A stretch of 64,000 nucleotides of DNA from NCBI GenBank assembly GCA_000004985.1, contig GG738848.1; one strand, 5' to 3'. The notes under the pieces are model-generated. The model was not told the origin of the DNA, did no database searches, and saw only the letters and a program-made list of their open reading frames with translations. This document shows, piece by piece, positions 1 to 64,000 of the stretch. This stretch comes from Naegleria gruberi. Its lineage: Eukaryota. The position numbers and the translations under genes are program-made. Position 1 is the stretch's first letter, and each line of letters begins with the position of its first letter.

Positions 1-1523
1 GAAGGAAAACGATTGATTGATAATTCGACGTCTGTAAATCTTCCATTGGAGGAGCAGCAACCAACAAAGAAGAAGAAGAAAAAAGCAGAACAAATTTCAC
101 CTGAATTGCAAACCTATCTCTCGAATCCTTTCTCTATCCTAGAAAGGTATGTAATTTTTATTGGATGAATTGTTAGTTAACTAACAACAATGTTATTTAT
201 ATCGGAAAAGAACTGAGATTGGTAAAATGACAGAACAGTTTTTGGGAGTTATTGGAAAATCAATTTTCTATGTTGTTATTATTGTGTATTTATTTGGAGA
301 TTTGGCAATTTATGCTGTTTCAGTACCAACATCTTTACTGAAGGTTACAGGACCTATGTTTGGATTGGATCCAAAATCAACTTATTATATTTATTTGGGA
401 ATCTTCTCGTGTATTGTGGTTCCTTTCAGTTTCTTCAATTTCCAAAAGACTAAATATTTGCAGTACATGACACTTGCAACAAGAAATATTGCATTCTTCT
501 TGATGATTTTGCTCAGTTTAATTTTCATTATTGAAGGAAATGGATCAACTAAGAATCTTCAATTCTTTAATTTTTCTATGGAAAGTTTTTCAAAGCTCTT
601 TTCAATTTCAATTTATGCATTTATGTGTCACCACTCTCTTCCATCCATTATTTCTCCAATTCACGATAAGAGAAGATTAACAATCATGTTTGTGGTTGAC
701 TTTGTAATGATTTTCTTTGCTTATGGTATGTAGATTTCATGAGTTGCATTTGAGATAACATTTTGATTAGTTTGCATGTGTTATGTAGCAGTTTTTGCTT
801 TTGGAGAACAACCTTTTGAAACATGTTCAAACAGAATTCATGATGGACCACCATGTGAAATTCAAGCATTATTTACTTTGAATTTCACCACTTATCGTTA
901 CACCTTAATTGCTGCCTTCTTGGCTCTCTTCCCAGTTTTCACACTCACCAGTAACTATCCTCTTATTGCCATTACCTTGAGAAATAATACTCAAATTTTG
1001 TTCGAAAAAGTCAAAATCATTCACGAGTGGAAATATAACTCATATCTCTTCTCTGCTCTTGCCTCAATTCCTCCAATCATCCTTGCTTTTGCCTATCAAA
1101 ATATTTCAACACTAGTCAGTTTTACTGGTGGTTTTGCTGGATTATTCATTCAGGTAAGTTAATCTTGAGAATATCTTAATAATTTTATTTACACACAATT
1201 AATAGTGCATTTTCCCAACTCTCCTTGCAGTATTTGCAAGAGTAAAAGTTATGAAAATGGAAGAGGAATTAGAAAATGAATCATCCTACTCAATCAATGC
1301 TGAAGAACCACCAGTTCAAACCAAATCAGAGGCCCTGAAGAAACTTGGTAAGAAGATTTTTGTTTTCCTTTTCACAACACCAAGAAGAATCCTCAAAAAT
1401 CCTCACACCAGTCCATTCTCTCAAGGTTATTGGGTTATTGGCATTTTGTTATTCTCTCTCTTTGCTCTCGTTGTTAACAGTTACTCTTTAATTAAGTGTG
1501 ACATTTTACAAGAATGTAAATAA
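1..1523 (+). CDS. Amino-acid transporter family (Aa_trans-like) multi-pass membrane protein. 5' end lies outside the window. Multi-exon: approx 1..146, 211..725, 789..1153, about 1231..1523.
   Basis: The open frame runs from base 1 to a GTATGT donor at 147. An AG acceptor at 210 rejoins in frame with ORF 227..733 (hydrophobic TM segments, FMCHHSLP motif typical of Aa_trans). GTATGT donor at 726 and tag acceptor at 788 lead into ORF 776..1162. GTAAGT donor at 1154, then a last exon containing ORF 1251..1523 with a TM segment. The exon 3/4 junction is not resolved. Confidence 0.5.
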
Positions 1524-1700
1524 AAATCAATTAAATATACCCAACTAACAGCAACAAGAACAGCCAATAAATTACATGGTAATTGCAGCTTAGACATTAT
1601 TACTGAGTAAATGAGGAAGGTTGTTGAATAATCTCTTTTCTATCAGCTTTCTAAATGAATTGAGGCGCGAATCACGTTCTTTTTTTAGCCTTCAAAAAAT

Positions 1701-3925
1701 ATGCAAGAACCTCCATCATCGTCATCAGAAGGAAGTGATAATTCATCTACATCAGCAAAACCGAAAGTCATTGAATTGGCTAATATTAAAATACAACATC
1801 AACGCCAACCTCATGTTGAAGTAGTGGAAAATTCACCTTTAAAAACACCAACAGTCAAATATAACGTCGACGATGAGGATAGTGATGATGAAGAAGTTGT
1901 ACAACAATCAAGAGGCAGAGTTGCCGAACATCAAAGTCTATTAAATGGGGAAACGGAACGTGAACATCTCGGAGTCACAAATCTAGATGCCTTCTTTCAA
2001 CAAGTTTATGTATACTTCTATGAAAAAGGCTTTTGGTGCATGTTGGTAGATAGATGTCTACGATTATGGTTTGTTTCGAATATTATTACATTGTTTATTT
2101 ACAATATTATTACAGTACTGTATTTTTCATGATGATATTCTCAACTTTCCTATTTGTATTTCTAAATTGGTATGATATGTGGCATTGTCAGGATGTTGCT
2201 TGTAAAACAGTTCCAGTTTTTCGTAAAAATGTTTGGACAATGAATGCCTTCCATATTGTTGTCCTCTTATTTGAATTCGTTGTTTGTTTTTATTGGATGT
2301 ATTTACTTGTAAAATATCTGAGGGATTTATTGGGAATGTTATCAATCAAACACTTTTTCAATACTGAACTTAATATAACTGAGAAGGATATTCAAACTAT
2401 TCAATGGGTTGAAGTTGTAGAAAAGATTATTGAATTCCAAAATAAGAAAAAGATTAATATTATCAAAAACGTAGACGAATTCGGTATGTATGATTGATTT
2501 TAAACAGTTTTACTGATTGTTATTTAATTAGATATTTTAAACCGTATTATGAGAAAAGAAAATTACTTGATATCATTCATCAATAAGGATGTTATGAATC
2601 TAACACTTCCATTCTCTCAGAAAACTTATCTCTCTGAAATTATTGTTTATAACTTGAGAATTGTTGTAGATAACATGTTCGATAGCGAATTCAAAATTAA
2701 TGAGGCCTTTGTAAAAAACCCAAATGCTCTCAGAGCTTTCTTTGTAAAATTGGGTCTCATTAATTTATTACTCGCACCATTTTTACTTATATATATTATT
2801 TTGTACACTTCATTTAAATACTTAGCCGTAAGTTTTCAGATTGTTTAGTTTAAATTATTTATCATTCAAAAGGAGCTCAAAAACGATCCAAAGAAAGCAC
2901 TTGGAAGAAGGTGGTCATTATATTCCACATTCAAATTCAGAGAGTATCATGAACTTGCTCATGAATATGAGAGAAGACTAAAGGAAGGCTATGGCCCATC
3001 TATTGATTATTTAAATCAATTCCCTAATGTCTTACTTTCTATTGTTGCTAATAGAGCAATGTTTTTTATATCAGCAATAGCCGGAGTAATAATTGTACTT
3101 TCATACTTGAATAACTCACTTACTCTTTATTTGACAGTATTTAATCAAAACTTATTGACTTGGTTGACAACTTTATTATTGGGTTGGGCATTTGCTAAGG
3201 GATTTGTAATTGACGAACATGCCGTTTTCAATCCAAAACAAAAGCTAGATGATGTTTGTGAAATTTTACACCACCACGATCTTAAATGGAAGGGTAAAGG
3301 TCACCATCACGATGTGAGAGATGACTTTGTTGCCCATTTCATTCCTAGCTATTCCTACTTCTTGAATGAAATTGTCAGTGTATTTGTAACACCTATTATC
3401 CTCATTATTTCATTACCAAGAAGTGCAGAGAGAATATCCTCCTTTGTTGATCAAATCACTGTTGATTATCATGGATTAGGACATATTTGTGGTCATGCTG
3501 CATTCAAATTTAATGAATTTGGTAATGATATGTACGGTAGTCAAACTCTTGGAGGTACCAAGCATGCTGCTTCTGAGCATGGTAAAATGGAGTTATCATA
3601 TCTCAGCTTTGTGAATAGATATCCAAACTACAAACCAAAGGATGACAATGGAGAAAAGGCATTTATCAATAACCTTAATCAATCTATTCTTGCAAAGAAG
3701 GAAACCATTAAGGAACAACAACAGCAAGTAGAGCAACCTCCTGTTCAACAACAAGCTGCCAAATTCTCTCCAGTTGTCATAGTGCAACCACCAAGAGAAA
3801 ATACTCTTCGTCCTCCTGTACAAAATGATCTCTCTGAGTCTAGACTTCTTTTCAATATGTTGGAAAGTCAATATCAAATTAGAATGGACCAATCTATGAA
3901 TCAGTCAACCTGGAGAAGAAAATAA
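1701..3925 (+). CDS. ATG9: Autophagy protein ATG9, join(1701..2068,2116..2483,2532..2827,2873..3925)
   Basis: Four ORF-track pieces are in compatible phases once introns of 47, 48 and 45 nt are removed (donors GTTTGT, GTATGT, GTAAGT; acceptors acag, ttag, aaag). Conserved ATG9 core motifs are present: LDAFFQQVYVYFYEKGFWCML and ILNRIMRKENYLISFINK. Multiple TM segments. Confidence 0.8.
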
Positions 3926-3934
3926 ACAAATGAT

Positions 3935-4600
3935 TTATTCCATTAAGAAAATTCTGTTTGCAATATCATCAACAATCCAGTCAATACCCTCCGAAATACC
4001 TTCACCAGTTATGGCACTACACCTTTCAACATGAATGTGTCTTGTTGTCTTTGAAGACTTTTGTTCATAGAGGATAGATTCACCAGAGGTAACTACTGTT
4101 GTCTCTGTTGTTTGAGATAATTGTTCCAATCCAAGGAATTTAGCAATATCACTAACACTAAGGGCATTATCTAAATCGGATTTGTTAGCAAGGATCAATA
4201 AACTTGCACCTGCCAATTTTTCCTCTCCTAACAAGAGATTTAATTCTCTCTTACAATCTTCCAATCTGTCAGTATCGGCACTATCAATTACCCAAATCAA
4301 TCCATCTGTATTTTCAAAATAATTTCTCCAATAACTTCTGATTGATTTTTGACCTCCAATATCCCAGAAATTAACCTTAAATGTATTATTAGTTGGTGTT
4401 TGAGCTACATCTTTTGATGCATCCTTTTCATAATAAATTGTGTCAATATTAAATCCTAGTGTTGGAGAAATTTCATCAAGAGGTTGATTTTTCAGCTTTT
4501 TAACGATCGTTGTTTTTCCTGCGTTATCCAACCCGAGAATAAGTACTCTCATTTGTCTTTCCTGTTCACGGAGCTTTTTCAAAATACTCATAAGACCCAT
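3935..4600 (-). CDS. ARL2: ARF-like small GTPase, ARL2-like
   Basis: 221 aa ORF with ATG confirmed at 4598-4600. G1 [26 protein letters not shown]. The N-terminus [31 protein letters not shown] closely matches the ARL2 N-terminus. Carries two short insertions relative to ARL2. Confidence 0.8.
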
Positions 4601-4970
4601 TGTATTGTATTCGGAAGTGTATTAAAATGTGTACAAAATTGTGAGGAGCAAAGAAGGTGATATTCTTTCTTTTTTTTGATTTTGAAAATTGAAAAAGGCG
4701 CCAACACTACCTACAACAACTTTTCGAAGAAAATACAAAATACTGTGGAAGTGAGAACTACAATCGGTAGTAAGGAATATAATTTTGTAAACTTTAATAA
4801 GATATTAATATATTAATATTATAAATTTAATGGAACAATATCTAATATAATTTTTTTAAATTGTTATCCTTAAAATATCCACCTTCTCAATATTAAATAT
4901 TTTGTAATCCTTCCAATAATTATCATCATCACATTAAATATTTAATTCTAAATATCCGATAATCTATTTT

Positions 4971-6763
4971 ATGAAATTCAATCAAAAAAAAATGTCCAAA
5001 CAACTAGTCCGAAATGTTCTCCTCCAAACAAGCAAGAGAAGTTTTCATACCAGTGCTCAATTAAAGAAGGATTACATCTTGGGAGTTTATAAAGATGGAA
5101 GTTTTTCTCCATCAGCCTATAATTTATTATCGGAACAATTCTTGTCATCACCATTCTTTACAAAGAAGGATTGGAAGGAAGGAAAGATTTCTCTGATTGA
5201 TTGTGGAATGTTTTTTGATGGAAATAAGTGTAGTATTGCAAAGAATGAAATTACTACTGATGATAGAATAGTTTTTGTTGGTTTGGGAGAAAAGGATGTT
5301 TCTACAAAGAAAATTTCATACAAGAAGAAGTTGTTTAAGGAACAATTTGGTCAACATGAAATTGTTGATATTAATCAACCAAGTGTTAGAGATTTGGCCC
5401 AAAAAGCTGTTCAAGCCTTGTTGTCTGATGTTAAAAAACCAAAGGAAGAAAAATCTGAAAAGTCTGAAGAAGAGGAAAATGATTCTACTCTTGAAGTTTT
5501 CATTGATGATTTGACTAATGGTCAAGAAGCAGTTGAAGGATTAAAACTTGGAAGTTGGAAGTTTATTAAATTGTCAAAGAAAACTGCCAGTAAGACACTC
5601 AATCAATTATCTGAAGGAAAGGTTAATGTTTCTTCTAATATTGAAAAGGAAGTTATTGATAGAGCTATTATTTATTCTGATGCTCAAAACTTTTCAGCAT
5701 ACTTGTCTGAATTACCTGCCAACTATCTCACTCCAAAGTTGTTCTGTAAAACAGTAACTGAAAAATTCCAAACTGAATTGGGTGATTTACTCTCAAAGGA
5801 AAATTCACCATTAACCATCAAGGAACACGACAAGAAATGGTGTGAAGAAATGAAGATGGGATCTTTCTTGGGTGTTTCTCAAGGATCTGCTGAGGAGCCA
5901 AGAGTGTTAGAAATTACATTCATGAATAATCCAAAAGATAACACCAACTTTGATATTATCTATGTCGGTAAGGGTATCACTTTTGATTCTGGTGGTATTT
6001 CAATTAAACCAGCTGCAGGAATGAAAGATATGAAGGGAGACATGTCAGGTGCTGGATCTGTTATGGCAACCATGTTGGCTGTTTGTAAATTGAATCTTCC
6101 TGTCAATATCAAGTGTATTGCCATGTTGTGTGAAGTAAGTACATTACAATATTTCATTCATAATTAACATTTGAAAGAATATGCCATCCTCCACTGCCTA
6201 TAAACCAGGTGATGTCATTACAGCAAGAAATGGTAAAACCATTGAAGTTGATAACACTGACGCTGAAGGTAGATTGGCTCTTGCTGATGGTTTGTGTTAT
6301 GCTTCAGAATTCAAACCAAATCATTTGATTGATGTTGCCACTCTTACAGGTGCTTGTGTTGTTGCTTTGGGAACCAAATTGACTGGTTGTTATACCTCAA
6401 CTAATGACATGTGGAAGAGATTTGAAAAGTCAGGTATTAACACAAAGGATTATGTAAGTATTTCACAATCTCATCAAATTTCTGACAATTATTCCAATCT
6501 AATAGATGTGGAGAATGCCATTCATGCCAACTGAATATGAAAAGCAAAATGAAAGCAATGTTGCCCATGTCAAGAACTCTGGAGGTAGAAATGCTGGCAG
6601 TATCACTGCTTGTTGTTTCTTATCCGAATTTGTTGATTTTGAAAAGGTTCCAAATTATGCCCATCTCGATATTGCTGGAACCAATTCAGATGCTAAGGGA
6701 ATTCACAATGGTCGACCAACAAGAGCTCTTATTGAATATGTAAGACTCTTACAAGAAGAATAA
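4971..6763 (+). CDS. Leucyl aminopeptidase (M17 family), join(4971..6134,6178..6453,6506..6763), with a presequence-like N-terminus
   Basis: GTAAGT donors at 6135 and 6454. Acceptors aaag at 6177 and aatag at 6505. All junctions are phase 0. M17 catalytic motif NTDAEGRL and C-terminal ...[12 protein letters not shown]... are conserved. Confidence 0.85.
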
Positions 6764-7013
6764 ACCCTTATTATTATTAATACCTTGATGCAATAATATT
6801 TTCTCTAGAGATTGTCACAGTTTCGGCAACAATTTCGTTCCACTCTTATACAATGTTGCTTAAGAGCTTGATAGTAAACTAAATGAGCACGAAAATGAAT
6901 GAAATATAAAAATCTCTCTAACAGGATAACTAACTTTTGGGAAGATTTAGGATTACTTGCCATCTTTCGTCAGGTTTATTTAAAAAGAAAGCCCTCAAAG
7001 GCCATAAGCATCA

Positions 7014-8492
7014 ATGTTAACTGTGCCTTGTGCCACAACAGAATTCGAAACAATTACCGGTGCCACAGACATTTCGGGCAAAGTAAAAGAAACACAAAAA
7101 ACAATAGAAACAACGAGAAGATCTTCCATTGCAGATATTTCAGAGAGTTACCCAAGTGAATTTTCATTTCATTCAAATTCGTATCTACCACCTGCTAACT
7201 ATTCGAATCCTTCCGAAACCGTTGATGATCACCAACAAGAACCAACAACACTCATTGATCAACTCATACAAACTTTTGACGAATTAATAATTGATAAATT
7301 AGTGATGGGATTACTTACACCAAGAAAAAGAGAACGATTCTCTCTAAATCATCAACATTCGAATAATAATTTAACACCTCTCAGTCCAATAACAAACAGA
7401 AAATCAACACAATCCATGCCAACAACTCCTGTTGGTGAAGATGATTTTGTGAGGATCATGTTGGTGAGTGGAGAAAATTGGGGAGTTGGACAATCATCAA
7501 TTGCAAAGAGATTTGTTTTAAACCAATTTGTAGAGGAAAAGGATTCGGATTTTGTTTCGAAACATGTTTCTAAAAGTTATTCGAAAGAGATTATTCTTCG
7601 AACAGCAACACAAGAAAAGAATAATTTAACACTCCTTGAAGAAAATAACAATAGAATGAAGGAAAATGTTACTGGAAGTGTCGAATCAATTTATTACACA
7701 ACACCACAAATGGCAAATAATAATTTACTAACAATAGGACAGCAGCAGCAACATTCGAATAGTGTTGGGCTTAGTAGTGAAAGGATGAGTTATTTGTATG
7801 ATCAGCAGACAAATGCTTCACCTTCAACTCATTCTCTACTTTCTAATGCTTCATCATCAGTTTCTAATAGTTCAGAATCTTTACTTTTTCATCCAAGAAG
7901 CAATGTAATACTCCAAATTGAAGATTATGTTCCATCCTATATTACTGATTTGGAAACAACCGATGATAGATTATCAAATTGTGAAAATTATTATGATGAA
8001 CAGTTTTATTTGGAATTTAAGAGAAATCAACAAGATTATTATTATGAAAAAGATGTTTTCCTGATTTGTTTTGATGGAAAGAATGAGGATTTTTTGAATT
8101 ATGTGTACAATGAGATTGAAACTATTCGAAATGCATGTGATGAATTCACTGAATATAAAATAATTGCCTTAGTTTTGACTAAACAAGATCTCAACAAGGA
8201 ACAAAATCAAGCAAATGAGGAAATTCATGCCACCACCAGTACTACTATTCTATCTGAGGAGAAACGAGAACAAATGATTGAAAAATTATTGGAAGAAACT
8301 AAATTGGAATTGTTTAGAGTGAGTGCCAAGGATAATGTCAATATTCAGGAATTATTCCAACAAATGGCAGAGAAGGCAATTGCTGTAAAGGAAAAGAAAT
8401 CAAGACTCAAAGCAAAACTGAAAAAGAAAATGGACACTCATCAACATAATAGACAATATGAACAACAAAAACATAAATGTTTATTACAATAA
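7014..8492 (+). CDS. Divergent Ras-superfamily-like GTPase-domain protein (possible pseudo-GTPase) with a long N/S-rich insert
   Basis: ATG at 7014. P-loop-like MLVSGENWGVGQSS lacks the GKS/T. Later DVFLICFDG and IALVLTKQDL sit at G3/G4-like positions. Low-complexity S/N-rich middle. Lys-rich C-terminus. Confidence 0.45.
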   Translation: MLTVPCATTEFETITGATDISGKVKETQKTIETTRRSSIADISESYPSEFSFHSNSYLPPANYSNPSETVDDHQQEPTTLIDQLIQTFDELIIDKLVMGLLTPRKRERFSLNHQHSNNNLTPLSPITNRKSTQSMPTTPVGEDDFVRIMLVSGENWGVGQSSIAKRFVLNQFVEEKDSDFVSKHVSKSYSKEIILRTATQEKNNLTLLEENNNRMKENVTGSVESIYYTTPQMANNNLLTIGQQQQHSNSVGLSSERMSYLYDQQTNASPSTHSLLSNASSSVSNSSESLLFHPRSNVILQIEDYVPSYITDLETTDDRLSNCENYYDEQFYLEFKRNQQDYYYEKDVFLICFDGKNEDFLNYVYNEIETIRNACDEFTEYKIIALVLTKQDLNKEQNQANEEIHATTSTTILSEEKREQMIEKLLEETKLELFRVSAKDNVNIQELFQQMAEKAIAVKEKKSRLKAKLKKKMDTHQHNRQYEQQKHKCLLQ

Positions 8493-8679
8493 TTTGATAA
8501 TTAGATTTGGAGCATTTCATTGTAATCTACTCGTTCGAATACAAAAGCAAGCTGCAGTTGATGAAGACCTCCAAACAGCTACTACTTCCTCACAATTTCC
8601 AGAAACAATTCGTTAGCTCCTACTGAATATAAAATTTCAAAAATTAACAATTGTGATTGCAAAAGTTTTGGTTTTGCTA

Positions 8680-9618
8680 TCAGTGAAAGAATTGAATAGC
8701 ATTTCCATTAAGAATCATTTCCAGTAGTCCTAATTGTTGATCCACACAAATTGCTTTAACTATTCCATCAATTTCTTTGGTTTGTTTGTTAATCAAATTA
8801 AAATTCATGTCAATGTGAAATATTTTCAACCAAGTTTTAGGTTCCAAATTCAAAGAATAATAAATATAAATATTATTGGAATTTCTGTCATAATTCATTA
8901 AATATTCTGCTGAAAAATTAATTTCATATCTGCTTGATGAAACCCACTCATGATCACTCACTTTCCTATATATTTGAATATCCTTAACATTACAATAAAT
9001 AATCTCAGTATCTGAAATTGCATCAATCGCATAACAGCAATAAAAGGAAGGAAGATTATTCTTGATTGGCATTCCATCAGAACATTTATAACACTTGGTA
9101 TCTATGGATGAGTATTCAGCAGTGATTAGTATCCTTTCATTATCTAAATTTAGTGTTGTCATGCTAAAAGTTTCGTTTAATCCAAAGCTCCATAATTCGT
9201 CTCCAATTCCACTCAACCATTTGCTAAGTAAATATTTACAACACTTGTAATTGTTTGAGGAATCTTTGGTAATTATATAAATCTCATCGAATTCTTCATT
9301 AATTGTTGAACAAATGTAATCATTTCGGAAATTTATAATATTCGAAACTTTTCTATTATTTCTATTCAGTATAATAATTTCGTTTGGATAGAAAATAAGA
9401 ATACAATCAAATCGATAGGCAATTTTCAAATCACAATATGCTATCTCTTTGGAATTAATTTCTATTGGAATGTCATGAACTAGATCAAAATTCATGGAAA
9501 ATATTCGCTTGGCAGGTGACATTAATTTTGATTTCAACCAAACTTCAAGAATCTCATAATCATCTTCTAGTCTTGTTGAAGTTTTACGAAAATCAATCAA
9601 AGAAACAACAAAAAACAT
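8680..9618 (-). CDS. Hypothetical protein (about 312 aa)
   Basis: Long ORF 8680..9633. The first in-frame ATG is at 9618; the track M at 9633 is TTG. No recognised domain. Confidence 0.4.
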   Translation of the reverse strand: MFFVVSLIDFRKTSTRLEDDYEILEVWLKSKLMSPAKRIFSMNFDLVHDIPIEINSKEIAYCDLKIAYRFDCILIFYPNEIIILNRNNRKVSNIINFRNDYICSTINEEFDEIYIITKDSSNNYKCCKYLLSKWLSGIGDELWSFGLNETFSMTTLNLDNERILITAEYSSIDTKCYKCSDGMPIKNNLPSFYCCYAIDAISDTEIIYCNVKDIQIYRKVSDHEWVSSSRYEINFSAEYLMNYDRNSNNIYIYYSLNLEPKTWLKIFHIDMNFNLINKQTKEIDGIVKAICVDQQLGLLEMILNGNAIQFFH

Positions 9619-9833
9619 TTTTTTACATGTCAAATATCATTTTACCAGTGTTATGATTGGAAGCAAAATGTTCATAATTTTACAATCAAAGAAATTTGGT
9701 CTTCCCTGAATCTAAAAACACCTGACTTCTCAACGTGCAAAATTAGCTTTGCCTGGCTTTAAATCTGAAATGAGAATTGCTGAATCCTGTCCGAACAACA
9801 AAAAAAAAACACCAAAATCCTACCCAGCTTTCA

Positions 9834-10937
9834 ATGTCAGCATCTCCCATAATTTTCGACCTTGGAATTTTCGAACAAGAGTTTCCATTGTTTATCGGAC
9901 CGAATCAAGAAGAAGCATATGATTTTAAAGCAGCTGCATCAAGTGATGAAAATGATGATTTTGAGGTTGATAAGGAGTGTCATGATAAAGTAACTTCAAT
10001 CTTTAGAGATGATGATCAACAACCAATCGTTGATAATCAACAACAAGAAGGTGCCACAGTCAGCCATGATAACCATACTGCTCAAATTTCTTCATCAAGT
10101 GTTGGTGATGATGATGATGATATCTTTCTGAAAGAAGATGACATATTCAGCCATGATAGCAGTACTGCTCAAATTTCCTCATCAAATACTAATAGTGGTA
10201 TTGGTAATGAGTGTAACACTGAAACTGGTTATGAAAGTTTGGCTTTCCAGGTTTCTAACCTTCCTGATTGTACAACAGGTTCCAGTCAGAACACATTGCA
10301 ATGTGCAACCATTTCAATGGAAGACAATAGAAAATCTTCCAGTCGATTTGACACCTCTGCACAAGTGAAGAAGGGCAGAAGAAAGCACTCCCCCAAAAAA
10401 TTAGCTGAACAGAAAGAAGAGGAAAAGCAGGTCAAGAAGGTTGTGGAAACACAAGAAAATCCAACACTTAAATGGGAACACACAAAGATATGTTCTAAGA
10501 ATACATATTTGGAGATTGATATTGGAGAGAGAGAATTCTCTTTAAGTATTGAAGTATTCCAAACTGGCACTGGAAGCCATGGACCACTCGAAGAACTTAA
10601 GGAACACATACAAAAAGTTAGTGATCTTTCGATAACAATTCAAAACTTGAACACCACAGAGAAAAATTATATTTCCCTACAAGATCATCTCCCGAAAGCC
10701 ACATGCAAAGAACGTAAAAAAACAACTTGGATCAAACTTGGTGGTGGAGACTATTTGTTTTTGTGTTGTGATGGACACAAATTCGAAAATGCGCATAATT
10801 TTATTTCAATCAATAACCAGGGCATTAGAACTCGAAACCAAAATCTCAATCAATACTCCAAAAAGTGCAAAAAAGATGCAACTCGTTTAATAATTAGTTC
10901 AGACCTATCTGAGTTAAACACTCTTAAGAAGCAATGA
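9834..10937 (+). CDS. Hypothetical acidic Ser/Asp-rich protein with an internal duplicated segment
   Basis: ORF 9777..10937. The track start is TTG and the first ATG is at 9834. Internal duplicated motif HD(N/S)(H/S)TAQISSS. Confidence 0.4.
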   Translation: MSASPIIFDLGIFEQEFPLFIGPNQEEAYDFKAAASSDENDDFEVDKECHDKVTSIFRDDDQQPIVDNQQQEGATVSHDNHTAQISSSSVGDDDDDIFLKEDDIFSHDSSTAQISSSNTNSGIGNECNTETGYESLAFQVSNLPDCTTGSSQNTLQCATISMEDNRKSSSRFDTSAQVKKGRRKHSPKKLAEQKEEEKQVKKVVETQENPTLKWEHTKICSKNTYLEIDIGEREFSLSIEVFQTGTGSHGPLEELKEHIQKVSDLSITIQNLNTTEKNYISLQDHLPKATCKERKKTTWIKLGGGDYLFLCCDGHKFENAHNFISINNQGIRTRNQNLNQYSKKCKKDATRLIISSDLSELNTLKKQ

Positions 10938-11174
10938 ACAATGAACAATACGACACATTATTATTTCAAGATGTTACCAGAACTGCCACACCCAGTGTAT
11001 GACAGTTCTTGTACAGTATTTGAAATAATAATATGGAACATTGTTTAATAAAAATACCTTACTTGAATTTTAATGATTGTAAATACTAATTTCTGAAGAA
11101 TAGGTTCTAAGCGTCGATAATTTAGTGGTCCATAGAATACATGGATTTGTGAAATGTAAGTCAACTGATTAATT

Positions 11175-12887
11175 TTATTTCTTCTCTTCTTCAATCTTAA
11201 TTTCGTCTGATTTATCTTTGGCATTATCACTGGTTGTACTTTTATCATCATCTTCCTTCTCTTCCTCAAGCTTTTTCTTTTCAAATTCCTTTCTCAAATT
11301 ATCAACTTCAACCAAATACTCTTCAACATGATTAAGACAATCTTCCTTTTCATAGATATATCTCATCAAGTAGGTTTGAACTTCAGCAGTGGTCAACTTG
11401 TGTTCAGGAATCAATTCAGAAATCTTGGCTCCCAATTCTTCATCCTTAAAGAATCTGGCAGCCATTTGTCTGATTTGATCCTTAGTAGAGTTTTCAAACT
11501 TGATTTTGAAATCAATTCTTCCAGGTCTAACAAGAGCAGGATCCAATCTATCAATGTGATTTGTAGTCATAAAGATAATTCTAGGGAATTGAGAGAATGA
11601 AGCAACACCATCGAGAGCATTCAATAATCCTGAAAAACTAACTCCTTGAACATCTGCAGAGGCCTTTCTATTTTCATTGAATGCTGCATCAATATCTTCC
11701 AATAGAACGATACCTCTTTTTGGGAGCTTTGTTAACATCTTTTGCAATTTGGAATCGTCCAAGCTCTTATCATTCAAACTAACTGAAAATAAACAACACT
11801 TCAATTTGGCAGCCATAGCCAAAACTAAACTTGATTTACCAGAACCAGGAGGACCATAACAAAGATACCCTCTCTGATAATTGAGACTATTTTCCCTGTA
11901 GAAGATTTCATTACTCATAAATCTATCCATGTCCTTAATCAAATTTTGCTTAATGTCTTCTTCCAAATAGACAGTATCAAATGAACGATAAGGTCTATCA
12001 CACAACTTTTCCCAATCTCTATAATAATCAGTGGAGAGAGTATAGACTGAAGTGACACCCTTCTCACTTTGGAAATAACATTCAATGGCTTCTTGAAGAA
12101 TATTCTTCAAAATTTCCTTTCCATTCCATGCAGAAACAGTAAGAACAAGTTTTGTAGTATCTTCCTTGTCACCATTCTTATCCTTTTCAAAACTTGGGTC
12201 GATACGTTGAATGGTAATCTTGTGACCTTTGAAATAAAAGCCATGTGAACCAGGACCTGGAACAAGTTGTAAAACTAGATCATTTTCATTGTCTTCCTCA
12301 TTGTGACGATGATTATTTGAGAGATCATTCTTGGCATGAACTGTCAGATGCTTGGCATTTTGAAAATGTTCAACAGTACCCAACCAATGCATCAAACAAA
12401 CATAAATAGTATTGAACTTGTAATTTTCCTTTTCCTTCACTTCAACAGAATAATTGAAAATATCTCTAATGTAATAATAGATTTCTTCAAGTTTGTTCAC
12501 AACATAGGTCCAAACTTTACCAAACACAACCAATGCAATACCGGCAGTGAAAATATTATTACTCGTCATGAAAGAAAACATGAAGGAAATGAAAAATTGA
12601 AACAAGGCAGATTGGACCACAAAACTTGGAAAACAAACCAAAACCAAAGATTCCAATCCCTTGTGAATATATTGATCAGTCATGGTAGAATTCCATATCA
12701 TTGAACCATTATTTCCGGTGCCACCAAAAGGAGAGGAAGCATTAAAAGAAGAACCAAAAAACATTGATCCCGTAAAGAATTGACTCAAGAATGAATTTGA
12801 TTCAAAGAAACCACCACCCTGCGTTAAAGTAGTCAAGGGATTATGCTCAGAGGAGAGCAATGTACTGAGAGGAGAATCAGTGGCCAT
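11175..12887 (-). CDS. BCS1: Mitochondrial chaperone BCS1 (AAA+ ATPase)
   Basis: 570 aa. BCS1 N-terminal domain plus AAA module: Walker A GPPGSGKSS, Walker B VLLEDIDAAF, DPALVRPGRID. ATG preceded by an A-run. Confidence 0.85.
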   Translation of the reverse strand: MATDSPLSTLLSSEHNPLTTLTQGGGFFESNSFLSQFFTGSMFFGSSFNASSPFGGTGNNGSMIWNSTMTDQYIHKGLESLVLVCFPSFVVQSALFQFFISFMFSFMTSNNIFTAGIALVVFGKVWTYVVNKLEEIYYYIRDIFNYSVEVKEKENYKFNTIYVCLMHWLGTVEHFQNAKHLTVHAKNDLSNNHRHNEEDNENDLVLQLVPGPGSHGFYFKGHKITIQRIDPSFEKDKNGDKEDTTKLVLTVSAWNGKEILKNILQEAIECYFQSEKGVTSVYTLSTDYYRDWEKLCDRPYRSFDTVYLEEDIKQNLIKDMDRFMSNEIFYRENSLNYQRGYLCYGPPGSGKSSLVLAMAAKLKCCLFSVSLNDKSLDDSKLQKMLTKLPKRGIVLLEDIDAAFNENRKASADVQGVSFSGLLNALDGVASFSQFPRIIFMTTNHIDRLDPALVRPGRIDFKIKFENSTKDQIRQMAARFFKDEELGAKISELIPEHKLTTAEVQTYLMRYIYEKEDCLNHVEEYLVEVDNLRKEFEKKKLEEEKEDDDKSTTSDNAKDKSDEIKIEEEKK

Positions 12888-13170
12888 TTTTTTTTGAAGA
12901 ATGTTGGTGAATTTTCTAATTTCGAGCTTTTTGAATCTTTTTACAGCGGCAGATTTGTGAAGTTGAGTTATTTTTAAACTTTATGAAGATGTTTCATTGA
13001 AGTGGAAGGTTCGCTTACTACAGTATTGAAATCCTTAGAGCGGATCAAATGAATTTTTTGTGGGTTACTTTGTTTTTGGGGTTACTTTGTTTTTTTGATG
13101 ACAATTAATTGATGATTAATTGTAAAAGTTGAATTCCTTCATTTTCGAGATTGAAAAAACATGAAAAAAA

Positions 13171-14082
13171 ATGTCTTTTTGCTACCTTGATGTGTTACCT
13201 CCAGAAATCATTACACTAATTCTCCAGCACTTGTCCTTCTCGGAATTGGCTGCACTTTTGAAACGTGAACCGCAATTTTACCAATTAATTTCTGCTAGTG
13301 ATTTGATGTATGCATTTACATGTACATTCACTCATATTTATTCGAATCAAAAAGAAATGGAAAATGCGCCAAGTTGGATTGCATCAAGAGTGTGGAAAAA
13401 AAGAATACCCCTACCAAAAGAACATATTCACCAATTGACCAAATTTCAAAAATTATTAGCAACAACTAGAAATGATTCCTCCAAATACGAAAAGCATTTG
13501 AAACAATTTCACTATCATCGAATTAAATTATTAATGAGTGCTTGGAAGTACAATCTGAAAACAGATATCAGGTTTTTTAGGCAGAGTGGAATTGAAAATT
13601 ATTTACAATATTTTGAAAATCATCTCACTTGGTTTATGGATTACGATATTCAAGCAAATACACGAGAGCTGAGTTATCTGTTGGTTGAATTACCGATTGA
13701 GCTTTGTGGGTCGATTTTTTGGACATTGAAACATCCTAATTATTATACTATTTTGGAACCTTCAAATTTGGAAAGATTTTGTAAAGTATTGCCCAAGTAT
13801 TTTTACATATTACTCAAATTGGGTCATCCAAGATTTTGTCATAGATTTCCCTCATGGAAACATTCATCACGGCTATCCATATTGATCGAACAAAATTCTG
13901 ATGTGATAGTGAGAGTTCCAAATGGAGTTTGTTTACTTTACTTTATTTCCATGTTTGAGAGAGTTAACCCAAGACAAATTCTATCAAAATTGAGTAGTTC
14001 ACCATCGGTTATTAAGAACGGTGCTCTTTTACAGGAAATGTTGGAAGAATTTGAATTTCCCCTCAAGTACTGGTGGGATTAG
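13171..14082 (+). CDS. F-box-like protein
   Basis: ATG at 13171. N-terminal LPPEIITLILQHLSFSELAALLK matches the F-box consensus. Confidence 0.5.
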   Translation: MSFCYLDVLPPEIITLILQHLSFSELAALLKREPQFYQLISASDLMYAFTCTFTHIYSNQKEMENAPSWIASRVWKKRIPLPKEHIHQLTKFQKLLATTRNDSSKYEKHLKQFHYHRIKLLMSAWKYNLKTDIRFFRQSGIENYLQYFENHLTWFMDYDIQANTRELSYLLVELPIELCGSIFWTLKHPNYYTILEPSNLERFCKVLPKYFYILLKLGHPRFCHRFPSWKHSSRLSILIEQNSDVIVRVPNGVCLLYFISMFERVNPRQILSKLSSSPSVIKNGALLQEMLEEFEFPLKYWWD

Positions 14083-14235
14083 TCTATTCATTAATAGAAC
14101 TATTCCATCAGAAAATGTCATATTAAGGAGTTCTCTTCGATAGTGCTTTATTTAGGTGGAAAGCTATCCGTGGCAACCCTAATAAAGATTCAAGCATGGA
14201 ACCATATGGTGTTTGCATTATTTACAAATTTATTA

Positions 14236-14748
14236 TTAACAACATTGTCCATCAGTTTCTTCTGGAAGTGCCTGTTGCTGAGCTGCACATGGAAGATTCT
14301 CAAAGAAATTAAGAACCGTAGTATTTGGTAGATTGAAGTCTGTTTCCTTATTGGTATAGTAATCCGATTCTCTTACAACGGAGAGTAACTCAGTAATGTA
14401 CTTGATTTTTGAAATTGATTCTTGTTCATCAACCTCTTCGTGTCCTTCATGGTTATCAGTGAAATAAACTACATAATCTCTTGTACAACTGCGTGGAGCA
14501 TCTATCCAATCTTGTTCTTCTTCATTGTAAGGTTGGACATGGAACTGTGGTTGTGTGGCAAAGTACTCTTCCAAATAAGTACTTGGTGAGTAGTAGTTAA
14601 GACTACTGCTGTATTCTTCCTTATTATTGGTATAGTTCAATTGCTCCAACTCATCTACATACAGAACGAGTTTGGTTCTTTTGGCAGATTCGTTGCATTC
14701 ATCTTCGAATGGTACTTGTCTGCTTCTCTTGTGCAAGTTATTCATCAT
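14236..14748 (-). CDS. Hypothetical acidic protein
   Basis: ORF 14236..14766. The track start is GTG and the first ATG is at 14748. Confidence 0.35.
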   Translation of the reverse strand: MMNNLHKRSRQVPFEDECNESAKRTKLVLYVDELEQLNYTNNKEEYSSSLNYYSPSTYLEEYFATQPQFHVQPYNEEEQDWIDAPRSCTRDYVVYFTDNHEGHEEVDEQESISKIKYITELLSVVRESDYYTNKETDFNLPNTTVLNFFENLPCAAQQQALPEETDGQCC

Positions 14749-15155
14749 TTTCTTCTTTGTAATCACTTTGATTCTTCTTTTGAAATCACTTTTAGGCTTT
14801 TTTTTTGAGTAAGTTAATTGAGGGATGTCTGCTGAGCTCTGAGGATACCTTGTAAGAAATCTGACCTAATACCACCATTTGCCTTGCCCTGGATCGAATA
14901 GCCTCAGGCATCAGAAACCTCCTTACAATAGAGGTCTGTTTGAATATTTGGTTCTAAGGGTTTACAATGTGCTTTACCTTAATCGACAAGAATCGAACAC
15001 GCCACTGGTACCTCTTCCCCCATACCTTGACCTCCGCCGTGTAAGTGTTGAAAGCTGGTAAGATATTGCTCTTAATATGAGATTTAAACTAAGCACTTCT
15101 TCCAGTAGCATTCATTTGGCAGATGTTTGTAAAAGAAAATTATAATCAATAAAAA

Positions 15156-16049
15156 ATGTCATCATTGCAACTTCCGAGAGAAATATTTCATGAAATCTTA
15201 TTGTTTCTTCCTCCGATCAGTATGAAAGAGCTAATAATGGTTTCTAATAGAGATTTTCATAATTTGATAAATGATGTAACATTTCACAAATTATATTTAA
15301 TTAATTTATTCAAAATTCCTAACAACAAGCTTTCTTTATCAAATATATTAGAAAATTTAGATATTCCATTTGATTTAAACTATTCTAAAGTATTTAAATT
15401 ATTGTTAGAATGCACTTTCCAATACAAGGATCATATCTTTGATTCTTCCGAATTAATTTTTACAAATTTCAACAAAATCCCAAAAGAAAATATTGAATTT
15501 ACAAAAAGAGTTCAACTTCCATACATGAAAGAAAATCTAATTCTTTGTTATGGAATGAGAATTCCCTTCAAATGTTGTGGAATTAATAATTCGAAACTAA
15601 TCTTTATCAAATCATTGAAAGAATCCAAATTTGAGAAATTTGGATTAGAAACTTTCATATGCGAAATGGAGATGATTCTCTTTTTGGAAAATGGATTCCC
15701 ACTCGAATTATCAATCTATTGCCAAGATCATCGATATCATGGCAGGTGGATTGTTAAAATTTATGGCCAGGATTTTATTGACCTGAAACGGTCTGAAGGT
15801 TTTTGGGATTTTGAAATAGTTCAGGAAGAAATGATGAAGCTCATGGAGAGCATTTTGTTTAGAGATTTGAAATTCGAATTGCAAGAGTGCGAGAAAGAGT
15901 TGGTTGTTGGATGGAAACGGACAAATATGCAAAAATTGAAATTGACGATAATGGTTAATTGGTTTTATATTGCTACCTTTTCATTCTTGGACATGGATGA
16001 ACCATCAGACAAATTTTACATTATCCATGCACAGCCTGGCCAGGAATAG
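15156..16049 (+). CDS. F-box-like protein
   Basis: ATG at 15156 after an A-run. N-terminal LPREIFHEILLFLPPISMKELIMVS resembles an F-box. Confidence 0.5.
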   Translation: MSSLQLPREIFHEILLFLPPISMKELIMVSNRDFHNLINDVTFHKLYLINLFKIPNNKLSLSNILENLDIPFDLNYSKVFKLLLECTFQYKDHIFDSSELIFTNFNKIPKENIEFTKRVQLPYMKENLILCYGMRIPFKCCGINNSKLIFIKSLKESKFEKFGLETFICEMEMILFLENGFPLELSIYCQDHRYHGRWIVKIYGQDFIDLKRSEGFWDFEIVQEEMMKLMESILFRDLKFELQECEKELVVGWKRTNMQKLKLTIMVNWFYIATFSFLDMDEPSDKFYIIHAQPGQE

Positions 16050-16134
16050 GAAATCAGTGAGATAAACCTCATTAGGTTCACAGATTAAGAAAAGTATTTA
16101 AGGCCCAATATTAAGGAGTGATTATCAATGTGCA

Positions 16135-16207
16135 GCTGGCGTAGCTCAGTCGGTAGAGCGTTGGTCTAATAAGCCATTGGTCGCCGGTTCGATCCCGTCC
16201 GTCAGCA
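16135..16207 (+). tRNA. tRNA-Ile: tRNA-Ile (anticodon AAU)
   Basis: Cloverleaf folded by hand. Acceptor GCTGGCG pairs with CGTCAGC. D-arm GCTCAGTCGGTAGAGC. Anticodon loop CTAATAA. T-loop TTCGATC. Discriminator A. One mismatch in the T stem. Confidence 0.75.
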
Positions 16208-16736
16208 ACTGTTTTATAACAGACAACCGTTTCAATTTCTTTTTGTTTTCAAAGATAAGGTGATTTGGAGCGAAAGAAATATTGGATTTGAAAGTTGGGA
16301 CTCTTTTCTAATAAACCTTTCATCTTTCAACTCGAATGATCTTGGTACAAATATCAAACACCCCATATTGAACTAAGTTCAAAAAGAGCTCTATTCCTTG
16401 AATATTGTTTCAACTCATACACCATCAACAAATCTCTTCATTTTCATCTCTGGTATCTTTCCAAGTCAGGTGTCAAATTACTAATAATTGAAATCAATCA
16501 GCTTCACAACTTTTCAAACTTGTTAATTGTCTTTTTTCAGGTTTTTTAAAAACCAAATAGAGACGTTGAACAGTTTTATTGGTGGTGAAAAGTTGATGAA
16601 TCACAACACAAATGTCTTGTTTTTAATATTTTCCTTTTTTGTAACTGACACATTTTGAGAAGGAGTCTTGATGGCTAACCAATCGTTTCGTTGATGTTGT
16701 GGTTAATTGAACAAGATAAACAACATAAAAAAAAGG

Positions 16737-18410
16737 ATGAACCATCCTGACAGCTGTCAAAAGTTCTCGTTTGAGTGGGTAATGGAAAATAATGAATGTT
16801 TGCAAGTGTTTTTGCAATATTTACAAGCCCATCAAAATGCTGAACAATTAGAATGTTTAATCGAAATGAAAGAACTTAAACAGGATATGGATTTGATATT
16901 AAATAGTGTTTCGAATAACAATTCGGAAGAGTTGTGTGTTTCGAATAGTAATACAGTAAGACAAGAATTGCAACGAATGTTGGGCGACTTTCCCTTGACT
17001 GATAAGAAAAAGAAGAGAAGAAGTTTATTCTCTGACTCATCGTCGAATATCAACACAACAGAAAACAGTGTGAAAACAATTTTTAGAAAATTGCTGGAAT
17101 TTTCCACAAGTTTCTTACATGTAAATTCGAAACGAGAACTAAACTTGCCACAAACCTTGAGAAACAAACTGTCGTTACAAATCCAAACTTTTTGGAACCT
17201 ATATTCTAAAAAGTTTGGATTTGATGAACATTTACCTTGTGTAAACAATAATTCGAATAGAAATTCAAGTAATAGTTTCCAACCACCTGTTTCTGCTACT
17301 TCTAATCCTCCTTCTAACTCTTCTAATACCATCTCTAGCCCATCCAATAACAACAATAGACGTTCTGTCAATAGCAATACATTCAATGCTTCAAATGTCA
17401 TTGATATTGAAGTGACAGATTTTTATGATTTCATTACAGACAAGTCACTTTTAAATTCACCAAAACAATTTACTGAACCCCCAGGTGGTTTATCTCCTGT
17501 TAGTTCTCTTTCTGATACTTCATTTTCATTTGATGGAAACTCAATACTCGAAGATTTTCTCATGTGCATTTCAAGAGTTGAAGAAGTTTTGAAGGAATTG
17601 GACACTTTCATTCGATTACAAGTTAAAACAGAGAGTTTTAGAGATTTCTGTAAATCTGAGCAGTTATATACATTCATTCAAAAGTTGAATCCTTCGACAG
17701 AGTTTATGAGAGAATTGAAAAGAAATTACAGACAATCGATGAGGGTTAGGTCAATTGCTAATCTGAAAGATATTGGAGATTCGAATGAGCAAAATTTGTC
17801 AATCATGTTGCTGAATGATAAGCTTCTCAAATGGAGTATGAATGATGTGTTAAATTGGATAGGAGAACATGGATTGGAGGAAATGGAATATTTCATTACA
17901 CAGAACAAAATTGATGGTTCAAAACTTTCACATCTGGAACAATATATCAATGATAGCGTGTATCCCTCTTTTGAAGTTAGGAAAAAATTCGAATATGAAG
18001 TTGATGAGCTGTTGACCTCGTTTGGATTTGAACCTCTTCCAAATACTGATTTTCCAGATATTAATTCAAGAAAGGGTAAATCACCACCAATCTCTAAGAA
18101 TGTAGTTGATATTTCTAATGAGACATTTGTTTTAAATTGTCAAATTTCTCAATCGAGTGAAATCAAAAAGATTAAACTGAAATCCAAACAGCTAGTCAAT
18201 TACTATTCACTTAAGAAAATACTCAAAGATACATTTGGAATTACCAGTGATTTGGAAATTGTACTAGTCAACCAATCCAAAACTTGTCCAATTTCTCCAT
18301 CCAATATTCTAACATCATTCAAGAAAGATATCATGAATCAAATCAAACATCCAAATCATAATTCACACATTACTGAAATTTTCGAAAAAAAGCTGATAAT
18401 AAACATTTAA
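16737..18410 (+). CDS. RGS-domain and SAM-domain signalling protein
   Basis: The track start 16707 is TTG and the first ATG is at 16737. N-terminal RGS-like helix pattern (FSFEWVMENNECLQVFLQYL...IEMKELK). SAM-like WSMNDVLNWIGEHGLEEMEYF. N/S-rich linker. Confidence 0.55.
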   Translation: MNHPDSCQKFSFEWVMENNECLQVFLQYLQAHQNAEQLECLIEMKELKQDMDLILNSVSNNNSEELCVSNSNTVRQELQRMLGDFPLTDKKKKRRSLFSDSSSNINTTENSVKTIFRKLLEFSTSFLHVNSKRELNLPQTLRNKLSLQIQTFWNLYSKKFGFDEHLPCVNNNSNRNSSNSFQPPVSATSNPPSNSSNTISSPSNNNNRRSVNSNTFNASNVIDIEVTDFYDFITDKSLLNSPKQFTEPPGGLSPVSSLSDTSFSFDGNSILEDFLMCISRVEEVLKELDTFIRLQVKTESFRDFCKSEQLYTFIQKLNPSTEFMRELKRNYRQSMRVRSIANLKDIGDSNEQNLSIMLLNDKLLKWSMNDVLNWIGEHGLEEMEYFITQNKIDGSKLSHLEQYINDSVYPSFEVRKKFEYEVDELLTSFGFEPLPNTDFPDINSRKGKSPPISKNVVDISNETFVLNCQISQSSEIKKIKLKSKQLVNYYSLKKILKDTFGITSDLEIVLVNQSKTCPISPSNILTSFKKDIMNQIKHPNHNSHITEIFEKKLIINI

Positions 18411-18554
18411 CTATCATCTTCATCATTTAAATTATTAAACTGTTATGTATCACTCCCACATTCGAATAAAAATTATTTTCTATTAATTTCTACTATTTTC
18501 AATTGAATCGGAACAACAATTATGCAAACTAATATACATTTTAAACTTACTAAT

Positions 18555-19043
18555 TTATTCCTTTAACAATTTTTGAATATCATCTTCCAAATCCTTTGGA
18601 TTAGTTGTTGGAGAATATCTCTTCAAAACTTTACCACTCTTTGAAACGAGGAATTTAGTAAAATTCCATTTAACAGCATCAACAAGGAAACCAGAACCTT
18701 CCTTCTTCAAATAAGCATAGAGTGGAATGGTACCTGATCCATTAACTTCAACCTTATCGAAAATCTTGAAAGTTGTCTTGAATTTAGATCTGGCAAATGT
18801 ACAAATTTCTTCATTGGTTCCTGGTTCTTGACTTCCGAATTGATTGCAAGGGAAAGCCAAAACTTCAAATCCTTGCTCCTTATACTTGTTGTACACTTCT
18901 TGTAAATCATCATATTGTTTAGTAAATCCACACTTGGAAGCAACATTAACAATTAGTAAAACCTTTCCTTTATATTCGGAGAGGGAAACTTCATTCAAAT
19001 CAGCATCTTTAACAGAGAATGAATAAATATCAGTGGTAGTCAT
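18555..19043 (-). CDS. Glutathione peroxidase (Cys-type, non-seleno)
   Basis: 162 aa with ATG confirmed. Active-site VASKCGFT with no in-frame [15 protein letters not shown] and WNFTKFLV signatures. Confidence 0.85.
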
Positions 19044-19417
19044 TTCTTTATATTATATTGTTTTATTAAAATAAACAATGTATTGGTTGTGTTGGTTAGT
19101 TTTTTTTGTTGATTGAAAACAACTTGTGTGCTCGGACAGTTTTTATTTGATGAAAGAATCGCATTGTTAGGGCAAGCTTGAACACCGAAGAACGTCCATA
19201 GTCCTTCCACCCCAGAGATTTTCAAAGCACGAACGATGGCTTTGGAATGTTTCCAGTGGGTCCTCACACTCTATTGTCCATCAATGTTATTAATATCGAA
19301 GTGGAATATTAGAGGAGGAAATTTGGTAACGGAAGAAACAGATTTGTTTAATAAATAAATTAGTTTAATGGAAATGTTGTTGTTTTGATGTGTGTTTAGT
19401 TAAGAATGCTTAAATGC

Positions 19418-22400
19418 TTAACAAACAGTCATGTTTAGACAACTCTTAGATGGTGTTGTTAGAATGTTTTCGTCTTGTTGTTGTTGTTGTTGTTGCTCAA
19501 CAGCAGTCTTTCTCTTCTTTGACAATTGAGAAAGTGAACTAGTTCTTTGCATGGCTAATTTGGTTTCAGCCATTCTCTTTTGTTCAATGTCCTTCTTGGC
19601 CTTCTTGTATTGGGTGGTAAAATCCTTAATGTATGCAAAGAATTCATCTTCTTCCTCCTTAGATGATTTTGAACATGCAAAGTGGAAATATTCACAACAT
19701 TCCTTATAGGAATTCTTGAGAGATTCATAGGCTTCAACTACACTTGGAAGTGTTGGTGCACATCTAGAGTAGAAGGTATTCAATCTGGTTTCGTATAATT
19801 CTCTTTCATTCTTAGCTCCAACTTGGTGAAGATATTCAATACGATCTTGAATTTGTTTAAATTCCTTGAACAAGATATCAATACTATCAACGGTAATAGA
19901 AACACCGAATGTACAAACACCTGCACTTTCCAATTCCTTTTCAAAGCACAAAGTGTCAATACTATCCTTTTCCAATACTCCAACAAGGTAATGCATAAGA
20001 GTCATTTCCTTATTGGTTGATTTGGTATCACCAAGTTTTGGCAAGATTGAAATGTGGAAACCATTGGCTGCTTCAAGTTGCTTCTTACCTCTGTTCATAT
20101 AGTTACCAACAGTCAAGACATATTTGAGAACTTTGGCAAATGATTCAGAGGTACGAACAATACGAATAGCTTCTTGCTTTCTCTTAATCTTGAGAGTGAG
20201 ATTATCAAGAGTGCTTTCAAAGGTGTGCATGTAACCAATAACATTGACCTTTGCTTCAATGTTCTTAACGGAGAGGAGTGAAAGTAAGAATTCTTCAGTT
20301 CTCAACAACTTTTCCTTTGCCTCGAGCTCCTTCTTCTTACTTGCCAATTCATTAGCAATATTAACCAAACGCTTCAAATTGTCAACATGTTGAATAGAGA
20401 GGACACTGGTATCCAAAATGTTGATAAATTCAGTAATTTGATCATTGCTAAATGTCTTGAAGAGACTATTAAGAATAATCTCAACATTTCTATTGGTTCC
20501 CATATCGAGAATACCTTGATTGGTTGGAGTGGCAGGAACTGAAGACTTTGGTTTCATTGGAGTCTTGGCAGTAGCATCTTCTCTTGAGAACATCTTTTGG
20601 AATTCTCCCAAGTCAAGAATATTTTCATCAATGCTTGAATTATTCCAAACACTATTATTACTCACAACCTTAATTGGTTGCCAGTGAAGCTTTTTGATAT
20701 TGTTATCTTCAACCTTCTTGATAATGAGTGGTTTCTTGAGAGTTGGAATACCTCCCATCATCATTGGTGGAGGTGGTGGAACATTAAGATTGACTGGTTG
20801 CAATGGTGGTGGTGGAGGAACAACACTCAAAGTTGGAGGTGGAGGAACGCTTCCCATCATTGGTGGAGGTGGAATGGTAGAAGGCTTATATGGCTTAATT
20901 GGAGAGAGGCAAGAGGTAAGGACTGGATCATTCATATCAAGAAGAACACATTCGTTTTCCTTGTTTGGATTGTGTTTAGCAGAAGGAGGAGTAAAGTGAA
21001 GCAAGTTTTGTTCTCTCATTGGAGTGAGATTATTCTTCTTCGAACTGCTTCTACGAGCTGAACGTGGAGAGGACATGAGTCTCAACTTGGAACTACTGTC
21101 AGGAGTTAACAATCCTTGATATCTCTTATTGAGTTTAGCAGGTGTTCTACCAACATGCAATTCACTAAAGATGTTTGTTAATTGATCAATTTGTTCCATT
21201 TCAGAGAATATTCTCTTGTTTGGTGATTTTGATTCAATCTTCTTTAACATGGTATCCTTATTTTGAGTGAATACTTCCATTTCTGAAATCAAGTTCTTCA
21301 TATTTCTTCTGTGGGATTGATTTGTAATGTGAGCCAACCTAATGGCCACCTTATTACCCTTCAAGTAATATGGACAACTCTTAACAGTGGAATCCAATTC
21401 TGTTCTATATGTGTTAACCTTAAGTTCTGCAGAACTGTCAATTTCCTTCTTTACAAATGAAAATTTGAGTTGAATCTTGATATTGTCAACAATTTCATTA
21501 TTGGTGTGAGCCCAATCCAATCTATTCTTTTCAATACATAAAATATTGCCATTGTCTTGAGTTTGTAAAAAGACAGTATTGTATGTATATCTGAAAAGTT
21601 GTTGAATAGTACCCAATTCATCCATTTGATAACCAAAGAGAATAAAATCACCAATGAGTTTACATGCTTGCTTTGGAATTGGGAAATGATTATTACCAAC
21701 AGGTTCAACCTTCCTATCACCAACTCCAGCAAGTGAAGTGATTGATTCAGGTTGGGTACCATAAGTTGAATAGACAATTTGATTATTCTGTTTGACAACA
21801 AAGTAAATACCAGATGCTGTATCATTAAAATTCAAAAGATCTTCCTGTTGTGGACGTTGCTTTCTATTAGCATCCTTCTTGAAAACATCCAAAGTTGAAA
21901 GAACAATAGAATCGAGGGACATTAATTGAATTTCAGGAAGTGGCACTCTTGTCAAATAGTTAAAGTATTTGCAATAACGAACAACACTAGGTTCAAAAGT
22001 AGCAATCAAATCAATTTGTTGCTTGGTATAAAGTGATCCCAACACCTTTCCAATTGGTTTCTCTGTAATATACTTTTTCAATTCATAGTAAGCTTCAAGA
22101 GTGGTTCGATAATTTCTCTTGGATCTAAATTCGTTATCTTCAATATAGGAGAGGAAGGAAGCAATTAACAACAAGGCAAAACAAGTGTATTGTGCATTGG
22201 CAACAATTACAATAACACCCTGATTAGTAGTCTTGTTGGTAATGAAATTATACATGGTCTTACACATTTCAAAGAGGTGAGTAATTCTCTCAAAGTGAGA
22301 GATGGAGGCTAGTGTTGTAATTTCAGTGATGGAAGTGTTCAAATCGGATGATGATGAAGTATTCAAACTTGTATTGATTCCACTCTGATTGGAAACAAAT

Positions 22401-22728
22401 TGTCTGGTAAAGTTTATCACCATCACATCACCATACTTGTCTTTCAGCAATTGTTCCATATTATCTGAATTTTCATCGTCTTCCTTGTGGATGACTATTA
22501 AAACATCATCATCATGATAAAGATTAATTATTGTTGGTGTTATTAAAATTGTTGATGATGAATGTTAGGAATATTAGCATTAGAATTAAACATACACTTG
22601 AGGAAAGAACAAATGGAACACTCGTATAGATTAAACTTGTATTTGGTGGTAAAGCCTTCCACCATGTTCATAATCGAGCTTCCGCTGATTTTAACATTAG
22701 GCTTGAGCCACGTTTTAAAATTCATCAT
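19418..22728 (-). CDS. Formin (GBD/FH3-FH1-FH2), complement(join(19418..22494,22596..22728))
   Basis: The 1013 aa ORF has a poly-Pro FH1 region (PPPPMMGSVPPPP...), an FH2 domain and a C-terminal poly-Q. The upstream ORF 22543..22728 ends at a GTATGT donor (22590-22595). A tag acceptor at 22495 rejoins in the correct phase to give an extra N-terminal exon of about 45 aa. That exon is moderately confident. Confidence 0.7.
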
Positions 22729-23002
22729 TTTTTTTAAATGATTTTGAAACGTTAGATTGTGGCGCCATTTGTATTGAACGTAACGGTTGTTATTAAACTA
22801 AATAACGATATTTCGGACTAAATATCAACTTCTAACTCTTAAAAATCTTGGAAACGTTGCGTCTACAGTAACTATTAATTCAAGGTAGTCTTGACATATC
22901 AAATCGTCAATCAACTTCTCAATTGATTTGAAAACTATCATAAACTAGTGCAGGCAAAAAAGTAACTGTTTGGGCTGCAAAAAAAATGTAGGATGCAAAA
23001 GA

Positions 23003-23075
23003 TGGGGTCTGTGAGGATCGAACTCACGACCTTAGGATTATGAGACCTACGCGCTACCGACTGCGCCAAGACCCC
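23003..23075 (-). tRNA. tRNA-Met: Elongator tRNA-Met (CAU), copy 1 of 3 identical genes
   Basis: 73 nt GGGGTCTTGGCGCAGTCGGTAGCGCGTAGGTCTCATAATCCTAAGGTCGTGAGTTCGATCCTCACAGACCCCA. Perfect acceptor and T stems. U31-U39 as in metazoan elongator Met. Identical to 48226..48298 and 51541..51613. Confidence 0.85.
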
Positions 23076-23252
23076 GACACATTAACTTCTTAAATCGGAA
23101 TATATTGAAACCCTCGTAGCTAGTTTAGATATATTTCTTTTGCTCACATGATAATTTCCTATCCAATTCTTTTTCTTTTTTTCAAATAATCATCTCTCAG
23201 CCATTTTACTTTGTTGCTGTTGTGCATTTTCAAAATTGCCTTATTAAAAAAA

Positions 23253-25412
23253 ATGAAACAAAAGCAAAATGCTGGATCTTCCACAACAACGAACGGAGGT
23301 GATTTTCCAAGCCTTCTCTCTCACACTGGACTAATGTTCAACAAGGGAAGTATTTGGATGGGATTTCGGGTGAATGGAAAAACATTCTATGTTGCACCAT
23401 TGATGGAGGATCACCATACGGAAGGTGTTAATTTTCAAAAGATGGATATTTCCGCACCATCATCACGATTTTTATTACTTGATGATATTTCATCATACGG
23501 AGTGGAAAATACAGAAGAACAGAGGACTATTCTCTACAAGAAATTGAACAACTTTCTCTTGAATAATGAACAAGAAATTAAACAAAAACTTGTTAAATTT
23601 TGGGATGAGAATGTTTCACCTGCAAGGTTATTTTCATTGGATGAATTGATTGCTTGTTTGGATTTGGAGCATGAGAAGATTTGTTCCGAGATTGGAAAAG
23701 TCATTTTGCAATTCTCTACATTCTACATTCTTACAGACATGCCACACTTTGAAAAATCCAAGCATGAAATGACATTTAAATCAATTTCTAGAGAACAACT
23801 AAGAGAAAGTACATTAAAGCTAAAATTCACTCACCAAATTGATAATATAACCAAGGGAGATGTAAATATAATTTTGGACCAAGAGGAGCTTATGATTTTG
23901 AAATACAGACTTTTGGAGTGTTTGATGGTTCAATCAGAAAGCAAATATTGGCATGAATTTTGTAAATATATTATTCCTAAAAACAAGACTATGGAAGGAA
24001 AGGTCAAATTTTGGTTGCACCACTTGGGAGTAGAGATTAGTTTACCTGAAGCATTAATTCTCAAATCAAATGTCTTCCCAGCAGAGTTGAATGACCTTGT
24101 AATTAAGTGTATTCTCAAAGTTGCTGACCCAAAGGAGTTGCATCACAAAATGAAGGATATTGTTCACTATACTGGCTACAAGGAAAAGATTCCAGAATTC
24201 ACAAAGGATTGGAGATATTACGATAATGTAATAACAATTGATTCGGAAGGAACTATGGACATTGACGATGCCATTAGTATTTTGGAGAGTAATTCAGATA
24301 GCCTTAAGGTAGCTGTGCACATAACCAATGTCGGTCACTTCCTCTATGAATATCTTGGAGAGAGTGATATTAACAAATTATTCCAGCATCATCTCTTTAG
24401 AGAAGCATCTAGAAAAGTTACCTCTCACTACATCTGCCTCCCAAAGGATTCTCCTCTCTTTAGAACTACTGATAATCACGAGAGACCACTGACAGTATTC
24501 CCGATGTTGCCACCTTCATTATCTGAGGATTTGCTCTCTTTGAAAACTGGAGAAAAAGTTGCAATTACTTATGAGTTTGATATGAAAGTTGGAGAACCTC
24601 CAATCCTTATCAATATTCATCCTTCCAGAGTGAACATTATTGAAAATACTACCTATGAAAAAGTTGAAACTCTATTCGACAGTGATGAGAATTGGGAAAA
24701 ACTCTATCAATACTGTGCCCAGCTCCAAACAAGTCGTCTCACAAATCAGCAAGTGGACAGACCTTACATTGTTCCTCATCCATCTAGTAATACTACAAGT
24801 GATTTGATTATTTCATCACGTAGAAGTCTAAAAGGAAGTATTGTTATTGGAGAATGTGCAATTTTAGTAGGATCACTTGTAGGAGAATATTTCTCAAAGA
24901 ATAACATTCCTGCTATTGCCAAAGTTTTTGAAGATGGCTTAACTAGAATTAAAATAAGCAACGGCTATTTATCCTCTCCTTACATTCAACAAACCAGTCC
25001 AGTCAGAAGATTTATTGATACAATCAATCAAATTCAATTATATTTACACTTGACAAGACAGGCAATTCTATCTGAAAATCAATTAGAACTATTCAAGGAG
25101 AAAATTGATTCAGAGACTCATAAATCACAAGATGTGGAAGATGATACAATCATGTATTGGGTACTTTGTAATTTGTGGGAAAATTACAAATATGATGAAA
25201 ATCAAGCATCTCAACCAAAACATCTAACAGGAATAGTTGGAAAACCAAAAGAAGGTAATCATGTTAAAATCAAATTAGATAAGGAAAGATTTTGTTCATT
25301 CAAAATACTCTGCTCTAACATTGATCCCAGTCTTTTAGATACAACCATACATTTCTTAATCGATTCAATAGATTGGGAAGAGTTAACTGTTAAAATAAAG
25401 CAGTTTGATTAG
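23253..25412 (+). CDS. RNB-domain 3'-5' exoribonuclease (RNase II/DIS3-like)
   Basis: The track start 23211 is TTG and the first ATG is at 23253. RNB motifs ...TIDSEGTMDIDDAISI... and a downstream S1-like region. Confidence 0.7.
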   Translation: MKQKQNAGSSTTTNGGDFPSLLSHTGLMFNKGSIWMGFRVNGKTFYVAPLMEDHHTEGVNFQKMDISAPSSRFLLLDDISSYGVENTEEQRTILYKKLNNFLLNNEQEIKQKLVKFWDENVSPARLFSLDELIACLDLEHEKICSEIGKVILQFSTFYILTDMPHFEKSKHEMTFKSISREQLRESTLKLKFTHQIDNITKGDVNIILDQEELMILKYRLLECLMVQSESKYWHEFCKYIIPKNKTMEGKVKFWLHHLGVEISLPEALILKSNVFPAELNDLVIKCILKVADPKELHHKMKDIVHYTGYKEKIPEFTKDWRYYDNVITIDSEGTMDIDDAISILESNSDSLKVAVHITNVGHFLYEYLGESDINKLFQHHLFREASRKVTSHYICLPKDSPLFRTTDNHERPLTVFPMLPPSLSEDLLSLKTGEKVAITYEFDMKVGEPPILINIHPSRVNIIENTTYEKVETLFDSDENWEKLYQYCAQLQTSRLTNQQVDRPYIVPHPSSNTTSDLIISSRRSLKGSIVIGECAILVGSLVGEYFSKNNIPAIAKVFEDGLTRIKISNGYLSSPYIQQTSPVRRFIDTINQIQLYLHLTRQAILSENQLELFKEKIDSETHKSQDVEDDTIMYWVLCNLWENYKYDENQASQPKHLTGIVGKPKEGNHVKIKLDKERFCSFKILCSNIDPSLLDTTIHFLIDSIDWEELTVKIKQFD

Positions 25413-25615
25413 TAATTGGACACAATTGGAGAATTTCAGTTTTTACAAGAGTTTACTTTTACATGAGTTTACAATAAACATTATAAGAGATCAACGGATC
25501 AACCGATTTGAGAATGGTAAAGTTATCAATTTACTTTTTCATTTCCAATGGCACCTTTCTTTATTTACACATTTCCCATTTATTACTCCAAACCTTTCTT
25601 CTACAAACCAAAAAA

Positions 25616-26782
25616 ATGATTGGAAATCCAAATCCCAATCACTCTGATTCTCCTCCAACAACAACTACCAATTACTATTCAACAATAAATTCAAACTCTG
25701 ACAAGGAATCTTCATCATGCTCCAATAACAATTCGAATAGAAACTATTTGGAATCTATTCAAGCATCCAATGATATGTATCTTGTCCTATTTAAACAAGG
25801 ACTCTACTCCAACTCAACCATTACAATCAATAATGTGCAATATAAGGTTCATCGAGAGATTTTAATGGCCACGAGTGGATTATTCAGTGGTTACTTTTCT
25901 GGAGAGTTTGATGTTGATACTCAGTGGAATATTGAGGTTAAAGATTTGTTTGATGAGATTGCTTCTGTGGAAATGATTGATTTGGTCTTCAAGATTATGT
26001 ATAATAGTTATTGTAACTTTTGTAATGTTGTGGGAAAGAATGATTTTAGTGTTTCGTCTGATATTACAAGAGAAAATCTATTGGAAAGATTGAATTTACA
26101 TTACATTCTCAAATTCTTTTGTTATAATTGTATTGATGAGTATGATCCACATTTGGACAGATTAAAAGATGATTTCCAAAAACTATTCGAAAGATTGCAC
26201 ATTACCTACTCTATCATTCATAACAAGACAAAAATGAATTGGAAAGAAACCTTCCCAACAAGAAACATTGAAGAATCGGTTTATCTACTCAATCGTTACT
26301 TGGAAATCTTTCGAGATAAATCAGTCGAAAGAATGATCAAGTTCGATTCCAAGATTATCATCTATAATGGATTGAGATATAGCCATGGAGATAACGACTT
26401 TTGGATTGCCTACTTGTATCTCAATGTAATGGCTCCAATATTTGGTCAATCAATGAGCAGTAATCCAATTCTTAGAAAAGTTAAGAGAATTCCACATTTA
26501 GATTTAATTTGCTTTAGAAATTTATTATCCATGGACGAAAGTTATTTATTCCTTGCTCCATTAATTGATTTTGATAGTGAAATATTGAGAAATATTGTAA
26601 ATAAGAATGAATTCAATCGTTACAATGAAGATGAAATGAAACAAGCAGAAATTCAAATGGTCACTGATTGTCACATCAACTTTCCACATTCAATTTCACA
26701 TTATTTACTTTCTCTCTTCTTTTCCTCAAGCTTGGTTTTGAAAAATATGCAAAAATCACCTTCTAAAACATCTCTTCCATAA
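25616..26782 (+). CDS. BTB/POZ-domain protein
   Basis: BTB signature NNVQYKVHREILMATSGLFSGYF. The track start 25508 is TTG. In-frame ATGs are at 25514 and 25616 (the latter after an A-run). The start choice is uncertain. Confidence 0.55.
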   Translation: MIGNPNPNHSDSPPTTTTNYYSTINSNSDKESSSCSNNNSNRNYLESIQASNDMYLVLFKQGLYSNSTITINNVQYKVHREILMATSGLFSGYFSGEFDVDTQWNIEVKDLFDEIASVEMIDLVFKIMYNSYCNFCNVVGKNDFSVSSDITRENLLERLNLHYILKFFCYNCIDEYDPHLDRLKDDFQKLFERLHITYSIIHNKTKMNWKETFPTRNIEESVYLLNRYLEIFRDKSVERMIKFDSKIIIYNGLRYSHGDNDFWIAYLYLNVMAPIFGQSMSSNPILRKVKRIPHLDLICFRNLLSMDESYLFLAPLIDFDSEILRNIVNKNEFNRYNEDEMKQAEIQMVTDCHINFPHSISHYLLSLFFSSSLVLKNMQKSPSKTSLP

Positions 26783-26799
26783 GAATCTAATATTTATTA

Positions 26800-29694
26800 T
26801 TACTTGAGATATTTGTTAATCTTGGTACAGAGTTTTGTGGCAACTGACATTATACTCAATTCGACGCTACCTCCATAACACTTGTTATATTGACAGCTAT
26901 TTCCATAATAAAAGGAGTTACATGAACAAGTATTCAGATTAATGCAAGATCCAACTCCATTACAAACATTACTAGCATTGGATGCAATTCCAAAACATTG
27001 ATAATTTTCACACATTGAACCACTATATCCAGTATTGCATTGGCAATTATTCATTGATTTACAAATACCCCTTCCTCCACAAACAGTTGTCTGATTGGAA
27101 AATGTTCCATTACATGTGAAAACTTCACAATTGTCACCATAATATCCAGTAATGCAGGTACATGTTCCAGATTGCTGGCATACGCCATTTCCTGAGCAAA
27201 CACTTGCATTGGTTGAGGCAATTCCTCCACAATACCAATCAGATTTGGCCAAAGCAGATGCAAATGATCTTCCAGGAGCAATCATGTAGGGCACGAGTCC
27301 TTCAAAGTGAGATTTCGTATAGAGTAATGATGGTGAGCTAACATAGGAAGTTCCTTCCAATAAAGAAGTTTGATAGTACTCATTTTCTCCCATAGCATAA
27401 ACATTACCTGACTTGGTAATGAAATAATAAGCAGTATGGCTTGCAAATATGTCAACTACAATTTCTGGAATATTAAGAATCAGTCCACCATTTTTAAACA
27501 TGGTCACTGAGCCATCAGTTCTCAAAGCAATCACATGTGAACCAACTGCAAGCTTCCTAACGGGATATGAATAATCCAAGTTGATCAATGTTAATGTTGA
27601 TAAGAAGTTAGCTGTTCCTGTTGTTATTTCATTCTTTTGATTGATTCCACATCCATATACAGTTCCATTTTGAGTTAAAATGAATGTCAACTTGTGTCCA
27701 GCATAAATTTCTTGAATAGTATGTCCATCATTAGTGAGTGAGGTCAAATCAACGCTTGTGATTGAGGTGGCTGAAGTGGAATATCCTGGAATTTGCCCTT
27801 CATAACTTGCACCAACTAAGTTACAAAATTATGTGAAATTTAAAATTTCAAATTCTTAACACAACTTACCAGCAAAAAGCATACCATTACGAAGAAGGAA
27901 CAATGAATGATCATAACCTGCAGCTACAGACTTGATTGGATATGGAAGATCTCCATAAAGATTCAAATTAATAAGACTTGTCGAAGTAGAAGTACCACCA
28001 TCTCCCAATTGATAATTATATCCAGCTCCATAAGAGTACCCTTGTCCACTAATTCTGTCCATAATCAATACATGAGAATCTGTAAGGGCAAAATCAGTGA
28101 AATTTTGATTCAAGAAAACAGATGAATCTATTGATGTCACATCAAATACAGGAATAAACAATGCTTTTTGTGACAGATCCATACCATTGGTACAATTACC
28201 CCATAATTTGTTGTTAAATGTTGGATATTGAGTGTCCAATAGAAGTGTACATCCATAACCTGCCTTAATTTGAGGATTATTTCCTAAAATTGCTGCAGCT
28301 GTTATCTTTGTTGGTTTTTGAACTATCTTAGGATCTCCAATACATGATTGGCCAAGATTGTTAGCTCCAAAATAGTACCATCCATCACTTGCAATAATGT
28401 ATCCATTATTGGTTAACAAAGAAGCTTTCAAAACAGTAAACCCTCCTGAAATAGTTTGAAATCCACTATTTTCTGTTCCCTTTTCCTCTGAATATCCCCA
28501 TGAATAGACATTATTCTGATCATCTATACACATAGAGGCATATCTAGAACATGAACAATCCACTATTGGATTAGTAAATAAATAGGTCAAATTAAGTGGA
28601 GCAGTAACTGTATAAACTGAAGTTGGATCCACTTGCCCATAACCATTTCCTCCAAATCCATAAACTCTATGTTGATCTGTCAGTACCAAAACATGCTGAT
28701 TTCCATAACATGTCTTGATCACTTTTCCATCAATGGCTGGTATTGGAACTTGAACTGGAGTTGAATATGGAGCATCATCAATTCCTGATCCAAATCCATT
28801 AGAATTCATGCCCATCATGTACATTTTACCATCAGTATCTACAAATGTCACTGATGTTTTACTGGCAAGATAGGTCAACATGACATAATCTGCCAAACCA
28901 TTAATATATGTAACATTCTTAATGGATGCAATAATTTGAGGAGTCCATGTGATGAGTGAATCATCTCCATAACCTCTAGTTCCATAATTGTAATATCCCC
29001 ACGAATGAACAAATCCACCTGTGGTGAGAACAAACATTGTCTCTCCTTTTTTGAGATCTCCAGCCACTGCAACCATCTTACATTTGTAATCACTTGGATC
29101 GAGCTCATTTGATGGAAGAGTTACCAAACTCCACTCCTTACTAGTTCCATTCTTCCAATAAACACTACCATCACTCAAACAAGCCAAACAAGAGATGGCA
29201 CACTGAATGTGTGAAATGTTTTTTGAGGTCATTGGATTGTAAACTCTCTGATCAGTTCTGTAAACATAAATTGATTGTAATTCCGAGCTCATAAAAGGTG
29301 GAGCTTGCTCATGAATTCCAGAAACTCCATTCTGATTATTTCCACATGTGAAAATGTGTTGTCCAAGAAAAGAATTCGTTACGTTATTGTAAAAATTAAC
29401 AACATAATAATTGTAAAAGTATCCATTGATAATGTGAGGAAGATCAAGAGTTACTCCACTCGTTGATCCGAAGGCTTTCTGATAGGATTCCTCTGGATTC
29501 GTTTGAAACATCCTGGTTAAATAGGAATTATAAAGAGGATACAATGTTGATTCTTTCAGTGCAGTTGCTCTTTGACCAGCTTCTCCAAAGTTATTCTTTC
29601 CCCATGAAAATACTTGTGATGATGCAACAAGTTTCGTTAGCAATAACAAACACAGACAGATGGCAACGTATTTCAATAGTTGTTTGAGTGACAT
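26800..29694 (-). CDS. Secreted RCC1-repeat (beta-propeller) protein with C-terminal EGF-like cysteine-rich repeats, complement(join(26800..27815,27870..29694))
   Basis: ATG at 29694 followed by signal peptide LLKYVAICLCLLLLTKLVASS. Repeated GxGxxGQLG-like RCC1 blades. GTAAGT donor (RC of acttac 27865-27870). A tag acceptor at 27816-27818 restores the frame (54-nt intron). The C-terminal exon has about five CxCxxGxxGxxC EGF-like modules. Confidence 0.65.
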
Positions 29695-29803
29695 TTTTTT
29701 AACCGTGTCTGTTGGTTAGATTATACTCCTAAAACGGAATGGTTTACTTTGTTCCCAAGTTCTTCTTAAATTGAGCTACTTGTTTATATTTTACAATTGA
29801 TAT

Positions 29804-30727
29804 TTAGAATTTAGGTTTAACTCCATGTTGTTGTTTTAAATCCAATAAATCTTCTCTCAATTCTTTGATCACTTGTGGATTTGAGTTGGCTATCATATAT
29901 ACATATTGTTTCATTACTCCAGTTTCTGGATCGATTGTGGTAACGGCATCTCTTTTCATTCTTTCACTTGCAGTTCTCAAAAGTCCAAAATCTTGATATT
30001 TAACTCTTGCCTTAACTTCATTTGAATTATAATTCAAAAACTTTAAAGTGAAACGATCAGCCATGTCAGTTCTATTCAATAAGAAACTCTTCCAGAAAAA
30101 TCCAGCCAAAGGCATGTGAACCTTGAATCCCAATTCATTATCGAGAATTAAATTTCTAAAATCTGTAATTGTATCAACAACATTTCCAGAATCATCAAAT
30201 AAATAAAGAACCTTATTCTTACTATCATATTCCAATTTGGTAAGGACACAAATTTTGTGATTAATATTATTAACATGTGATGAATAACTCAGGTAGGAAC
30301 TTCCCATTAACCACAAACAACAAATGAACCAATTTACATTAATATCCAATTCATAGATTGTATAAAGCATTCCTGTGGTTGCCAAGGCATTCAAAATGTG
30401 AGTCTTATTAATTTGATAGGGTTGGATTATGAATCTGTGTACCAGATTATTATATTTTGAATTGTAGAGAATGATTGATTGATTTTCTGTAGTGCTACTA
30501 TTGGCTTCATCTGTACTGTTCTCTGATGAGGTTGCTTCTGATGTTGTTGTTCTTTTAAAAAGGCTTGAAACGAAATTTCCTCTCTGATTAGTATTTAACA
30601 TCATGCTTCCTCCAGAGATTAGCATTGATTTATAATTACTTCCCAAGAGATTTATCTTCCGAAGTGTTGTTGATGCCGATGACGATGATCGCAACGATGA
30701 ATAAACCAAAGATGAAATTCTTCTCAT
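29804..30727 (-). CDS. Hypothetical protein with a presequence-like N-terminus (possibly mitochondrial)
   Basis: ORF 29804..30736. The track start is GTG and the ATG is at 30727. Ser/Arg-rich N-terminus. No domain recognised. Confidence 0.4.
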   Translation of the reverse strand: MRRISSLVYSSLRSSSSASTTLRKINLLGSNYKSMLISGGSMMLNTNQRGNFVSSLFKRTTTSEATSSENSTDEANSSTTENQSIILYNSKYNNLVHRFIIQPYQINKTHILNALATTGMLYTIYELDINVNWFICCLWLMGSSYLSYSSHVNNINHKICVLTKLEYDSKNKVLYLFDDSGNVVDTITDFRNLILDNELGFKVHMPLAGFFWKSFLLNRTDMADRFTLKFLNYNSNEVKARVKYQDFGLLRTASERMKRDAVTTIDPETGVMKQYVYMIANSNPQVIKELREDLLDLKQQHGVKPKF

Positions 30728-31468
30728 TTTGTTCACTTGATTTTTTTTAAGCTTGGAAAATTAATTTTGATTGTTTTTTCTTTTTTAAAATGATTTTGAC
30801 CATCTTTTTGATAGGTTTGATAGGTAGGACAAGGAATGGTTGATTAGTGGAAGAGTTACAAGTGTGAAAAGGTTAGTTTTAGTATTATCTAATACCTCGG
30901 ATGGTGTGCAAGAAATTCACATGATTTTTTCCAGTTGGTTGTATTGAAAATTATTAGCTAGTGTCATTATCTTTGCTGACATTCCCTAAAAGGAAATATG
31001 GCTCGTGTTATTGAATATTCTTTTCTTTGATAACGGACGAAGTGTAACACAAGAATTTTGAACGCCCTGAAGTCCAGATGAACCATCCATAATGTTCTCT
31101 GTTCTTCCTCTTCCTTGCCTCACCCATCTGCCAACCATCAAATTGACATTAAAACAAAAACCAACCCACTCACTCCATCATACGAGATAAGATCTAATAC
31201 TCCATACCAATTAGACTTTCCAGTGAGACAATTCTGTCAAAACAACTCTTCTTCACAGTCATCGATTGTCATCAAATCACAAAGAAAAAAAAAATTTCAA
31301 GTGTCGTTGCTGTCATCGACAACGAAAAACTTTCACTCTCTCTCTTTTTATTGAAATAATATAACTTTTCTCACTCCCTCTCGATCGACAAATTCTAACG
31401 ACGAACAACATCACCCACAGTATAATACTTAAATACCAAGTTGACTTTTTTAATACTCCTTTTACAAT

Positions 31469-34344
31469 ATGAGTAAAACCTACGATAAGGAAAAGAGAAA
31501 AAAAATCTTTGATGAAATTATTGATACTGAAGAGAAGTATTTACTTTCATTGGAGACGCTGAATAAGGTTTGTTTTTTCCGCATCAAATTCTTTTAATGA
31601 TGTTGATGGTGATGATAATTTTTATTATTGTTGTTGTATTTAATATTTAATTATTGTTGTATTAATGATGATGATGATGTTTTTTATTGTTGTTGTTGTT
31701 GTTGCTATATTATAATGATGATAATGATGGAAACTAACTCTCCGTAAAATTGTTGAAACTTTACAATATTAAATACTATTATATATAATATAATAACAAT
31801 TATTACAACGACGTGATATAGAATTATATTGTACCATTAAAAAAGAACAAGTACTTGAAATTTGGTAGAGAACTCAACTCTATTGTATCCAATCTGACAG
31901 TTATTGTCAATTTTAATAATCACTTGCTTTCTAAACTAAAACAAACGAATGAAGACGATATTGGTAAAACTTTCCAAATGATAATTCCCTTCCTAAAGAC
32001 CTACACCCAGTACTTTAGTAATTATGAAGCAGCATTGAATAGTATTAGGGAGGCAGATAAAAATCCAAAAAACAAACGATTTTCTGAATGGTTGAAAAAG
32101 ACTGATGATCGTGCTAAGGAACAGGGTCAACAAACTTTTAAACAATTATTGATTCAACCTGTTCAACGTATTCCAGTATGTTTTTTATTATATTCATTTC
32201 AGTTTTTAATAACTAACTCATACTCATTTAAATATATATTTAATTGTAAATCATATTCATTTAAATATTTGCATACATGTAAATGATTTGATTTGCCACA
32301 TTGTAACTTGTTAATAATTCTATCAAATGCAACTCTGTGAAATGTTGATATATCTATTCGAATGTATTAAATACAGCGTTACAATTTACTTTTATCGGAA
32401 GTTTTGAAGAATACACCAAAAACTCATGTCGATTATGAAAATTTGAGAAGTGCATCAGATAAGATGAAAGAAGTTGCAGATCACTTGAATAGACAAATTA
32501 CAGAAATTGAAAATAGAAACAAACTAATCAAATTGAAAGAAATTTTCGTTTTGAATAACACAGGCAAAGGTGTCATGACTAATATCGTTGAACCTCATCG
32601 TAAATATGTATTTGAAGGAGAGTTACATGTTTTGAGTGAAACTTCATCTATTAACAAGCAGAAGCATTACTTTTTCTTATTTAGTGATATTATGGTTTGT
32701 TGTAAGGAAGTTCCAGAAGAATTAAAGAGGAAATTAATTGAAGAAAAAAAGGCAGCTCAACAAAGTCAAGCTAATTCGAAAAAACTTGGAGGTCTCAAAA
32801 TATTTTCACGTAAATCGGATGCTGGTAACTCAGATACTGACCATAATCAATTTGGTGCATTTGATGATGATGAAAACGAAATTCCAGATCATTTCTATAC
32901 TATAACATTTACAATCAAATTTACTGATAAAATTGGAACGGGTAATACACCTGTCAGTTCACCAATGATGGCTGCCTCCACTCCAACAAGTCCTTCAATG
33001 GAAAGCTCAACCAACGTTGAAGAAATATGGGTCCGTGACTTTTCATTCATGGAAGGACGAAATTTCCAATTCCCAAATATTTTCCAATTGATAACAGGAA
33101 CTGAAACTTATACATTTGAATCAACTGATGCCAAGTCACGTGAGAAATGGGTTAACCATTTGAATAATACTTTGGATGAATTGAAAAAGAAGAAGAAAGA
33201 CACAACCAAAGATCGTGCAAAGGCAAAAGGTTTTCCAGTTGTTATGGTCAACTCGGCAGCTCTTGTTATTCAAGCTCTTGCTCGTGGTAAATTAACAAGA
33301 GGCAAGAAGGGAGACGTTGAAAATAGATTCAAACCTAGAAAGAAGACCACTAAGTTGAACACTAATCCATTAGGTGCTACTTCTCCATCTTCACCTACAG
33401 CTGATTCTATACCTACTGGACCTGTCACAATTGACCATACTGATGTTAATGTGACTGCTCCACCAGAAAAATCACCTAGACCAGTTGAAGAACCAATTGC
33501 AAAAGTTGAAGAACCAGTCACCAAACCAATTACACCACGTGTCATTGATGAAAATCCATCTCAAGAACCAACTAGTGTTATTGATGCTGCCACTATTCCA
33601 CCACAAACAAATGTCGTAGAAGAACCACAAGAAACATCAAAACCAGTAGAAGAACCAAAGCAAGTTGAAGTTGAAAAGCCAGTGGAAGAACCAATTGTGG
33701 AGAAACCAACAGAACCAGTTACAGAGCCATACGAGGACAATACTTCTACCACAACAACAGAAGAGGAACCAAAACCTGTTGAACCTGAAGTTGTGGATTC
33801 AGCAACAGTCGAAGAACCAAAGGTCAAGCAACCTGAAATTGAGGAACCAAAGCAACAAGTTGATCCAGGTATTACAACAACAATTGAAGAACCTGAAGAT
33901 GAAGAACCTGCCACACAGACAACTCCTGAATCAACCAATAATGATGCCATTAAGAAATCTCCTCGTGAATCCATCTCTGACGGTCTGAGATCACCTCTCT
34001 CCAGTCCAAGACTTTACAGAAAGGACAGTAATGAGGAATTCAAATCACCAACCAAAGAAGAAGATGAAGAAGTATACTTTGATGAGGAAGGAAATGTCTT
34101 ACCACCTTGGAAGGTTGAACTCATGAAGAAATTCAAAAAGTCAGGCAAATTCAATGCCATTCTTGCTCAACAAAATGATAACAAGAAGGTTGAAAAGAAG
34201 ATTGACATGCCAAATAAGAAGTTGCAATTAAATGCAATTCGTTCCATGTTTGAGGAGAAGGATAAACTTGCCAAAGAAGAAATGCACACTTTACGAAAGG
34301 CAAAGGAAAGTCCACAAAATACTTCATCTTCCTCTTTGAAATAA
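31469..34344 (+). CDS. RhoGEF (DH-PH) with IQ motif and Pro/Glu/Val/Lys-rich repeat tail, join(31469..31567,31822..32175,32377..34344)
   Basis: Exon 1 (MSKTYDKEKRKKIFDEIIDTEEKYLLSLETLNK) ends at a GTTTGT donor. A 254-nt intron ends with tag at 31819-31821. Exon 2 ends ...LLIQPVQRIP at a GTATGT donor at 32176. The acag acceptor at 32376 gives RYNLLLSEVLK, completing the DH signature QRIPRYxLLL. PH domain follows. IQ-like ALVIQALARGKLTRGKKG. EEP(K/V)-rich repeats. Confidence 0.75.
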
Positions 34345-34449
34345 ATGTTTATTACAATTTTAAAATAATTCAATGTAATATATTCTAATATTAGTCTTTG
34401 ATGATTCAAGAACCAATACTATTTGTAATAGTGTTCATTGAATTTACAA

Positions 34450-37400
34450 TTATTGTCTCTTGTATTTGATGATATATTCAGGATAGCACTGATATCTATC
34501 ATAGACAATCAATTCTCTATATGAATTACTTGTAGTATTTGATTGGCCAATCACACTATCAAAGACTCTTCTATTCTTTCCAACAATTTCTGGAGGTCTT
34601 CTTTGATTGGTCATTCCTTGGGGTGTGAAATAGACTTGTCTTCCCAAAACAACTCTACACAGGAATATAGTATATTCCTTATTAAGGTCTGGAGTGCAAT
34701 ATTGGTCACTCTTTGAACAATACTCAGCAAAATAAACTCCAGCTCCAAATAAACCACCCAAACTTGCAACTCTTTCATCAAATCCATGTTCTGAAATGGT
34801 TGAAACAAATTCAGGTTTTGTTCCGTGCCATAAGTACTTTTCATTCATTCCACTATTCAATCCAACTGTTTTCATCCATTCGTAGGATTTGCTTGTTTTT
34901 GGCAATAGTTCTGTTTGAACTTGGATTGTCTTGATAGGATCTTGATAAGATGTCAAATGATTCATTCTTGATTTGTATGAAGTGAAAAGTGTTGCATTTT
35001 CAATTCTTGAAACACTTGAAACAATTAATTTGGAATAATTCATTTTCACTTGTTGATCTCTACCAGTTCCAAGTGTTGCAGAATTACATGAAACATTGAC
35101 AATATCTTGAATGGTATTTTTCAAATATTTTGTAACATCCACAATGTAAAATCTTTTAGAATAGGATGTGAATGTATTTCTCTTCCAATAACTTGGCAAG
35201 ACAATATTCAATTGTCTAGATTTGGATTCTTCCAATTCCTTTTCCATGTCTTGTAATTTCTTTTCCTTACTTTTCAATCTGCTAATTTGATTTGTAATTT
35301 CTTCTCTTTCCTTAACACTTTGATTGGTGAATTCCTTTGTTTTCTGTTCAAGTTTCTTGATTTCTTGTGTGAGATTGGATTTATCTTGTTTGAGATTGAA
35401 TTTAACTTGATTCAATTGTTTTTCATATTCCTTCAATTGTTTTGATTGATTTGAAATGGATTTGACTTGTTCTTGAACTTTGATTTCATCCAAGAGAGTA
35501 TCCTTCAAAAAGAATTCACAAACAAGAGCATCTGATGCAAATGGTCTGTCATTTGGATCATTAGTCATACATTGTTGAACTAGAGTATTCAATGATGAGT
35601 AAGTATTCAATTCTTGAGCAGTCATACAATTCTTGATGGTTTTTCCAAATGCAAACATATCTGATTTGAATGTTGCTGATTGACCATTCATTAATTCAGG
35701 TGATAGATAGTCATATGTTCCAGAAACAGAAGTTCTAGTGTACAAATTCATTGTTCTACTTTGAACATCCAAACTAACATCAAAATCTCCCAAAATAATT
35801 GGATATAGACCATTGTTACATTCTCCAACAAATATATTCTCAGGTTTGATATCACAATGAATGACACCTCTGGAATGAATATGTTGAATGGCAATTAATA
35901 CTTGTCTCCATGTTCTTTCCCAAAAAAGTACTTCTAATTTGGTGGATTTTCTTTGTTTTTCAAGAAATTCCTTCAAATTACCATTCGAATAATATGGCAT
36001 TACAATATAAACATTGTTGGTGGAATGGCTATTATCATTAGACATGTAAAATCCTTCAATTTCAATAATATTGTTATGTTTCAACTTTTTTGTAATCTTG
36101 AGTTCTTTTTGTAAACTTTCCAATTTTTTGTTATCCTTGATTGAATATTGTTTAATGATATGTTTCTTATCGTTAATATCAGTTCCAATAAACAAGTGAT
36201 GATTTCCATTCCAATCTTGAATTGGCTTAATTTCTTTGAATAAATCGGCTGACATTTCTTCAATATTCATTGTGGATGCAATACTTGATGACAGGATTGA
36301 CTCAACATTGAATCCAATAGTTTTCAATTGGAGGAACTTCAACTTGATTTCATTTGTCTGTTCAATACATTCCTTGAGTACTTTCTTTTTTTCTTGTAAG
36401 GTTGTTTCCTTTTCTTTAATTTCATCCTCAATTTGCATGGATTCAGTCTTGTTTGTAACATGTACTAATTCATCTCTCAATCCATCAATGTCAAGTTTAA
36501 TAATGGTCAATTCTCTTGTTACTCTTGCTTTCTTTCTTTGTAAAGCAGAATATTGTTCTGTCAATTGCTTGTAATCATTCATAATGTTTACAATATTTTG
36601 CAATTGTTCATGTTGTTCAATAATGAATGGAATGGTTTCTTGAATGAGCTTGTTTCCATTATTAAATTGATTTTGATAATCACAATAAATTTGATAAATT
36701 CCAATTTGAACTAGTTCAGGAAGCAAATTTTTAGTATTAGAAATTGCTTTTTGTAATTCCAATTCCTCCTTTGAAAGCATTTCCATTGCAATCTCTAAAT
36801 TATTTGCAATTCCATTCAAATTAACACTTGTGGCATTATTAATGGATGATGCAATATTTTGTAATTGAGTTGAAATATTTTGTAAAACATTTTTGGATTT
36901 TCCTTCATAATTTGAATCTGTAGTTGAACCATTTAAACTTTTAAGTGTTTTTTGAATTTTTTCAATTGTTAATTCCTTATTTAGGTTATCATTAGCATTG
37001 TAATATTGTAATTGATCTTGATTCAAGTAATTTTGAACAAATTCATCAAATATTTGTAATTTTTCATCTAATGCTTGAATATAGCTATTCAATTGAATTA
37101 AATAATTTTCTGAATTAATTCTTTCTACTATATTTGTAATATTTAACATGTCATTATTAATTAAAGCCACATGTTCAACATTTTCAATATCACACTTATT
37201 ATTCATCAATCTATCATTAATAGTTGAACAACATTCGGATAAAACTCCATTAATTTTCGAATAAACTTGTTGTAGCTCAGTATCAAATGATAATTGATCT
37301 GAAAGTGGAATTACCGAATTCAATTGAGAAGTTACTTGTTTTCTATATTGAGAAACTTTCTCATTCAATGAACACAACTCTGTGAAAACTTGAAATACTG

Positions 37401-38571
37401 AAAGGAAAGTTTGTTTCTTTTCCTTTTCAATTCTTTCCTGTTCAAGTCTTTCGTTTTCAATTCTTTCTTGTTCGAATCTTATTTGATCAGCACGTTCCTT
37501 TTCAAGTCTCTTCTTTTCCAACATTTCTTTTGTAATTCTTTCCTTTTCAATTCTTTCCTTTTCGAGTTTGTCGACTTCTTGTTTAATTATGGAAATTGAT
37601 TTTCCATTAATTTTTAAATTGTTATCAACAACGATATTTGGGGAAGCAAGTAGCAATTTGACAATTTCTAAATTTCCTTTTTGGCAAGCAATAAACAAAG
37701 GAGTGAACTATATATGGTAATATAACTAAATTAATAAATTAAATTTACTTACATTCTAATAAAAATTAGTAAAAAATTTAAATAATAATTGATTGCTTAC
37801 ATTCTATAATGATACATTGAGTATTGAAATATTTCAAATAAATTTTTACTTACATACTAAAATTAATTAATTAAAAAAAATTAATAAAAAATTTTTACTT
37901 ACTCGCTATTTAAATTTTAAATAAAATTAAAAAATAATTAAATACTCACATCCTAATAAACAATATTAAAAAATCAATTAAATTTTACTTACAAACTAAA
38001 TAATATTAACATGTAAATAATAAAATATTATTACTTACAAACTATTATTTTAAAAATTATAAATTTTAAAAATTAAAGCACTTACTCTCTAATAATTATT
38101 TAATACATTTAAAATTAAGTATATTAAGTAATACCTACTTCCTATATAAATATTAAATAAAAAATCGACCATGTAAAATACTTACATACTAAAAATGGAA
38201 TTAAATAAAAAAATAAAATTTTTAACTTACAGTCTATTAAAAATTAAATAAACATTTAAATATAAAACACTCACACCCTACCATCATTAATATATCCAAT
38301 ACATTCACTTCATAACTACTTACACACTAAAAATGTCAACTGTCAACACAATAAATCAAATACTCACACCCTTGTTCACATTAATTTCTGCATAATTCAA
38401 CAATAATTTAACAATTTCCACGCGTCCATTTTCACAAGCATTATACAACATTGTCTTTCCTATTTTTCCATTAGAATATTCATTGATATCTGCTTTTTTA
38501 AACCATTGTTTAAATTCCTTGACATTTCCTGTGGAGGCAGCATCAAGTGCGTTCTCAAAGTTTTTGGACAT
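34450..38571 (-). CDS. Ankyrin-repeat / coiled-coil / protein-kinase-like / PARP-catalytic-domain fusion protein. Last exon 34450..37707, first exon 38368..38571, separated by the mini-intron array.
   Basis: ANK repeats in both exons (GKTMLYNACENGRVEIVKLLL; TPLFIACQKGNLEIVKLLL). Kinase catalytic loop HCDIKPENI with DFD and SPE. C-terminal PARP fold with H-G-T...Y...E (WHGTKPEF, GAGVYFAEY, YRELIVYD). The exon 1 ATG is at 38571; the track M at 38592 is GTG. The internal exon structure is in the feature at 37708..38367. Confidence 0.7.
37708..38367 (-). other. Array of 14 consecutive canonical mini-introns (40-50 nt each), separated by exactly 3-nt spacers (13 putative single-codon micro-exons)
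   Basis: On the minus strand every unit reads TAG|NNN|GT(A/G)AG(T/C). Plus-strand spacer positions are 38324-26, 38274-76, 38231-33, 38186-88, 38139-41, 38086-88, 38039-41, 37993-95, 37950-52, 37903-05, 37854-56, 37801-03 and 37753-55. Unit interiors share no sequence similarity. Only the splice signals and the 3-nt spacing are conserved. Confidence 0.6.
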
Positions 38572-38807
38572 TTTTTTGATCTTGTTGAGCACTCATTCGA
38601 GTAGTAAAGATTATACACAAGATAACACTTCGTTTACTACTGTCAGATCACGTTTCGAGTTGATGGTTGATGGAATGGTTTCTAGAAAAGGAAGATCATG
38701 CCATAATACTTGGAAAAATCTAAATTGTTTTTTACAATGTAAATATTCTTCAAAATAATGTTCGAGTGGAATAGCTGATAAAGAGAATTCAATAAATAAT
38801 TATTTAT

Positions 38808-40349
38808 TCAATGTCCAAAATATTCAATATCCAGCAAGAAGAGAGAAGACATTATAAGTGTTCTCTCAAAGGGAGTGGTTTCCATTAGGAAATTCACCTT
38901 AATATAATCAGGAGTGTAACCTTTCAATTCATAATCTGAATTGAATTTATGAGTGATTGTTGCTACATTCTCTCCCTCAATATTTCTCACTTGAAATTGA
39001 TCTAAAACATGCTTTTCACTTGGTTCTTCCTTTTTTCCATTTGATTTATGTTTTGTAATGATAAATAAGGTTGCATATTTGTACTTGTCATGACTGGATA
39101 AATTACCATTCGCTTGCTTTTTCACACCTTCAACAGTTTGAATCAAATATTGAGTTCTGAGAGAGTAGCTCTTTTTCATAACTCTTCCCAAATCTCTTCC
39201 ACTCTTTGGTTCAATAATTTCCAATTCTGTGGAGAATAAATGATAGGGATGAATCAAATCAATGACACGATAGCTTTGTACTGAGGGTTTGTGAAGTCCA
39301 TGCAATTGATCGAGGAAGGAAAGTTTATCCTCTCTCAAAAGTGGACTTGGATCCATCATGGATTGATTCTCTAGTCTGTCCATTTCATTTTGAGTATAAT
39401 ACATGGACGCTTTAAATTGACGCTTGTGTCCATAGGTTTCAAATTCTTGAGCTGTAGAAGTTTCGAACGCTTCACATTTGAGCCCATTATTCAATTTAAC
39501 AATATACTCATTTCCAAACTCTTCTTTTGGACTTGTCATTGTTTGAGTATGCATCATGGTTGTGTTGGCTGTTGTCATTGAACGATTGTTATGTGTTGGA
39601 TTTCTTCTCTTCTTTCTGTATAATCTAATTTTTGTAACATTATTGAGAATGGCATAGAAAATATCCCTTCTCTCCCTCAAGATTGAATCCAATAGAATGA
39701 TATTCTCTCTTGTAGTGCCTCTCTTCTTCTTACTTGTCATATTTTCAATGAGTCCTGATTCTATGGTATGTGATTGTTGATTCAATTTGTTTATAGCTGA
39801 TGATCCAATTGAAAGATTGGTGCTGCTTGTACTAATTGTTGATGGAGAGGAGCTGACTGAAGAACAAGCTGAAGTTGCATTTGATGCTGCAGCAGAATGG
39901 GAGGAAACTTTCATGATTGAGAAGTGGTTATTCTCTACCGGTGGTATCTGAACATTAAGATTCTTCTTTTTGTTTTCAATGTTTGTTATTGAAGCGCTCT
40001 TTGGAGGTATTTGAAGAGGTGGTCTATTGTTTTGAGGATCTTGTACATTAGTTGAGTTTCCAATATTTGGAATTGTTGTATTTGGAGCAATTAAGAGTTG
40101 TTGAGAATCTTCAGTTGGTGGAGTCTTAACAAAACTCAAATGTTTGGAAAGTTTTCTTGTATGGAGGAGTGGATTGGGATTTCCTTCTCTTGTTGCATTG
40201 TTTATAATTGTTACGTCTCCTCTATTGTCCAACAATGAATTCCCAAATATAGTGCTCGGTTGAGTTGTAGTCAATTGACCACATCCAAGCATAAGTGAAT
40301 GTGGTGTTTGATTTAAATTAGGTTGTCTGTAGATTTGGAGTGGTTCCAT
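38808..40349 (-). CDS. Hypothetical S/T/N-rich protein with a conserved-looking C-terminal globular region
   Basis: 513 aa ORF with ATG confirmed. N-terminal half is low-complexity. No domain recognised. Confidence 0.45.
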   Translation of the reverse strand: MEPLQIYRQPNLNQTPHSLMLGCGQLTTTQPSTIFGNSLLDNRGDVTIINNATREGNPNPLLHTRKLSKHLSFVKTPPTEDSQQLLIAPNTTIPNIGNSTNVQDPQNNRPPLQIPPKSASITNIENKKKNLNVQIPPVENNHFSIMKVSSHSAAASNATSACSSVSSSPSTISTSSTNLSIGSSAINKLNQQSHTIESGLIENMTSKKKRGTTRENIILLDSILRERRDIFYAILNNVTKIRLYRKKRRNPTHNNRSMTTANTTMMHTQTMTSPKEEFGNEYIVKLNNGLKCEAFETSTAQEFETYGHKRQFKASMYYTQNEMDRLENQSMMDPSPLLREDKLSFLDQLHGLHKPSVQSYRVIDLIHPYHLFSTELEIIEPKSGRDLGRVMKKSYSLRTQYLIQTVEGVKKQANGNLSSHDKYKYATLFIITKHKSNGKKEEPSEKHVLDQFQVRNIEGENVATITHKFNSDYELKGYTPDYIKVNFLMETTPFERTLIMSSLFLLDIEYFGH

Positions 40350-40525
40350 TTTGTTTAACTGGTAAATAGTCGTTTAAATGAATTGTTCATTCTTGTATTA
40401 ATCAAAATGATTCTCTGTGATCTAGACTTTATTCAAGCTAAACCGTGTTCTACAATAATTTTCCTCTAAATTGAAGTAGTATAAATAAGTACAAAATCCA
40501 AAAATGTTTTAAAATTTTAACAATG

Positions 40526-41755
40526 TTAAAAGAGACCAAATCTTGTCAATTTTTTGGCCTTCTTTACACTATCAATACCTTTGTCAATATGGTTGTTGGC
40601 TGTTTCTACATTTTCTAGCATTGAATCCAATGTTTCTTGGTTCTCAATAATTATACTGTGCATGTCTTGATACATTCCGTGGAGTTCTGTGTAATCTGTT
40701 TCGAGTCTCTTTAAATCTTCGTGGGTTTCTTTGGCTATGGCTGTTTCTACATCTATAGTGTTCTTGTCCCATTGACTGAGGACAAACTTTTCCTTTTGTT
40801 GTTGTACTTGAACTTGTTGTTGTTGACCTCCATCAACTTCAAAGTTGTCATTCAAATCTGAGCTTGTTGATGGTTTCTTCTTTTCATAAATATCTTTAGT
40901 ATTCTCGCTAATAATCTTCTTATATGAGGCATTATTCAAAATTTTGGTAAATTTAGGTTTCTCTTCATTGTATTGTCTCAAAATTTTATCTGTTATAGAA
41001 TTCTTGGTAACTGTCTTGAAATAGGAATCCAACATTTTTTGGAGATCTTTCAGACGCTTGGTATGTTTGAGAATATCGTTTGTCATACGTTGTTGTGAAC
41101 TTGCTTTCTTTCCAAAATTATCCAATAATTTTTGTGTATTCATTGTGACTTTGATAAATTCCTCAATGGCAACTACAGCATCCTCATAAGAGTTGACAGA
41201 GTCTAATTCTTTGTTATCGTCATCATCCTCTTCATCAACATTTGGTGATTCATTGGAAACATATTCCAAATCATTATCTAATGAAGATTCATTAACAGCC
41301 AATCCATTAATTGTCAACTTCTTTTTTGTTTTAGCAGTCTTTGAACCAATCGATTTCAATCCTTGTTTAAATGTTTTCTTTTGAGTAATAGAGTTGAGAA
41401 TATCCTCAAGTTCTACTTGAGACATTCCTGTTTCCTTCTTTGCAATCACCATAACCATTGGTAATAAATAACTTTCTAATTTAGTCCAATCGGAGAGAAT
41501 TTCTGACCAATCATCAGACTCTGCAACTATAATTTTCTTCCCACTAAATGTTGACCTTTGGTCTAGGAAGGCTTCAGTCTTTATCAATATAACTCTATAA
41601 TTCAATCCACTTGGTTTTGAAAACAATCCTCTCTTAGCCTGTTGCAGAATCATAAAATCATTTTCATAACGAACCGTTTTTCCAAGAGCTGAAACAGCCT
41701 CTACCGTTGAAAAACTACTATTTGTTGAAATTTGTGGTGGGCAATATATGACCAT
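40526..41755 (-). CDS. Syntaxin-like Qa-SNARE domain protein lacking a C-terminal transmembrane anchor
   Basis: The C-terminus LHGMYQDMHSIIIENQETLDSMLENVETANNHIDKGIDSVKKA aligns with the syntaxin SNARE motif ([29 protein letters not shown]...). The ORF ends 10 aa later without a hydrophobic tail. Confidence 0.6.
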   Translation of the reverse strand: MVIYCPPQISTNSSFSTVEAVSALGKTVRYENDFMILQQAKRGLFSKPSGLNYRVILIKTEAFLDQRSTFSGKKIIVAESDDWSEILSDWTKLESYLLPMVMVIAKKETGMSQVELEDILNSITQKKTFKQGLKSIGSKTAKTKKKLTINGLAVNESSLDNDLEYVSNESPNVDEEDDDDNKELDSVNSYEDAVVAIEEFIKVTMNTQKLLDNFGKKASSQQRMTNDILKHTKRLKDLQKMLDSYFKTVTKNSITDKILRQYNEEKPKFTKILNNASYKKIISENTKDIYEKKKPSTSSDLNDNFEVDGGQQQQVQVQQQKEKFVLSQWDKNTIDVETAIAKETHEDLKRLETDYTELHGMYQDMHSIIIENQETLDSMLENVETANNHIDKGIDSVKKAKKLTRFGLF

Positions 41756-42507
41756 TTTCTTTTCTGTACAAAATTGTTATATTATAATACTATATTAAAT
41801 ATTATTATTATTAATTATTAGTTATATTTGATGATGAACGTTTGTTCTAACAACTCTCCGGGTTCAAAGTCTTGGAAAAAAATCTAGGAAAAAATTTGTG
41901 ATGACGGAGTTGAGAGTTTTTTTTATGTGATGTGTAATCTTTCGATCCAGATGAGAATTCGTTAGTAACAAACGACTAGTCTTGATTTATTTGGAATTAT
42001 GATTTAAGGAGTTCTATTTGGGTTGAATTTTGTTGAATTATGTGAATTTTTTTGTAAGCTATTTAGTTTTAATAACAAATAAGATCTGAAAATGATTTAA
42101 CCCAACTCAAATATGAAAGAGTTTTGATTTTTTGAATCATTAAGATTTTACGAGAGACGTTTGATTTTCAAGTTGTTATCACAAAGACGATTTAAATCGT
42201 CCAGTATCGTTTCTTTTTTTATAAGGAAGTTTAACATTAGTTTTTGTGTTAGGCTTAAAACGTTAAAATATCTTAAGCTTGTCAACCTCAAGAAGTATTC
42301 AAGTATCAATCATTAGTTACATAATCTTCAACTATTTAATCTTCTGCCATATAATCAAAGTAGATACATTTTCGTATTCCCAGGTACCACTTCATTGCTC
42401 AAGCATATTCCACTCTTTTAGAAATGAAACCAAGAATCCAGATCTTTCAATCCAAATCTTCAGTAATTGAAACTATTAGTATTTAAACCTCTACAGTAAA
42501 TTTAGCA

Positions 42508-44382
42508 TTATTTCAAACCATCTAAACACAATTTTAAATCATTTTTAGAACAGGGCTTTAAGAGAATTTTGTCGAAAATTTCTCTACTTTGTTCTTCCTC
42601 TGCCGTCAGAACATTTCCTGTGATTAAAATTAGTTTGAAACTATTTCCGTATAATCTCCTTAATTCTTTTCCTGCTTCCAATCCGTTCATATTGGGCATA
42701 TTCTATTTACGCATAGTATTATATATTAATATCAATTAAATATTGGTAATGAAACAAACCATATCTGTAAATACAATTTTGTGATTTTTGTAATTGTCTA
42801 AAAGCTCGCGTCCATCTGAAACTGAATCTGCAGCATATCCCAAGGTACTGAGCATTTTTAAAAGGATTTTTCTATTAACTGGATTATCTTCTGCGAGTAT
42901 GATTTCATTTTCTGATTGTTTGGAACTGGAAGCAGCTGATGAAAGTCTTAAATGTTCCTCATGAATTGTCAATTGTGACTCTACAATCCGTTCCACTGTT
43001 ACTGATTCATTATCAACAAAGTCAGCAAGTTCAAATGGTATTGTAACAGCAAAGTCACTTCCAACTCCAACTGTTGAGTCAACATTAATGGTTCCTTTCA
43101 TATGATTTAATAATATGGAAACAGTTGTTAATCCTAATCCCGAACTTGGTACCTTTGATTCATTATTATTATCCAGTTGGACAAATGGCTCAAATATTTT
43201 GGAAATCAATTCTTTAGGAATTCCCTTTCCCTTGTCTGATATTTTAAATTCAATTTTGGCTGATTTTTCATTCTTTTCCAAGATAGTAGCAGTTAGAGTT
43301 ACATTTGATTTAGGCTTGGATGCCTTGATAGAGTTAGTTAATAAATTAGAGAGTATTTGATAAATGTAAGATCTGTTGCTTTTCACTATCGTATGTGAGA
43401 GTGAATCACAAATAAAATTTAGGTTGATTTCGAATTGCTTTGCATATCCTGAAATAATATTTTGAAGATCAAAGAGACATTTTTCCAGTTCAAAACTTTC
43501 CTTCTTAATTTCATGATCAATTTTTTCTTGGTTAGTTTCATTCTCAATTCTAATTATTTGCAAAATATCCTCAATTAATAGAAGTAAAACATTGTTCGAG
43601 GAAAGGGCCATATCCACTAATTCTGTTTGTGATGAATTTAATTTAGTTTCCTTCAGTAATTCTAAGCATCCTCTGCTTGACATTATAGGACATCTAAATT
43701 CATGTGAGACATGACTCAGAAATGTATTCCTGACCGTTAAAGCTTCCTCCAATTTGGCCCTAGTTTGCTCCAACTTTTCAACCTTCATTGATAGGTATCC
43801 AGTTACGTTGACCAAACTATAAGTTAAAATCCAAAACGAGGCAGCCAATCCAAATGATTCACACAATGAAGTAATCATGTCTACCGTTAATCCGTTAGCA
43901 ATATAGTCCACTATCCCAGTATAAATTCCACATGAAACAAACAGTGTAGTAAAATATAGAGTTGGTATCAGTCCCAGAACTGTTGATTGTAAATACCACT
44001 TATTCTCAAATAGTAACCATATTATCACAGCAGGAATGAACAAAATCTTATTCGATTTGAACAAGAAATACCGTATAGTTGCCGAAACAACCCTTCCCAG
44101 CAGAATATGCCAATCCATTGTCTTGGTTGTATCCTCATTATTTAAAATATTGGCAAGACTCGATCTATTAGAAACAAACAAAAACAAGGCTATTGAAATA
44201 TTCAACAAATTCCCTATCCAATCCAAAGAAACCAATCCATATACTATTGCCAATACATTACAAATCATTAAACTCAAAACAACTCCTTTAGGTGATGAAA
44301 TCATCCTTAACAATTTCAATTCCCATTCACTTCCTTTCCTAGCTGCCACAAAATCATATACTTTAAATTCTTTCCTATTCAT
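42508..44382 (-). CDS. Hybrid sensor histidine kinase (multi-TM sensor, HisKA, HATPase_c, receiver), complement(join(42508..42702,42760..44382))
   Basis: H-box FLSHVSHEFRCPI. N, G1 and G2 boxes (ILSNLLTNSIKAS, DKGKGI, SGLGLT). The receiver begins ILAEDNPVNRKILLKMLSTLGY...IVFTDM and is split by a 57-nt intron (GTTTGT donor, aaatag acceptor, phase 0). It continues NMPNMNGLEAGKELRR...LLKP. Confidence 0.8.
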
Positions 44383-44862
44383 CCACGATGGTTTTTCCCT
44401 CCGTCTTGTATTATTAATATGTATGCAATGATTATCATCAATAATATTTCTTTACATATTTCCGATCTAAATAATTAAAAAACATACTCCAAATTTACAA
44501 CAGGTCGATAATTATCTTGCTGCAGCTGCTCTGATGATGTACCGTTTGCGTTTGTTGAAGAATTTTCACCACTGCTAACATGATTAGTAGAAGTTGGACT
44601 TTGGTGCGTGGGCATTTTTTTGTTATTATTATTCAATTTAAACAAGTTTGGAATTTTTACAGCGCACAATGCAAAAATGAACTACAAACAAGAATGGTAC
44701 AAAAATCTCCATAGATGAATAGATTCCACAAATGCGGAGATGCTCCTAAGTAGGAGAACTAGCATAGTTACGCAGACTTCCTTAGTTTTCCTAAAGTTAA
44801 AAACTTGGCGGAGACATGCTGTGATGGATACAAATATTACACAATTTTTATTATTGACAATT

Positions 44863-45949
44863 TTAATCAAGGAAACCTTGAACTTTCTTTGAAGTGTAGG
44901 CACTTTGTAAGTATTCAACTTCTTCCTTGGTCAACTCAATTTCACAAGCAGCAACACTCAATTCTACATTTGCTTCCTTAGTTGCTCCAATGATTGGACT
45001 TGCAACTCCTGGCTTTGCTAATAACCAAGCGATGGCAATTTGAGCGGGAGTGTAGTTTCTCTTTTTAGCAATTTCTGAAACTCTTCTCATTGTTTCTTTG
45101 TCGCCTTCTGTCAATTGCTCAATCATTTGTTTTTGGAAGAAATCAGAGGTTGATCTTTTGGATTCTCCTTCAATTCGTTCAGTTTCGACAAAGTCATGAG
45201 CTCTAGCTAACATTCCATTAGAGAGAGGACCCCAAGGAGTGAGAGAAACCTTTTGATCGACACAGAGTGGTACCATTTCTCTTTCCTCTTCTCTGTAGAG
45301 TAAATTATACAGATTTTGCATGGAAATAAACTTGGTTAAACCTTTAGTTTCAGCATAATGTTGAGCTTTAGCAAATTGCCAAGCAAACATTGTAGAAGCG
45401 CCAATGTATCTGACCTTTCCTGACTTAACAAGTTCATGAAGAGTTTGCATGGTTTCTTCAATTGGAGTATCCTTATCCCAACGATGAATAATATACAAAT
45501 CAATATCTGAAACCATTAGTTTAGAATAAAACAAAGCAGAATAACTTACAATCAGTTCCCAATCTTTCCAAAGAGTCCTCAACAGCTTGCAAAATATGCT
45601 TTCTTGAAAGACCATGAGAATTAGGTTTCTTTTCCTTGCTAAGCAAAAGTATTTTTTGTTCACCTGATTTGTCAACTGGACCAAAAACTTTGGTAGCAAT
45701 CACAACTTGTTCTCTTGGAATGTTGTTTTCCTTAATAAATTTACCCAAGATTCTTTCACTATCTCCATTGCTATAGATATTGGCAGTATCAAAGAAGTTG
45801 ATTCCCAAGTCCCAAGCTTTCTTAAGAATTGGCATTGAGGCACTTTCGTCCAATACCCAATCTGCAAATTTTGGAGAACCGAAACTCATACAACCCAAGC
45901 TGAGTTGAGAAACCTTCAAACCAGAATTACCCAAGTTAACGTATTTCAT
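44863..45949 (-). CDS. Aldo-keto reductase, complement(join(44863..45506,45550..45949))
   Basis: AKR N-terminus MKYVNLGNSGLKVSQLSLGCMSFG...DTANIY. GTAAGT donor (RC of acttac 45544-45549). ttcag acceptor (RC of ctg 45507-45509). The phase 1 junction gives LGTD-Y-IDLYIIHRWD, which matches the AKR IDLYxIHxPD motif. Confidence 0.8.
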
Positions 45950-46350
45950 ATTGATTATTTTATCAGATTGATCGCTTGATATTTTTACAAGTTTAGATAA
46001 ACAAAACGAATGTATTAATTATTTTGTTTTTTTGTGTTTTGAAATTGATTTTTGGTTTTGAATCGTTTGGAATTAAAGGTGAAAATTTGTGCTATGAATT
46101 TGTACGCGCATGATTAAGGATTTGCAACTTGTTGTTTCATATGGTTGCGAACAATGTTAGTGCGTACAAATTTAATGGACCTCGTAATAAATATATCGAA
46201 ATGTTTTACATTCTCCACATGCTCTGTATTCATAATGTTCCTGATCTGAATTTAAAATTAACAAAGAAATGCCAGTTAATATTGTAAAGTATTTAAGTTT
46301 GAAATTTACACACAAAACCTTGTCAATGTTCAATTGGCAATCAGAATAAA

Positions 46351-46920
46351 ATGTCTCTATCATACTCTCCTTCTGCCGCTGGTCTAAACCACAAACGCTT
46401 CACTCCCGATAATCCACTCATCATTGTTAGGAGGGTCAGAGCACCAACTGATGATCGGCCCAATATCAATGCTCAATTGGCTCCAATATTTGGACCTCTA
46501 GGAGTTTCTCCAAGAAGGGTAGGAGATCAATTGGCAAAATTTGTAAAATCTTTGAATTGGACAGCCAAGCACATCCGTGTTCGATTCATAATTAAAACAT
46601 TTTCACAATTAGATTTGGAATTGGCAGAACATTCACCACTGACGATTATTTCGAATTTAGCAGAGCCTCAACAAGTAGCTTTGGGAACTTATGCAATTCA
46701 TGATGGAAATTTAACGTTTGATCAAGTGATTCAAATTGCACAGAGTAAAAAACCAAGTAAGACTGCAAGAAATTTGACAGCAAAAGTGAAGGAAGTTTTG
46801 GGAACTTGTGTGAGTATTGGATGTACAGTGAATGGAGAGGAGCCACGAATGGTCTTGATGCAAATCAATAATGGAAGTACTGCCTATCAAATTCCAGAAA
46901 GTAATAGCTCAGATAAATGA
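46351..46920 (+). CDS. Divergent ribosomal protein L12 / uL11-family paralog
   Basis: Aligns along its whole length with eukaryotic RPL12 ([20 protein letters not shown] vs [34 protein letters not shown] vs ILGTAQSVGCNVDG). Identity is only about one third. It has an extra 25-aa N-terminal extension. Confidence 0.55.
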   Translation: [189 protein letters not shown]

Positions 46921-47123
46921 GAAAATCAAAATACTACAACTTTAATTGAGCTTTCGAATTTTTAAACATAAGAATTGATAATTCCTAAATTATTTACTAA
47001 CTAACGCCAGTACCCAGAAATATCTCAGTAGTTACTATTAGAATTCTTAGTGTTCTTTATTTTTGAAAAATTTTTATCAAGATGAACTTGGGAAAACAAG
47101 TTCAAAAATACTAAGAGAAAAAA

Positions 47124-48113
47124 ATGGCGCAACATCATTTGGTGGTTCTTATTCATGGATTGCAAGGTAATACAGGCCATATGAAGTTTATGGAGGATCG
47201 GTTCAAAAAATTGAATCAAGAGGAAGAGTATCGGGAGGAAAATTATATAGTTTTTAATATGAAAGCAAATGACGATAAGGATACTTGGTCAAATAATTGG
47301 AGTAAAACAGGTGATGGTATTCAGAATGGAGGGGATCGATTGATTTCCGAATTAAAGGAAAGAATTGAGGGAAAGGTGGATGAGTTTGATGAAAAAGTTG
47401 AACACAAGATTTCATTTGTTGGTTCTTCTTTGGGAGGATTGTACTGTAGATATGTAATGGGTTCATTGTTTGATAATGAAAAAGAAAAGATTGTTGTTCA
47501 GCTAAAGGAGAAGTGTTTTATTTTCCAATTGGAAAATTATGTAGCCATGGCATCTCCTCTCATTTCTGTCAGATGCCTTGTGAGCACATTCTTTCACTAT
47601 GGAATGAAAGCATTTTTTTATAAGGGAACGGGAAATGAAATGCTGTTGGATGATTCTAATCAATCAGAGGAAGCAATGATTTGTAAATTAGCCTCCCCAA
47701 AACTCAATTATTATCAGGCATTGAAATCATGTAAGAGGAGAATTGCTCTCTGCAGTTGTAAAAAGGATGAAACGAAAGTGGCCTATCAGTCTTCTGCCAT
47801 AGCCCCATACAGAGATATTTCAGATAATCAGACAGATAAGAGTAAGCCTCTACCTCATTTAAAATCCAAACTAGTTAAAAGTGTATGTTATGATGAAGAA
47901 GGAGCTTTCATTGAGGATTTAAAAAACGTAGACAAGTCACGATTCTATTTCAATGGCGATTCAAAGGCAACATGGATTGCGAAACTGATTTCAAACTTAA
48001 GACAAATGAGCTGGATGAGAGCAGATGTAGATTTGTATCATGCACAAGCAGCTATCGTGAATGAAAACAGATCAGAAATAGCAGATCTTGTCCTTAAATT
48101 ATGGACTTTATAG
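47124..48113 (+). CDS. Putative serine esterase/lipase (DUF676-like alpha/beta hydrolase)
   Basis: HLVVLIHGLQGN...ISFVGSSLGGLY (GxSxG) pattern typical of the DUF676/ROG1 family. Confidence 0.6.
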   Translation: MAQHHLVVLIHGLQGNTGHMKFMEDRFKKLNQEEEYREENYIVFNMKANDDKDTWSNNWSKTGDGIQNGGDRLISELKERIEGKVDEFDEKVEHKISFVGSSLGGLYCRYVMGSLFDNEKEKIVVQLKEKCFIFQLENYVAMASPLISVRCLVSTFFHYGMKAFFYKGTGNEMLLDDSNQSEEAMICKLASPKLNYYQALKSCKRRIALCSCKKDETKVAYQSSAIAPYRDISDNQTDKSKPLPHLKSKLVKSVCYDEEGAFIEDLKNVDKSRFYFNGDSKATWIAKLISNLRQMSWMRADVDLYHAQAAIVNENRSEIADLVLKLWTL

Positions 48114-48225
48114 CATCACTGAATACAGCCTGAGAACATATTCCAAAATCTCAATTTCATTGCTTTTAAATTTGACATGATTGTCCTCTTATTCCTTCTA
48201 TTTTCGTGCAGAAAAGGGCAAAAGT

Positions 48226-48298
48226 TGGGGTCTGTGAGGATCGAACTCACGACCTTAGGATTATGAGACCTACGCGCTACCGACTGCGCCAAGACCCC
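48226..48298 (-). tRNA. tRNA-Met: Elongator tRNA-Met (CAU), copy 2
   Basis: Identical 73-nt sequence to copies 1 and 3. 5' flank GGTATATAATGTGTC is shared with copy 3. Confidence 0.85.
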
Positions 48299-48313
48299 GA
48301 CACATTATATACC
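48299..48313 (-). promoter_or_regulatory. Conserved upstream element GGTATATAATGTGTC abutting the tRNA-Met 5' end (TATA-like plus AATGTG)
   Basis: 15/15 identical to 51526..51540 upstream of copy 3. Copy 1 has TTAATGTGTC. Confidence 0.4.
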
Positions 48314-48447
48314 TATTACAGTTTCTTCATTAACCTTAACTGAGTTCCTAGGTTTACCTAATAGGAACAGTTTTATGAATATTGACAATTAATGTATGAA
48401 TTGGGTTGATATTTCAATAATGTGATATGATTTATAATAAACTTTTG

Positions 48448-49272
48448 TTAAACAATTAATCCACACATGGCAACAATTGCAATTACAATCAAAGACAATG
48501 AAAATGAACCAGTTGTTGAATTTTGTCTTCCAGTGGATGTAGAACCAGCTCCAATACTAACACTTCCACCACCAATGACTTCAGTATCCAAGTATTTACC
48601 TTTTACAAAAATATATACTGAACTCTTGCTTGTTTGAGAGTTGAGTGATAATCCAGAGAATGTAACCTTTCCATCAGTCAATTGTCTAGTACTAACTCCA
48701 TTCAATGTAACACTAGAATCATCTAAACTCAAAGTGACTGGCATTGAATAATTCACATTCGAAAAGGTAACATCAAGTGAGAACACTTCTCCAGAATTAA
48801 ACGAAACCTTTGGCAATTTGGCAGTCAAATAGTGATCTGGTGAGCAACTCTGAGTAATTGCATATCTTGCCATACAACCTCCATCAGTTCCACAAGAGAT
48901 CACCAAAAACAACTTATTATATGGAGAAATACTTGCAGACTTGGCATCTAATCCTGAACAAGCCACTGGAAACATGGTTGAGTAAACAGAAGAAGCACTC
49001 TTACCAGAGACATACTTGTTATATTCAACTTCAGAGTAGGTATCATAGTAGAATGAGCTGTTTTGTTGTGGAGAATCGATGTATAAATTTAATCTTTCAA
49101 AGTGACTTCCTGCACTACATGTCAAATTTCTGACATGAGCTTGATATTGTTTTAATGGAACTGGACATTGAGAGTTGCCAGAGCAAAGACATTTATCACA
49201 GCTGCAGGCGTTAGAGTTGTGGATAGTAAAAAGGAGAGCAATGAGAGCAAGTAAAAGAATGACAGCTTTCAT
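48448..49272 (-). CDS. Secreted/GPI-anchored or TM-anchored Cys- and Ser/Thr-rich surface protein
   Basis: The track start is TTG. ATG at 49272 gives MKAVILLLALIALLFTIHNSNA (signal peptide). C-terminal hydrophobic tail LSLIVIAIVAMCGLIV. Confidence 0.5.
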   Translation of the reverse strand: MKAVILLLALIALLFTIHNSNACSCDKCLCSGNSQCPVPLKQYQAHVRNLTCSAGSHFERLNLYIDSPQQNSSFYYDTYSEVEYNKYVSGKSASSVYSTMFPVACSGLDAKSASISPYNKLFLVISCGTDGGCMARYAITQSCSPDHYLTAKLPKVSFNSGEVFSLDVTFSNVNYSMPVTLSLDDSSVTLNGVSTRQLTDGKVTFSGLSLNSQTSKSSVYIFVKGKYLDTEVIGGGSVSIGAGSTSTGRQNSTTGSFSLSLIVIAIVAMCGLIV

Positions 49273-49761
49273 ATTTTTTTTGAATGAATTAAATGTCAAA
49301 ATGCCTGAGAGTCACATTTCAATATGATGCAATTATTCTTGAAAAGGTAAACGCTCTTTTTTGAGTATTTGCAAAGAATTTTGTGAATGAATCTCATTTG
49401 TAAACTTTGTATCTACAGTTTCGAATAAAAATAATATGACCTGGTTCCTATTAGAACATTAACTTGCTTTCGTTTTGAACTTTCTTCATCAATTCAAAGC
49501 TTCTTGATGTTTACATCTTCTATCGAATAAAAATAAAAACTCTTCTGAAATTCAACACAATATTTTTCTTTACAATTAGAAATAATTGATAAGAATCGGG
49601 AAGGAATGTTATTATTTTGAAATTGATTGCATTGGAAACAATTAAATCACCGCACTGAATAATGAAATATTTAAACGGACTATTTTTAAAATAAATTTTT
49701 AAAATTAAAAAAAATAGATAACACCCAACACTTTTGATAACTGACACATTTTTACATCATC

Positions 49762-50430
49762 ATGATGAAATTACACCGAAGACATAATTCTTCCACCATC
49801 AACCTAGAACAACTAAGTCAAACTTACGAATTTCCATTTGAAGCTATTTTTGATGTTCCGGAAGCTAAAGAGGAATTTAGATTATATCTCAAAAAAGAAC
49901 ACAATGAAGAACCATTTATGTTTTTTGAAGATGTTGAAGAATTTAAAAGATTGAAATTTGAAGAAAACAAAACTAAAAAGGCAATCACAATTTTAAAAAC
50001 CTACATTTTACCAAATAGTCAACACGAAATTAATATTTCAAGTCAACAAAGACAATCAATTATTGAAGAATTTGAGAAGGTTTCACAATTGTTGAATGAT
50101 AAGCATTTATTGGTTAATGAAGGTATTTATGATGAGGTTCAAACAAGTGTATTCTATAGTTTGAAGAATGACAATTATCCAAGATTTACCTCATCGACAC
50201 ATTTCAAGAATTTCATCAAGCACAAGGATGCTGCATTTATTTCATCAATTGCAGTTAAAAAATCAACCAAATATATGGAATATATTCCTAAATTTGATGG
50301 ATTAGTTACAGATAGAGATATTACATTCTTTTCATTTATGAGTTTCAATTTTGATATGGATGTTTGGGATGAAGTTAATATTGGTATGTTTTATGAACGA
50401 ATTATTATGATTGAAATTATTAAAATGTGA
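49762..50430 (+). CDS. RGS-domain protein
   Basis: RGS helices FEAIFDVPEAKEEFRLYLKKEHNEEPFMFFEDVEEFKR...ILPNSQHEINIS...YDEVQTSVFYSLKNDNYPRF. Confidence 0.65.
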   Translation: MMKLHRRHNSSTINLEQLSQTYEFPFEAIFDVPEAKEEFRLYLKKEHNEEPFMFFEDVEEFKRLKFEENKTKKAITILKTYILPNSQHEINISSQQRQSIIEEFEKVSQLLNDKHLLVNEGIYDEVQTSVFYSLKNDNYPRFTSSTHFKNFIKHKDAAFISSIAVKKSTKYMEYIPKFDGLVTDRDITFFSFMSFNFDMDVWDEVNIGMFYERIIMIEIIKM

Positions 50431-50463
50431 TAATTAGCAAAGGGTGGTAAGAGAGCTTGTTAC

Positions 50464-51381
50464 ATGTCTAAAAAGGAATTCCATTTCAATGATAAATCAA
50501 TTGAATCATTGACTGAACATAATCATTTCCAAAAAGAGAATGGAAAGTTGTTAAAGCAAGTATTTATTTTGCCATGTACTAAGGAAGAAGCCTTTACAGT
50601 GTTTTCACATACCCATCTAAGAAAGGAAATTATGGGACTTGAAGGCATTAATCAAATAGATTTTATACCAATTTCACCTCAAAACAAGTATGCCCATTCG
50701 ATTACTCATTTACAAATTAATATGAAAGGATTTTCATGGATTTTAAAACCTAGAGATGCTGTCGTTGCCTTGACATCTGTTGTTGATACAAAGAGAGGTT
50801 GCTATTCCCTCATGTTGAAATCAACGGAATCAACCCAAATGCCTGAAAAGAAAACTCATGTAAGAGCTCAAATGTTGACCAGTGGATTTTTTACAGATTG
50901 TTCTCCAACGGATGAAATCATCTCATACAAGGAACAAAAGAAGAGATTAAGGTCTCCTCAAGCTGAATCATCCCAGAAAAATAATGCTAGCTCTTCATCA
51001 CTTTCTAGACATAGCTCTTCATCACTCTCTAGACATAGCTCAACATCAGAAGAAGACGAAACCGAAAGTGAAGAATCATTTGGAAATGTTGAACATGCAT
51101 GCAAATTGATTTTGGTTTCTTATATTGATCTCAAAACTTTACAATCAGATTTTATTAGAAAGAAAGTTATTAGTGCTAAAAACAAACATTGCTATACCAA
51201 TTTCCTCTCAGCAATTCAAGAACAACGCCAATATGGGTTTAAGAGACCTAAATTCTCTGAGGGTCTACTAGAAACTCTTGATGCATTTAAATCGACTTAC
51301 TTGATAGATACACATGCTGAAATAACTTGGAATATGGAAGAAGAAGATGCTGAATCTTCTATGCACGAATTGATACACTGA
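50464..51381 (+). CDS. START/Bet-v1-like lipid-binding domain protein with SSSLSRH repeat
   Basis: The segment ILKPRDAVVALTSVVDTKRGCYSLMLKS...THVRAQMLTSGFF resembles the START core. Domain call is tentative. Confidence 0.4.
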   Translation: MSKKEFHFNDKSIESLTEHNHFQKENGKLLKQVFILPCTKEEAFTVFSHTHLRKEIMGLEGINQIDFIPISPQNKYAHSITHLQINMKGFSWILKPRDAVVALTSVVDTKRGCYSLMLKSTESTQMPEKKTHVRAQMLTSGFFTDCSPTDEIISYKEQKKRLRSPQAESSQKNNASSSSLSRHSSSSLSRHSSTSEEDETESEESFGNVEHACKLILVSYIDLKTLQSDFIRKKVISAKNKHCYTNFLSAIQEQRQYGFKRPKFSEGLLETLDAFKSTYLIDTHAEITWNMEEEDAESSMHELIH

Positions 51382-51525
51382 GATGGCTCTTGTTAAAAAT
51401 AAATAGTAAAAGAATACATTCCTTTATTAAGTTTACAGTAGAGGTTCATGATTGAAATATCACAAGTACACCGTTGTTGTTTCAAGGTTAATTTCGATAT
51501 TAAGGTTAATGGAGAAACTGGAAAA

Positions 51526-51540
51526 GGTATATAATGTGTC
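51526..51540 (+). promoter_or_regulatory. Conserved upstream element GGTATATAATGTGTC of tRNA-Met copy 3
   Basis: Identical to the element at 48299..48313 (RC). Confidence 0.4.
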
Positions 51541-51613
51541 GGGGTCTTGGCGCAGTCGGTAGCGCGTAGGTCTCATAATCCTAAGGTCGTGAGTTCGATC
51601 CTCACAGACCCCA
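51541..51613 (+). tRNA. tRNA-Met: Elongator tRNA-Met (CAU), copy 3
   Basis: Same 73-nt sequence. Followed by T-run ATCTTTTTT (Pol III terminator). Confidence 0.85.
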
Positions 51614-51937
51614 TCTTTTTTGCATCCTTTAATTTCCAACAATGAGTGGACAATAAGTCCATAATTACACAACTTTCAGGATAATCCTTAAAACATCAAC
51701 TTCAATCAGTGAAATATGTTAATAACCCTTAGGTCAACCTTGATGTATTTCTAAAACTGTCACTTCACTTTAGCATAGTACTTTTTAATGTATTTTGCGT
51801 TAAAATGAGGCGCAAGTGCAGATAGGAACACTATCTCAATCCCTCTTTCAACTCTTCTGCAAAATGAAATCTTGGGTTTAGTGATTTTCCAAAAACAAAT
51901 AGACGGATATGTCAGAAATTTGTTATTAATAATGTTA

Positions 51938-52009
51938 GGGACCATGGTCTAGTGGTATGATTTTTGCTTTGGGTGCGAGAGGCCGTGGGTTCGATTCCCA
52001 CTGGTCCCC
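51938..52009 (+). tRNA. tRNA-Pro: tRNA-Pro (UGG)
   Basis: GGGACCATGGTCTAGTGGTATGATTTTTGCTTTGGGTGCGAGAGGCCGTGGGTTCGATTCCCACTGGTCCCC. Anticodon loop TTTGGGT. Close to metazoan tRNA-Pro-UGG. Followed by a T-run. Confidence 0.85.
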
Positions 52010-52102
52010 TTATCTTTTGTTTTAAAAGAAATCATTAAGGTACAGTTTTGCAAACCTCAGTAATATTTTTAGAACATTTCAATTCCAAAATTGTAAAATG
52101 TC

Positions 52103-52174
52103 TAGCAAATCTAGGTTTCGATCCTAGGACCTATGGGTTATGAGCCCATCGCGCTTCCGCTGCGCCAATTTGCT
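52103..52174 (-). tRNA. tRNA-iMet: Initiator tRNA-Met (CAU)
   Basis: RC = AGCAAATTGGCGCAGCGGAAGCGCGATGGGCTCATAACCCATAGGTCCTAGGATCGAAACCTAGATTTGCTA. Initiator hallmarks A1:U72, GGG/CCC anticodon stem and GATCGAAAC T-loop. Confidence 0.85.
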
Positions 52175-52332
52175 TTGCATTTCTTTTCTTAAAGTTTTTA
52201 TTCTAATTGATATTGGCCAAGTGATGAAAGTGAATTGAGGCAACATTAGCTTTTCACTTTGCAAAGATAAAATTTATTCAAGATTGGAAGAGAAATTTGT
52301 GGAATTATTCTATGAAGGAATTACAGTATTAT

Positions 52333-52971
52333 TTATTGTTGTCCTGAAACAGCTTTCCATGAAGGTCTTGATGAAATCTTTTCCCACCAAGCTTTAACAA
52401 GTGGACGATCCAACAATAAATTACCCAATCCAATAGCGAACAACAAGTTTCCATATGGTAAGTGATACAAATCGGCTAAGGTGAATTGATTTCCACCAAT
52501 GAATTCTTGTTTAGCCAACACTTTTTCATAGGCATCCAAATTGAGTGCTAACTTTTCACTCAATTGTTTGACACGAGCTTCATCAGCAGCTCCATATCCC
52601 ATCATTCCCTTAAATAACTTTTCGAAAACTAAACCAGAAGCATTTGAATCAAAGTAAGCAGTTTCAATGGAAGCACCTTGTTCGAATAGACCCAAAGCTT
52701 TGAGCTCAGTTGGAATGAGTTCAGTTCCTTGGCTCTTATGTTTGGCTTCCAAGTAACGACAGATAGCACGAGATTCATAAATCAAGAACCCATCATCTTC
52801 CAAGACTGGAATGACACCAAATGGATGCTTTTCCAAGTAGGATGGTGACTTGTGTTCTCCCTTCATTAAATCAACAGGAACAAGTTCATATTCTAAACCT
52901 TTCTCCTTGATTGTGGTCAAAACACGTTGAACGCAAGTTGATTGAGCAGCACCATAAATTTTGTAGACCAT
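52333..52971 (-). CDS. Glutathione S-transferase
   Basis: ATG at 52971 (MVYKIYGAAQSTCVQR...). N-terminal thioredoxin-like fold with ESRAICRYL. C-terminal helical domain. The upstream 27 codons of the track ORF are not needed. Confidence 0.8.
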   Translation of the reverse strand: MVYKIYGAAQSTCVQRVLTTIKEKGLEYELVPVDLMKGEHKSPSYLEKHPFGVIPVLEDDGFLIYESRAICRYLEAKHKSQGTELIPTELKALGLFEQGASIETAYFDSNASGLVFEKLFKGMMGYGAADEARVKQLSEKLALNLDAYEKVLAKQEFIGGNQFTLADLYHLPYGNLLFAIGLGNLLLDRPLVKAWWEKISSRPSWKAVSGQQ

Positions 52972-53306
52972 TTTGTTATTTGTTATTTGTAATAATACAG
53001 TAAAGTTGTTTTTTTGTGATTGAAAATGCATAATCATTAGTGTGAATGCCATTTATGGTGGATTCTGTATCCGAAACCAAAGCGCTGTCGTGAGCACTAA
53101 TTATTGATCTGTGGAATTTGCGCAAGAAATGAGTGCCATTTCATCCTCTTGGATACTTCAAAATCATGTGAGAGAATGATATTTGTACAATTTTAAATAT
53201 TAAGAATACGAATCAACGGATTGAGTAATAGCATACACCCATTTCCTTAAATTCTAAAACATGTACTGGAATAAATGATTTATCTTACTTATTTCAAAGC
53301 AGTTGA

Positions 53307-53425
53307 TGGCTACGGCCATATCACGATGAATGCACCTCATCCCGTCCGATTTGAGAAGTTAAGCATCGTCGAGCCACATCAGTACTGAGGTTGGAGACAA
53401 CTTGGGAACCTGTGGTGCTGTAGTC
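53307..53425 (+). rRNA. 5S: 5S ribosomal RNA
   Basis: GGCTACGGCCATATCAC...GATGAATGCAC...CCGTCCGATTTGAGAAGTTAAGC...AGTACTGAGGTTGGAGAC...GGTGCTGTAGTC matches the conserved 5S blocks. Followed by TTTT at 53426-53429. Confidence 0.8.
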
Positions 53426-53429
53426 TTTT
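53426..53429 (+). terminator. Pol III T-run terminator after 5S
   Basis: TTTT immediately 3' of the 5S helix I closing strand. Confidence 0.5.
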
Positions 53430-53707
53430 GTCACTTATTTGTTTTATTCATTAGTTTAAAGTTGCCACCTTAATTGAAAGTCTAGTTTGCTTCTCACATT
53501 CTTTCCAATATTCCAAACACCTTCTTTGGATTCAATCATTGACTGAACTGCTCCATCATAAAAATGATTTATTAAGATTCGCTACATGTTCAATATCAAT
53601 AGTTGAACAAGGCATTAAAATTTATTAAAATACCACAAACATTTTGTCATTCTTCACTCCACAACCAACAGAATAAATACTGTGTGCCTTATGCAATTCT
53701 CAAAACC

Positions 53708-53901
53708 ATCTTTCTCGGCCAATTGGCTTTGATCGAGTGTAGTATCTGTTCTTTTCAGTTTAATAGCTGAAAGCAGCTCACGGGTTGCATCTACTATTAA
53801 CTCAATTTTTTGTAGGGATCAGGGTTTGAGCTTAATTGCTCACTTTGATTTGGTTTCAATCAGACATTGCACAAACCGTCAGATTAGGAGCCACCTAACT
53901 C
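53708..53901 (+). ncRNA. U2: U2 spliceosomal snRNA
   Basis: ATCTTTCTCGGCCAATTGGCTTTGATCGAGTGTAGTATCTGTTCTTTTCAGTTTAATAGCTGAAAG matches the U2 5' end, the branch-point interaction region GTGTAGTA and stem IIa. Sm site AATTTTTTG. 3' end approximate. Confidence 0.8.
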
Positions 53902-54290
53902 TTTTAATTAATTGAAAATCATTGTTCAAATACAATCTCAATGAGTTTTTCCGAGCATGTATGATGATAAATTAAACATGATGAGAGAGACTCACAACAG
54001 TCCATCAACCACTTAAGCAAGATGAAGTTTAGGAAGTCCAACACAAGAAATTGATGTTTTGGGTTTGTGTGAAAATAAACTACTATATATTATAGTTGTA
54101 AATTGCCAAGCCGTTTCAGCAATTTTTTAAAAAGGTAACACGTGGTTCTCATCATCATTTTTAATATTCTTGATGAATACTCAATATTATTGGACAATCT
54201 TTTCAGAATAGATAATAGACATGTTGGAGAGGATAATGATATAAAATAAGTAACATGGCATAAAAAGTTGAGTGATAAAGAAGCAAAAGT

Positions 54291-54371
54291 TGCAGAAGGT
54301 GGGATTTGAACCCACGAAGCTTGCGCAGTAGAACTTGAGTCTACCCCCTTTGACCACTCGGGAACCCCTGC
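54291..54371 (-). tRNA. tRNA-Leu: tRNA-Leu (CAA), class II, intron-less
   Basis: RC = GCAGGGGTTCCCGAGTGGTCAAAGGGGGTAGACTCAAGTTCTACTGCGCAAGCTTCGTGGGTTCAAATCCCACCTTCTGCA. Long variable arm. Anticodon loop CTCAAGT. Confidence 0.8.
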
Positions 54372-54955
54372 TTCATGTCATTGAACTAAATGTTGGTAAT
54401 ATATAATACTACCATCATTACTGAGCTCGTTCGTATTGTTTTGGAGTTAGATTTCTCTAGACCTTGTTATGACTTTTTCAGCCCTCTAATGACCTAATAA
54501 TACACTAAATCCAGAACGGAATCTATTCGGATAATGAATCTTTCTTTTGATTCAATCGCAAATACAGACAATTTCACATCTAATGCAATAATTTTGCTCC
54601 TTTATCATGAATGAATAGTGCAAGAATTCTTCATCTGTTCTAACAATAACTCCACTCAAAATAAAATTCTCAAAATTTAAACACATTACGACGGATCATT
54701 TACATTAAATTCTTGTTGATTAATACTACTTGAATTGTGGTTACTACTACTTGGAAGTACAAACAATTTCATTGACTTTCAAATTGGATTTGTTTTGCAT
54801 TTTTTTGAACCAGAAAATTATCAACAAAATATTAACAACGATATCTCCTTGTTAATGAAAGATTTTTAACATCTTTCCAAATAATAAGAATAATAATTTA
54901 ATAATTTTTTTGAATTTATTGTGGTGCACCCATACCGTATGGTAGAGTGAAACAT

Positions 54956-55384
54956 TTATCTGTATGACTTTTGGAAACGAGCTCTAGCCTTACGACCACC
55001 GAACTTCTTTGGTTCTCTTCTTCTTGGATCAGCAACGAGGAGGGATCTATCGAATTCCAACAAAGCTTGCTTGATTTCTCTCTTTTGAGCTTCATCAACA
55101 TACTTTTGATAGTAAGAGACGAGACCCTTGCAGATAGCTTGTCTGATAGCATAGACTTGAGAAACCTTACCACCACCTCTGGTTCTGATTCTGATGTCAA
55201 CACCCTTGAATTTATCCTTACCCAACAAGAGAACAGGTTCGAAAAGCTTGAATCTCAAGATTTCTGGTTGGATGTGTTCGAGTGGAGTACCGTTAACTTT
55301 GATGAGACCTTGACCCTTTCTACATTGGGCAACGGCAATAGCAGTCTTCTTCTTACCGAAGGTTTGAACGAGTTCAGCAGACAT
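54956..55384 (-). CDS. RPS16: 40S ribosomal protein S16 (uS9)
   Basis: 142 aa, single exon, highly conserved (...[29 protein letters not shown]...[16 protein letters not shown]). Confidence 0.9.
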
Positions 55385-55677
55385 GGCGTTTAGTTATTTT
55401 TTTTCAACAAAATTTCCAAATTTTTGCGGTTTACCACTCACTGGTTGGTATTACAATAAAAATTTTGTACCTGCAAAAGCACCTTGTCCAGCTGCGACGA
55501 ACAATAATAAAAAGGCAACACGCTTGCCCTTTACCATCATAATTATTTAAAATTTAATGAATATGTTATCTTACTAACAACATTGTTATGCTCTGAAGGC
55601 TTATTCTTAATAGCTTCCAATATCCTTCTCATCAGTCGATATAGTGTCATCTAAATGTTTTTAATTAATTTAATTCT

Positions 55678-57405
55678 TTAATAATTAAAATCAAAGGGAG
55701 GAACATCATCAAGATGATGACGAGGATTATCAGTCGAACAACAAATAATAGGAAGGAGAGCTTCAAATAGGCTTTCATCTTCATGCATCCAAGCTGGTAA
55801 TAACATTGAATCATCAACCTTCCTATCTTCCTCTTCTTCATCAAATAGGGAAATATTATGGTGTTTCAAGTAATCTTCAAACACCTGACAATCATCCAAA
55901 TGTTCATAAGGTTCCCAAGTCTCATCTGGATAACCCAACCATTGAATATGATACAAGTAGGATTTTCTAGATTGATCACTTCCCTTGAATACTTTTTCAT
56001 GGTCAACAATAACCTTGATGGTATATTCCTCTGTGGTTGGTTTGGGTTCATACTGTTGATATTCCTCTTCATCACTTTCCTCTTGTTTATCATCACCACA
56101 TTCATTGAAGAGGGCATAATTTCTCTTGATAGGTTTTCTCTTCTCTGTGAGGATTAAACTCTGGTCAAGGCAATCATCACCAAGCTTCTTCTTCATTCTC
56201 TGGCTTTGATAGTAGGGATGGTCAGCTTTGAAAGCATTGAGTGCTTGCCTTTGTCCCATTCCACAATAGACCTTGCTGTGTTTGAAATGTGAACGATGAG
56301 CAAAAAAGATGAAGGAAAATCTCTTCTGTTCATAATCATTGGAAGGCTCTTTGGATGATTGAACTGGGTTGTCTCCATCAGTGGGTTCTTGCTTTGGACA
56401 AGTATTGATAAGAGTTGGAGTATTATCATCAGCTTGAGGATTATTCAATGTTGGAGAAGAATTTTCACAAATTTTCACATCATCAACTTCAGTTTGGGAA
56501 GAATTGGCAAGTGGAAAACTTTGAGGACGAGTTGGAGAAACAGCATGACGATACTTGTTAGCTCTCAGCAAGACAACATCACCTGCTTGAATGTGGACAA
56601 GTGTTTTTGGAGTATGTTCATTCACTCGAATCAATTGAAGGGATCCACCTCCAAATTTTCCCATATAGAACATGGCAGAGATTCCCATATCATTTCTGTC
56701 ACGATGATTTGTCTTTGGACGATTGACTTTATCTGTAGACTTATATGAGCCTTGGAATTTCTCCTTGACTGATTCATTTCTTGTTGGAATCATGTTGAAA
56801 CATACAACTGGAGTTTGACCTCTTTCTGTCAATTTGGATAATTTAGCAAATAGTTTGGGATTTGCCAATTCCAAAATATGTTGAAAGGTATCATGTAAGA
56901 GAGCTTGTATCTGTTTCACTTTGGTATCAACTAGCTCAAATCGAAAGCTATCAGCACATTTGTATCCCATTGGCATATTCATTGTCCACCATCCAGAAAA
57001 GAAACTTCCCTTATCAATATCCTTTTCAGTAGCTAACCATTCACTCATCTCCCTACAAAGTTGAGTGCATTCTTCCAATAGACTTGGAGGCAATACTGAT
57101 TTCAACAAGGCCATTTCAACCATTCCTTCTTTTGTGACGATAATAGTATTTGAGGAGATTTCTTTTGGAATGGTATCATTTACACCATATACTGATAGAA
57201 TGGGTTCATTGGATTGAATATTATTTCCTTTAAGGAATTCCCATTCTTTTATCATTTTGTAAACTCTAGTTTTACCAGATTCATCTATGCTTTTCTCATT
57301 TTCCCAACACACTCTTGTTAAGGCTTGAGCTTTCAAAAATTGTTTCTTTCGTCTTCTGTGTTTGGGTTTCTTCTTGTCGTGCTGAGATACATGCAGTGGA
57401 CCCAT
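55678..57405 (-). CDS. Tet/JBP-family 2OG-Fe(II) dioxygenase with C-terminal chromodomain
   Basis: The core matches the NgTet1-type DSBH as recalled from memory: HRDRNDMGISAMFYMGKFGGGSLQL (HxD), VHIQAGDVVLLRANKYRHAV (distal His), RFSFIFFAHRS (2OG-binding Arg). A low-complexity insert sits between the last two motifs. C-terminal chromodomain EEYTIKVIVDHEKVF...YLYHIQWLGYPDETWEPYEHL. Confidence 0.8.
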   Translation of the reverse strand: MGPLHVSQHDKKKPKHRRRKKQFLKAQALTRVCWENEKSIDESGKTRVYKMIKEWEFLKGNNIQSNEPILSVYGVNDTIPKEISSNTIIVTKEGMVEMALLKSVLPPSLLEECTQLCREMSEWLATEKDIDKGSFFSGWWTMNMPMGYKCADSFRFELVDTKVKQIQALLHDTFQHILELANPKLFAKLSKLTERGQTPVVCFNMIPTRNESVKEKFQGSYKSTDKVNRPKTNHRDRNDMGISAMFYMGKFGGGSLQLIRVNEHTPKTLVHIQAGDVVLLRANKYRHAVSPTRPQSFPLANSSQTEVDDVKICENSSPTLNNPQADDNTPTLINTCPKQEPTDGDNPVQSSKEPSNDYEQKRFSFIFFAHRSHFKHSKVYCGMGQRQALNAFKADHPYYQSQRMKKKLGDDCLDQSLILTEKRKPIKRNYALFNECGDDKQEESDEEEYQQYEPKPTTEEYTIKVIVDHEKVFKGSDQSRKSYLYHIQWLGYPDETWEPYEHLDDCQVFEDYLKHHNISLFDEEEEDRKVDDSMLLPAWMHEDESLFEALLPIICCSTDNPRHHLDDVPPFDFNY

Positions 57406-57619
57406 TTTTTGTGAGAAATTATTAAAACAACCATAAATCGTTTGAATTTATTACAATCTAATGTGAAAATCTGAGGATTCTCTTTGATTCTGAAATGAAA
57501 GAGTTGATGACGGTGAGCCGCGACTTGCAGTTGTCCTCAAATTTTTTGAATTGTTTATTTAAATAAATTAATTTTATGGAATAGTTAAGAAATTAAATAT
57601 TTAATTGTTTATAATAAAA

Positions 57620-58693
57620 TTATTGAACAGGAGTGGCAATATTTGTTGGATCCAATAAAGGAGCAGCACCAGGTATGGAGAAGAGTGGCTTGGCATAACT
57701 AAATGTAAGGAAGAAGAATAATGGGATTTGGAGAATTGCCACAATGAAAATGAAATAATTTCTTTTGGCTGTATTAGTATCCAACCTTAATCTCATACTA
57801 TTGTCTGAGGAGTGAACACTAGATCTTCTCAAAGATTTAATCATGAAAGTAACCATCATAATTCCAAGGATTAATAAAGAAGGATAATAGGCATAATTTC
57901 CAAATAATAATGACAATACTAGAGTGATGATAATGCCAATATACTTGTAGCCAGAGAATGCAGCAACATCAAGTACACCCAAGCTGCTTTGAACACCCAA
58001 GGCATAAAATCCAAATTTCACAATGGCAATTTCCAAAAGTGATGTTATAAATCCTTTCATTCCGATACTGTACAACAATTCAGGTTTAAATTCCTTGTGT
58101 GCTCCCATAATAAAACAAACCAATAATACATAGGTAATATATCCCATCAATGGAATATACAAATCAGGGTCACTTAAATGACGTTCTTGAGTTTGATTTT
58201 GGTTATTATTATTGTATTCATAGCTTGTATCAAACTTTTTAAATGGGAATAAAACAAGGAGTAATTTTCTGCTCACATAACTATTAGTAACATTAAAATA
58301 ACATTTAAGTCCATCAAACCATTGCCAATATCTACTAGTCACTTCATTAGTCTTTTCTCCTACACTTCCATATAATTGATTCACTCCCATGTTGATCATA
58401 AAATCAGCTGTTGGATTTTGAAAAAGATTAGCACCAGCTGATGTATTATTACCGAAAAATCCTCCAAATAAACCACCAAAACCTGGAGCATTCATTCCTT
58501 GATTATTCATCGAACCATCCATTGCTCCCGAAGAATTATCCATCATTTGTGGGGATGAAGCTCCTCCTATACTTCTCGAACTAAATCCAGAGTCAAAGAA
58601 ATCAAGAGATTGTTGTGGTGTTGGTGAGGTTGGATCGAAAGAGCTTGGAAAGCTTCCAACATCATCGAAAAGGGCACTTCTACGATCGTTCAT
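57620..58693 (-). CDS. YIF1: YIF1 (Yip1-interacting factor) family Golgi membrane protein
   Basis: G/N/Q-rich N-terminus. WFDGLKCYFNVTNSYVSRKLLLVLFPF matches the YIF1 signature. Five TM segments. Confidence 0.7.
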   Translation of the reverse strand: MNDRRSALFDDVGSFPSSFDPTSPTPQQSLDFFDSGFSSRSIGGASSPQMMDNSSGAMDGSMNNQGMNAPGFGGLFGGFFGNNTSAGANLFQNPTADFMINMGVNQLYGSVGEKTNEVTSRYWQWFDGLKCYFNVTNSYVSRKLLLVLFPFKKFDTSYEYNNNNQNQTQERHLSDPDLYIPLMGYITYVLLVCFIMGAHKEFKPELLYSIGMKGFITSLLEIAIVKFGFYALGVQSSLGVLDVAAFSGYKYIGIIITLVLSLLFGNYAYYPSLLILGIMMVTFMIKSLRRSSVHSSDNSMRLRLDTNTAKRNYFIFIVAILQIPLFFFLTFSYAKPLFSIPGAAPLLDPTNIATPVQ

Positions 58694-58875
58694 TTTTTTT
58701 AATTATTTAATTCTTATTGACACGTATTTGCTGTATCATCTCATTAACAAATAGAAAAAGAGTAAATAATGACAACGCTTTTGGTGCATTCTAACGAAAG
58801 CGATTTTGGAAAACGATGATTATAGATAATATAAAATGATTGAATATTGTTTATTCATTAATAAAATAAACACAA

Positions 58876-58949
58876 GCAGCGATAGATCAGTTGGTTAGAT
58901 CGTAAGCCTAACACGCTTAAGGTCGCGGGTTCAAGCCCCGCTCGCTGTA
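58876..58949 (+). tRNA. tRNA-Val: tRNA-Val (AAC)
   Basis: GCAGCGATAGATCAGTTGGTTAGATCGTAAGCCTAACACGCTTAAGGTCGCGGGTTCAAGCCCCGCTCGCTGTA. Anticodon loop CTAACAC. Confidence 0.85.
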
Positions 58950-59075
58950 TCCTTTTACTATTAAATGACATCATTGATCTTTTTAGAGTGAGAAAAAGAC
59001 TTAGATGCTATAGATGTGAAATAAGATCCATGCCATCTTTTAAGAATTGAACCTTTTGAGGTACAAGGATATAAT

Positions 59076-60215
59076 TTATTGGTATGAAAGTAAACCAAAT
59101 CTTTCGTTGTTGGTACTTGCATTTGAGCTTGCAAACATTTTGATAACCAAAGGAGGGATCAATAAAACTAGTGGAATAGACAGAGTACGGAAAAGATAAC
59201 CATTCAAGAATCCATTATTTACAGTCATATCCTTCAAACTATCACTACATTCTTCATGGAGAGTGGTTGCAACACAATCCTTAACACTTGAATATTTCTT
59301 TACAAATCCTGGTTGACCATTAACTTGTAATTTTCTAGAGACTGTATCAAATGGATACAGTAAGAAATAGATTAAACTCTTAAAGAGATAACTTCTGGCA
59401 ATAAACATGAGTTTACCCTTCAAGAATTCCTTTGGTTTACCAAGAGTTTCTGTCAATTGAGAGTAGAAATTCTTCATGCCTTGTTTTGTGACATCCTTCC
59501 AAGAACCAAAGAGTTTGCCCTTTTCTTGGACAACATTTTCCACATAGGCATTCAATAAATGAGTTGGTGTTGATACAAATACAGTTCTAAATAAGAAACC
59601 TCTATAGAAAGCATGTGAAATAATTGAAAAGAAACTTGCTTGTTCACCAGAGTTTTCCAATTCTTCCTTACTATCACTATACATTTGACGAATACAATCC
59701 AATAACCCTTTGAATTGGAATGTTTGTCCACCAATAAATTTACCATCCTCTGATCTATCAGCCATATAAACAATTTCAATTAAATCCAAAGGATACATGA
59801 CAATATCTGTCAAGATTGAACTGATAGCAATCTTTAAATTATCATTTGAAACTCTTGTCAAGACATGTTTTTGCAAAATGTGTTGAACGGCAAGAGATGG
59901 AATATTCTTCACCAATGTATAAACCAAAGTCTTCCACAATGAAAACAATCCATCATCGGCAGCAATCAATGTTGGTGCACTAAACTTTTCATGGAAATAA
60001 TTCAATTTATCGTGTTCGGGAATTTTAGAACATGATTGAGTTTGCAGAATAATTTGTGTTCGATAAAGTGGATGGATCATGAGTTGTGTTGCTGCTTTAG
60101 CACTCCATGATGGAAGCAGAGCATTCCTGGCAAAGAATAAAACTCGATCACCGTATGATGATGATGGCGGAGATGGAATGATTGAATTTCCGCTTAGAAT
60201 ATCAGCCAGTGCCAT
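59076..60215 (-). CDS. Divergent mitochondrial-carrier-like (SLC25-like) protein
   Basis: The track start is TTG and the ATG is at 60215 (MALADILSG). Three degenerate Px(D/E)xx(K/R)-like repeat signatures (PLYRTQIILQ, PLDLIEIVYM, PFDTVSRKLQV). Confidence 0.45.
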   Translation of the reverse strand: MALADILSGNSIIPSPPSSSYGDRVLFFARNALLPSWSAKAATQLMIHPLYRTQIILQTQSCSKIPEHDKLNYFHEKFSAPTLIAADDGLFSLWKTLVYTLVKNIPSLAVQHILQKHVLTRVSNDNLKIAISSILTDIVMYPLDLIEIVYMADRSEDGKFIGGQTFQFKGLLDCIRQMYSDSKEELENSGEQASFFSIISHAFYRGFLFRTVFVSTPTHLLNAYVENVVQEKGKLFGSWKDVTKQGMKNFYSQLTETLGKPKEFLKGKLMFIARSYLFKSLIYFLLYPFDTVSRKLQVNGQPGFVKKYSSVKDCVATTLHEECSDSLKDMTVNNGFLNGYLFRTLSIPLVLLIPPLVIKMFASSNASTNNERFGLLSYQ

Positions 60216-60353
60216 TTTTTTTGATTGTTTTTTAATTTTAGAAAGCAATTTGAAATTGGTTTTTAAATGCAATGATTCAATTTTGATTGGGTTTTAGTGA
60301 GCTGTTGAGAGGAGTGATTGATACATTTTCAAATTAATCAATTTATGGATGGA

Positions 60354-61412
60354 TTATTGAAGATAGGGTTTGATTATTTCATTGGTGATGGAAATGAATT
60401 CGTTTTGGAGTTGTTTGTTGAATGTGAGTGAGCTTGGTTGTGCAATATGACAATCGTGGAAGTATTGGCCAGATATTCCATTCACACTCGAGGAGCAGGC
60501 AAGGTGGAGAGTGTTTTGAGATCCTTGTTCTACATTTTTGAAGAATAACAATTCAATGAGAGAAAATACAATCTTGAAGACAAGTGGCATTTGATTTGAT
60601 GACATCAAGCCAGTTCTTATCGCACCTGGATGGCAACAATTGATTGTAATATTGGCATGTTTTGATTTGCTAATTCTTTCTTCATGAAAATGGAAAGTTT
60701 GATAAATATTGCACAGCTTAGAGAGACCGTACTGCTTGTTAACCTCAAATGAAGAAAGAAGTTTTGGAAGGAAGTTAATTCTTGGTTTTCCGTTTACATA
60801 TTGCTTCATTGAATGGGTTTTTGTGGAGGATTGATAAAAATCATTCTCACTCACAAATTGATGAGCGTTGGAGGCAACAACGACAATTCTAGATCCATTT
60901 GGATTGTTTTCCATATTGCTCCACAACAGTTCAATTAACAAATGGTGAGCAATAGCATTCGAGAATACCATCTCCTCACATTCATATTTTGAATTGTATT
61001 TAATGTCACCAGAGAGGGATCCAGCATTATTAATTAAAACATCAACATGATCAACTTTTTTCAAAATTTCCACAGAGCAATCCTTAACACTTTCCAAATC
61101 ATCCAAATTCAACTTGACAAACTCAAGAGTTCCACAATTTTTAACATTTTTGCATTCGTTGAGAATGTCTCTAATCATTTGTTTGGTCTTTTCCTCGTTT
61201 CTACAGGCCAAAATTACGCGAGCTTGTTTTTTAAATAATTCTATTGCTGTAAATCGTCCAATACCATTAGAGGCACCTGTTATTACAATATTCTTGTTTT
61301 TCAAATTTTGAGGAAGAAATTCCGAAGGTGTTCTTGGTCCATTCACTACATAAATTCGGAGTAAAATATAACCAACAATAATGATGGCACCAACAAGGAG
61401 CAGTGTAAGCAT
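60354..61412 (-). CDS. Short-chain dehydrogenase/reductase (retinol-dehydrogenase-like), N-terminal membrane anchor
   Basis: TGASNGIGR Rossmann motif, NNAG, catalytic region. ATG confirmed. Confidence 0.8.
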   Translation of the reverse strand: MLTLLLVGAIIIVGYILLRIYVVNGPRTPSEFLPQNLKNKNIVITGASNGIGRFTAIELFKKQARVILACRNEEKTKQMIRDILNECKNVKNCGTLEFVKLNLDDLESVKDCSVEILKKVDHVDVLINNAGSLSGDIKYNSKYECEEMVFSNAIAHHLLIELLWSNMENNPNGSRIVVVASNAHQFVSENDFYQSSTKTHSMKQYVNGKPRINFLPKLLSSFEVNKQYGLSKLCNIYQTFHFHEERISKSKHANITINCCHPGAIRTGLMSSNQMPLVFKIVFSLIELLFFKNVEQGSQNTLHLACSSSVNGISGQYFHDCHIAQPSSLTFNKQLQNEFISITNEIIKPYLQ

Positions 61413-61460
61413 TTTTTTAGATTAATTGTAAAGTTGTCAACCAAGATGTTAATGTGAAAA

Positions 61461-62425
61461 TTATTGTTGATGACTTCCGAAGAGAGATTGTGCTCTGGTG
61501 AGTGTCTTGCTCCAAAATAAATTTCTTAATAAACTTCCTTGATTGTCTGATGAAGTGGAAGATGAATCACTTGTCTTGACTGTTGAATTTTTGTCTACAT
61601 TATGATTAGATGCAGTATCAGAAGGAGTTGCAGTAGATTCAGAAGGAGTGACATATTCTTGGCTACTTTCATATTTTGAAAGAATTTTCAATAATTGTTG
61701 AGTTGATTTTGGAGAAATCTTATTTGGAAATTGAATATTGAAATAAATGACCAAATCCCCAAATGTTTCATCCTCTGTTGGCATTCCTTCTCCTTTAACA
61801 CTTTTCAAATGAATTAGAATATTCCTTCATATGAAATCTCTTAAACTTACACATGAAAATAATCTGGAGTAATTAAATTTTGACTATTATCAATTCTAAC
61901 ATCCAACTTTTTCACACCAAATAAATCAATTTGAAAAGAAACCAATTCACTTGTCAATGCTTCTTTCAGAGTAAGAGTATGAACATATTTCAAATGCTCC
62001 TGATCAGGTCCAACTCTCTCCAATTTTAAATCCTTTTCCTTCACTGGTTCCACAATTACAACCAAATCACCAGTTGATGAATTTCTATCCTTTACCTGAT
62101 CATCAAATTCACCTTCTCCTTCAAAAACAATTCTTTTCCGATATTTAAATCCTCTGGGAATTTGTATTTCCCTCTCCACCAACATGGACATGGATTGTCC
62201 TTGAATTCTAACCTTCCGAATGAAGGTAATTAATTTGTTACAACCAAAATATAATTCCCTGAGAGTACATGGGAGAGAAACATAGATATCCAACACAGAA
62301 TTGGTTCGGAATATTGGTGATTCTTCTATTTTAAAATTCATAATATTGAATCTTTCTAAAAACAAGTATTTAATGTTTTGGCAATTTTTTTCAATTTTAA
62401 TAATTAATTTTAATAATTTAATCAA
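61461..62425 (-). CDS. DnaJ C-terminal-domain (Hsp40 substrate-binding) protein with no J domain seen, complement(join(61461..61800,61851..62425))
   Basis: DnaJ CTD I/II pattern (..GDLVVIVEPVKEKDLKLERVGPDQEHLKYVHTLTLKEALTSEL.. then ..KGEGMPTEDETFGDLVIYFNIQFP..). GTAAGT donor (RC of acttac 61845-61850). aaaag acceptor at 61801-61802. The 5' start is uncertain. Confidence 0.55.
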
Positions 62426-63357
62426 TTATAATATCAATTAAGAAGTTCTTGAAGGGTTTATCGCGGATATCTAAAAACTCTATTACTGAATCTAATCTCA
62501 ATCATTTTCCATCAACCACTTTAACAAGGTTTCCAAAACCTGAACGTATATCAGAAACTTACCTTAAATGGGTCAATCCAGCTTTCCTTTCTAGAAATAG
62601 TACAATAAAACAATTTCATTGACCTTTCCAATTCTGGGTTGTTAAAACGATCTCCCAAGTTCTCCTCAATTTCCAATACTTTCTCTAAATTTCCAACTTG
62701 TCCATCCTTTAATTTATCGCAATGAGTTCCTAAGATAACTATTGGAACATTTTTCACTTGCTCAATTTCCATAATTTCTTTTAAGGTTTCCTTTGCTTCC
62801 TCAAACCTATTTGTGTCTGCACAATCAACACAATAAACAATTCCACTCAAAACATTTGAATGCAAATCAGTAAGGTTATTTTTCCATTCTTTTTTTCCAC
62901 AGGTATATCCACCATAATCATAAAGATGCTTAATTCGGACATGTTCAGTTTCGATCTGTGCTTGTTCTGCATTAATCATTTTCAATAAATTTGTTTTATC
63001 ATATTCGGAATCAATTAACAATTAATTATAGAAAATTTAAGAAACTCTACCATAAACAATAGTTGGAGGATGGACAGAAATTCTGTTATTGAGCAGATAG
63101 CCAAAGATTGTTGATTTTCCTGAATTCGTTGGTCCGAGGAGGATAACATGATCGAGAAAGGAATGAGAGAGACCCATTTTTTTTAATGTTGTAAATAAGG
63201 TCCAACTGTTTACAATATATGATGTATTGAGATAGAGCTTATTCTCTAAAAGTATTCTTAGTGGTTTTTTGAATCGCCTGTTTGAACCAGATTTGTTTCT
63301 TCGTACAGGTAAGTATGAAGGACAAGTTGAAGGAGTGGCTATGAGGAAGGGCCTCAA
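62418..63357 (-). CDS. SRP receptor beta-like Arf-family GTPase; tentative complement(join(62418..62477,62563..62966,63051..63357))
   Basis: G1 ILLGPTNSGKST. Switch and G3 region IKHLYDYGG. GIVYCVDCAD. Degenerate G4 LGTHCDKL. The frame is interrupted by in-frame stops between 63037 and 63021, so an intron with a weak GTAGAG donor is proposed. GTAAGT donor at 62562 leads to a short last exon. Start codon unresolved. Confidence 0.45.
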
Positions 63358-63398
63358 CCAGTTGTATTGTCCTAACAGTTAGAGATATTCATTTCAAA

Positions 63399-63968
63399 TT
63401 AATGAATAAAATCAAGAATAATGTCATCTAATCGTCTCATTTGTAAAGCTCCATGTAAATTATGTTTAAAATCATTATTTGGAATTACAAAAAGAGGTAA
63501 ATCAAACCTGTGAGTAATAAAACACTTTCTAGGTGAATTAGCTCCTATGGCTAAACAATTCAGTAATTCCTTCATATCAGAATCATGGGATGTATTCACA
63601 ATATGATATTCATATGTTCTATTTGGATAGCTGTTGTCTTGGTTATTTATCATTACTTTCAATGTCTCTGTAATGAGAGAATTGATGATTAGTGCACAGT
63701 CTTTCTTTAATCTATTCAATTCTTTACGAATATTTGGATCTGTATTTCCTTGATATTTAACACCCAATTTTATCCTTTCCTGGAAAACATCCGGGTGAGT
63801 AAATATCAAAATTATTCTATAGCAAGTAAATTTAGAAAGTCTTTTACATTCATTGAAATAGGTATTCAAATATTGAAGATTATCATAATCAGATAACGAA
63901 AATGAGACTGCAACCACATCAGCCCAAGTGTCACAAGAAAAACAATTTGCAAAAAGCTCAAAACTCAA
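63399..63968 (-). CDS. Small GTPase-like protein, C-terminal part. N-terminus lies beyond the window end.
   Basis: Resembles the G3-G5 half of a Ras-superfamily GTPase (DYDNLQYLNTYFNE...YRIILIFTHPD...). The track M is probably not the true start. Confidence 0.35.
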   Translation of the reverse strand: MSFELFANCFSCDTWADVVAVSFSLSDYDNLQYLNTYFNECKRLSKFTCYRIILIFTHPDVFQERIKLGVKYQGNTDPNIRKELNRLKKDCALIINSLITETLKVMINNQDNSYPNRTYEYHIVNTSHDSDMKELLNCLAIGANSPRKCFITHRFDLPLFVIPNNDFKHNLHGALQMRRLDDIILDFIH

Positions 63969-64000
63969 TTGATTGGTTTTGTAAGGATAATTGCTAGTTT

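Follow-up and report, generated by a model that had tools for sequence, protein, structure and literature searches.

The minus strand of the window (the whole 64-kb stretch of DNA analyzed) carries a gene that encodes, in a single reading frame, ankyrin repeats followed by a protein kinase and a C-terminal ADP-ribosyltransferase (PARP). Both catalytic domains show recognizable folds and conserved catalytic residues, and the protein belongs to a family of such fusions in protists. The predicted layout runs from a two-repeat ankyrin module through a helical region, a Ser/Thr-type kinase and a coiled-coil linker to a tankyrase-like H-Y-E ADP-ribosyltransferase. As a whole, these observations are best explained by an intact gene of a Naegleria-type amoeba for a protein with two active enzyme domains, which would oligomerize through its coils, dock partners through its ankyrin repeats and carry out paired modifications. 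We assign this reading a probability of roughly 0.6. All features described below lie on the minus strand.

The coding sequence extends from an ATG at position 38571 to a stop at 34450. Exon 1 (38368..38571) starts with the ATG at 38571-38569, covers residues 1-68 with ankyrin repeat 1 (GKTMLYNACENGRVEIVKLLLNYAEINVN) and ends in phase 0 (...AAC AAG GGT followed by gtgagt). It is homologous to the N-termini of the N. gruberi relatives P0001 and P0102, whose equivalent part runs without a gap into the remainder of the protein. The terminal exon (34450..37707) consists of 1085 codons and the stop codon at 34452-34450 and forms a single open frame from ankyrin repeat 2 through the PARP domain. No stop codon was found in this frame over the 3255 nt from 37707 to the stop. 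Thus, no break separates the kinase from the PARP part, and the claim of an earlier note on this DNA that both reside in the same polypeptide withstood the search for a stop between them. The motifs quoted in that note were all present in frame and at the right coordinates. The predicted protein has a length of approximately 1153-1166 amino acids. No other copy of the fusion gene was found within the 64-kb window, and the adjoining genes showed no defence theme.

Naegleria PARPs have been described differently. N. gruberi 80603 and 72525 were reported as short "orphan" PARPs without another domain (Citarelli 2010, PMC2964712) and N. fowleri NfTNKSL likewise as a short PARP without another domain (Sowa 2022, PMC9688111). 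In both surveys the tankyrase-like Naegleria PARPs were taken as a possible ancestral form of tankyrase (PMC2964712, PMC9688111). In contrast to these short proteins, the catalytic domain forms the C-terminus of a kinase fusion of 900-1350 amino acids in the window and in models from N. fowleri and N. lovaniensis. N. gruberi 80603, which is identical to our P0014, has a PARP domain 76% identical to that of the window protein and shares with it the H-Y-E triad and an unplaced position between clades 3 and 4. Its model begins inside the PARP domain, immediately downstream of an ankyrin-kinase gene, and the annotation assigns two genes (XP_002674588 and XP_002674589) to the corresponding N. gruberi locus. 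The annotated protein tail differs from that of the paralogue P0102, and a shift of a single nucleotide would explain the difference; from the protein sequences we infer such a 1-nt frameshift at the split locus. Apparently, 80603 is a single-domain protein in the literature because its gene model is split. The published view of the Naegleria tankyrase-like PARPs as short single-domain proteins is thereby corrected: in the paralogue group that includes 80603, the catalytic domain belongs, as its C-terminal module, to a large kinase fusion.

The two-gene annotation and the treatment of the PARP part as a stand-alone protein in the surveys (PMC2964712, PMC9688111) would also fit an artificial fusion, in which the ankyrin exon, the kinase and the PARP part come from separate genes or transcripts or were joined by an assembly error. 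This explanation is largely refuted and highly improbable in view of the uninterrupted window frame, the putative frameshift that would account for the deviating N. gruberi tail and the independent continuous open reading frames in N. fowleri, N. lovaniensis, metagenome contig P0015 and several transcriptomes. The Naegleria paralogues are numerous, and some are split (P0001/P0014), frameshifted (in N. fowleri) or degenerate (P0110), while P0102 has no kinase. In N. fowleri an ADP-ribosylglycohydrolase gene adjoins one of the paralogues.

A search for kinase-PARP fusions elsewhere, as proposed in the earlier note, was successful: 69 of 245 fetched proteins contained both domains, with the kinase always N-terminal of the PARP domain. 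Among the carriers are Naegleria, a kinetoplastid, a choanoflagellate, Ancyromonas and a cryptophyte; the fusion, with its fixed order, thus occurs in Discoba, choanoflagellates, ancyromonads and cryptophytes. We define the family here by a DFD-type kinase N-terminal of an H-Y-E PARP in one polypeptide, a definition that includes the window protein. The alignments of the latter with N. fowleri P0104 (51% identity, query residues 3-605) and N. lovaniensis P0106 (44% identity) both extend from end to end. Throughout the family the order kinase, linker, PARP is fixed and the N-terminus is variable (ANK here; SNase, WD40 or none elsewhere). Some members are transcript-derived sequences, which indicates co-transcription of the kinase and PARP parts. 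The motifs DFDVS and G-x-[RH]-H-x-V are common to distant members, which favours the view that the fusion arose only once. No description of natural kinase-PARP fusions was found in the literature searched, the coverage of which was incomplete. The architecture is unusual, as had been proposed, when compared with described PARPs, but with carriers in many protist lineages it is not rare in nature.

The protein kinase domain (35497..36240) was detected by Pfam with an E-value of 8.2e-33 and a Pkinase (PF00069) score of 114.3 bits versus a cut-off of 31.7. It contains the motifs HCDIKPENI (35859-35833), GDFDVS (35790-35773) and LSPE (35706-35695), the beta3 Lys in HIIK, the alphaC Glu in KELK and the subdomain XI Arg. 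The profile was matched at positions 32-195 only, so the glycine-loop region remained unmatched. The canonical GxGxxG loop is absent; WNGNHHLFIG stands in its place, and the family consensus at this position is G-x-[RH]-H-x-V. The glycine of DFG is replaced by Asp (DFD; DFDVS in the family). An AF2 model of the domain (pLDDT 91.8) comprised a full five-strand N-lobe (beta1-5), alphaC and the C-lobe. The best Foldseek matches were PKR, TNIK, CaMKII and PAK4 with a probability of 1.0; PKR was the top match (27% identity) by a slight margin over the other three. The best matches by sequence were NEK1, ULK1, NEK7 and PKR, with values of approximately 1e-18 to 1e-16 for the solved NEK1, ULK1 and PKR structures. 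Like the PKR, NEK and ULK kinases, the window kinase has a complete bilobal ePK fold and all phosphotransfer residues, and it differs from them in having G-x-[RH]-H-x-V instead of GxGxxG and DFDVS instead of DFG. Many kinase groups give similar scores, so that an assignment to any of these three families is not possible. Pfam, the solved structures and the AF2 model thus agree with the earlier description of a kinase-like domain with HCDIKPENI, DFD and SPE and no obvious glycine loop. In the proposed HMMER/Pfam scan for Ank, Pkinase and PARP all matches lay above the gathering scores.

The conservation of this domain was followed in 31 kinase relatives which are 21-67% identical to the window kinase. 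The beta3 Lys, the alphaC Glu, HxD, the following Lys and Asn, DFD, PE, the subdomain IX Asp and the subdomain XI Arg were invariant or at least 90% conserved; the conserved columns of alignment A3 are K52, E68, H150, D152, K154, N157, D174, P203 and E204. The window kinase keeps every catalytic residue and is predicted to be of the Ser/Thr type. A match that starts only at profile position 32, the lack of GxGxxG and a DFD where DFG is expected would nevertheless be compatible with a non-catalytic pseudokinase scaffold, which would bind nucleotide or protein and regulate or position the PARP domain as the sole enzyme. In addition, at least two relatives, P0108 (HGN) and N. gruberi P0110 (HGNIRAAN), have lost the catalytic Asp and kept the H-Y-E triad of the PARP domain, from which it follows that the kinase part can persist as a scaffold. 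For the window protein we consider a pseudokinase unlikely, since all phosphotransfer residues are kept in this protein and in most of the 31 relatives and the substitute loop G-x-[RH]-H-x-V shows conservation of its own, as would be expected of a working variant for nucleotide binding and not of decay. The missing GxGxxG, the Asp in the DFG motif and the two relatives without the catalytic Asp also speak against the preferred reading of two active enzymes.

The PARP (ARTD) catalytic domain (34453..35199; Pfam 7.5e-22) scored 78.3 bits with PF00644 versus a cut-off of 26.7. It begins with the LPSYW strand region, ends with YPEYIIKYKRQ and carries the residues H-Y-Y-E, namely H in LWHGT (34833-34819), Y in GAGVYFAE (34746-34723), Y in SDQY and E in YRELIVYD (34521-34498). 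The closest solved relative by sequence was tankyrase-1 (3e-16); PARP12 (1e-15) and PARP15 (4e-13) are nearly as close. WHGT, GVYFAE and YRELIVY align residue by residue with FHGS, GIYFAE and YAEYVIY of tankyrase-1, and GFDERVASLGGLFGAGVYFAE..SKSDQY has a near-identical counterpart in tankyrase. The AF2 model (pLDDT 89.8, pTM 0.89) found its best Foldseek matches in tankyrase 1/2 and PARP15 with a probability of 1.0 and TM values of 0.73-0.83 on the target. Among 40 homologues, H132 and E236 were conserved at 90% or more and Y163 was invariant. The ADP-ribosyltransferase fold with its H-Y-E triad, which had been proposed for the C-terminus together with a structure prediction as the check, was therefore confirmed by Pfam, the tankyrase-1 alignment and a confident model. 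H-Y-E is necessary and not sufficient for polymer synthesis: PARP3 and PARP4 carry H-Y-E, yet they are mono-transferases. The sequence of the window PARP domain is compatible with both poly- and mono-ADP-ribosylation.

The earlier note had compared the combination of ANK and PARP with tankyrase. Tankyrase 1/2 (PARP5a/b) indeed gave the best sequence and structure match of the catalytic domain with H-Y-E aligned, and the D-loop and NAD+ site are near-identical (GFDER...G.FGAG.YFAE..SKS.QY). Both proteins lack the helical regulatory (HD) domain and carry ankyrin repeats N-terminal of PARP, and both have a self-association element, in tankyrase the SAM domain and in the window protein putatively the coils. 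Unlike tankyrase, the window protein has a helical region of approximately 390 amino acids and a full kinase domain between ANK and PARP, and its ANK module is not conserved within its family. No Pfam match to a SAM domain, which in tankyrase precedes PARP and serves polymerization, was obtained at E <= 0.1; a coil occupies that position. In place of the five ankyrin repeat clusters (ARCs), with which tankyrase binds tankyrase-binding motifs, Pfam detected two repeats only. The zinc-binding insertion of tankyrase (C..THKDRSCYICHRQ) is gapped in the alignment, where the window protein has YCTPDLNKEYTIFLCRV. NfTNKSL was reported with a zinc motif (PMC9688111), and this description sets it apart from the window protein, which has none. 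Membership in the tankyrases (PARP clade 4) was rejected due to the lack of SAM, ARCs and the zinc motif. The resemblance thus holds for the NAD+ site and fails for SAM, an ARC-type cluster and the zinc motif, while ANK is variable in the family.

The clade 3 mono-ADP-ribosyltransferases (PARP7/TIPARP, PARP12, PARP14, PARP15) have two features in common with the PARP domain of the window protein, an N-terminal strand region (P.YW ... RIEN..LW..Y) and YPEY(I/L)I at the C-terminus. One N. gruberi relative was named "TCCD-inducible-PARP-like" by NCBI. Human clade 3 PARPs lack the catalytic Glu (H-Y-I/L/T/Y); in contrast, the window protein and most of its family have kept it.

On the N-terminal side, ankyrin repeat 2 (FTPLFIACQKGNLEIVKLLLASPNIVVD) is located at 37624..37707. 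The spliced N-terminus yielded 53-55 bits with Pfam Ank in two stretches and 59-65 bits with Ank_2, above the gathering score, and exon 1 was also matched by Ank_2/Ank_3/Ank. The predicted N-terminal ankyrin repeats were thereby verified. A first coiled-coil-like stretch (37411..37590; KLEKERIEKERITKEMLEKKRLEKERADQIRFEQERIENERLEQERIEKEKKQ) is helical and E/K/R-rich (50-68% E/K/R/Q, no Pro or Gly), and a second one of approximately 100 amino acids (35200..35496) links kinase and PARP. Judged by their composition, the coiled coils postulated before can be retained as putative. A linker occurs at the same kinase-PARP position in the fetched relatives with a length of approximately 10 to 320 residues. 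The helical region of approximately 390 amino acids (36241..37410) had no Pfam match, but its conservation among Naegleria relatives reaches as far as the kinase N-lobe: BLASTP gave 24% identity over 434 columns (E 5e-28) with N. fowleri P0241 and 38% identity with N. gruberi P0001. A homologue search with this region returned no matches and missed P0001 too, which BLASTP had found; we attribute this to the search method and do not count it as evidence.

According to the preferred reading both the kinase and the PARP domain would be catalytically active. The coils may mediate a dimer or oligomer in which the conserved activation segment (RT..T..GT) could undergo trans-autophosphorylation. Docking of partners or substrates would fall to the variable N-terminal module (ANK in the window protein), and phosphorylation and ADP-ribosylation may then occur on the same recruited targets or mutually as auto-regulation. 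With a kinase hard-wired to an H-Y-E ADP-ribosyltransferase, crosstalk between the two modifications could be studied in a natural setting. The genus Naegleria includes a lethal human pathogen, and the Naegleria paralogues would offer drug-like pockets of the PARP-inhibitor and kinase-inhibitor type.

By analogy with PKR and the antiviral PARPs, the protein could also be a sensor-effector of conflict or immune type, in which the N-terminal module senses a pathogen or stress and kinase and PARP act as effectors. Such a role would suit the changing N-terminal modules (ANK, SNase, WD40, none), the numerous and partly frameshifted, split or degenerate Naegleria paralogues, PKR as the best structural match of the kinase, a PARP domain scoring between tankyrase and PARP12/15/14 and the ADP-ribosylglycohydrolase gene beside the N. 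fowleri paralogue. We regard it as improbable: this support is circumstantial throughout, PKR is only marginally ahead of TNIK, CaMKII and PAK4, some paralogue frameshifts may be assembly errors and no defence theme emerges from the genes next to the fusion gene.

Exon 1 and the large exon lie 660 nt apart, and the gap contains an array of 14 predicted mini-introns (37708..38367) of 40-50 nt each, separated by thirteen 3-nt exons. The mini-introns begin with GT[AG]AGT, GTAGGT or GTAAGC and end with TAG. The exons read in order TGT GGT ACT TAT GAA AGA TTT TTT GAT CGA TAT AAT AAT and encode the residues C G T Y E R F F D R Y N N. If spliced as read, the gap would represent 14 mini-introns and not one ordinary intron. 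The single polypeptide of the earlier note was upheld; the 5' intron region of the gene, with 14 predicted mini-introns and thirteen 3-nt exons, turned out to be far stranger than had been seen. Six control introns from other parts of the window have the same size and motifs as these units. The pattern AG-NNN-GTRAGT occurred 17 times in the 64 kb (both strands), 12 of them inside the array. The reading frame is kept with any subset of the thirteen exons, and the ANK profile score was 59-65 bits in every case, with none, some or all of them. Recent tandem duplication was rejected as the origin of the array because the units are only approximately 60% alike while all 14 have retained the splice motifs.

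A metagenome scan for similar arrays returned 120 loci, nearly all of which were plain satellites or (GTAA)n-type repeats; L007, L027, L031, L077 and L088 were rejected on these grounds. The sole comparable array among them was contig L066 with five 53-nt introns, 94-98% identical, separated by five unrelated 3-nt exons. Tentatively, the fourteen separately spliced introns may have arisen by a process in which an intron is copied to one codon boundary after another, of which L066 would be a young version; introns would then proliferate in a way not described so far, which we consider possible but not probable. If spliced as read, the array bears on intron multiplication and on the minimum exon size manageable by the spliceosome, and it may allow frame-preserving variation in a loop between two ankyrin repeats. 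To our knowledge, it would be the densest run of 3-nt exons. No description of runs of 3-nt exons was found in the literature searched, which was covered incompletely. The micro-exon genes (MEGs) of Schistosoma have exons of 3-81 bp (PMC10526429). As far as the intron array is concerned, both systems are runs of very short symmetric exons with the frame kept on skipping. In the Schistosoma MEGs, however, most exons are longer than 3 nt, the introns are long (up to 5 kb) and the products are secreted proteins, whereas in the array each of the thirteen exons has a length of exactly 3 nt, the introns measure 40-50 nt and the product is a signalling enzyme of intracellular type.

The window protein is encoded on the minus strand of a window with a G+C content of approximately 33%, in which the genes are densely packed and introns are typically 43–54 nt long and of the form GTAAGT...TAG. 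According to our reading of the sequence, the coding region starts with the ATG at 38571. The 68 codons of exon 1 (38571-38368, minus strand) include an ankyrin repeat (Pfam Ank_2, 8e-8), and the N-termini of the N. gruberi proteins P0001 (XP_002674588) and P0102 (XP_002671099) align with the encoded sequence. The large terminal exon (37707-34450, minus strand) comprises 1085 codons in a single uninterrupted frame. From the N-terminal side, it encodes the second ankyrin repeat, then a helical stretch rich in E/K/R and approximately 390 aa of further helical sequence without a Pfam match. A protein kinase domain (PF00069, 114 bits) follows, and a coil-like linker of approximately 100 aa connects it to the PARP catalytic domain (PF00644, 78 bits), which runs to the stop codon. 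The 390-aa helical region is homologous to the matching part of the N. fowleri relative P0241 (E 5e-28). It also has long identical words in common with P0001 and a BLASTP match to it, whereas a word-indexed homologue search with the same query gave 0 matches, so that negative outcomes of the latter method call for caution. The closest matches of the window protein are N. gruberi proteins, with identities of 62% for the kinase part and 84% for the PARP part. The earlier note had proposed a fusion of ankyrin repeats, coils, a kinase-like domain and a C-terminal PARP domain. All motifs quoted there were found, and no stop codon separates the kinase and PARP parts, which lie in one polypeptide. 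The observation is confirmed and its interpretation supported.

The proposed PARP catalytic fold at the C-terminus was borne out by the Pfam match and by an AlphaFold model based on 40 homologues (pLDDT 89.8, pTM 0.89), for which Foldseek returned tankyrase 1/2 and PARP15 as top matches with a probability of 1.0. Among solved structures the best sequence match was the catalytic domain of tankyrase-1 (3e-16), followed by PARP12 (1e-15), PARP15 (4e-13), PARP14 (1e-10), PARP1 (1e-8) and PARP10 (9e-7). In the alignment with tankyrase-1 the His (WHGT), the Tyr (GVYFAE), a second Tyr (SDQY) and the catalytic Glu (YRELIVY / YAEYVIY) coincide; the H-Y-E catalytic triad is kept, as had been claimed. 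Across the 40 aligned sequences Y163 does not vary, and at least 90% keep H132 and E236. The D-loop segments of the two proteins are very similar and of near-equal length, with two extra preceding residues, KP, in the window protein. The zinc-binding insertion of tankyrase is absent. The likeness to tankyrase noted earlier holds for the catalytic domain, but an identity of the protein as a tankyrase was rejected.

The solved structures closest in sequence to the kinase domain were NEK1, ULK1, NEK7 and PKR (2e-18 to 6e-16), with the beta3 Lys aligned. An AlphaFold model based on 31 sequences (pLDDT 91.8) exhibited a full five-stranded N-lobe, alphaC and the C-lobe, with low confidence confined to the activation loop. 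Foldseek placed PKR at the top (27% identity), with TNIK, CaMKII and PAK4 close behind, and the domain consequently cannot be placed in a specific kinase family. In agreement with the earlier description, the window kinase lacks the canonical glycine loop and has in its place the motif G-x-[RH]-H-x-V common to the family (here GNHHLF). Throughout the family DFD(VS) replaces DFG. In the 31 sequences, which are 21–67% identical to that of the window, conservation is complete or reaches at least 90% at the beta3 Lys, the alphaC Glu, the H-x-D-x-K-x-x-N motif, the first Asp of DFD, P-E and the Asp and Arg of subdomains IX and XI, respectively. These residues give the domain the signature of an active kinase whose nucleotide loop is unusual.

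This conservation of the phosphotransfer residues speaks against the main rival reading, namely that the kinase is a pseudokinase scaffold. The rival draws on P0108 (EukProt GILK01005924) and N. gruberi P0110 (XP_002679562), in which HGN replaces HCD, so that the catalytic Asp is lost, yet the PARP triad is intact. Both are pseudokinase variants of the same fusion, and because of them a scaffold role of the kinase is possible in some members. For the window protein, a bifunctional signalling enzyme is the most likely reading. Its coils would mediate self-association and its variable N-terminal module, here ANK, would serve in docking; the kinase is probably active, as is the predicted tankyrase-like transferase, which may attach single ADP-ribose units or polymers. 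A conflict or immune-type role of the family is possible on circumstantial grounds.

An exhaustive HMMER search of 1.84 billion representative proteins with the kinase-to-PARP part (606 aa) gave 149 matches at E <= 1e-30. Several, among them N. fowleri XP_044563143 (1353 aa, 51% identity; SNase, Pkinase and PARP domains), N. fowleri XP_044563812 (1105 aa), N. lovaniensis XP_044552390 (917 aa), a Hanusia phi protein (1155 aa) and EukProt transcripts, align with the query from end to end. One of the EukProt transcripts combines WD40, kinase and PARP domains. Further members come from Apiculatamorpha spiralis (prokinetoplastid), Bicosta minor (choanoflagellate) and Ancyromonas sigmoides. When the two domains of the window protein were used for searching, both were present in 69 of the 245 collected proteins, with the kinase always N-terminal of the PARP domain. 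Since several family sequences derive from transcript assemblies, the two domains are co-transcribed. The kinase peculiarities are common to distant members too, from which we infer that one ancient fusion, whose N-terminus varies, gave rise to the family, and not several independent ones. The window protein belongs to a widespread family present in databases. A literature search, which did not span all journals, found no published description of a natural kinase-PARP fusion; as far as searched, the family is apparently undescribed.

N. gruberi 72525 and 80603 have been described as short H-Y-E PARPs outside every clade and with no other domain (Citarelli et al. 2010, PMC2964712). The latter corresponds to P0014 (XP_002674589). 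The accession of P0014 (EFC41845) comes directly after that of P0001 (EFC41844, Ank-coil-kinase) on the same 371-kb scaffold, and the P0014 model begins inside the PARP domain. The tail of P0001 (..QFSNSKQRKTKKFQRNYKI, stop) differs from its paralogue P0102 (..QFSNSKSKKSEEISKKLQN..) as expected from a 1-nt frameshift, and these protein sequences suggest such a frameshift in the P0001 locus. The N. gruberi models therefore probably represent the same architecture in split or shifted form. In this species, models of the family have been split, shifted or cut short: those of P0014 and P0013 (XP_002672366) begin within the PARP domain or shortly before it, and P0102 joins Ank-coil directly to coil-PARP, skipping the kinase. 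The published account of 80603 as a single-domain protein rests on a gene model of this type. A tankyrase-like ART domain of N. fowleri was reported as a single-domain possible tankyrase precursor (Sowa et al. 2022, PMC9688111).

In the N. fowleri paralogue at VFQX01000028.1 a frameshift (approximately 7958-7989) lies inside HCDIKPEN. The annotated model XP_044563812 spans it with an artificial intron and thus lacks GVIHCDIKPEN; the frameshift is either an assembly error or the mark of a decaying copy. Directly upstream of this paralogue (6001-9373), on the same strand, lies an ADP-ribosylglycohydrolase gene (PF03747, 3950-5898). The two possibly form a writer/eraser pair.

Between the two ankyrin-repeat exons, a 660-nt stretch (38367-37708, minus strand) reads as 14 putative introns of 40–50 nt, which matches the usual intron size in this genome. 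Thirteen exons, each exactly 3 nt long, lie between them. The introns start with GT[AG]AGT (once GTAGGT, once GTAAGC) and end with TAG, and most carry a TTAAT/CTAAT-like element 8–14 nt before the AG, as read by eye. The pattern AG-NNN-GTRAGT occurs 17 times on both strands of the window, 12 of them inside the array; with spacers of any other length between 0 and 12 there were 0–2 occurrences per strand. The splice signals are kept in 14/14 units. The units are just approximately 60% alike, and recent tandem duplication was rejected as their origin. Because both flanking exons, exon 1 and the large one, are in phase 0, any subset of the micro-exons preserves the frame. If all of them are retained, the two ankyrin repeats are joined by NVNKG-CGTYERFFDRYNN-FTPLF, and paralogues carry DVNLTDYRDYSPLY and DVNLSTTYYTFMTPLY at the same place. 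ANK profile scores were alike with micro-exons in or out.

A metagenome scan for similar arrays yielded mostly satellites and one clean analogue, on contig JACKZZ010005374.1 (approximately 1720-2000, minus strand; contig G+C 25%), downstream of a short ORF. Its five 53-nt introns are 94–98% identical but the triplets between them (GAA, TTG, TCA, TAT, CGT) are unrelated, which argues for intron copies set at successive codon boundaries instead of whole-unit duplication; it resembles a young counterpart of the window array. The literature search found no published description of arrays of 3-nt exons and mini-introns, the nearest known case being the schistosome micro-exon genes (PMC10526429). 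We regard the protein as of moderate interest, and the intron array as of higher interest if cDNA confirms the splicing.

The neighbours of the window gene differ from that at the N. fowleri paralogue and encode a protein with a weak scramblase-like match and a PH-domain protein. An ORF at 42736-44382 (minus strand) carries HisKA and HATPase_c domains together with the beginning of a receiver domain, and resembles a hybrid histidine kinase.

What the first reader, a model, noticed from the sequence alone, without database searches (positions are those of the whole stretch)
37708..38367. Fourteen back-to-back mini-introns separated by exactly 3 nt: a run of 13 single-codon micro-exons (or a staged/recursive splicing ladder) inside an ankyrin repeat
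Between exon 1 (ends 38368, ...EINVNKG) and the main exon (starts 37707, FTPLFIACQKGN...), the minus strand reads as 14 repeats of [GT(A/G)AGT - 34-44 nt AT-rich - TAG] followed by exactly 3 nt. The introns are 40-50 nt long, the same size class as confirmed introns elsewhere in the window. Donors are nine GTAAGT, three GTGAGT, one GTAGGT and one GTAAGC. All acceptors are TAG. The 13 spacers are TGT, GGT, ACT, TAT, GAA, AGA, TTT, TTT, GAT, CGA, TAT, AAT, AAT, none a stop, and would encode CGTYERFFDRYNN. Unit interiors share no sequence similarity, so this is not a simple tandem repeat. What is conserved is the splice signals and the 3-nt spacing, which keeps the frame whichever subset is included. 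Possible readings are serial micro-exons, recursive splicing in which each AG|NNN|GTAAGT regenerates a donor, alternative isoforms varying an ankyrin loop by 0-13 residues, or relics of repeated intron gain. I know of no described locus like this.
Basis: seen in the sequence. Interest (0 to 1): 0.92.

Follow-up and report, generated by a model that had tools for sequence, protein, structure and literature searches.

The report
Ladder of introns splitting single codons
In a Naegleria gruberi gene, 14 tiny introns stand head to tail with exactly one codon between each pair. Similar intron ladders occur in other microbial eukaryotes, and I found no description of this gene architecture in the papers I could search.

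Summary
On the minus strand, 38367..37708 holds 14 units of GT[AG][AG]G[TC]…TAG, each 40-50 nt long. Exactly 3 nt separate neighbours. The window is Naegleria gruberi NEG-M. The ladder joins an ankyrin exon (38571..38368) to a 1085-codon exon (37707..34450) encoding ankyrin, coiled coil, kinase and PARP domains.

The units match the 11 ordinary introns of the window in size (38-54 nt) and splice signals. Their interiors are unrelated, yet all 28 splice sites and all 13 spacers are intact. Retaining any unit gives a stop or a frameshift. The spacers have exon-like base composition.

A homologous gene on an environmental contig (L001) has a ladder one codon away from the same ankyrin position, with 91%-matching 45-nt units. 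Ladders also occur in unrelated organisms (L003, L031, L075, L107). In the young ladders the introns are about 90-95% identical while the 3-nt spacers are unrelated.

Best reading: 14 separately spliced phase-0 introns and 13 single-codon exons, produced by repeated local copying of an intron. No transcript data were available. Why the spacing is exactly 3 nt, and how the copying works, remain open. Nine literature searches found no description. Interest is high.

The parts
38368..38571 (-). Exon 1: ATG plus 68 codons, MSKNF...EINVNKG. It holds an N-terminal cap and ankyrin repeat 1.
   Evidence: Translation. Pfam Ank, Ank_2 and Ank_3 hits span this exon and the next coding exon.
38327..38367 (-). 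Intron 1, 41 nt, GTGAGT...TAG
38324..38326 (-). Single-codon exon 1, TGT (C)
38278..38323 (-). Intron 2, 46 nt, GTAAGT...TAG
38275..38277 (-). Single-codon exon 2, GGT (G)
38234..38274 (-). Intron 3, 41 nt, GTGAGT...TAG
38231..38233 (-). Single-codon exon 3, ACT (T)
38189..38230 (-). Intron 4, 42 nt, GTAAGT...TAG
38186..38188 (-). Single-codon exon 4, TAT (Y)
38142..38185 (-). Intron 5, 44 nt, GTAAGT...TAG
38139..38141 (-). Single-codon exon 5, GAA (E)
38089..38138 (-). Intron 6, 50 nt, GTAGGT...TAG
38086..38088 (-). Single-codon exon 6, AGA (R)
38042..38085 (-). Intron 7, 44 nt, GTAAGT...TAG
38039..38041 (-). Single-codon exon 7, TTT (F)
37996..38038 (-). Intron 8, 43 nt, GTAAGT...TAG
37993..37995 (-). 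Single-codon exon 8, TTT (F)
37953..37992 (-). Intron 9, 40 nt, GTAAGT...TAG
37950..37952 (-). Single-codon exon 9, GAT (D)
37906..37949 (-). Intron 10, 44 nt, GTGAGT...TAG
37903..37905 (-). Single-codon exon 10, CGA (R)
37857..37902 (-). Intron 11, 46 nt, GTAAGT...TAG
37854..37856 (-). Single-codon exon 11, TAT (Y)
37804..37853 (-). Intron 12, 50 nt, GTAAGT...TAG
37801..37803 (-). Single-codon exon 12, AAT (N)
37756..37800 (-). Intron 13, 45 nt, GTAAGC...TAG
37753..37755 (-). Single-codon exon 13, AAT (N)
37708..37752 (-). Intron 14, 45 nt, GTAAGT...TAG
34450..37707 (-). Last exon: 1085 codons plus stop, FTPLFIACQKGN...KYKRQ*. It holds ankyrin repeat 2, coiled coil, a protein kinase domain (aa 518-699 of this exon), coiled coil, and a PARP catalytic domain (aa 936-1083).
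   Evidence: ORF, translation, Pfam hits

Best explanation
The 660-nt stretch is a ladder of 14 independent, very short, phase-0 spliceosomal (GT-AG) introns. It lies in the loop-coding part of the first ankyrin repeat of an unannotated N. gruberi gene with ankyrin, coiled-coil, kinase and PARP domains. Each intron is removed on its own, presumably by intron definition, as for the other ~45-nt introns of this genome. The 13 three-nucleotide spacers are therefore real single-codon exons. Full inclusion adds CGTYERFFDRYNN to the loop between ankyrin repeats 1 and 2. Every spacer is 3 nt, so any donor joined to any later acceptor also stays in frame, and mis-pairing only shortens the loop.

The ladder arose by repeated local copying of an intron at a phase-0 intron site just before the [ST]PL motif of the ankyrin repeat. 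Young ladders in other organisms still show near-identical units. In N. gruberi the interiors have drifted apart, and only the splice signals and the 3-nt spacing are kept by selection.

Shown: the anatomy, the conservation pattern, the recurrence elsewhere, and the fact that the copied unit is the intron rather than intron plus codon. Inferred: that splicing occurs, that most or all codons are included, and that the ladder is a tolerated by-product rather than an adaptation. Unknown: the molecular copying mechanism and the reason for exactly 3 nt.
For: (1) Anatomy and chance. All 11 TAGNNNGTRAGT sites of the window lie in the ladder, against 0.68 expected.

(2) Intron class. Eleven ordinary introns of the window are 38-54 nt with GTAAGT or GTATGT donors and AG acceptors. 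The ladder units are 40-50 nt.

(3) Selection on each unit. The interiors are no more alike than unrelated introns, yet 14/14 donors, 14/14 TAG acceptors and 13/13 three-nt spacers are intact. The interiors are only 9.5% G+C, so the G's of the splice signals have resisted the AT drift. Retaining any single unit gives an in-frame stop or a frameshift.

(4) Spacers look exonic. Their G+C is 23%, against 9.5% in intron interiors (Fisher p=0.014) and 29.5% in the CDS (p=0.48).

(5) Exon 1 is a well-kept ankyrin repeat. It forms one Ank_2 domain with the start of the last exon, so the two must be joined in frame.

(6) Homologue. Contig L001 encodes P0104, which is 45% identical to this protein over its kinase region. 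The contig starts inside a ladder of at least 5 introns of 42-45 nt separated by TGG, CAA, CGA and GTT. That ladder ends directly before TPLYAACSQGHLEIVKEL, one codon from the N. gruberi position. Its units repeat with a 45-nt period at 91% matches.

(7) Unrelated organism. L003 (17% G+C) carries a 29-aa ankyrin exon, then 5 related introns separated by AAA TGG AAT AGT, then the next ankyrin exon. 29+4 = 33 aa is the canonical repeat length. Pfam Ank_5 scores 94.5 bits with the four residues and 75.4 without. This argues that such codons are included.

(8) Further ladders occur in L031, L075 and L107.

(9) The copied unit is the intron. Mean pairwise difference in intron columns vs spacer columns is 0.048 vs 0.83 (L001), 0.047 vs 0.78 (L075) and 0.094 vs 0.60 (L107). 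Ordinary tandem repeats caught by the same pattern have identical 'spacers'.
Against: There is no transcript evidence of any kind. The gene has no counterpart in the 5.8-billion-protein collection, so not even a gene model exists to compare.

Full inclusion gives a 16-residue loop between 'VN' and 'TPL'. The N. gruberi paralogue P0100 has 5-7 residues there. The Pfam ankyrin score is slightly lower with all 13 residues (Ank_2 59.3 bits) than with none (64.8) or with the last four (64.0). Partial skipping could therefore be the norm.

The absence of stop codons among 13 spacers is not significant on its own (P about 0.27-0.30).

How two spliceosomes deal with splice sites 3 nt apart is not known for this organism.

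Plain duplication of [intron+codon] does not explain the unrelated codons. Insertion between pre-existing codons does not explain the over-long N. gruberi loop. The origin model is therefore incomplete.
Confidence: 0.7

Rival explanations
1. Functional combinatorial splicing. The ladder is used as a diversity or length generator. Donors pair with varying downstream acceptors, so the ankyrin loop carries anywhere from 0 to 13 extra residues (up to 2^13 in-frame products). This variability would be the selected function.
For: Every donor-acceptor combination is in frame by construction. The loop is the usual binding surface of ankyrin repeats (established knowledge of the fold). The zero-inclusion repeat is 30 aa, three to four short of the canonical 33, and full inclusion is ten too long, so intermediate products would fit best. 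Ladders recur at the same ankyrin position in N. gruberi, L001 and L003.
Against: There are no RNA data. Organisms with short introns generally pair the nearest sites (intron definition), which predicts full inclusion. In L003 all four codons are needed for a 33-aa repeat. Ladders L031, L075 and L107 are not demonstrably in ankyrin loops. The frame-neutral design is equally explained by selection against frameshifting mis-splicing.
Confidence: 0.15
2. A single 660-nt intron is spliced from donor 38367 to acceptor 37708. The internal GTAAGT/TAG pairs are unused decoys or relics, and none of the 13 codons reaches the mRNA.
For: Zero inclusion gives the best Pfam Ank_2 score, by 0.8-5.5 bits. No transcript contradicts it.
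Against: Unused sites would decay as the interiors did. Instead 26 internal splice signals and 13 exact 3-nt spacings persist in sequence that is otherwise 9.5% G+C and unalignable. All 11 other introns in the window are 54 nt or shorter. Strong internal sites 40-50 nt apart would outcompete a 660-nt pairing. Spacer composition is exon-like. In L003 the codons are needed for a canonical repeat.
Confidence: 0.1
3. The locus is a decaying or dead N-terminus. Exon 1 is no longer joined to the big ORF, which would be translated from an internal start. The ladder would be a neutral relic of a past intron or minisatellite expansion.
For: The gene is absent from the public protein sets searched. The N. 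fowleri-like and N. lovaniensis relatives lack the ankyrin N-terminus altogether.
Against: Exon 1 keeps an intact ATG, an open frame and a recognisable ankyrin repeat. All 28 splice sites are intact. The paralogue P0100 and the homologue P0104 keep the same N-terminal ankyrin region.
Confidence: 0.04
4. It is an ordinary AT-rich tandem repeat, or a chance arrangement, that merely resembles splice signals.
For: Most metagenome hits to the ladder pattern are exactly that, for example (GTAA)n-type microsatellites and plain minisatellites.
Against: The period varies from 43 to 53 nt, and no unit similarity exists beyond the splice signals. Those trivial repeats have identical 'spacers', often TAA. 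The motif count is 11 against 0.68 expected, and all 11 are clustered. The ladder exactly bridges two halves of an ankyrin domain in frame.
Confidence: 0.01

Closest known systems
Micro-exons, including 3-nt and even 1-nt exons of animals and plants (reviewed in PMC13149111; plants in PMC8831610; the Drosophila hth 3-bp exon in PMC7392893)
   Same: These are exons of one codon or less, flanked by canonical splice sites. They are in frame and are often missed by annotation.
   Different: The known cases I found are single, or at most two or three adjacent (RPS24 with 3, 18 and 22 bp; a rice 5+12 nt pair). They are usually flanked by normal or long introns. Here 13 single-codon exons follow one another, each flanked by ~45-nt introns, and the arrangement recurs as a multiplied unit in several organisms.
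Recursive splicing at zero-nucleotide ratchet points (AG|GTAAGT) in long introns (PMC13149111)
   Same: A 3' splice site is closely followed by a regenerating 5' splice site. Stepwise removal must occur, because neighbouring sites are too close for simultaneous recognition (inference).
   Different: Ratchet sites have no exonic nucleotide and sit in introns longer than 10 kb. Here 3 nt stay in the mRNA after each step, and the whole ladder is 660 nt.
Introner and introner-like elements: families of near-identical introns multiplied within a genome (PMC3609843, PMC4457414; discussed in PMC10996645)
   Same: In the young ladders (L001, L075, L107) the copied unit coincides exactly with the intron. 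The copies sit between unrelated exonic nucleotides, with no target-site duplication.
   Different: Introners are dispersed over many genes. Here the copies are strictly local, head to tail, and always 3 nt apart. No other copy occurs in the 64-kb window.
Introns created from tandem arrays or by tandem genomic duplication (Zhuo et al. 2007 PNAS, cited as ref. 100 in PMC3488318, content recalled from memory; the potato RdRp case in PMC4974935; PMC2812944)
   Same: Tandem multiplication of a unit carrying splice signals yields several alternative or serial introns.
   Different: In those models the duplicated unit includes exon sequence, and the repeats are uniformly similar. In the ladders the 3 exonic nucleotides are the least conserved positions of the unit.
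Spliceosomal twin introns (stwintrons) of fungi (PMC5639578)
   Same: These are unconventional multi-intron arrangements that need ordered splicing.
   Different: Stwintrons are nested, with one intron interrupting a splice signal of another. The ladder units lie side by side with complete signals.

Membership tests
U2-type GT-AG spliceosomal introns of N. gruberi | 5' splice site GTRAGT-like | tested here: met
   14/14 units have GT[AG][AG]G[TC]. Ordinary window introns have GTAAGT or GTATGT.
U2-type GT-AG spliceosomal introns of N. gruberi | 3' splice site AG, and length in the genome's intron size class | tested here: met
   14/14 acceptors are TAG and lengths are 40-50 nt. The 11 reference introns are 38-54 nt.
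U2-type GT-AG spliceosomal introns of N. gruberi | Removal restores a continuous reading frame and protein domain | tested here: met
   Exon 1 and the last exon join in frame into one Ank_2 domain, with or without the 13 codons.
U2-type GT-AG spliceosomal introns of N. gruberi | Recognisable branch site upstream of the AG | tested here: inconclusive
   TTAAT- and TTGAC-like motifs are present in every unit, but they are expected by chance in sequence that is about 90% A+T.
U2-type GT-AG spliceosomal introns of N. gruberi | Excision seen in RNA | not testable with these tools
   No N. gruberi transcript or protein for this gene is in the collections searched.
Micro-exons | Very short exon (3-30 nt) bounded by functional splice sites, usually a multiple of 3 | tested here: met
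   13 spacers of exactly 3 nt lie between complete acceptor and donor motifs. Their composition is exon-like.
Micro-exons | Inclusion in mature mRNA | not testable with these tools
   Only indirect evidence exists: conservation of the internal sites, and the L003 repeat reaching 33 aa only with its four codons.
Recursive splicing (zero-nucleotide ratchet sites) | AG immediately followed by GT (no exonic nucleotide) inside a very long intron | tested here: not met
   3 nt separate every AG from the next GT, and the total length is 660 nt. Definition taken from PMC13149111.
Ordinary tandem repeat / minisatellite | Units of constant period with sequence similarity throughout, spacer included | tested here: not met
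   The period is 43-53 nt. Interiors are no more alike than unrelated introns. TRF gives only weak partial rows. In the young ladders the spacer columns are 6-17 times more diverse than the intron columns.
Introner / introner-like elements | Many near-identical intron copies dispersed in unrelated genes of one genome | tested here: inconclusive
   No ladder-type junction or related intron occurs elsewhere in the 64-kb window. The copies in L001, L075 and L107 are local, not dispersed.
Intron gain by tandem duplication of an AGGT-containing exon segment | The new intron is a copy of flanking exon sequence, and the duplicated exon parts are identical | tested here: not met
   The introns are AT-rich and unlike the flanking ankyrin exons. 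The spacers are mutually unrelated.

The most novel reading that the evidence does not exclude
Intron ladders are the footprint of an undescribed local intron-multiplication process whose copy unit is the excised intron itself. Two routes are conceivable. In one, the spliceosome reverse-splices the intron next to its parent, into nascent RNA or into the displaced DNA strand. In the other, a template-switching reverse transcriptase makes concatemers of excised introns, adding about 3 untemplated nucleotides at each jump, and these are integrated at the parent intron. The process would be active in several eukaryotic lineages. It would create runs of single-codon exons and, in some cases, lengthen protein loops one residue at a time.
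Probability: 0.35. Interest if true: 0.92.

Novelty: new variant of a known kind. Interest (0 to 1): 0.82.

Why it matters
How new spliceosomal introns arise is a long-standing open question, and natural examples caught in the act are rare. These ladders offer a series of ages: about 95% identical units in L001 and L075, intermediate in L003 and L031, and fully diverged in N. gruberi. In this series the copied unit has exactly the boundaries of the excised intron, while the flanking codons are unrelated. That pattern is predicted by RNA-mediated intron propagation and not by plain DNA duplication. N. gruberi is culturable, so the splicing of 14 introns only 3 nt apart can be tested directly. 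That would probe the lower limit of exon size and the order of splice-site use. Ladders also matter for annotation. Gene finders cannot model single-codon exons, and this 1150-plus-residue protein is missing from the protein collection I searched. Finally, ladders may be a way in which protein loops grow or vary.

Tried and rejected
1. Looking for the gene's own model or transcripts. Three protein searches found no protein above about 67% identity, so there is no annotation or assembled cDNA to show the splice pattern.

2. Fetching DNA of the N. gruberi paralogue P0100 and of neighbouring genes. These are not on record in the contig index.

3. N. lovaniensis (L002) and N. fowleri-like (L123) relatives lack the ankyrin N-terminus and have no ladder. 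They are uninformative about conservation.

4. Contigs L124/L125 (60% G+C relatives) and L174/L175 (ankyrin proteins P0115 and P0116) have no ladders.

5. Metagenome pattern scan. Most of the 120 loci are (GTAA)n-type microsatellites or plain minisatellites with identical spacers. They were rejected as artefacts of the pattern and used as a control.

6. Viral-contig scan. It found only ordinary tandem repeats.

7. Known RNA families. No Rfam match in 37500-38700.

8. Homology of the 13-residue peptide to the paralogue's loop. BLASTP places CGTYERFFDRYNNF opposite CKTIDVNLTDYRDY with only 3 identities, so this is not evidence.

9. Similarity of the L001 intron to N. gruberi units 1, 2 and 14 (z 2.5-3). 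It is suggestive only, given 28 comparisons.

10. A Pfam scoring test of inclusion versus skipping for N. gruberi did not discriminate.

11. A target-site-duplication transposon model was rejected by reasoning. It predicts identical 3-mers on both sides of each unit, which are not seen.

12. Nine literature searches found no description of runs of single-codon exons.
Full report
**Source and gene**

Exact matches of five window ORFs to GenBank proteins EFC49253, EFC49400, EFC49404, EFC49410 and EFC49411 identify the window as Naegleria gruberi strain NEG-M, on a 712,659-bp scaffold.

The finding lies in a minus-strand gene with this layout:
- Exon 1 runs 38571..38368. It holds the ATG and 68 codons, ending ...EINVNKG.
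- The 660-nt ladder follows.
- One large exon runs 37707..34450, with 1085 codons.

Pfam finds ankyrin repeats spanning exon 1 and the start of the large exon. It also finds a protein kinase domain and a C-terminal PARP catalytic domain. No protein more than about 67% identical exists in the 5.8-billion-protein collection, although neighbouring genes are there. The gene appears to be unannotated.

**The observation**

- There are 14 units, 40-50 nt long.
- Donors are 9 GTAAGT, 3 GTGAGT, 1 GTAGGT and 1 GTAAGC. All 14 acceptors are TAG.
- The 13 spacers of exactly 3 nt are TGT GGT ACT TAT GAA AGA TTT TTT GAT CGA TAT AAT AAT.

The junction motif TAGNNNGTRAGT occurs 11 times in 64 kb, all within the ladder, against 0.68 expected from shuffles.

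The interiors are not detectably related. Their mean pairwise alignment score exceeds shuffled controls by z=3.2, and 11 unrelated introns of the same window give z=2.9. Adjacent units are no closer than distant ones. Tandem Repeats Finder reports only weak partial periodicity. No Rfam family matches. Neither strand has an ORF of 50 aa or more lying inside the ladder; the only two that reach it are the flanking exons' own frames running a few nt past its edges.

**Are the units introns?**

I located 11 ordinary introns elsewhere in the window by requiring long open frames on both sides. They are 38-54 nt, with GTAAGT (7) or GTATGT (4) donors and TAG (6), AAG (4) or CAG (1) acceptors. The ladder units belong to the same class.

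The ladder uses only TAG acceptors and no GTATGT donors. That fits common descent of its units. The chance of 14/14 TAG, given the 6/11 frequency elsewhere, is about 2e-4.

The key argument is the conservation pattern:
- The interiors have drifted to 9.5% G+C and are unalignable, whereas ordinary introns have 19.8% G+C.
- All 28 splice signals and all 13 three-nt spacings are nonetheless intact.
- Retention of any single unit produces an in-frame stop or a frameshift. This explains why each unit must remain spliceable.
- Once an internal acceptor is used, the following 3 nt are committed to the mRNA. Conservation of the internal sites therefore implies that the spacers are exonic.
- Spacer G+C (23%) differs from intron interiors (p=0.014) and not from the coding sequence at 29.5% (p=0.48).

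The lack of stop codons among 13 spacers is not significant by itself (P about 0.3).

**Comparative evidence**

The second protein search found relatives in N. gruberi (P0098, P0100, P0103), N. lovaniensis (P0102), N. fowleri (P0099) and in metagenomes. The N. lovaniensis and N. fowleri-like loci lack the ankyrin N-terminus and have no ladder.

The homologue P0104 sits on an ENA metagenome contig (L001). That contig begins inside a ladder:
- It has four 42-nt introns and a fifth of 45 nt.
- The spacers are TGG, CAA, CGA and GTT.
- The ladder ends directly before ACT CCA TTG TAT... (TPLYAACSQGHLEIVKEL).

This is the same place in the ankyrin repeat as in N. gruberi (|FTPLFIACQKGNLEIVKLL), shifted by one codon. 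In L001 the units repeat with a 45-nt period over 4.5 copies at 91% matches. Ladders therefore start as multiplied copies of one intron, and the N. gruberi ladder is an old, diverged one.

**Generality**

Most hits are trivial. They are (GTAA)n-like microsatellites or ordinary minisatellites in which the 'spacer' is identical in every unit. All hits in viral contigs are of that kind.

Four loci are different:
- **L003** (17% G+C). A 29-codon ankyrin exon ([29 protein letters not shown]) is followed by five related introns of 35-44 nt, separated by AAA TGG AAT AGT, and then by the next 29-codon ankyrin exon. 29+4 = 33 residues is the canonical ankyrin repeat length. Pfam Ank_5 scores 94.5 bits with KWNS and 75.4 without. 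The first repeat of that gene has a single intron at the same position.
- **L031.** At least 12 introns of 51-68 nt with pyrimidine-rich interiors and CTAAC-like boxes, and 11 three-nt spacers.
- **L075.** Five nearly identical 53-54-nt introns with spacers TTG, TCA, TAT and CGT.
- **L107.** About 30 near-identical 57-66-nt units with a TACTGAC or TACTAAC box.

Intron ladders thus occur in several unrelated eukaryotes. Three of the six seen lie just before the [ST]PL motif of an ankyrin repeat.

**What is copied**

In the three young ladders, the three spacer columns include the single most variable column of the unit and rank among its most variable. Their mean pairwise difference is 0.83, 0.78 and 0.60. 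The intron columns give 0.048, 0.047 and 0.094. Plain tandem duplication of [intron+codon] predicts identical codons.

Duplication with codons does happen locally. Examples are AGA four times in L107, and TTT TTT and AAT AAT in N. gruberi. L107 also shows block duplications that keep particular intron variants with particular codons. But this cannot account for the basic pattern.

The copied unit therefore has the boundaries of the excised intron. That points to one of three routes:
- An RNA-level intermediate, by reverse splicing of the excised intron. This idea is discussed for introners and for a catalytically active intron-lariat spliceosome in PMC10996645.
- cDNA concatemers of excised introns joined with a few untemplated nucleotides.
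- Gene conversion confined to the introns.

L003 favours introns inserted between pre-existing codons. The N. gruberi loop favours addition of codons: it has 16 residues between VN and TPL, against 5-7 in paralogue P0100. I cannot decide between these, and none explains by itself why the spacing is always exactly 3 nt. Selection explains multiples of three, because skipping then stays in frame. It does not explain the absence of 6 or 9.

**How it most likely works**

- Shown: the anatomy, the selective maintenance of each splice site and of the 3-nt spacing, the recurrence at a homologous site and in other lineages, and the intron-bounded copy unit.
- Inferred: the 14 introns are removed one by one. 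Neighbouring sites are too close for simultaneous recognition, so removal must be sequential. Most or all of the 13 codons end up in the mRNA, adding up to CGTYERFFDRYNN to the loop between ankyrin repeats 1 and 2. Mis-pairing of donors and acceptors only shortens this loop.
- Not known: the actual isoform spectrum. Pfam scores do not discriminate (Ank_2 gives 64.8 bits with none, 64.0 with the last four, and 59.3 with all 13).

**Comparison with known systems**

- Single 3-nt or 1-nt micro-exons are known in animals and plants.
- Recursive splicing uses zero-nucleotide AG|GT sites in very long introns. That definition is not met here.
- Introner-like elements are near-identical introns dispersed among genes. 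Here the copies are strictly local.
- Introns born from tandem arrays or duplications include exon sequence in the repeat. Here the exonic 3 nt are the unconserved part.
- Stwintrons are nested, not serial.

Nine full-text searches with many phrasings found no description of runs of single-codon exons or intron ladders. This covers only the library held. Much of the subscription literature is not included.

**Verdict**

The reading as 14 introns and 13 single-codon exons left by repeated intron gain is the best supported. It lacks RNA proof, and I give it confidence 0.7.

The arrangement is a new variant of known elements (spliceosomal introns and micro-exons). It has an unexplained, recurrent and apparently undescribed mode of origin. 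Interest is 0.82.

Noticed in passing
window 34450-38571 (-): The ankyrin, coiled-coil, kinase and PARP gene that carries the ladder has no counterpart above about 67% identity in the 5.8-billion-protein collection. Neighbouring N. gruberi genes are present as exact matches. The gene seems to be missing from the public annotation, possibly because gene finders cannot model the ladder.
   Followed up: partly
L001 1-225 (ENA ERZ27315067 k141_1457473): A homologous gene on a metagenome contig starts inside a young ladder. It has at least 5 introns of 42-45 nt, a 45-nt period at 91% matches, and spacers TGG CAA CGA GTT. It lies one codon from the N. gruberi position. The 3'-most intron is the most divergent.
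   Followed up: yes
L003 1111-1316 (Ga0207864_1037532, 17% G+C): In an unrelated AT-rich organism, an ankyrin repeat is split into a 29-codon exon plus four single-codon exons (K, W, N, S) by five related introns. The total is the canonical 33 residues. The preceding repeat has a single 82-nt intron at the same place, and the next repeat again ends in a GTAAGT intron at the contig end.
   Followed up: yes
L107 about 4999-7045 (Ga0247757_10003439): About 30 near-identical 57-66-nt intron-like units with a TACTGAC/TACTAAC box are separated by 3 nt. The run begins at ...TTACAG|ATG|GTGGGT and reaches the contig end. No long ORF flanks it. The spacers alone would read MFLREQLQQEEMEVKLEIRRRRQRRELLEQ. 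It is either an ORF built only of single-codon exons or a non-coding host transcript.
   Followed up: partly
L031 1-753 (Ga0193713_1068682) and L075 minus strand from position 284 of the reverse-complemented contig (JACKZZ010005374.1): Two more ladders. L031 has at least 12 diverged 51-68-nt introns with CTAAC-like boxes and 11 spacers. L075 has five nearly identical 53-54-nt introns with unrelated spacers. The host proteins were not identified, and an ankyrin-like ORF lies downstream in L075.
   Followed up: partly
L004-L122 (metagenome scan) and L126-L173 (viral scan): The ladder pattern mostly catches (GTAA)n-like microsatellites, with spacers TAA or TTA and unit lengths of 4n+1. It also catches ordinary minisatellites with identical spacers. 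Many come from a few sample series. They are useful as a negative control but are a warning for any genome-wide ladder census.
   Followed up: yes
window 37708-38367 (-): Ladder intron interiors are much more AT-rich (9.5% G+C) than the 11 other introns of the window (19.8%).
   Followed up: no
window 38327-38367, 38278-38323, 37708-37752 vs L001 1-225: There is weak residual similarity between the L001 intron unit and N. gruberi units 1, 2 and 14 (z 2.5-3.0 against shuffles, not corrected for 28 comparisons). This may be a trace of a shared ancestral intron.
   Followed up: partly
window 55678-57405 (-): This ORF (EFC49410) combines a Tet/JBP-like dioxygenase region with a C-terminal chromodomain. 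The dioxygenase region matches the solved Naegleria Tet-like dioxygenase 4lt5 and 5cg8 at E about 1e-7.
   Followed up: partly
window 27816-27869, 44450-44487, 45507-45549, 61801-61850 (-); 726-770, 1154-1205, 2484-2531, 2828-2872, 6135-6177, 6454-6505, 50384-50437 (+): These are eleven ordinary short introns (38-54 nt), inferred from ORF continuity only. They were used here as the reference set for N. gruberi intron features.
   Followed up: partly

What the first reader, a model, noticed from the sequence alone, without database searches (positions are those of the whole stretch)
55678..57405. Tet/JBP 5-methylcytosine-dioxygenase-like protein fused to a chromodomain
The catalytic core aligns motif-by-motif with Naegleria NgTet1 as I recall it (HxD, distal His, 2OG Arg) and contains a low-complexity insert. 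The C-terminus carries a canonical chromodomain (methyl-lysine reader). It lies directly beside RPS16 and the Pol III cluster. This implies reader-coupled oxidation of 5mC or thymine in this organism and supports the taxonomic guess.
Basis: partly seen in the sequence, partly recalled or inferred. Interest (0 to 1): 0.55.

Follow-up and report, generated by a model that had tools for sequence, protein, structure and literature searches.

The report
Naegleria Tet-like dioxygenase fused to chromodomain
This gene of the amoeba Naegleria gruberi encodes a relative of the DNA 5-methylcytosine oxidase NgTet1 joined to a histone methyl-lysine reader module, so the enzyme is probably steered to silent chromatin; it belongs to a known enzyme family and has not itself been studied.

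Summary
Window 55678..57405 (-) is one uninterrupted 575-aa ORF, identical to Naegleria gruberi XP_002682154.1 / NAEGRDRAFT_46005 / D2V161. Databases call it a "predicted protein" and annotate only a Chromo domain.

- **Active site.** NgTet1 residues R224, H229, D231, D234, H279, R289, F295 and H297 are all kept, as R229, H234, D236, D239, H287, R362, F368 and H370. Only N147 differs.
- **Pfam.** Tet_JBP does not hit. It also misses the crystallised NgTet1, so that proposed refutation test is invalid.
- **Insert.** A 64-aa disordered insert lies between the distal His and the 2OG Arg.
- **Chromodomain.** Residues 461-514 pass Pfam's threshold. They keep the aromatic cage (Y461, W489, Y492) and model confidently.

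The neighbouring genes are unrelated housekeeping genes.

Most likely function (inferred, untested): the chromodomain tethers the oxidase to H3K9me3/H3K27me3 heterochromatin, which is where N. gruberi's sparse 5mC lies.

I rate it a member of a known family, probably already catalogued among the eight NgTet paralogues. Interest is moderate.

The parts
55678..57405 (-). Complete single-exon CDS (575 codons plus stop), N. gruberi NAEGRDRAFT_46005 / XP_002682154.1
   Evidence: ORF. Exact database match.
57286..57405 (-). N-terminal basic, disordered region (aa 1-40, KKKPKHRRRKK). Possibly a nuclear-localisation signal (inference).
   Evidence: Sequence. Low pLDDT.
56281..57198 (-). Tet-like Fe(II)/2OG dioxygenase domain (aa ~70-375, double-stranded beta-helix)
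56977..56982 (-). M142-N143, aligned to NgTet1 N147-S148. The Asn that contacts the base O2 is not at the aligned position but one residue later.
   Evidence: Alignments. Role of N147 from PMC4678852.
56800..56802 (-). C202, equivalent to NgTet1 A212 in the hydrophobic pocket that accommodates 5hmC for further oxidation
   Evidence: Alignment. The A212V phenotype is described in PMC4678852.
56734..56781 (-). Protein-specific insert of about 16 aa (aa 209-224) before the HxD strand
   Evidence: Absent from the four relatives. pLDDT below 50.
56719..56721 (-). R229, equivalent to NgTet1 R224 (stacks on the flipped base and ion-pairs with 2OG)
   Evidence: Invariant column. Role from PMC4678852.
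56698..56706 (-). H234-R-D236, the HxD Fe(II) ligands (NgTet1 H229/D231)
56689..56691 (-). D239, equivalent to NgTet1 D234, which binds the cytosine N4 amino group and sets the preference for cytosine
   Evidence: Invariant column. Role from PMC4678852.
56545..56547 (-). H287, the distal Fe(II) ligand (NgTet1 H279)
56332..56523 (-). 64-aa low-complexity, predicted disordered insert (aa 295-358) between the distal-His strand and the 2OG-Arg strand
   Evidence: Gap in all relatives. pLDDT 29-46. Composition.
56296..56322 (-). R362 (2OG Arg = NgTet1 R289), I366 (= V293), F368 (= F295, base stacking) and H370 (= H297, contacts N3)
   Evidence: Roles of V293, F295 and H297 from PMC4678852. Role of R289 from my memory of Hashimoto et al. 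2014.
56170..56253 (-). Helical extension after the catalytic domain (aa 385-412), shared with paralogues P0031 and P0004 but not NgTet1
   Evidence: Alignment. Helices in the models.
56026..56169 (-). Acidic, disordered linker (aa 413-460)
   Evidence: pLDDT below 50.
55864..56025 (-). Chromodomain (aa 461-514) with aromatic cage Y461, W489, Y492
   Evidence: Pfam PF00385, 28.8 and 34.6 bits against a cut-off of 25.1. PDB hits to CDYL, Clr4, MPP8 and HP1. Cage columns conserved across 27 chromodomains. AF2 pLDDT 92-97 for most of the domain, with three strands plus a helix.
55681..55863 (-). Acidic C-terminal tail (aa 515-575), no recognisable domain
   Evidence: No Pfam hit. Low pLDDT.

Best explanation
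The gene encodes a nuclear, catalytically competent Tet/JBP-family 5-methylpyrimidine dioxygenase. It is a paralogue of NgTet1 whose catalytic domain is joined to an HP1/CDY-type chromodomain by an acidic linker.

Proposed mechanism:
1. The chromodomain's aromatic cage binds a methylated histone lysine, most plausibly H3K9me3 and/or H3K27me3.
2. This concentrates the enzyme on N. gruberi's single, transposon-associated heterochromatin state, which is also where the genome's sparse 5mC lies.
3. The catalytic domain flips out a 5-methylpyrimidine. This is most likely 5mC, because the Asp that reads the cytosine N4 is kept.
4. It oxidises the methyl group using Fe(II), 2-oxoglutarate and O2.

The outcome would be locally targeted turnover or marking of heterochromatic DNA methylation.

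Shown here: the domain identities, conservation of every metal, 2OG and base-stacking residue, and the intact cage. Inferred: enzyme activity, substrate, which histone mark is read, and the in-vivo targeting.
For: **Identity.** Exact match to an N. gruberi protein.

**Active site.** R229, H234, D236, D239, H287, R362, F368 and H370 are invariant with NgTet1 R224, H229, D231, D234, H279, R289, F295 and H297. PMC4678852 gives the roles of R224, F295, N147, H297 and D234, including 'D234-N4 defines the binding pocket specificity' for cytosine.

**Chromodomain.** It scores above Pfam's gathering cut-off. The closest solved relatives are CDYL, Clr4, MPP8 and HP1, which I recall as H3K9me readers. 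The cage residues are conserved. The fold is modelled confidently.

**Biological context.** 5mC-rich regions of N. gruberi coincide with H3K9me3 and H3K27me3, and their intermediate methylation suggests turnover (PMC12344493). The H3K9me3/H3K27me3 state is found only on transposons (bioRxiv 10.1101/2025.03.17.643675).
Against: - No activity, binding or expression data exist for this protein.
- Pfam Tet_JBP does not match, although the NgTet1 control fails in the same way.
- NgTet1 N147, the O2 contact, aligns with Met142.
- Two protein-specific inserts, of 16 and 64 aa, interrupt the fold and could affect activity.
- No 5hmC was detected in N. gruberi by Nanopore sequencing.
- No orthologue carrying the fusion was found in 1.84 billion representative proteins, so conservation cannot support function.
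- The catalytic-domain models rest on very shallow alignments (mean pLDDT 51 and 62).
Confidence: 0.6

Rival explanations
1. It is a heterochromatin-targeted thymine hydroxylase. Like JBP, it would make 5hmU rather than oxidising 5mC.
For: NgTet1 has minor activity on thymine, and H297 can read N3 in either protonation state (PMC4678852). No 5hmC was detectable in N. gruberi, and the authors themselves suggest thymine or RNA as the in-vivo substrate. The O2-contacting Asn147 is not at the aligned position.
Against: D239, equivalent to D234, is retained. In NgTet1 this residue defines the preference for cytosine, and changing it to Asn is what raises thymine activity. The protein's closest characterised relative is a 5mC oxidase.
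Confidence: 0.2
2. It is a catalytically weak or inactive paralogue that acts mainly as a chromatin-binding scaffold, or as a regulator of other NgTet enzymes.
For: Two inserts interrupt the fold, one of them (64 aa) between the last two catalytic strands. The gene appears lineage-specific, with no orthologue found. Its nearest paralogue has a chromo-like region that has already lost the cage, which shows that domains in this clade do decay.
Against: Every Fe(II), 2OG and base-stacking residue is intact. The long ORF is uninterrupted. Mammalian TETs tolerate a much larger insert within the same fold (PMC6130217).
Confidence: 0.12
3. The chromodomain does not read histone methyl-lysine. It might instead bind RNA or DNA, a non-histone methylated protein, or mediate dimerisation, so the targeting logic would be different.
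For: From general knowledge, not tested here: some chromodomains, such as those of MOF/MSL3 and Mi-2, bind nucleic acids. The specificity of this one cannot be read from its sequence.
Against: All three cage aromatics are present, along with the WEP motif. The best structural relatives are CDYL, Clr4, MPP8 and HP1, which I recall as H3K9me readers. It is not a chromo-shadow domain, since the match is to Pfam Chromo.
Confidence: 0.08

Closest known systems
[quoted passage not shown]
   Different: NgTet1 is a 321-aa stand-alone catalytic domain with no reader module. The window protein adds a 16-aa and a 64-aa insert, a helical extension after the catalytic domain, an acidic linker, a chromodomain and an acidic tail. 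N147 becomes M142 (with N143 adjacent), A212 becomes C202 and V293 becomes I366.
N. gruberi paralogue NAEGRDRAFT_68183 / XP_002676528.1 (583 aa)
   Same: It is the closest relative found anywhere, E=2e-26 with 33-35% identity in the catalytic domain. It shares the helical extension after the catalytic domain. Its C-terminal segment aligns weakly and without gaps to the chromodomain (pairwise E=7e-4).
   Different: It has a long N-terminal extension instead. It lacks both inserts. Its C-terminal segment gives no Pfam Chromo hit, and the cage positions read gap/N, F and S instead of Y, W and Y.
Mammalian TET1/TET3 (CXXC domain plus Tet catalytic domain) and TET2
   Different: Their targeting module reads DNA (unmethylated CpG) rather than a histone mark. 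They have a Cys-rich domain that is absent here. From memory, their insert lies between HxD and the distal His rather than after it. They have Asn at the position of D234/D239.
Plant chromomethylases (CMT3 / ZMET2; PDB 4FSX family)
   Same: A chromodomain is fused to a DNA-5mC enzyme, coupling H3K9 methylation to DNA methylation state. The ZMET2 chromodomain appears among the PDB hits (E=2e-3).
   Different: CMT is the writer (a C5-methyltransferase) with the chromodomain embedded in the catalytic domain. Here the chromodomain is attached to the oxidase, which acts as 'eraser' or modifier.
Trypanosomatid JBP1/JBP2
   Same: From general knowledge, not tested here: they are Tet/JBP-family hydroxylases fused to a targeting module. 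JBP1 carries a base-J DNA-binding domain and JBP2 a SWI2/SNF2 domain.
   Different: Their substrate is thymine and their accessory domains are different. No sequence-level hit was obtained here.
CcTet (Coprinopsis cinerea; PDB 7VPN, 8JKK)
   Different: It is fungal and associated with transposons, has dual 5mC/6mA activity, and has no chromodomain.

Membership tests
Tet/JBP family of Fe(II)/2OG nucleic-acid dioxygenases | Significant sequence similarity to a biochemically validated member | tested here: met
   phmmer against PDB gives NgTet1 at E=4.8e-8. Pairwise BLASTP gives E=4e-16 and 28% identity over 220 aa.
Tet/JBP family of Fe(II)/2OG nucleic-acid dioxygenases | HxD...H facial triad for Fe(II) | tested here: met
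   H234, D236 and H287 align to NgTet1 H229, D231 and H279 and are invariant across five sequences.
Tet/JBP family of Fe(II)/2OG nucleic-acid dioxygenases | 2OG-binding Arg on the last core strand (Rx5-6 F/Y-x-H motif) | tested here: met
   R362 in KRFSFIFFAHR aligns to R289 in WRIGLVYFAHK.
Tet/JBP family of Fe(II)/2OG nucleic-acid dioxygenases | Residues that cage the flipped pyrimidine (NgTet1 R224, F295, H297, D234, N147) | tested here: inconclusive
   Four of the five are conserved: R229, F368, H370 and D239. N147 aligns with M142, with N143 next to it. The roles are taken from PMC4678852.
Tet/JBP family of Fe(II)/2OG nucleic-acid dioxygenases | Fold closest to solved Tet/JBP members rather than to other 2OG oxygenases | tested here: met
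Tet/JBP family of Fe(II)/2OG nucleic-acid dioxygenases | Match to Pfam Tet_JBP (PF12851) | tested here: not met
   There is no hit at E<=1. The control shows this test is uninformative: NgTet1 (sequence verified) and two paralogues also give no PF12851 hit at E<=10. The model does not cover the Naegleria clade.
Tet/JBP family of Fe(II)/2OG nucleic-acid dioxygenases | Oxidation of 5mC (or T) in DNA | not testable with these tools
   This needs recombinant enzyme and LC-MS.
Chromodomain (Pfam PF00385), HP1/CDY-type methyl-lysine reader | Profile match above the curated threshold | tested here: met
   28.8 bits on the whole protein and 34.6 bits on the isolated segment, against a cut-off of 25.1.
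Chromodomain (Pfam PF00385), HP1/CDY-type methyl-lysine reader | Three-residue aromatic cage | tested here: met
   Y461, W489 and Y492 occupy columns that read Y/F/W, W and Y/W/F in 26-27 of 27 aligned chromodomains. They align to the corresponding residues of CDYL and Clr4. Identifying these columns as the cage rests on my knowledge of HP1 (Y24, W45, Y48).
Chromodomain (Pfam PF00385), HP1/CDY-type methyl-lysine reader | Three-stranded antiparallel sheet packed against a C-terminal helix | tested here: met
   The AF2 model has strands 463-473, 481-489 and 495-499 and a helix at 507-515, with pLDDT 92-97 for most of the domain.
Chromodomain (Pfam PF00385), HP1/CDY-type methyl-lysine reader | Methylation-dependent binding of a histone tail, and which mark | not testable with these tools
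   This needs peptide binding assays. H3K9me3/H3K27me3 is proposed only from the nearest relatives and N. gruberi chromatin maps.

The most novel reading that the evidence does not exclude
This would be a 'reader-coupled eraser', the mirror image of plant chromomethylases. In this reading, a Tet oxidase is recruited directly by H3K9me3/H3K27me3 through its own chromodomain to transposon and viral heterochromatin. There it continuously oxidises 5mC (or T). That would explain three things about N. gruberi: why its methylation is intermediate, why it is context-independent, and why 5hmC is undetectable. If the paralogue's C-terminal segment really is a decayed chromodomain, the fusion predates the duplication of the two long NgTet paralogues, and direct coupling of histone methylation to DNA demethylation would be an old feature of this discoban lineage.
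Probability: 0.3. Interest if true: 0.6.

Novelty: new member of a known kind. Interest (0 to 1): 0.4.

Why it matters
N. gruberi is the deepest-branching eukaryote in which DNMT1, Tet-like enzymes, 5mC, H3K9me3 and H3K27me3 have all been documented. Its 5mC coincides with H3K9me3/H3K27me3 heterochromatin and looks dynamic, yet no 5hmC has been found.

A Tet paralogue that carries its own methyl-lysine reader gives a concrete candidate for how oxidation is aimed at that chromatin. It can be tested with one recombinant protein, a peptide array and one ChIP experiment.

It would also be a natural counterpart to engineered reader-TET fusions used in epigenome editing, and to plant chromomethylases.

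The enzyme family, the organism's paralogue expansion and the general tendency of Tet/JBP enzymes to fuse to chromatin domains are all already established. The gain would therefore be incremental unless the targeting is demonstrated.

Tried and rejected
- **Pfam Tet_JBP as a membership test.** There was no hit. I rejected it as a test after the NgTet1 control also failed.
- **Word-indexed homologue searches.** The single-sequence search returned only the query itself, and the profile search returned only P0023. These were uninformative because the relatives are about 30% identical.
- **Exhaustive phmmer.** It found only three catalytic relatives, and none of them has a recognised chromodomain.
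- **Metagenome scan.** Scanning with the clade profile found nothing.
- **Chromodomain near P0004.** I looked for a chromodomain exon near the environmental relative P0004 and found none.
- **Profile search of PDB.** It did not reach TET2, CcTet or JBP. Only fold comparison did.
- **AFDB fold search.** The library was unavailable, so I could not enumerate the N. gruberi paralogues or look for other Tet-chromo fusions.
- **Literature.** Hashimoto 2014 (PMC4364404), Pais 2015 and the PMC ids I recalled for Iyer 2009 and 2013 are not held. No held paper mentions any accession of this protein or its paralogue, or NgTet2-5 or NgTet8 (NgTet6 and NgTet7 were not searched). I could therefore not verify my recollections. 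One is that this accession is one of the eight NgTet/'mYOX' paralogues. The other is that Aravind's group noted a Naegleria Tet-chromo fusion.
- **Gene-fusion or assembly artefact.** Considered and rejected. The ORF is continuous with no stop or frame change, and the deposited gene model is identical.
- **Transposon origin of the chromodomain (chromovirus integrase).** Considered and rejected. The flanking genes are uS9, YIF1 and a mitochondrial carrier, and no integrase is present.
- **Functional meaning of the neighbouring genes.** Considered and rejected. This is a compact eukaryotic genome and the genes are unrelated.
Full report
**1. What is there**

Window 55678..57405 (minus strand) is a single ATG-to-stop ORF of 575 codons. 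Its product is identical, residue for residue, to Naegleria gruberi XP_002682154.1 / EFC49410.1 / NAEGRDRAFT_46005 / UniProt D2V161. The sources call it only 'predicted protein', and its only precomputed Pfam domain is Chromo. The window is therefore N. gruberi nuclear DNA, with about 33% GC, and the deposited gene model equals the ORF.

The flanking genes on the same strand are unrelated housekeeping genes:
- ribosomal protein uS9/RPS16 at 54956..55384, 293 bp downstream
- YIF1 at 57620..58693, 214 bp upstream
- a mitochondrial-carrier protein

A cluster of small-RNA genes lies at 51.5-54.4 kb. It holds two tRNA-Met genes, tRNA-Pro, tRNA-Leu, 5S rRNA and U2 snRNA. Nothing suggests these neighbours are functionally linked to the gene. 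No second Tet-like gene lies in the window.

**2. The catalytic domain**

*Sequence evidence*
- In that alignment HRD lies on NgTet1 HKD, and YRHAV lies on YKHVV.
- When the insert is cut out, KRFSFIFFAHR aligns with NgTet1 WRIGLVYFAHK.
- Pairwise BLASTP gives 28% identity over 220 residues.

*Conserved residues.* I aligned the protein with NgTet1, an NgTet1-like environmental protein and the two closest relatives. The following columns are invariant (numbering checked).

| This protein | NgTet1 |
|---|---|
| R229 | R224 |
| H234 | H229 |
| D236 | D231 |
| D239 | D234 |
| H287 | H279 |
| R362 | R289 |
| F368 | F295 |
| H370 | H297 |

The NgTet1-5hmC structure paper states the roles of several of these (PMC4678852):
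- F295 and R224 sandwich the flipped base.
- N147, H297 and D234 read O2, N3 and N4 respectively.
- The D234-N4 contact 'defines the binding pocket specificity' for cytosine.
- D234N shifts activity toward thymine.

Four of these five cage residues are kept. N147 aligns with Met142, with Asn143 next to it.

The hydrophobic pocket that lets 5hmC rebind for further oxidation is A212/V293/F295 in NgTet1, and A212V stalls the enzyme at 5hmC. Here the pocket is C202/I366/F368, which is slightly bulkier. This is a lead, not a result.

*Fold evidence.* Two AlphaFold2 models were built from shallow alignments, with mean pLDDT of 51 and 62 and much of the core at about 75-93.
- Foldseek gives the same order, with NgTet1 at E=1e-9 and 3.5e-12.

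*The Pfam test.* PF12851 (Tet_JBP) does not match at E<=1. Only generic 2OG-FeII_Oxy models appear, and these are below threshold. I ran the control:
- NgTet1, together with two paralogues, also gives no PF12851 hit at E<=10.

The Pfam model therefore does not cover this clade, and the test cannot refute membership.

*Protein-specific features.* There are two inserts, both absent from all relatives and both modelled as disordered:
- about 16 residues (aa 209-224) before the HxD strand
- a 64-residue S/P/N/D/T-rich insert (aa 295-358) between the distal-His strand and the Arg strand

Mammalian TETs also carry a large low-complexity insert inside the fold (PMC6130217). From my memory of the TET2 structure, that insert lies between HxD and the distal His. 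If so, the resemblance here is analogous rather than homologous.

A helical extension (aa 385-412) follows the core. It is shared with the two closest relatives but not with NgTet1.

**3. The chromodomain**

- Pfam Chromo matches aa 461-514 at 28.8 bits, or 34.6 bits on the isolated segment, against a curated cut-off of 25.1.
- The best solved relatives are the chromodomains of CDYL, Clr4, MPP8, CDY1 and HP1. The chromodomain of the maize chromomethylase ZMET2 also appears.
- In an alignment with 26 chromodomains recovered by the exhaustive search, Y461, W489 and Y492 sit in columns that are aromatic in 26-27 of 27 sequences. The WEP motif is also present. By my knowledge of HP1 (Y24, W45, Y48), these three columns are the methyl-lysine cage.
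- With those sequences added to the alignment, AlphaFold2 models most of the domain at pLDDT 92-97, as three strands plus a helix.
- A 48-residue acidic linker precedes the domain and a 61-residue acidic tail follows it. It is therefore near the C-terminus but not at it.

**4. Relatives**

An exhaustive phmmer search of 1.84 billion representative proteins found only three relatives of the catalytic domain:
- the N. gruberi paralogue NAEGRDRAFT_68183 (583 aa, E=2e-26)
- an environmental 319-aa protein, P0004 (E=3e-17), on a contig that also carries a DYW-deaminase gene
- an NgTet1-like environmental protein (E=5e-4)

The other 26 hits are chromodomain proteins. None of the hits combines a Tet domain with a recognisable chromodomain, and no chromodomain lies near P0004.

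The 583-aa paralogue has a C-terminal segment that aligns without gaps to the chromodomain (pairwise E=7e-4). However, it gives no Pfam Chromo hit and lacks the cage aromatics. One reading is that the fusion predates the duplication and only this copy kept a working reader. This is weakly supported.

**5. How it most likely works**

*Shown:* an intact Tet-type active site and an intact HP1/CDY-type cage sit on one polypeptide, and there is a basic N-terminus that could serve nuclear import.

*Inferred:* the chromodomain docks on methylated H3 tails and raises the local concentration of the oxidase on that chromatin.

Recent N. gruberi data make the target plausible:
- The genome has a single heterochromatin state, H3K9me3 plus H3K27me3, found only on transposons (bioRxiv 10.1101/2025.03.17.643675).
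- Its 447 hypermethylated regions coincide with those marks.
- Methylation there is intermediate and independent of sequence context, which the authors read as ongoing gain and loss possibly linked to the Tet-like enzymes (PMC12344493).
- No 5hmC was detected by Nanopore sequencing (PMC12344493).

A heterochromatin-tethered Tet would fit these observations. Retention of D239 favours 5mC over T as the substrate. I put about 0.95 on the domain identities and about 0.5-0.6 on the targeting mechanism.

*Rivals:* a thymine hydroxylase (0.2), a weak or inactive scaffold (0.12), and a chromodomain with a non-histone ligand (0.08).

**6. Comparison with what is known, and novelty**

The protein works like, and by every informative test belongs to, the Tet/JBP family. 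Its reader is an ordinary chromodomain.

The logic of a targeting module plus a DNA-modifying enzyme is familiar from TET1/3 (CXXC), JBP1/2 and plant chromomethylases (a chromodomain plus the 5mC writer). Aravind and colleagues note that Tet/JBP proteins show multiple independent fusions to chromatin domains (PMC4738411).

From memory, which I could not verify because the papers are not held:
- Hashimoto et al. 2014 list eight NgTet paralogues of up to 583 aa.
- I believe this accession is one of them ('mYOX2' in the NEB patent).
- I believe a Naegleria Tet-chromo fusion was noted by Iyer et al.

No held paper mentions the accession. To my knowledge the protein has never been characterised.

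I therefore rate it as a member of a known kind, probably already catalogued, with moderate interest. The value lies in the testable link to the new N. gruberi methylome and chromatin maps.

Noticed in passing
window 51541-54371: A dense cluster of small-RNA genes: tRNA-Met (51541-51613 +), tRNA-Pro (51938-52009 +), tRNA-Met (52103-52174 -), 5S rRNA (53308-53426 +, 105 bits), U2 snRNA (53706-53899 +, 115 bits) and tRNA-Leu (54291-54371 -).
   Followed up: partly
window 23003-23075, 48226-48298, 51541-51613, 52103-52174: There are four tRNA-Met(CAT) genes in 64 kb. Three have identical Rfam scores (69.2 bits), so they are probably identical dispersed copies. I did not determine whether they are initiator or elongator tRNAs.
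   Followed up: no
window 58876-58949: A tRNA-Val(AAC) gene sits in the short gap between the YIF1 and mitochondrial-carrier genes, just upstream of the Tet-chromo/YIF1 gene pair.
   Followed up: no
Pfam PF12851 versus NgTet1 (no window coordinates): The Pfam Tet_JBP model fails to detect the crystallised, biochemically validated NgTet1 and its Naegleria paralogues even at E<=10. Domain-based surveys of Tet/JBP distribution will therefore miss this clade. This probably explains why D2V161 is annotated only with Chromo.
   Followed up: yes
P0031 (N. gruberi NAEGRDRAFT_68183) aa ~520-575: The closest paralogue ends in a segment that aligns without gaps to the chromodomain (pairwise E=7e-4). It has lost the aromatic cage and is invisible to Pfam. 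It may be a decayed chromodomain.
   Followed up: partly
window 56800-56802 and 56308-56310 (C202, I366): The pocket that in NgTet1 (A212/V293/F295) permits oxidation beyond 5hmC is bulkier here (C202/I366/F368). NgTet1 A212V stalls at 5hmC, so this paralogue might stop at the hydroxymethyl stage.
   Followed up: no
L001 (ENA ERZ25068833 contig) 137-1096 and 4789-5034: An environmental 319-aa Tet-like relative (P0004) lies on a contig that also has a DYW-deaminase gene. This suggests an uncultured relative of unknown identity that has Tet-like genes but no chromodomain fusion at this locus.
   Followed up: partly
P0002 (JGI metagenome protein, 544 aa): The best chromodomain hit is a protein with about six tandem chromodomains after an unrelated N-terminal domain. 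I did not look at it further.
   Followed up: no
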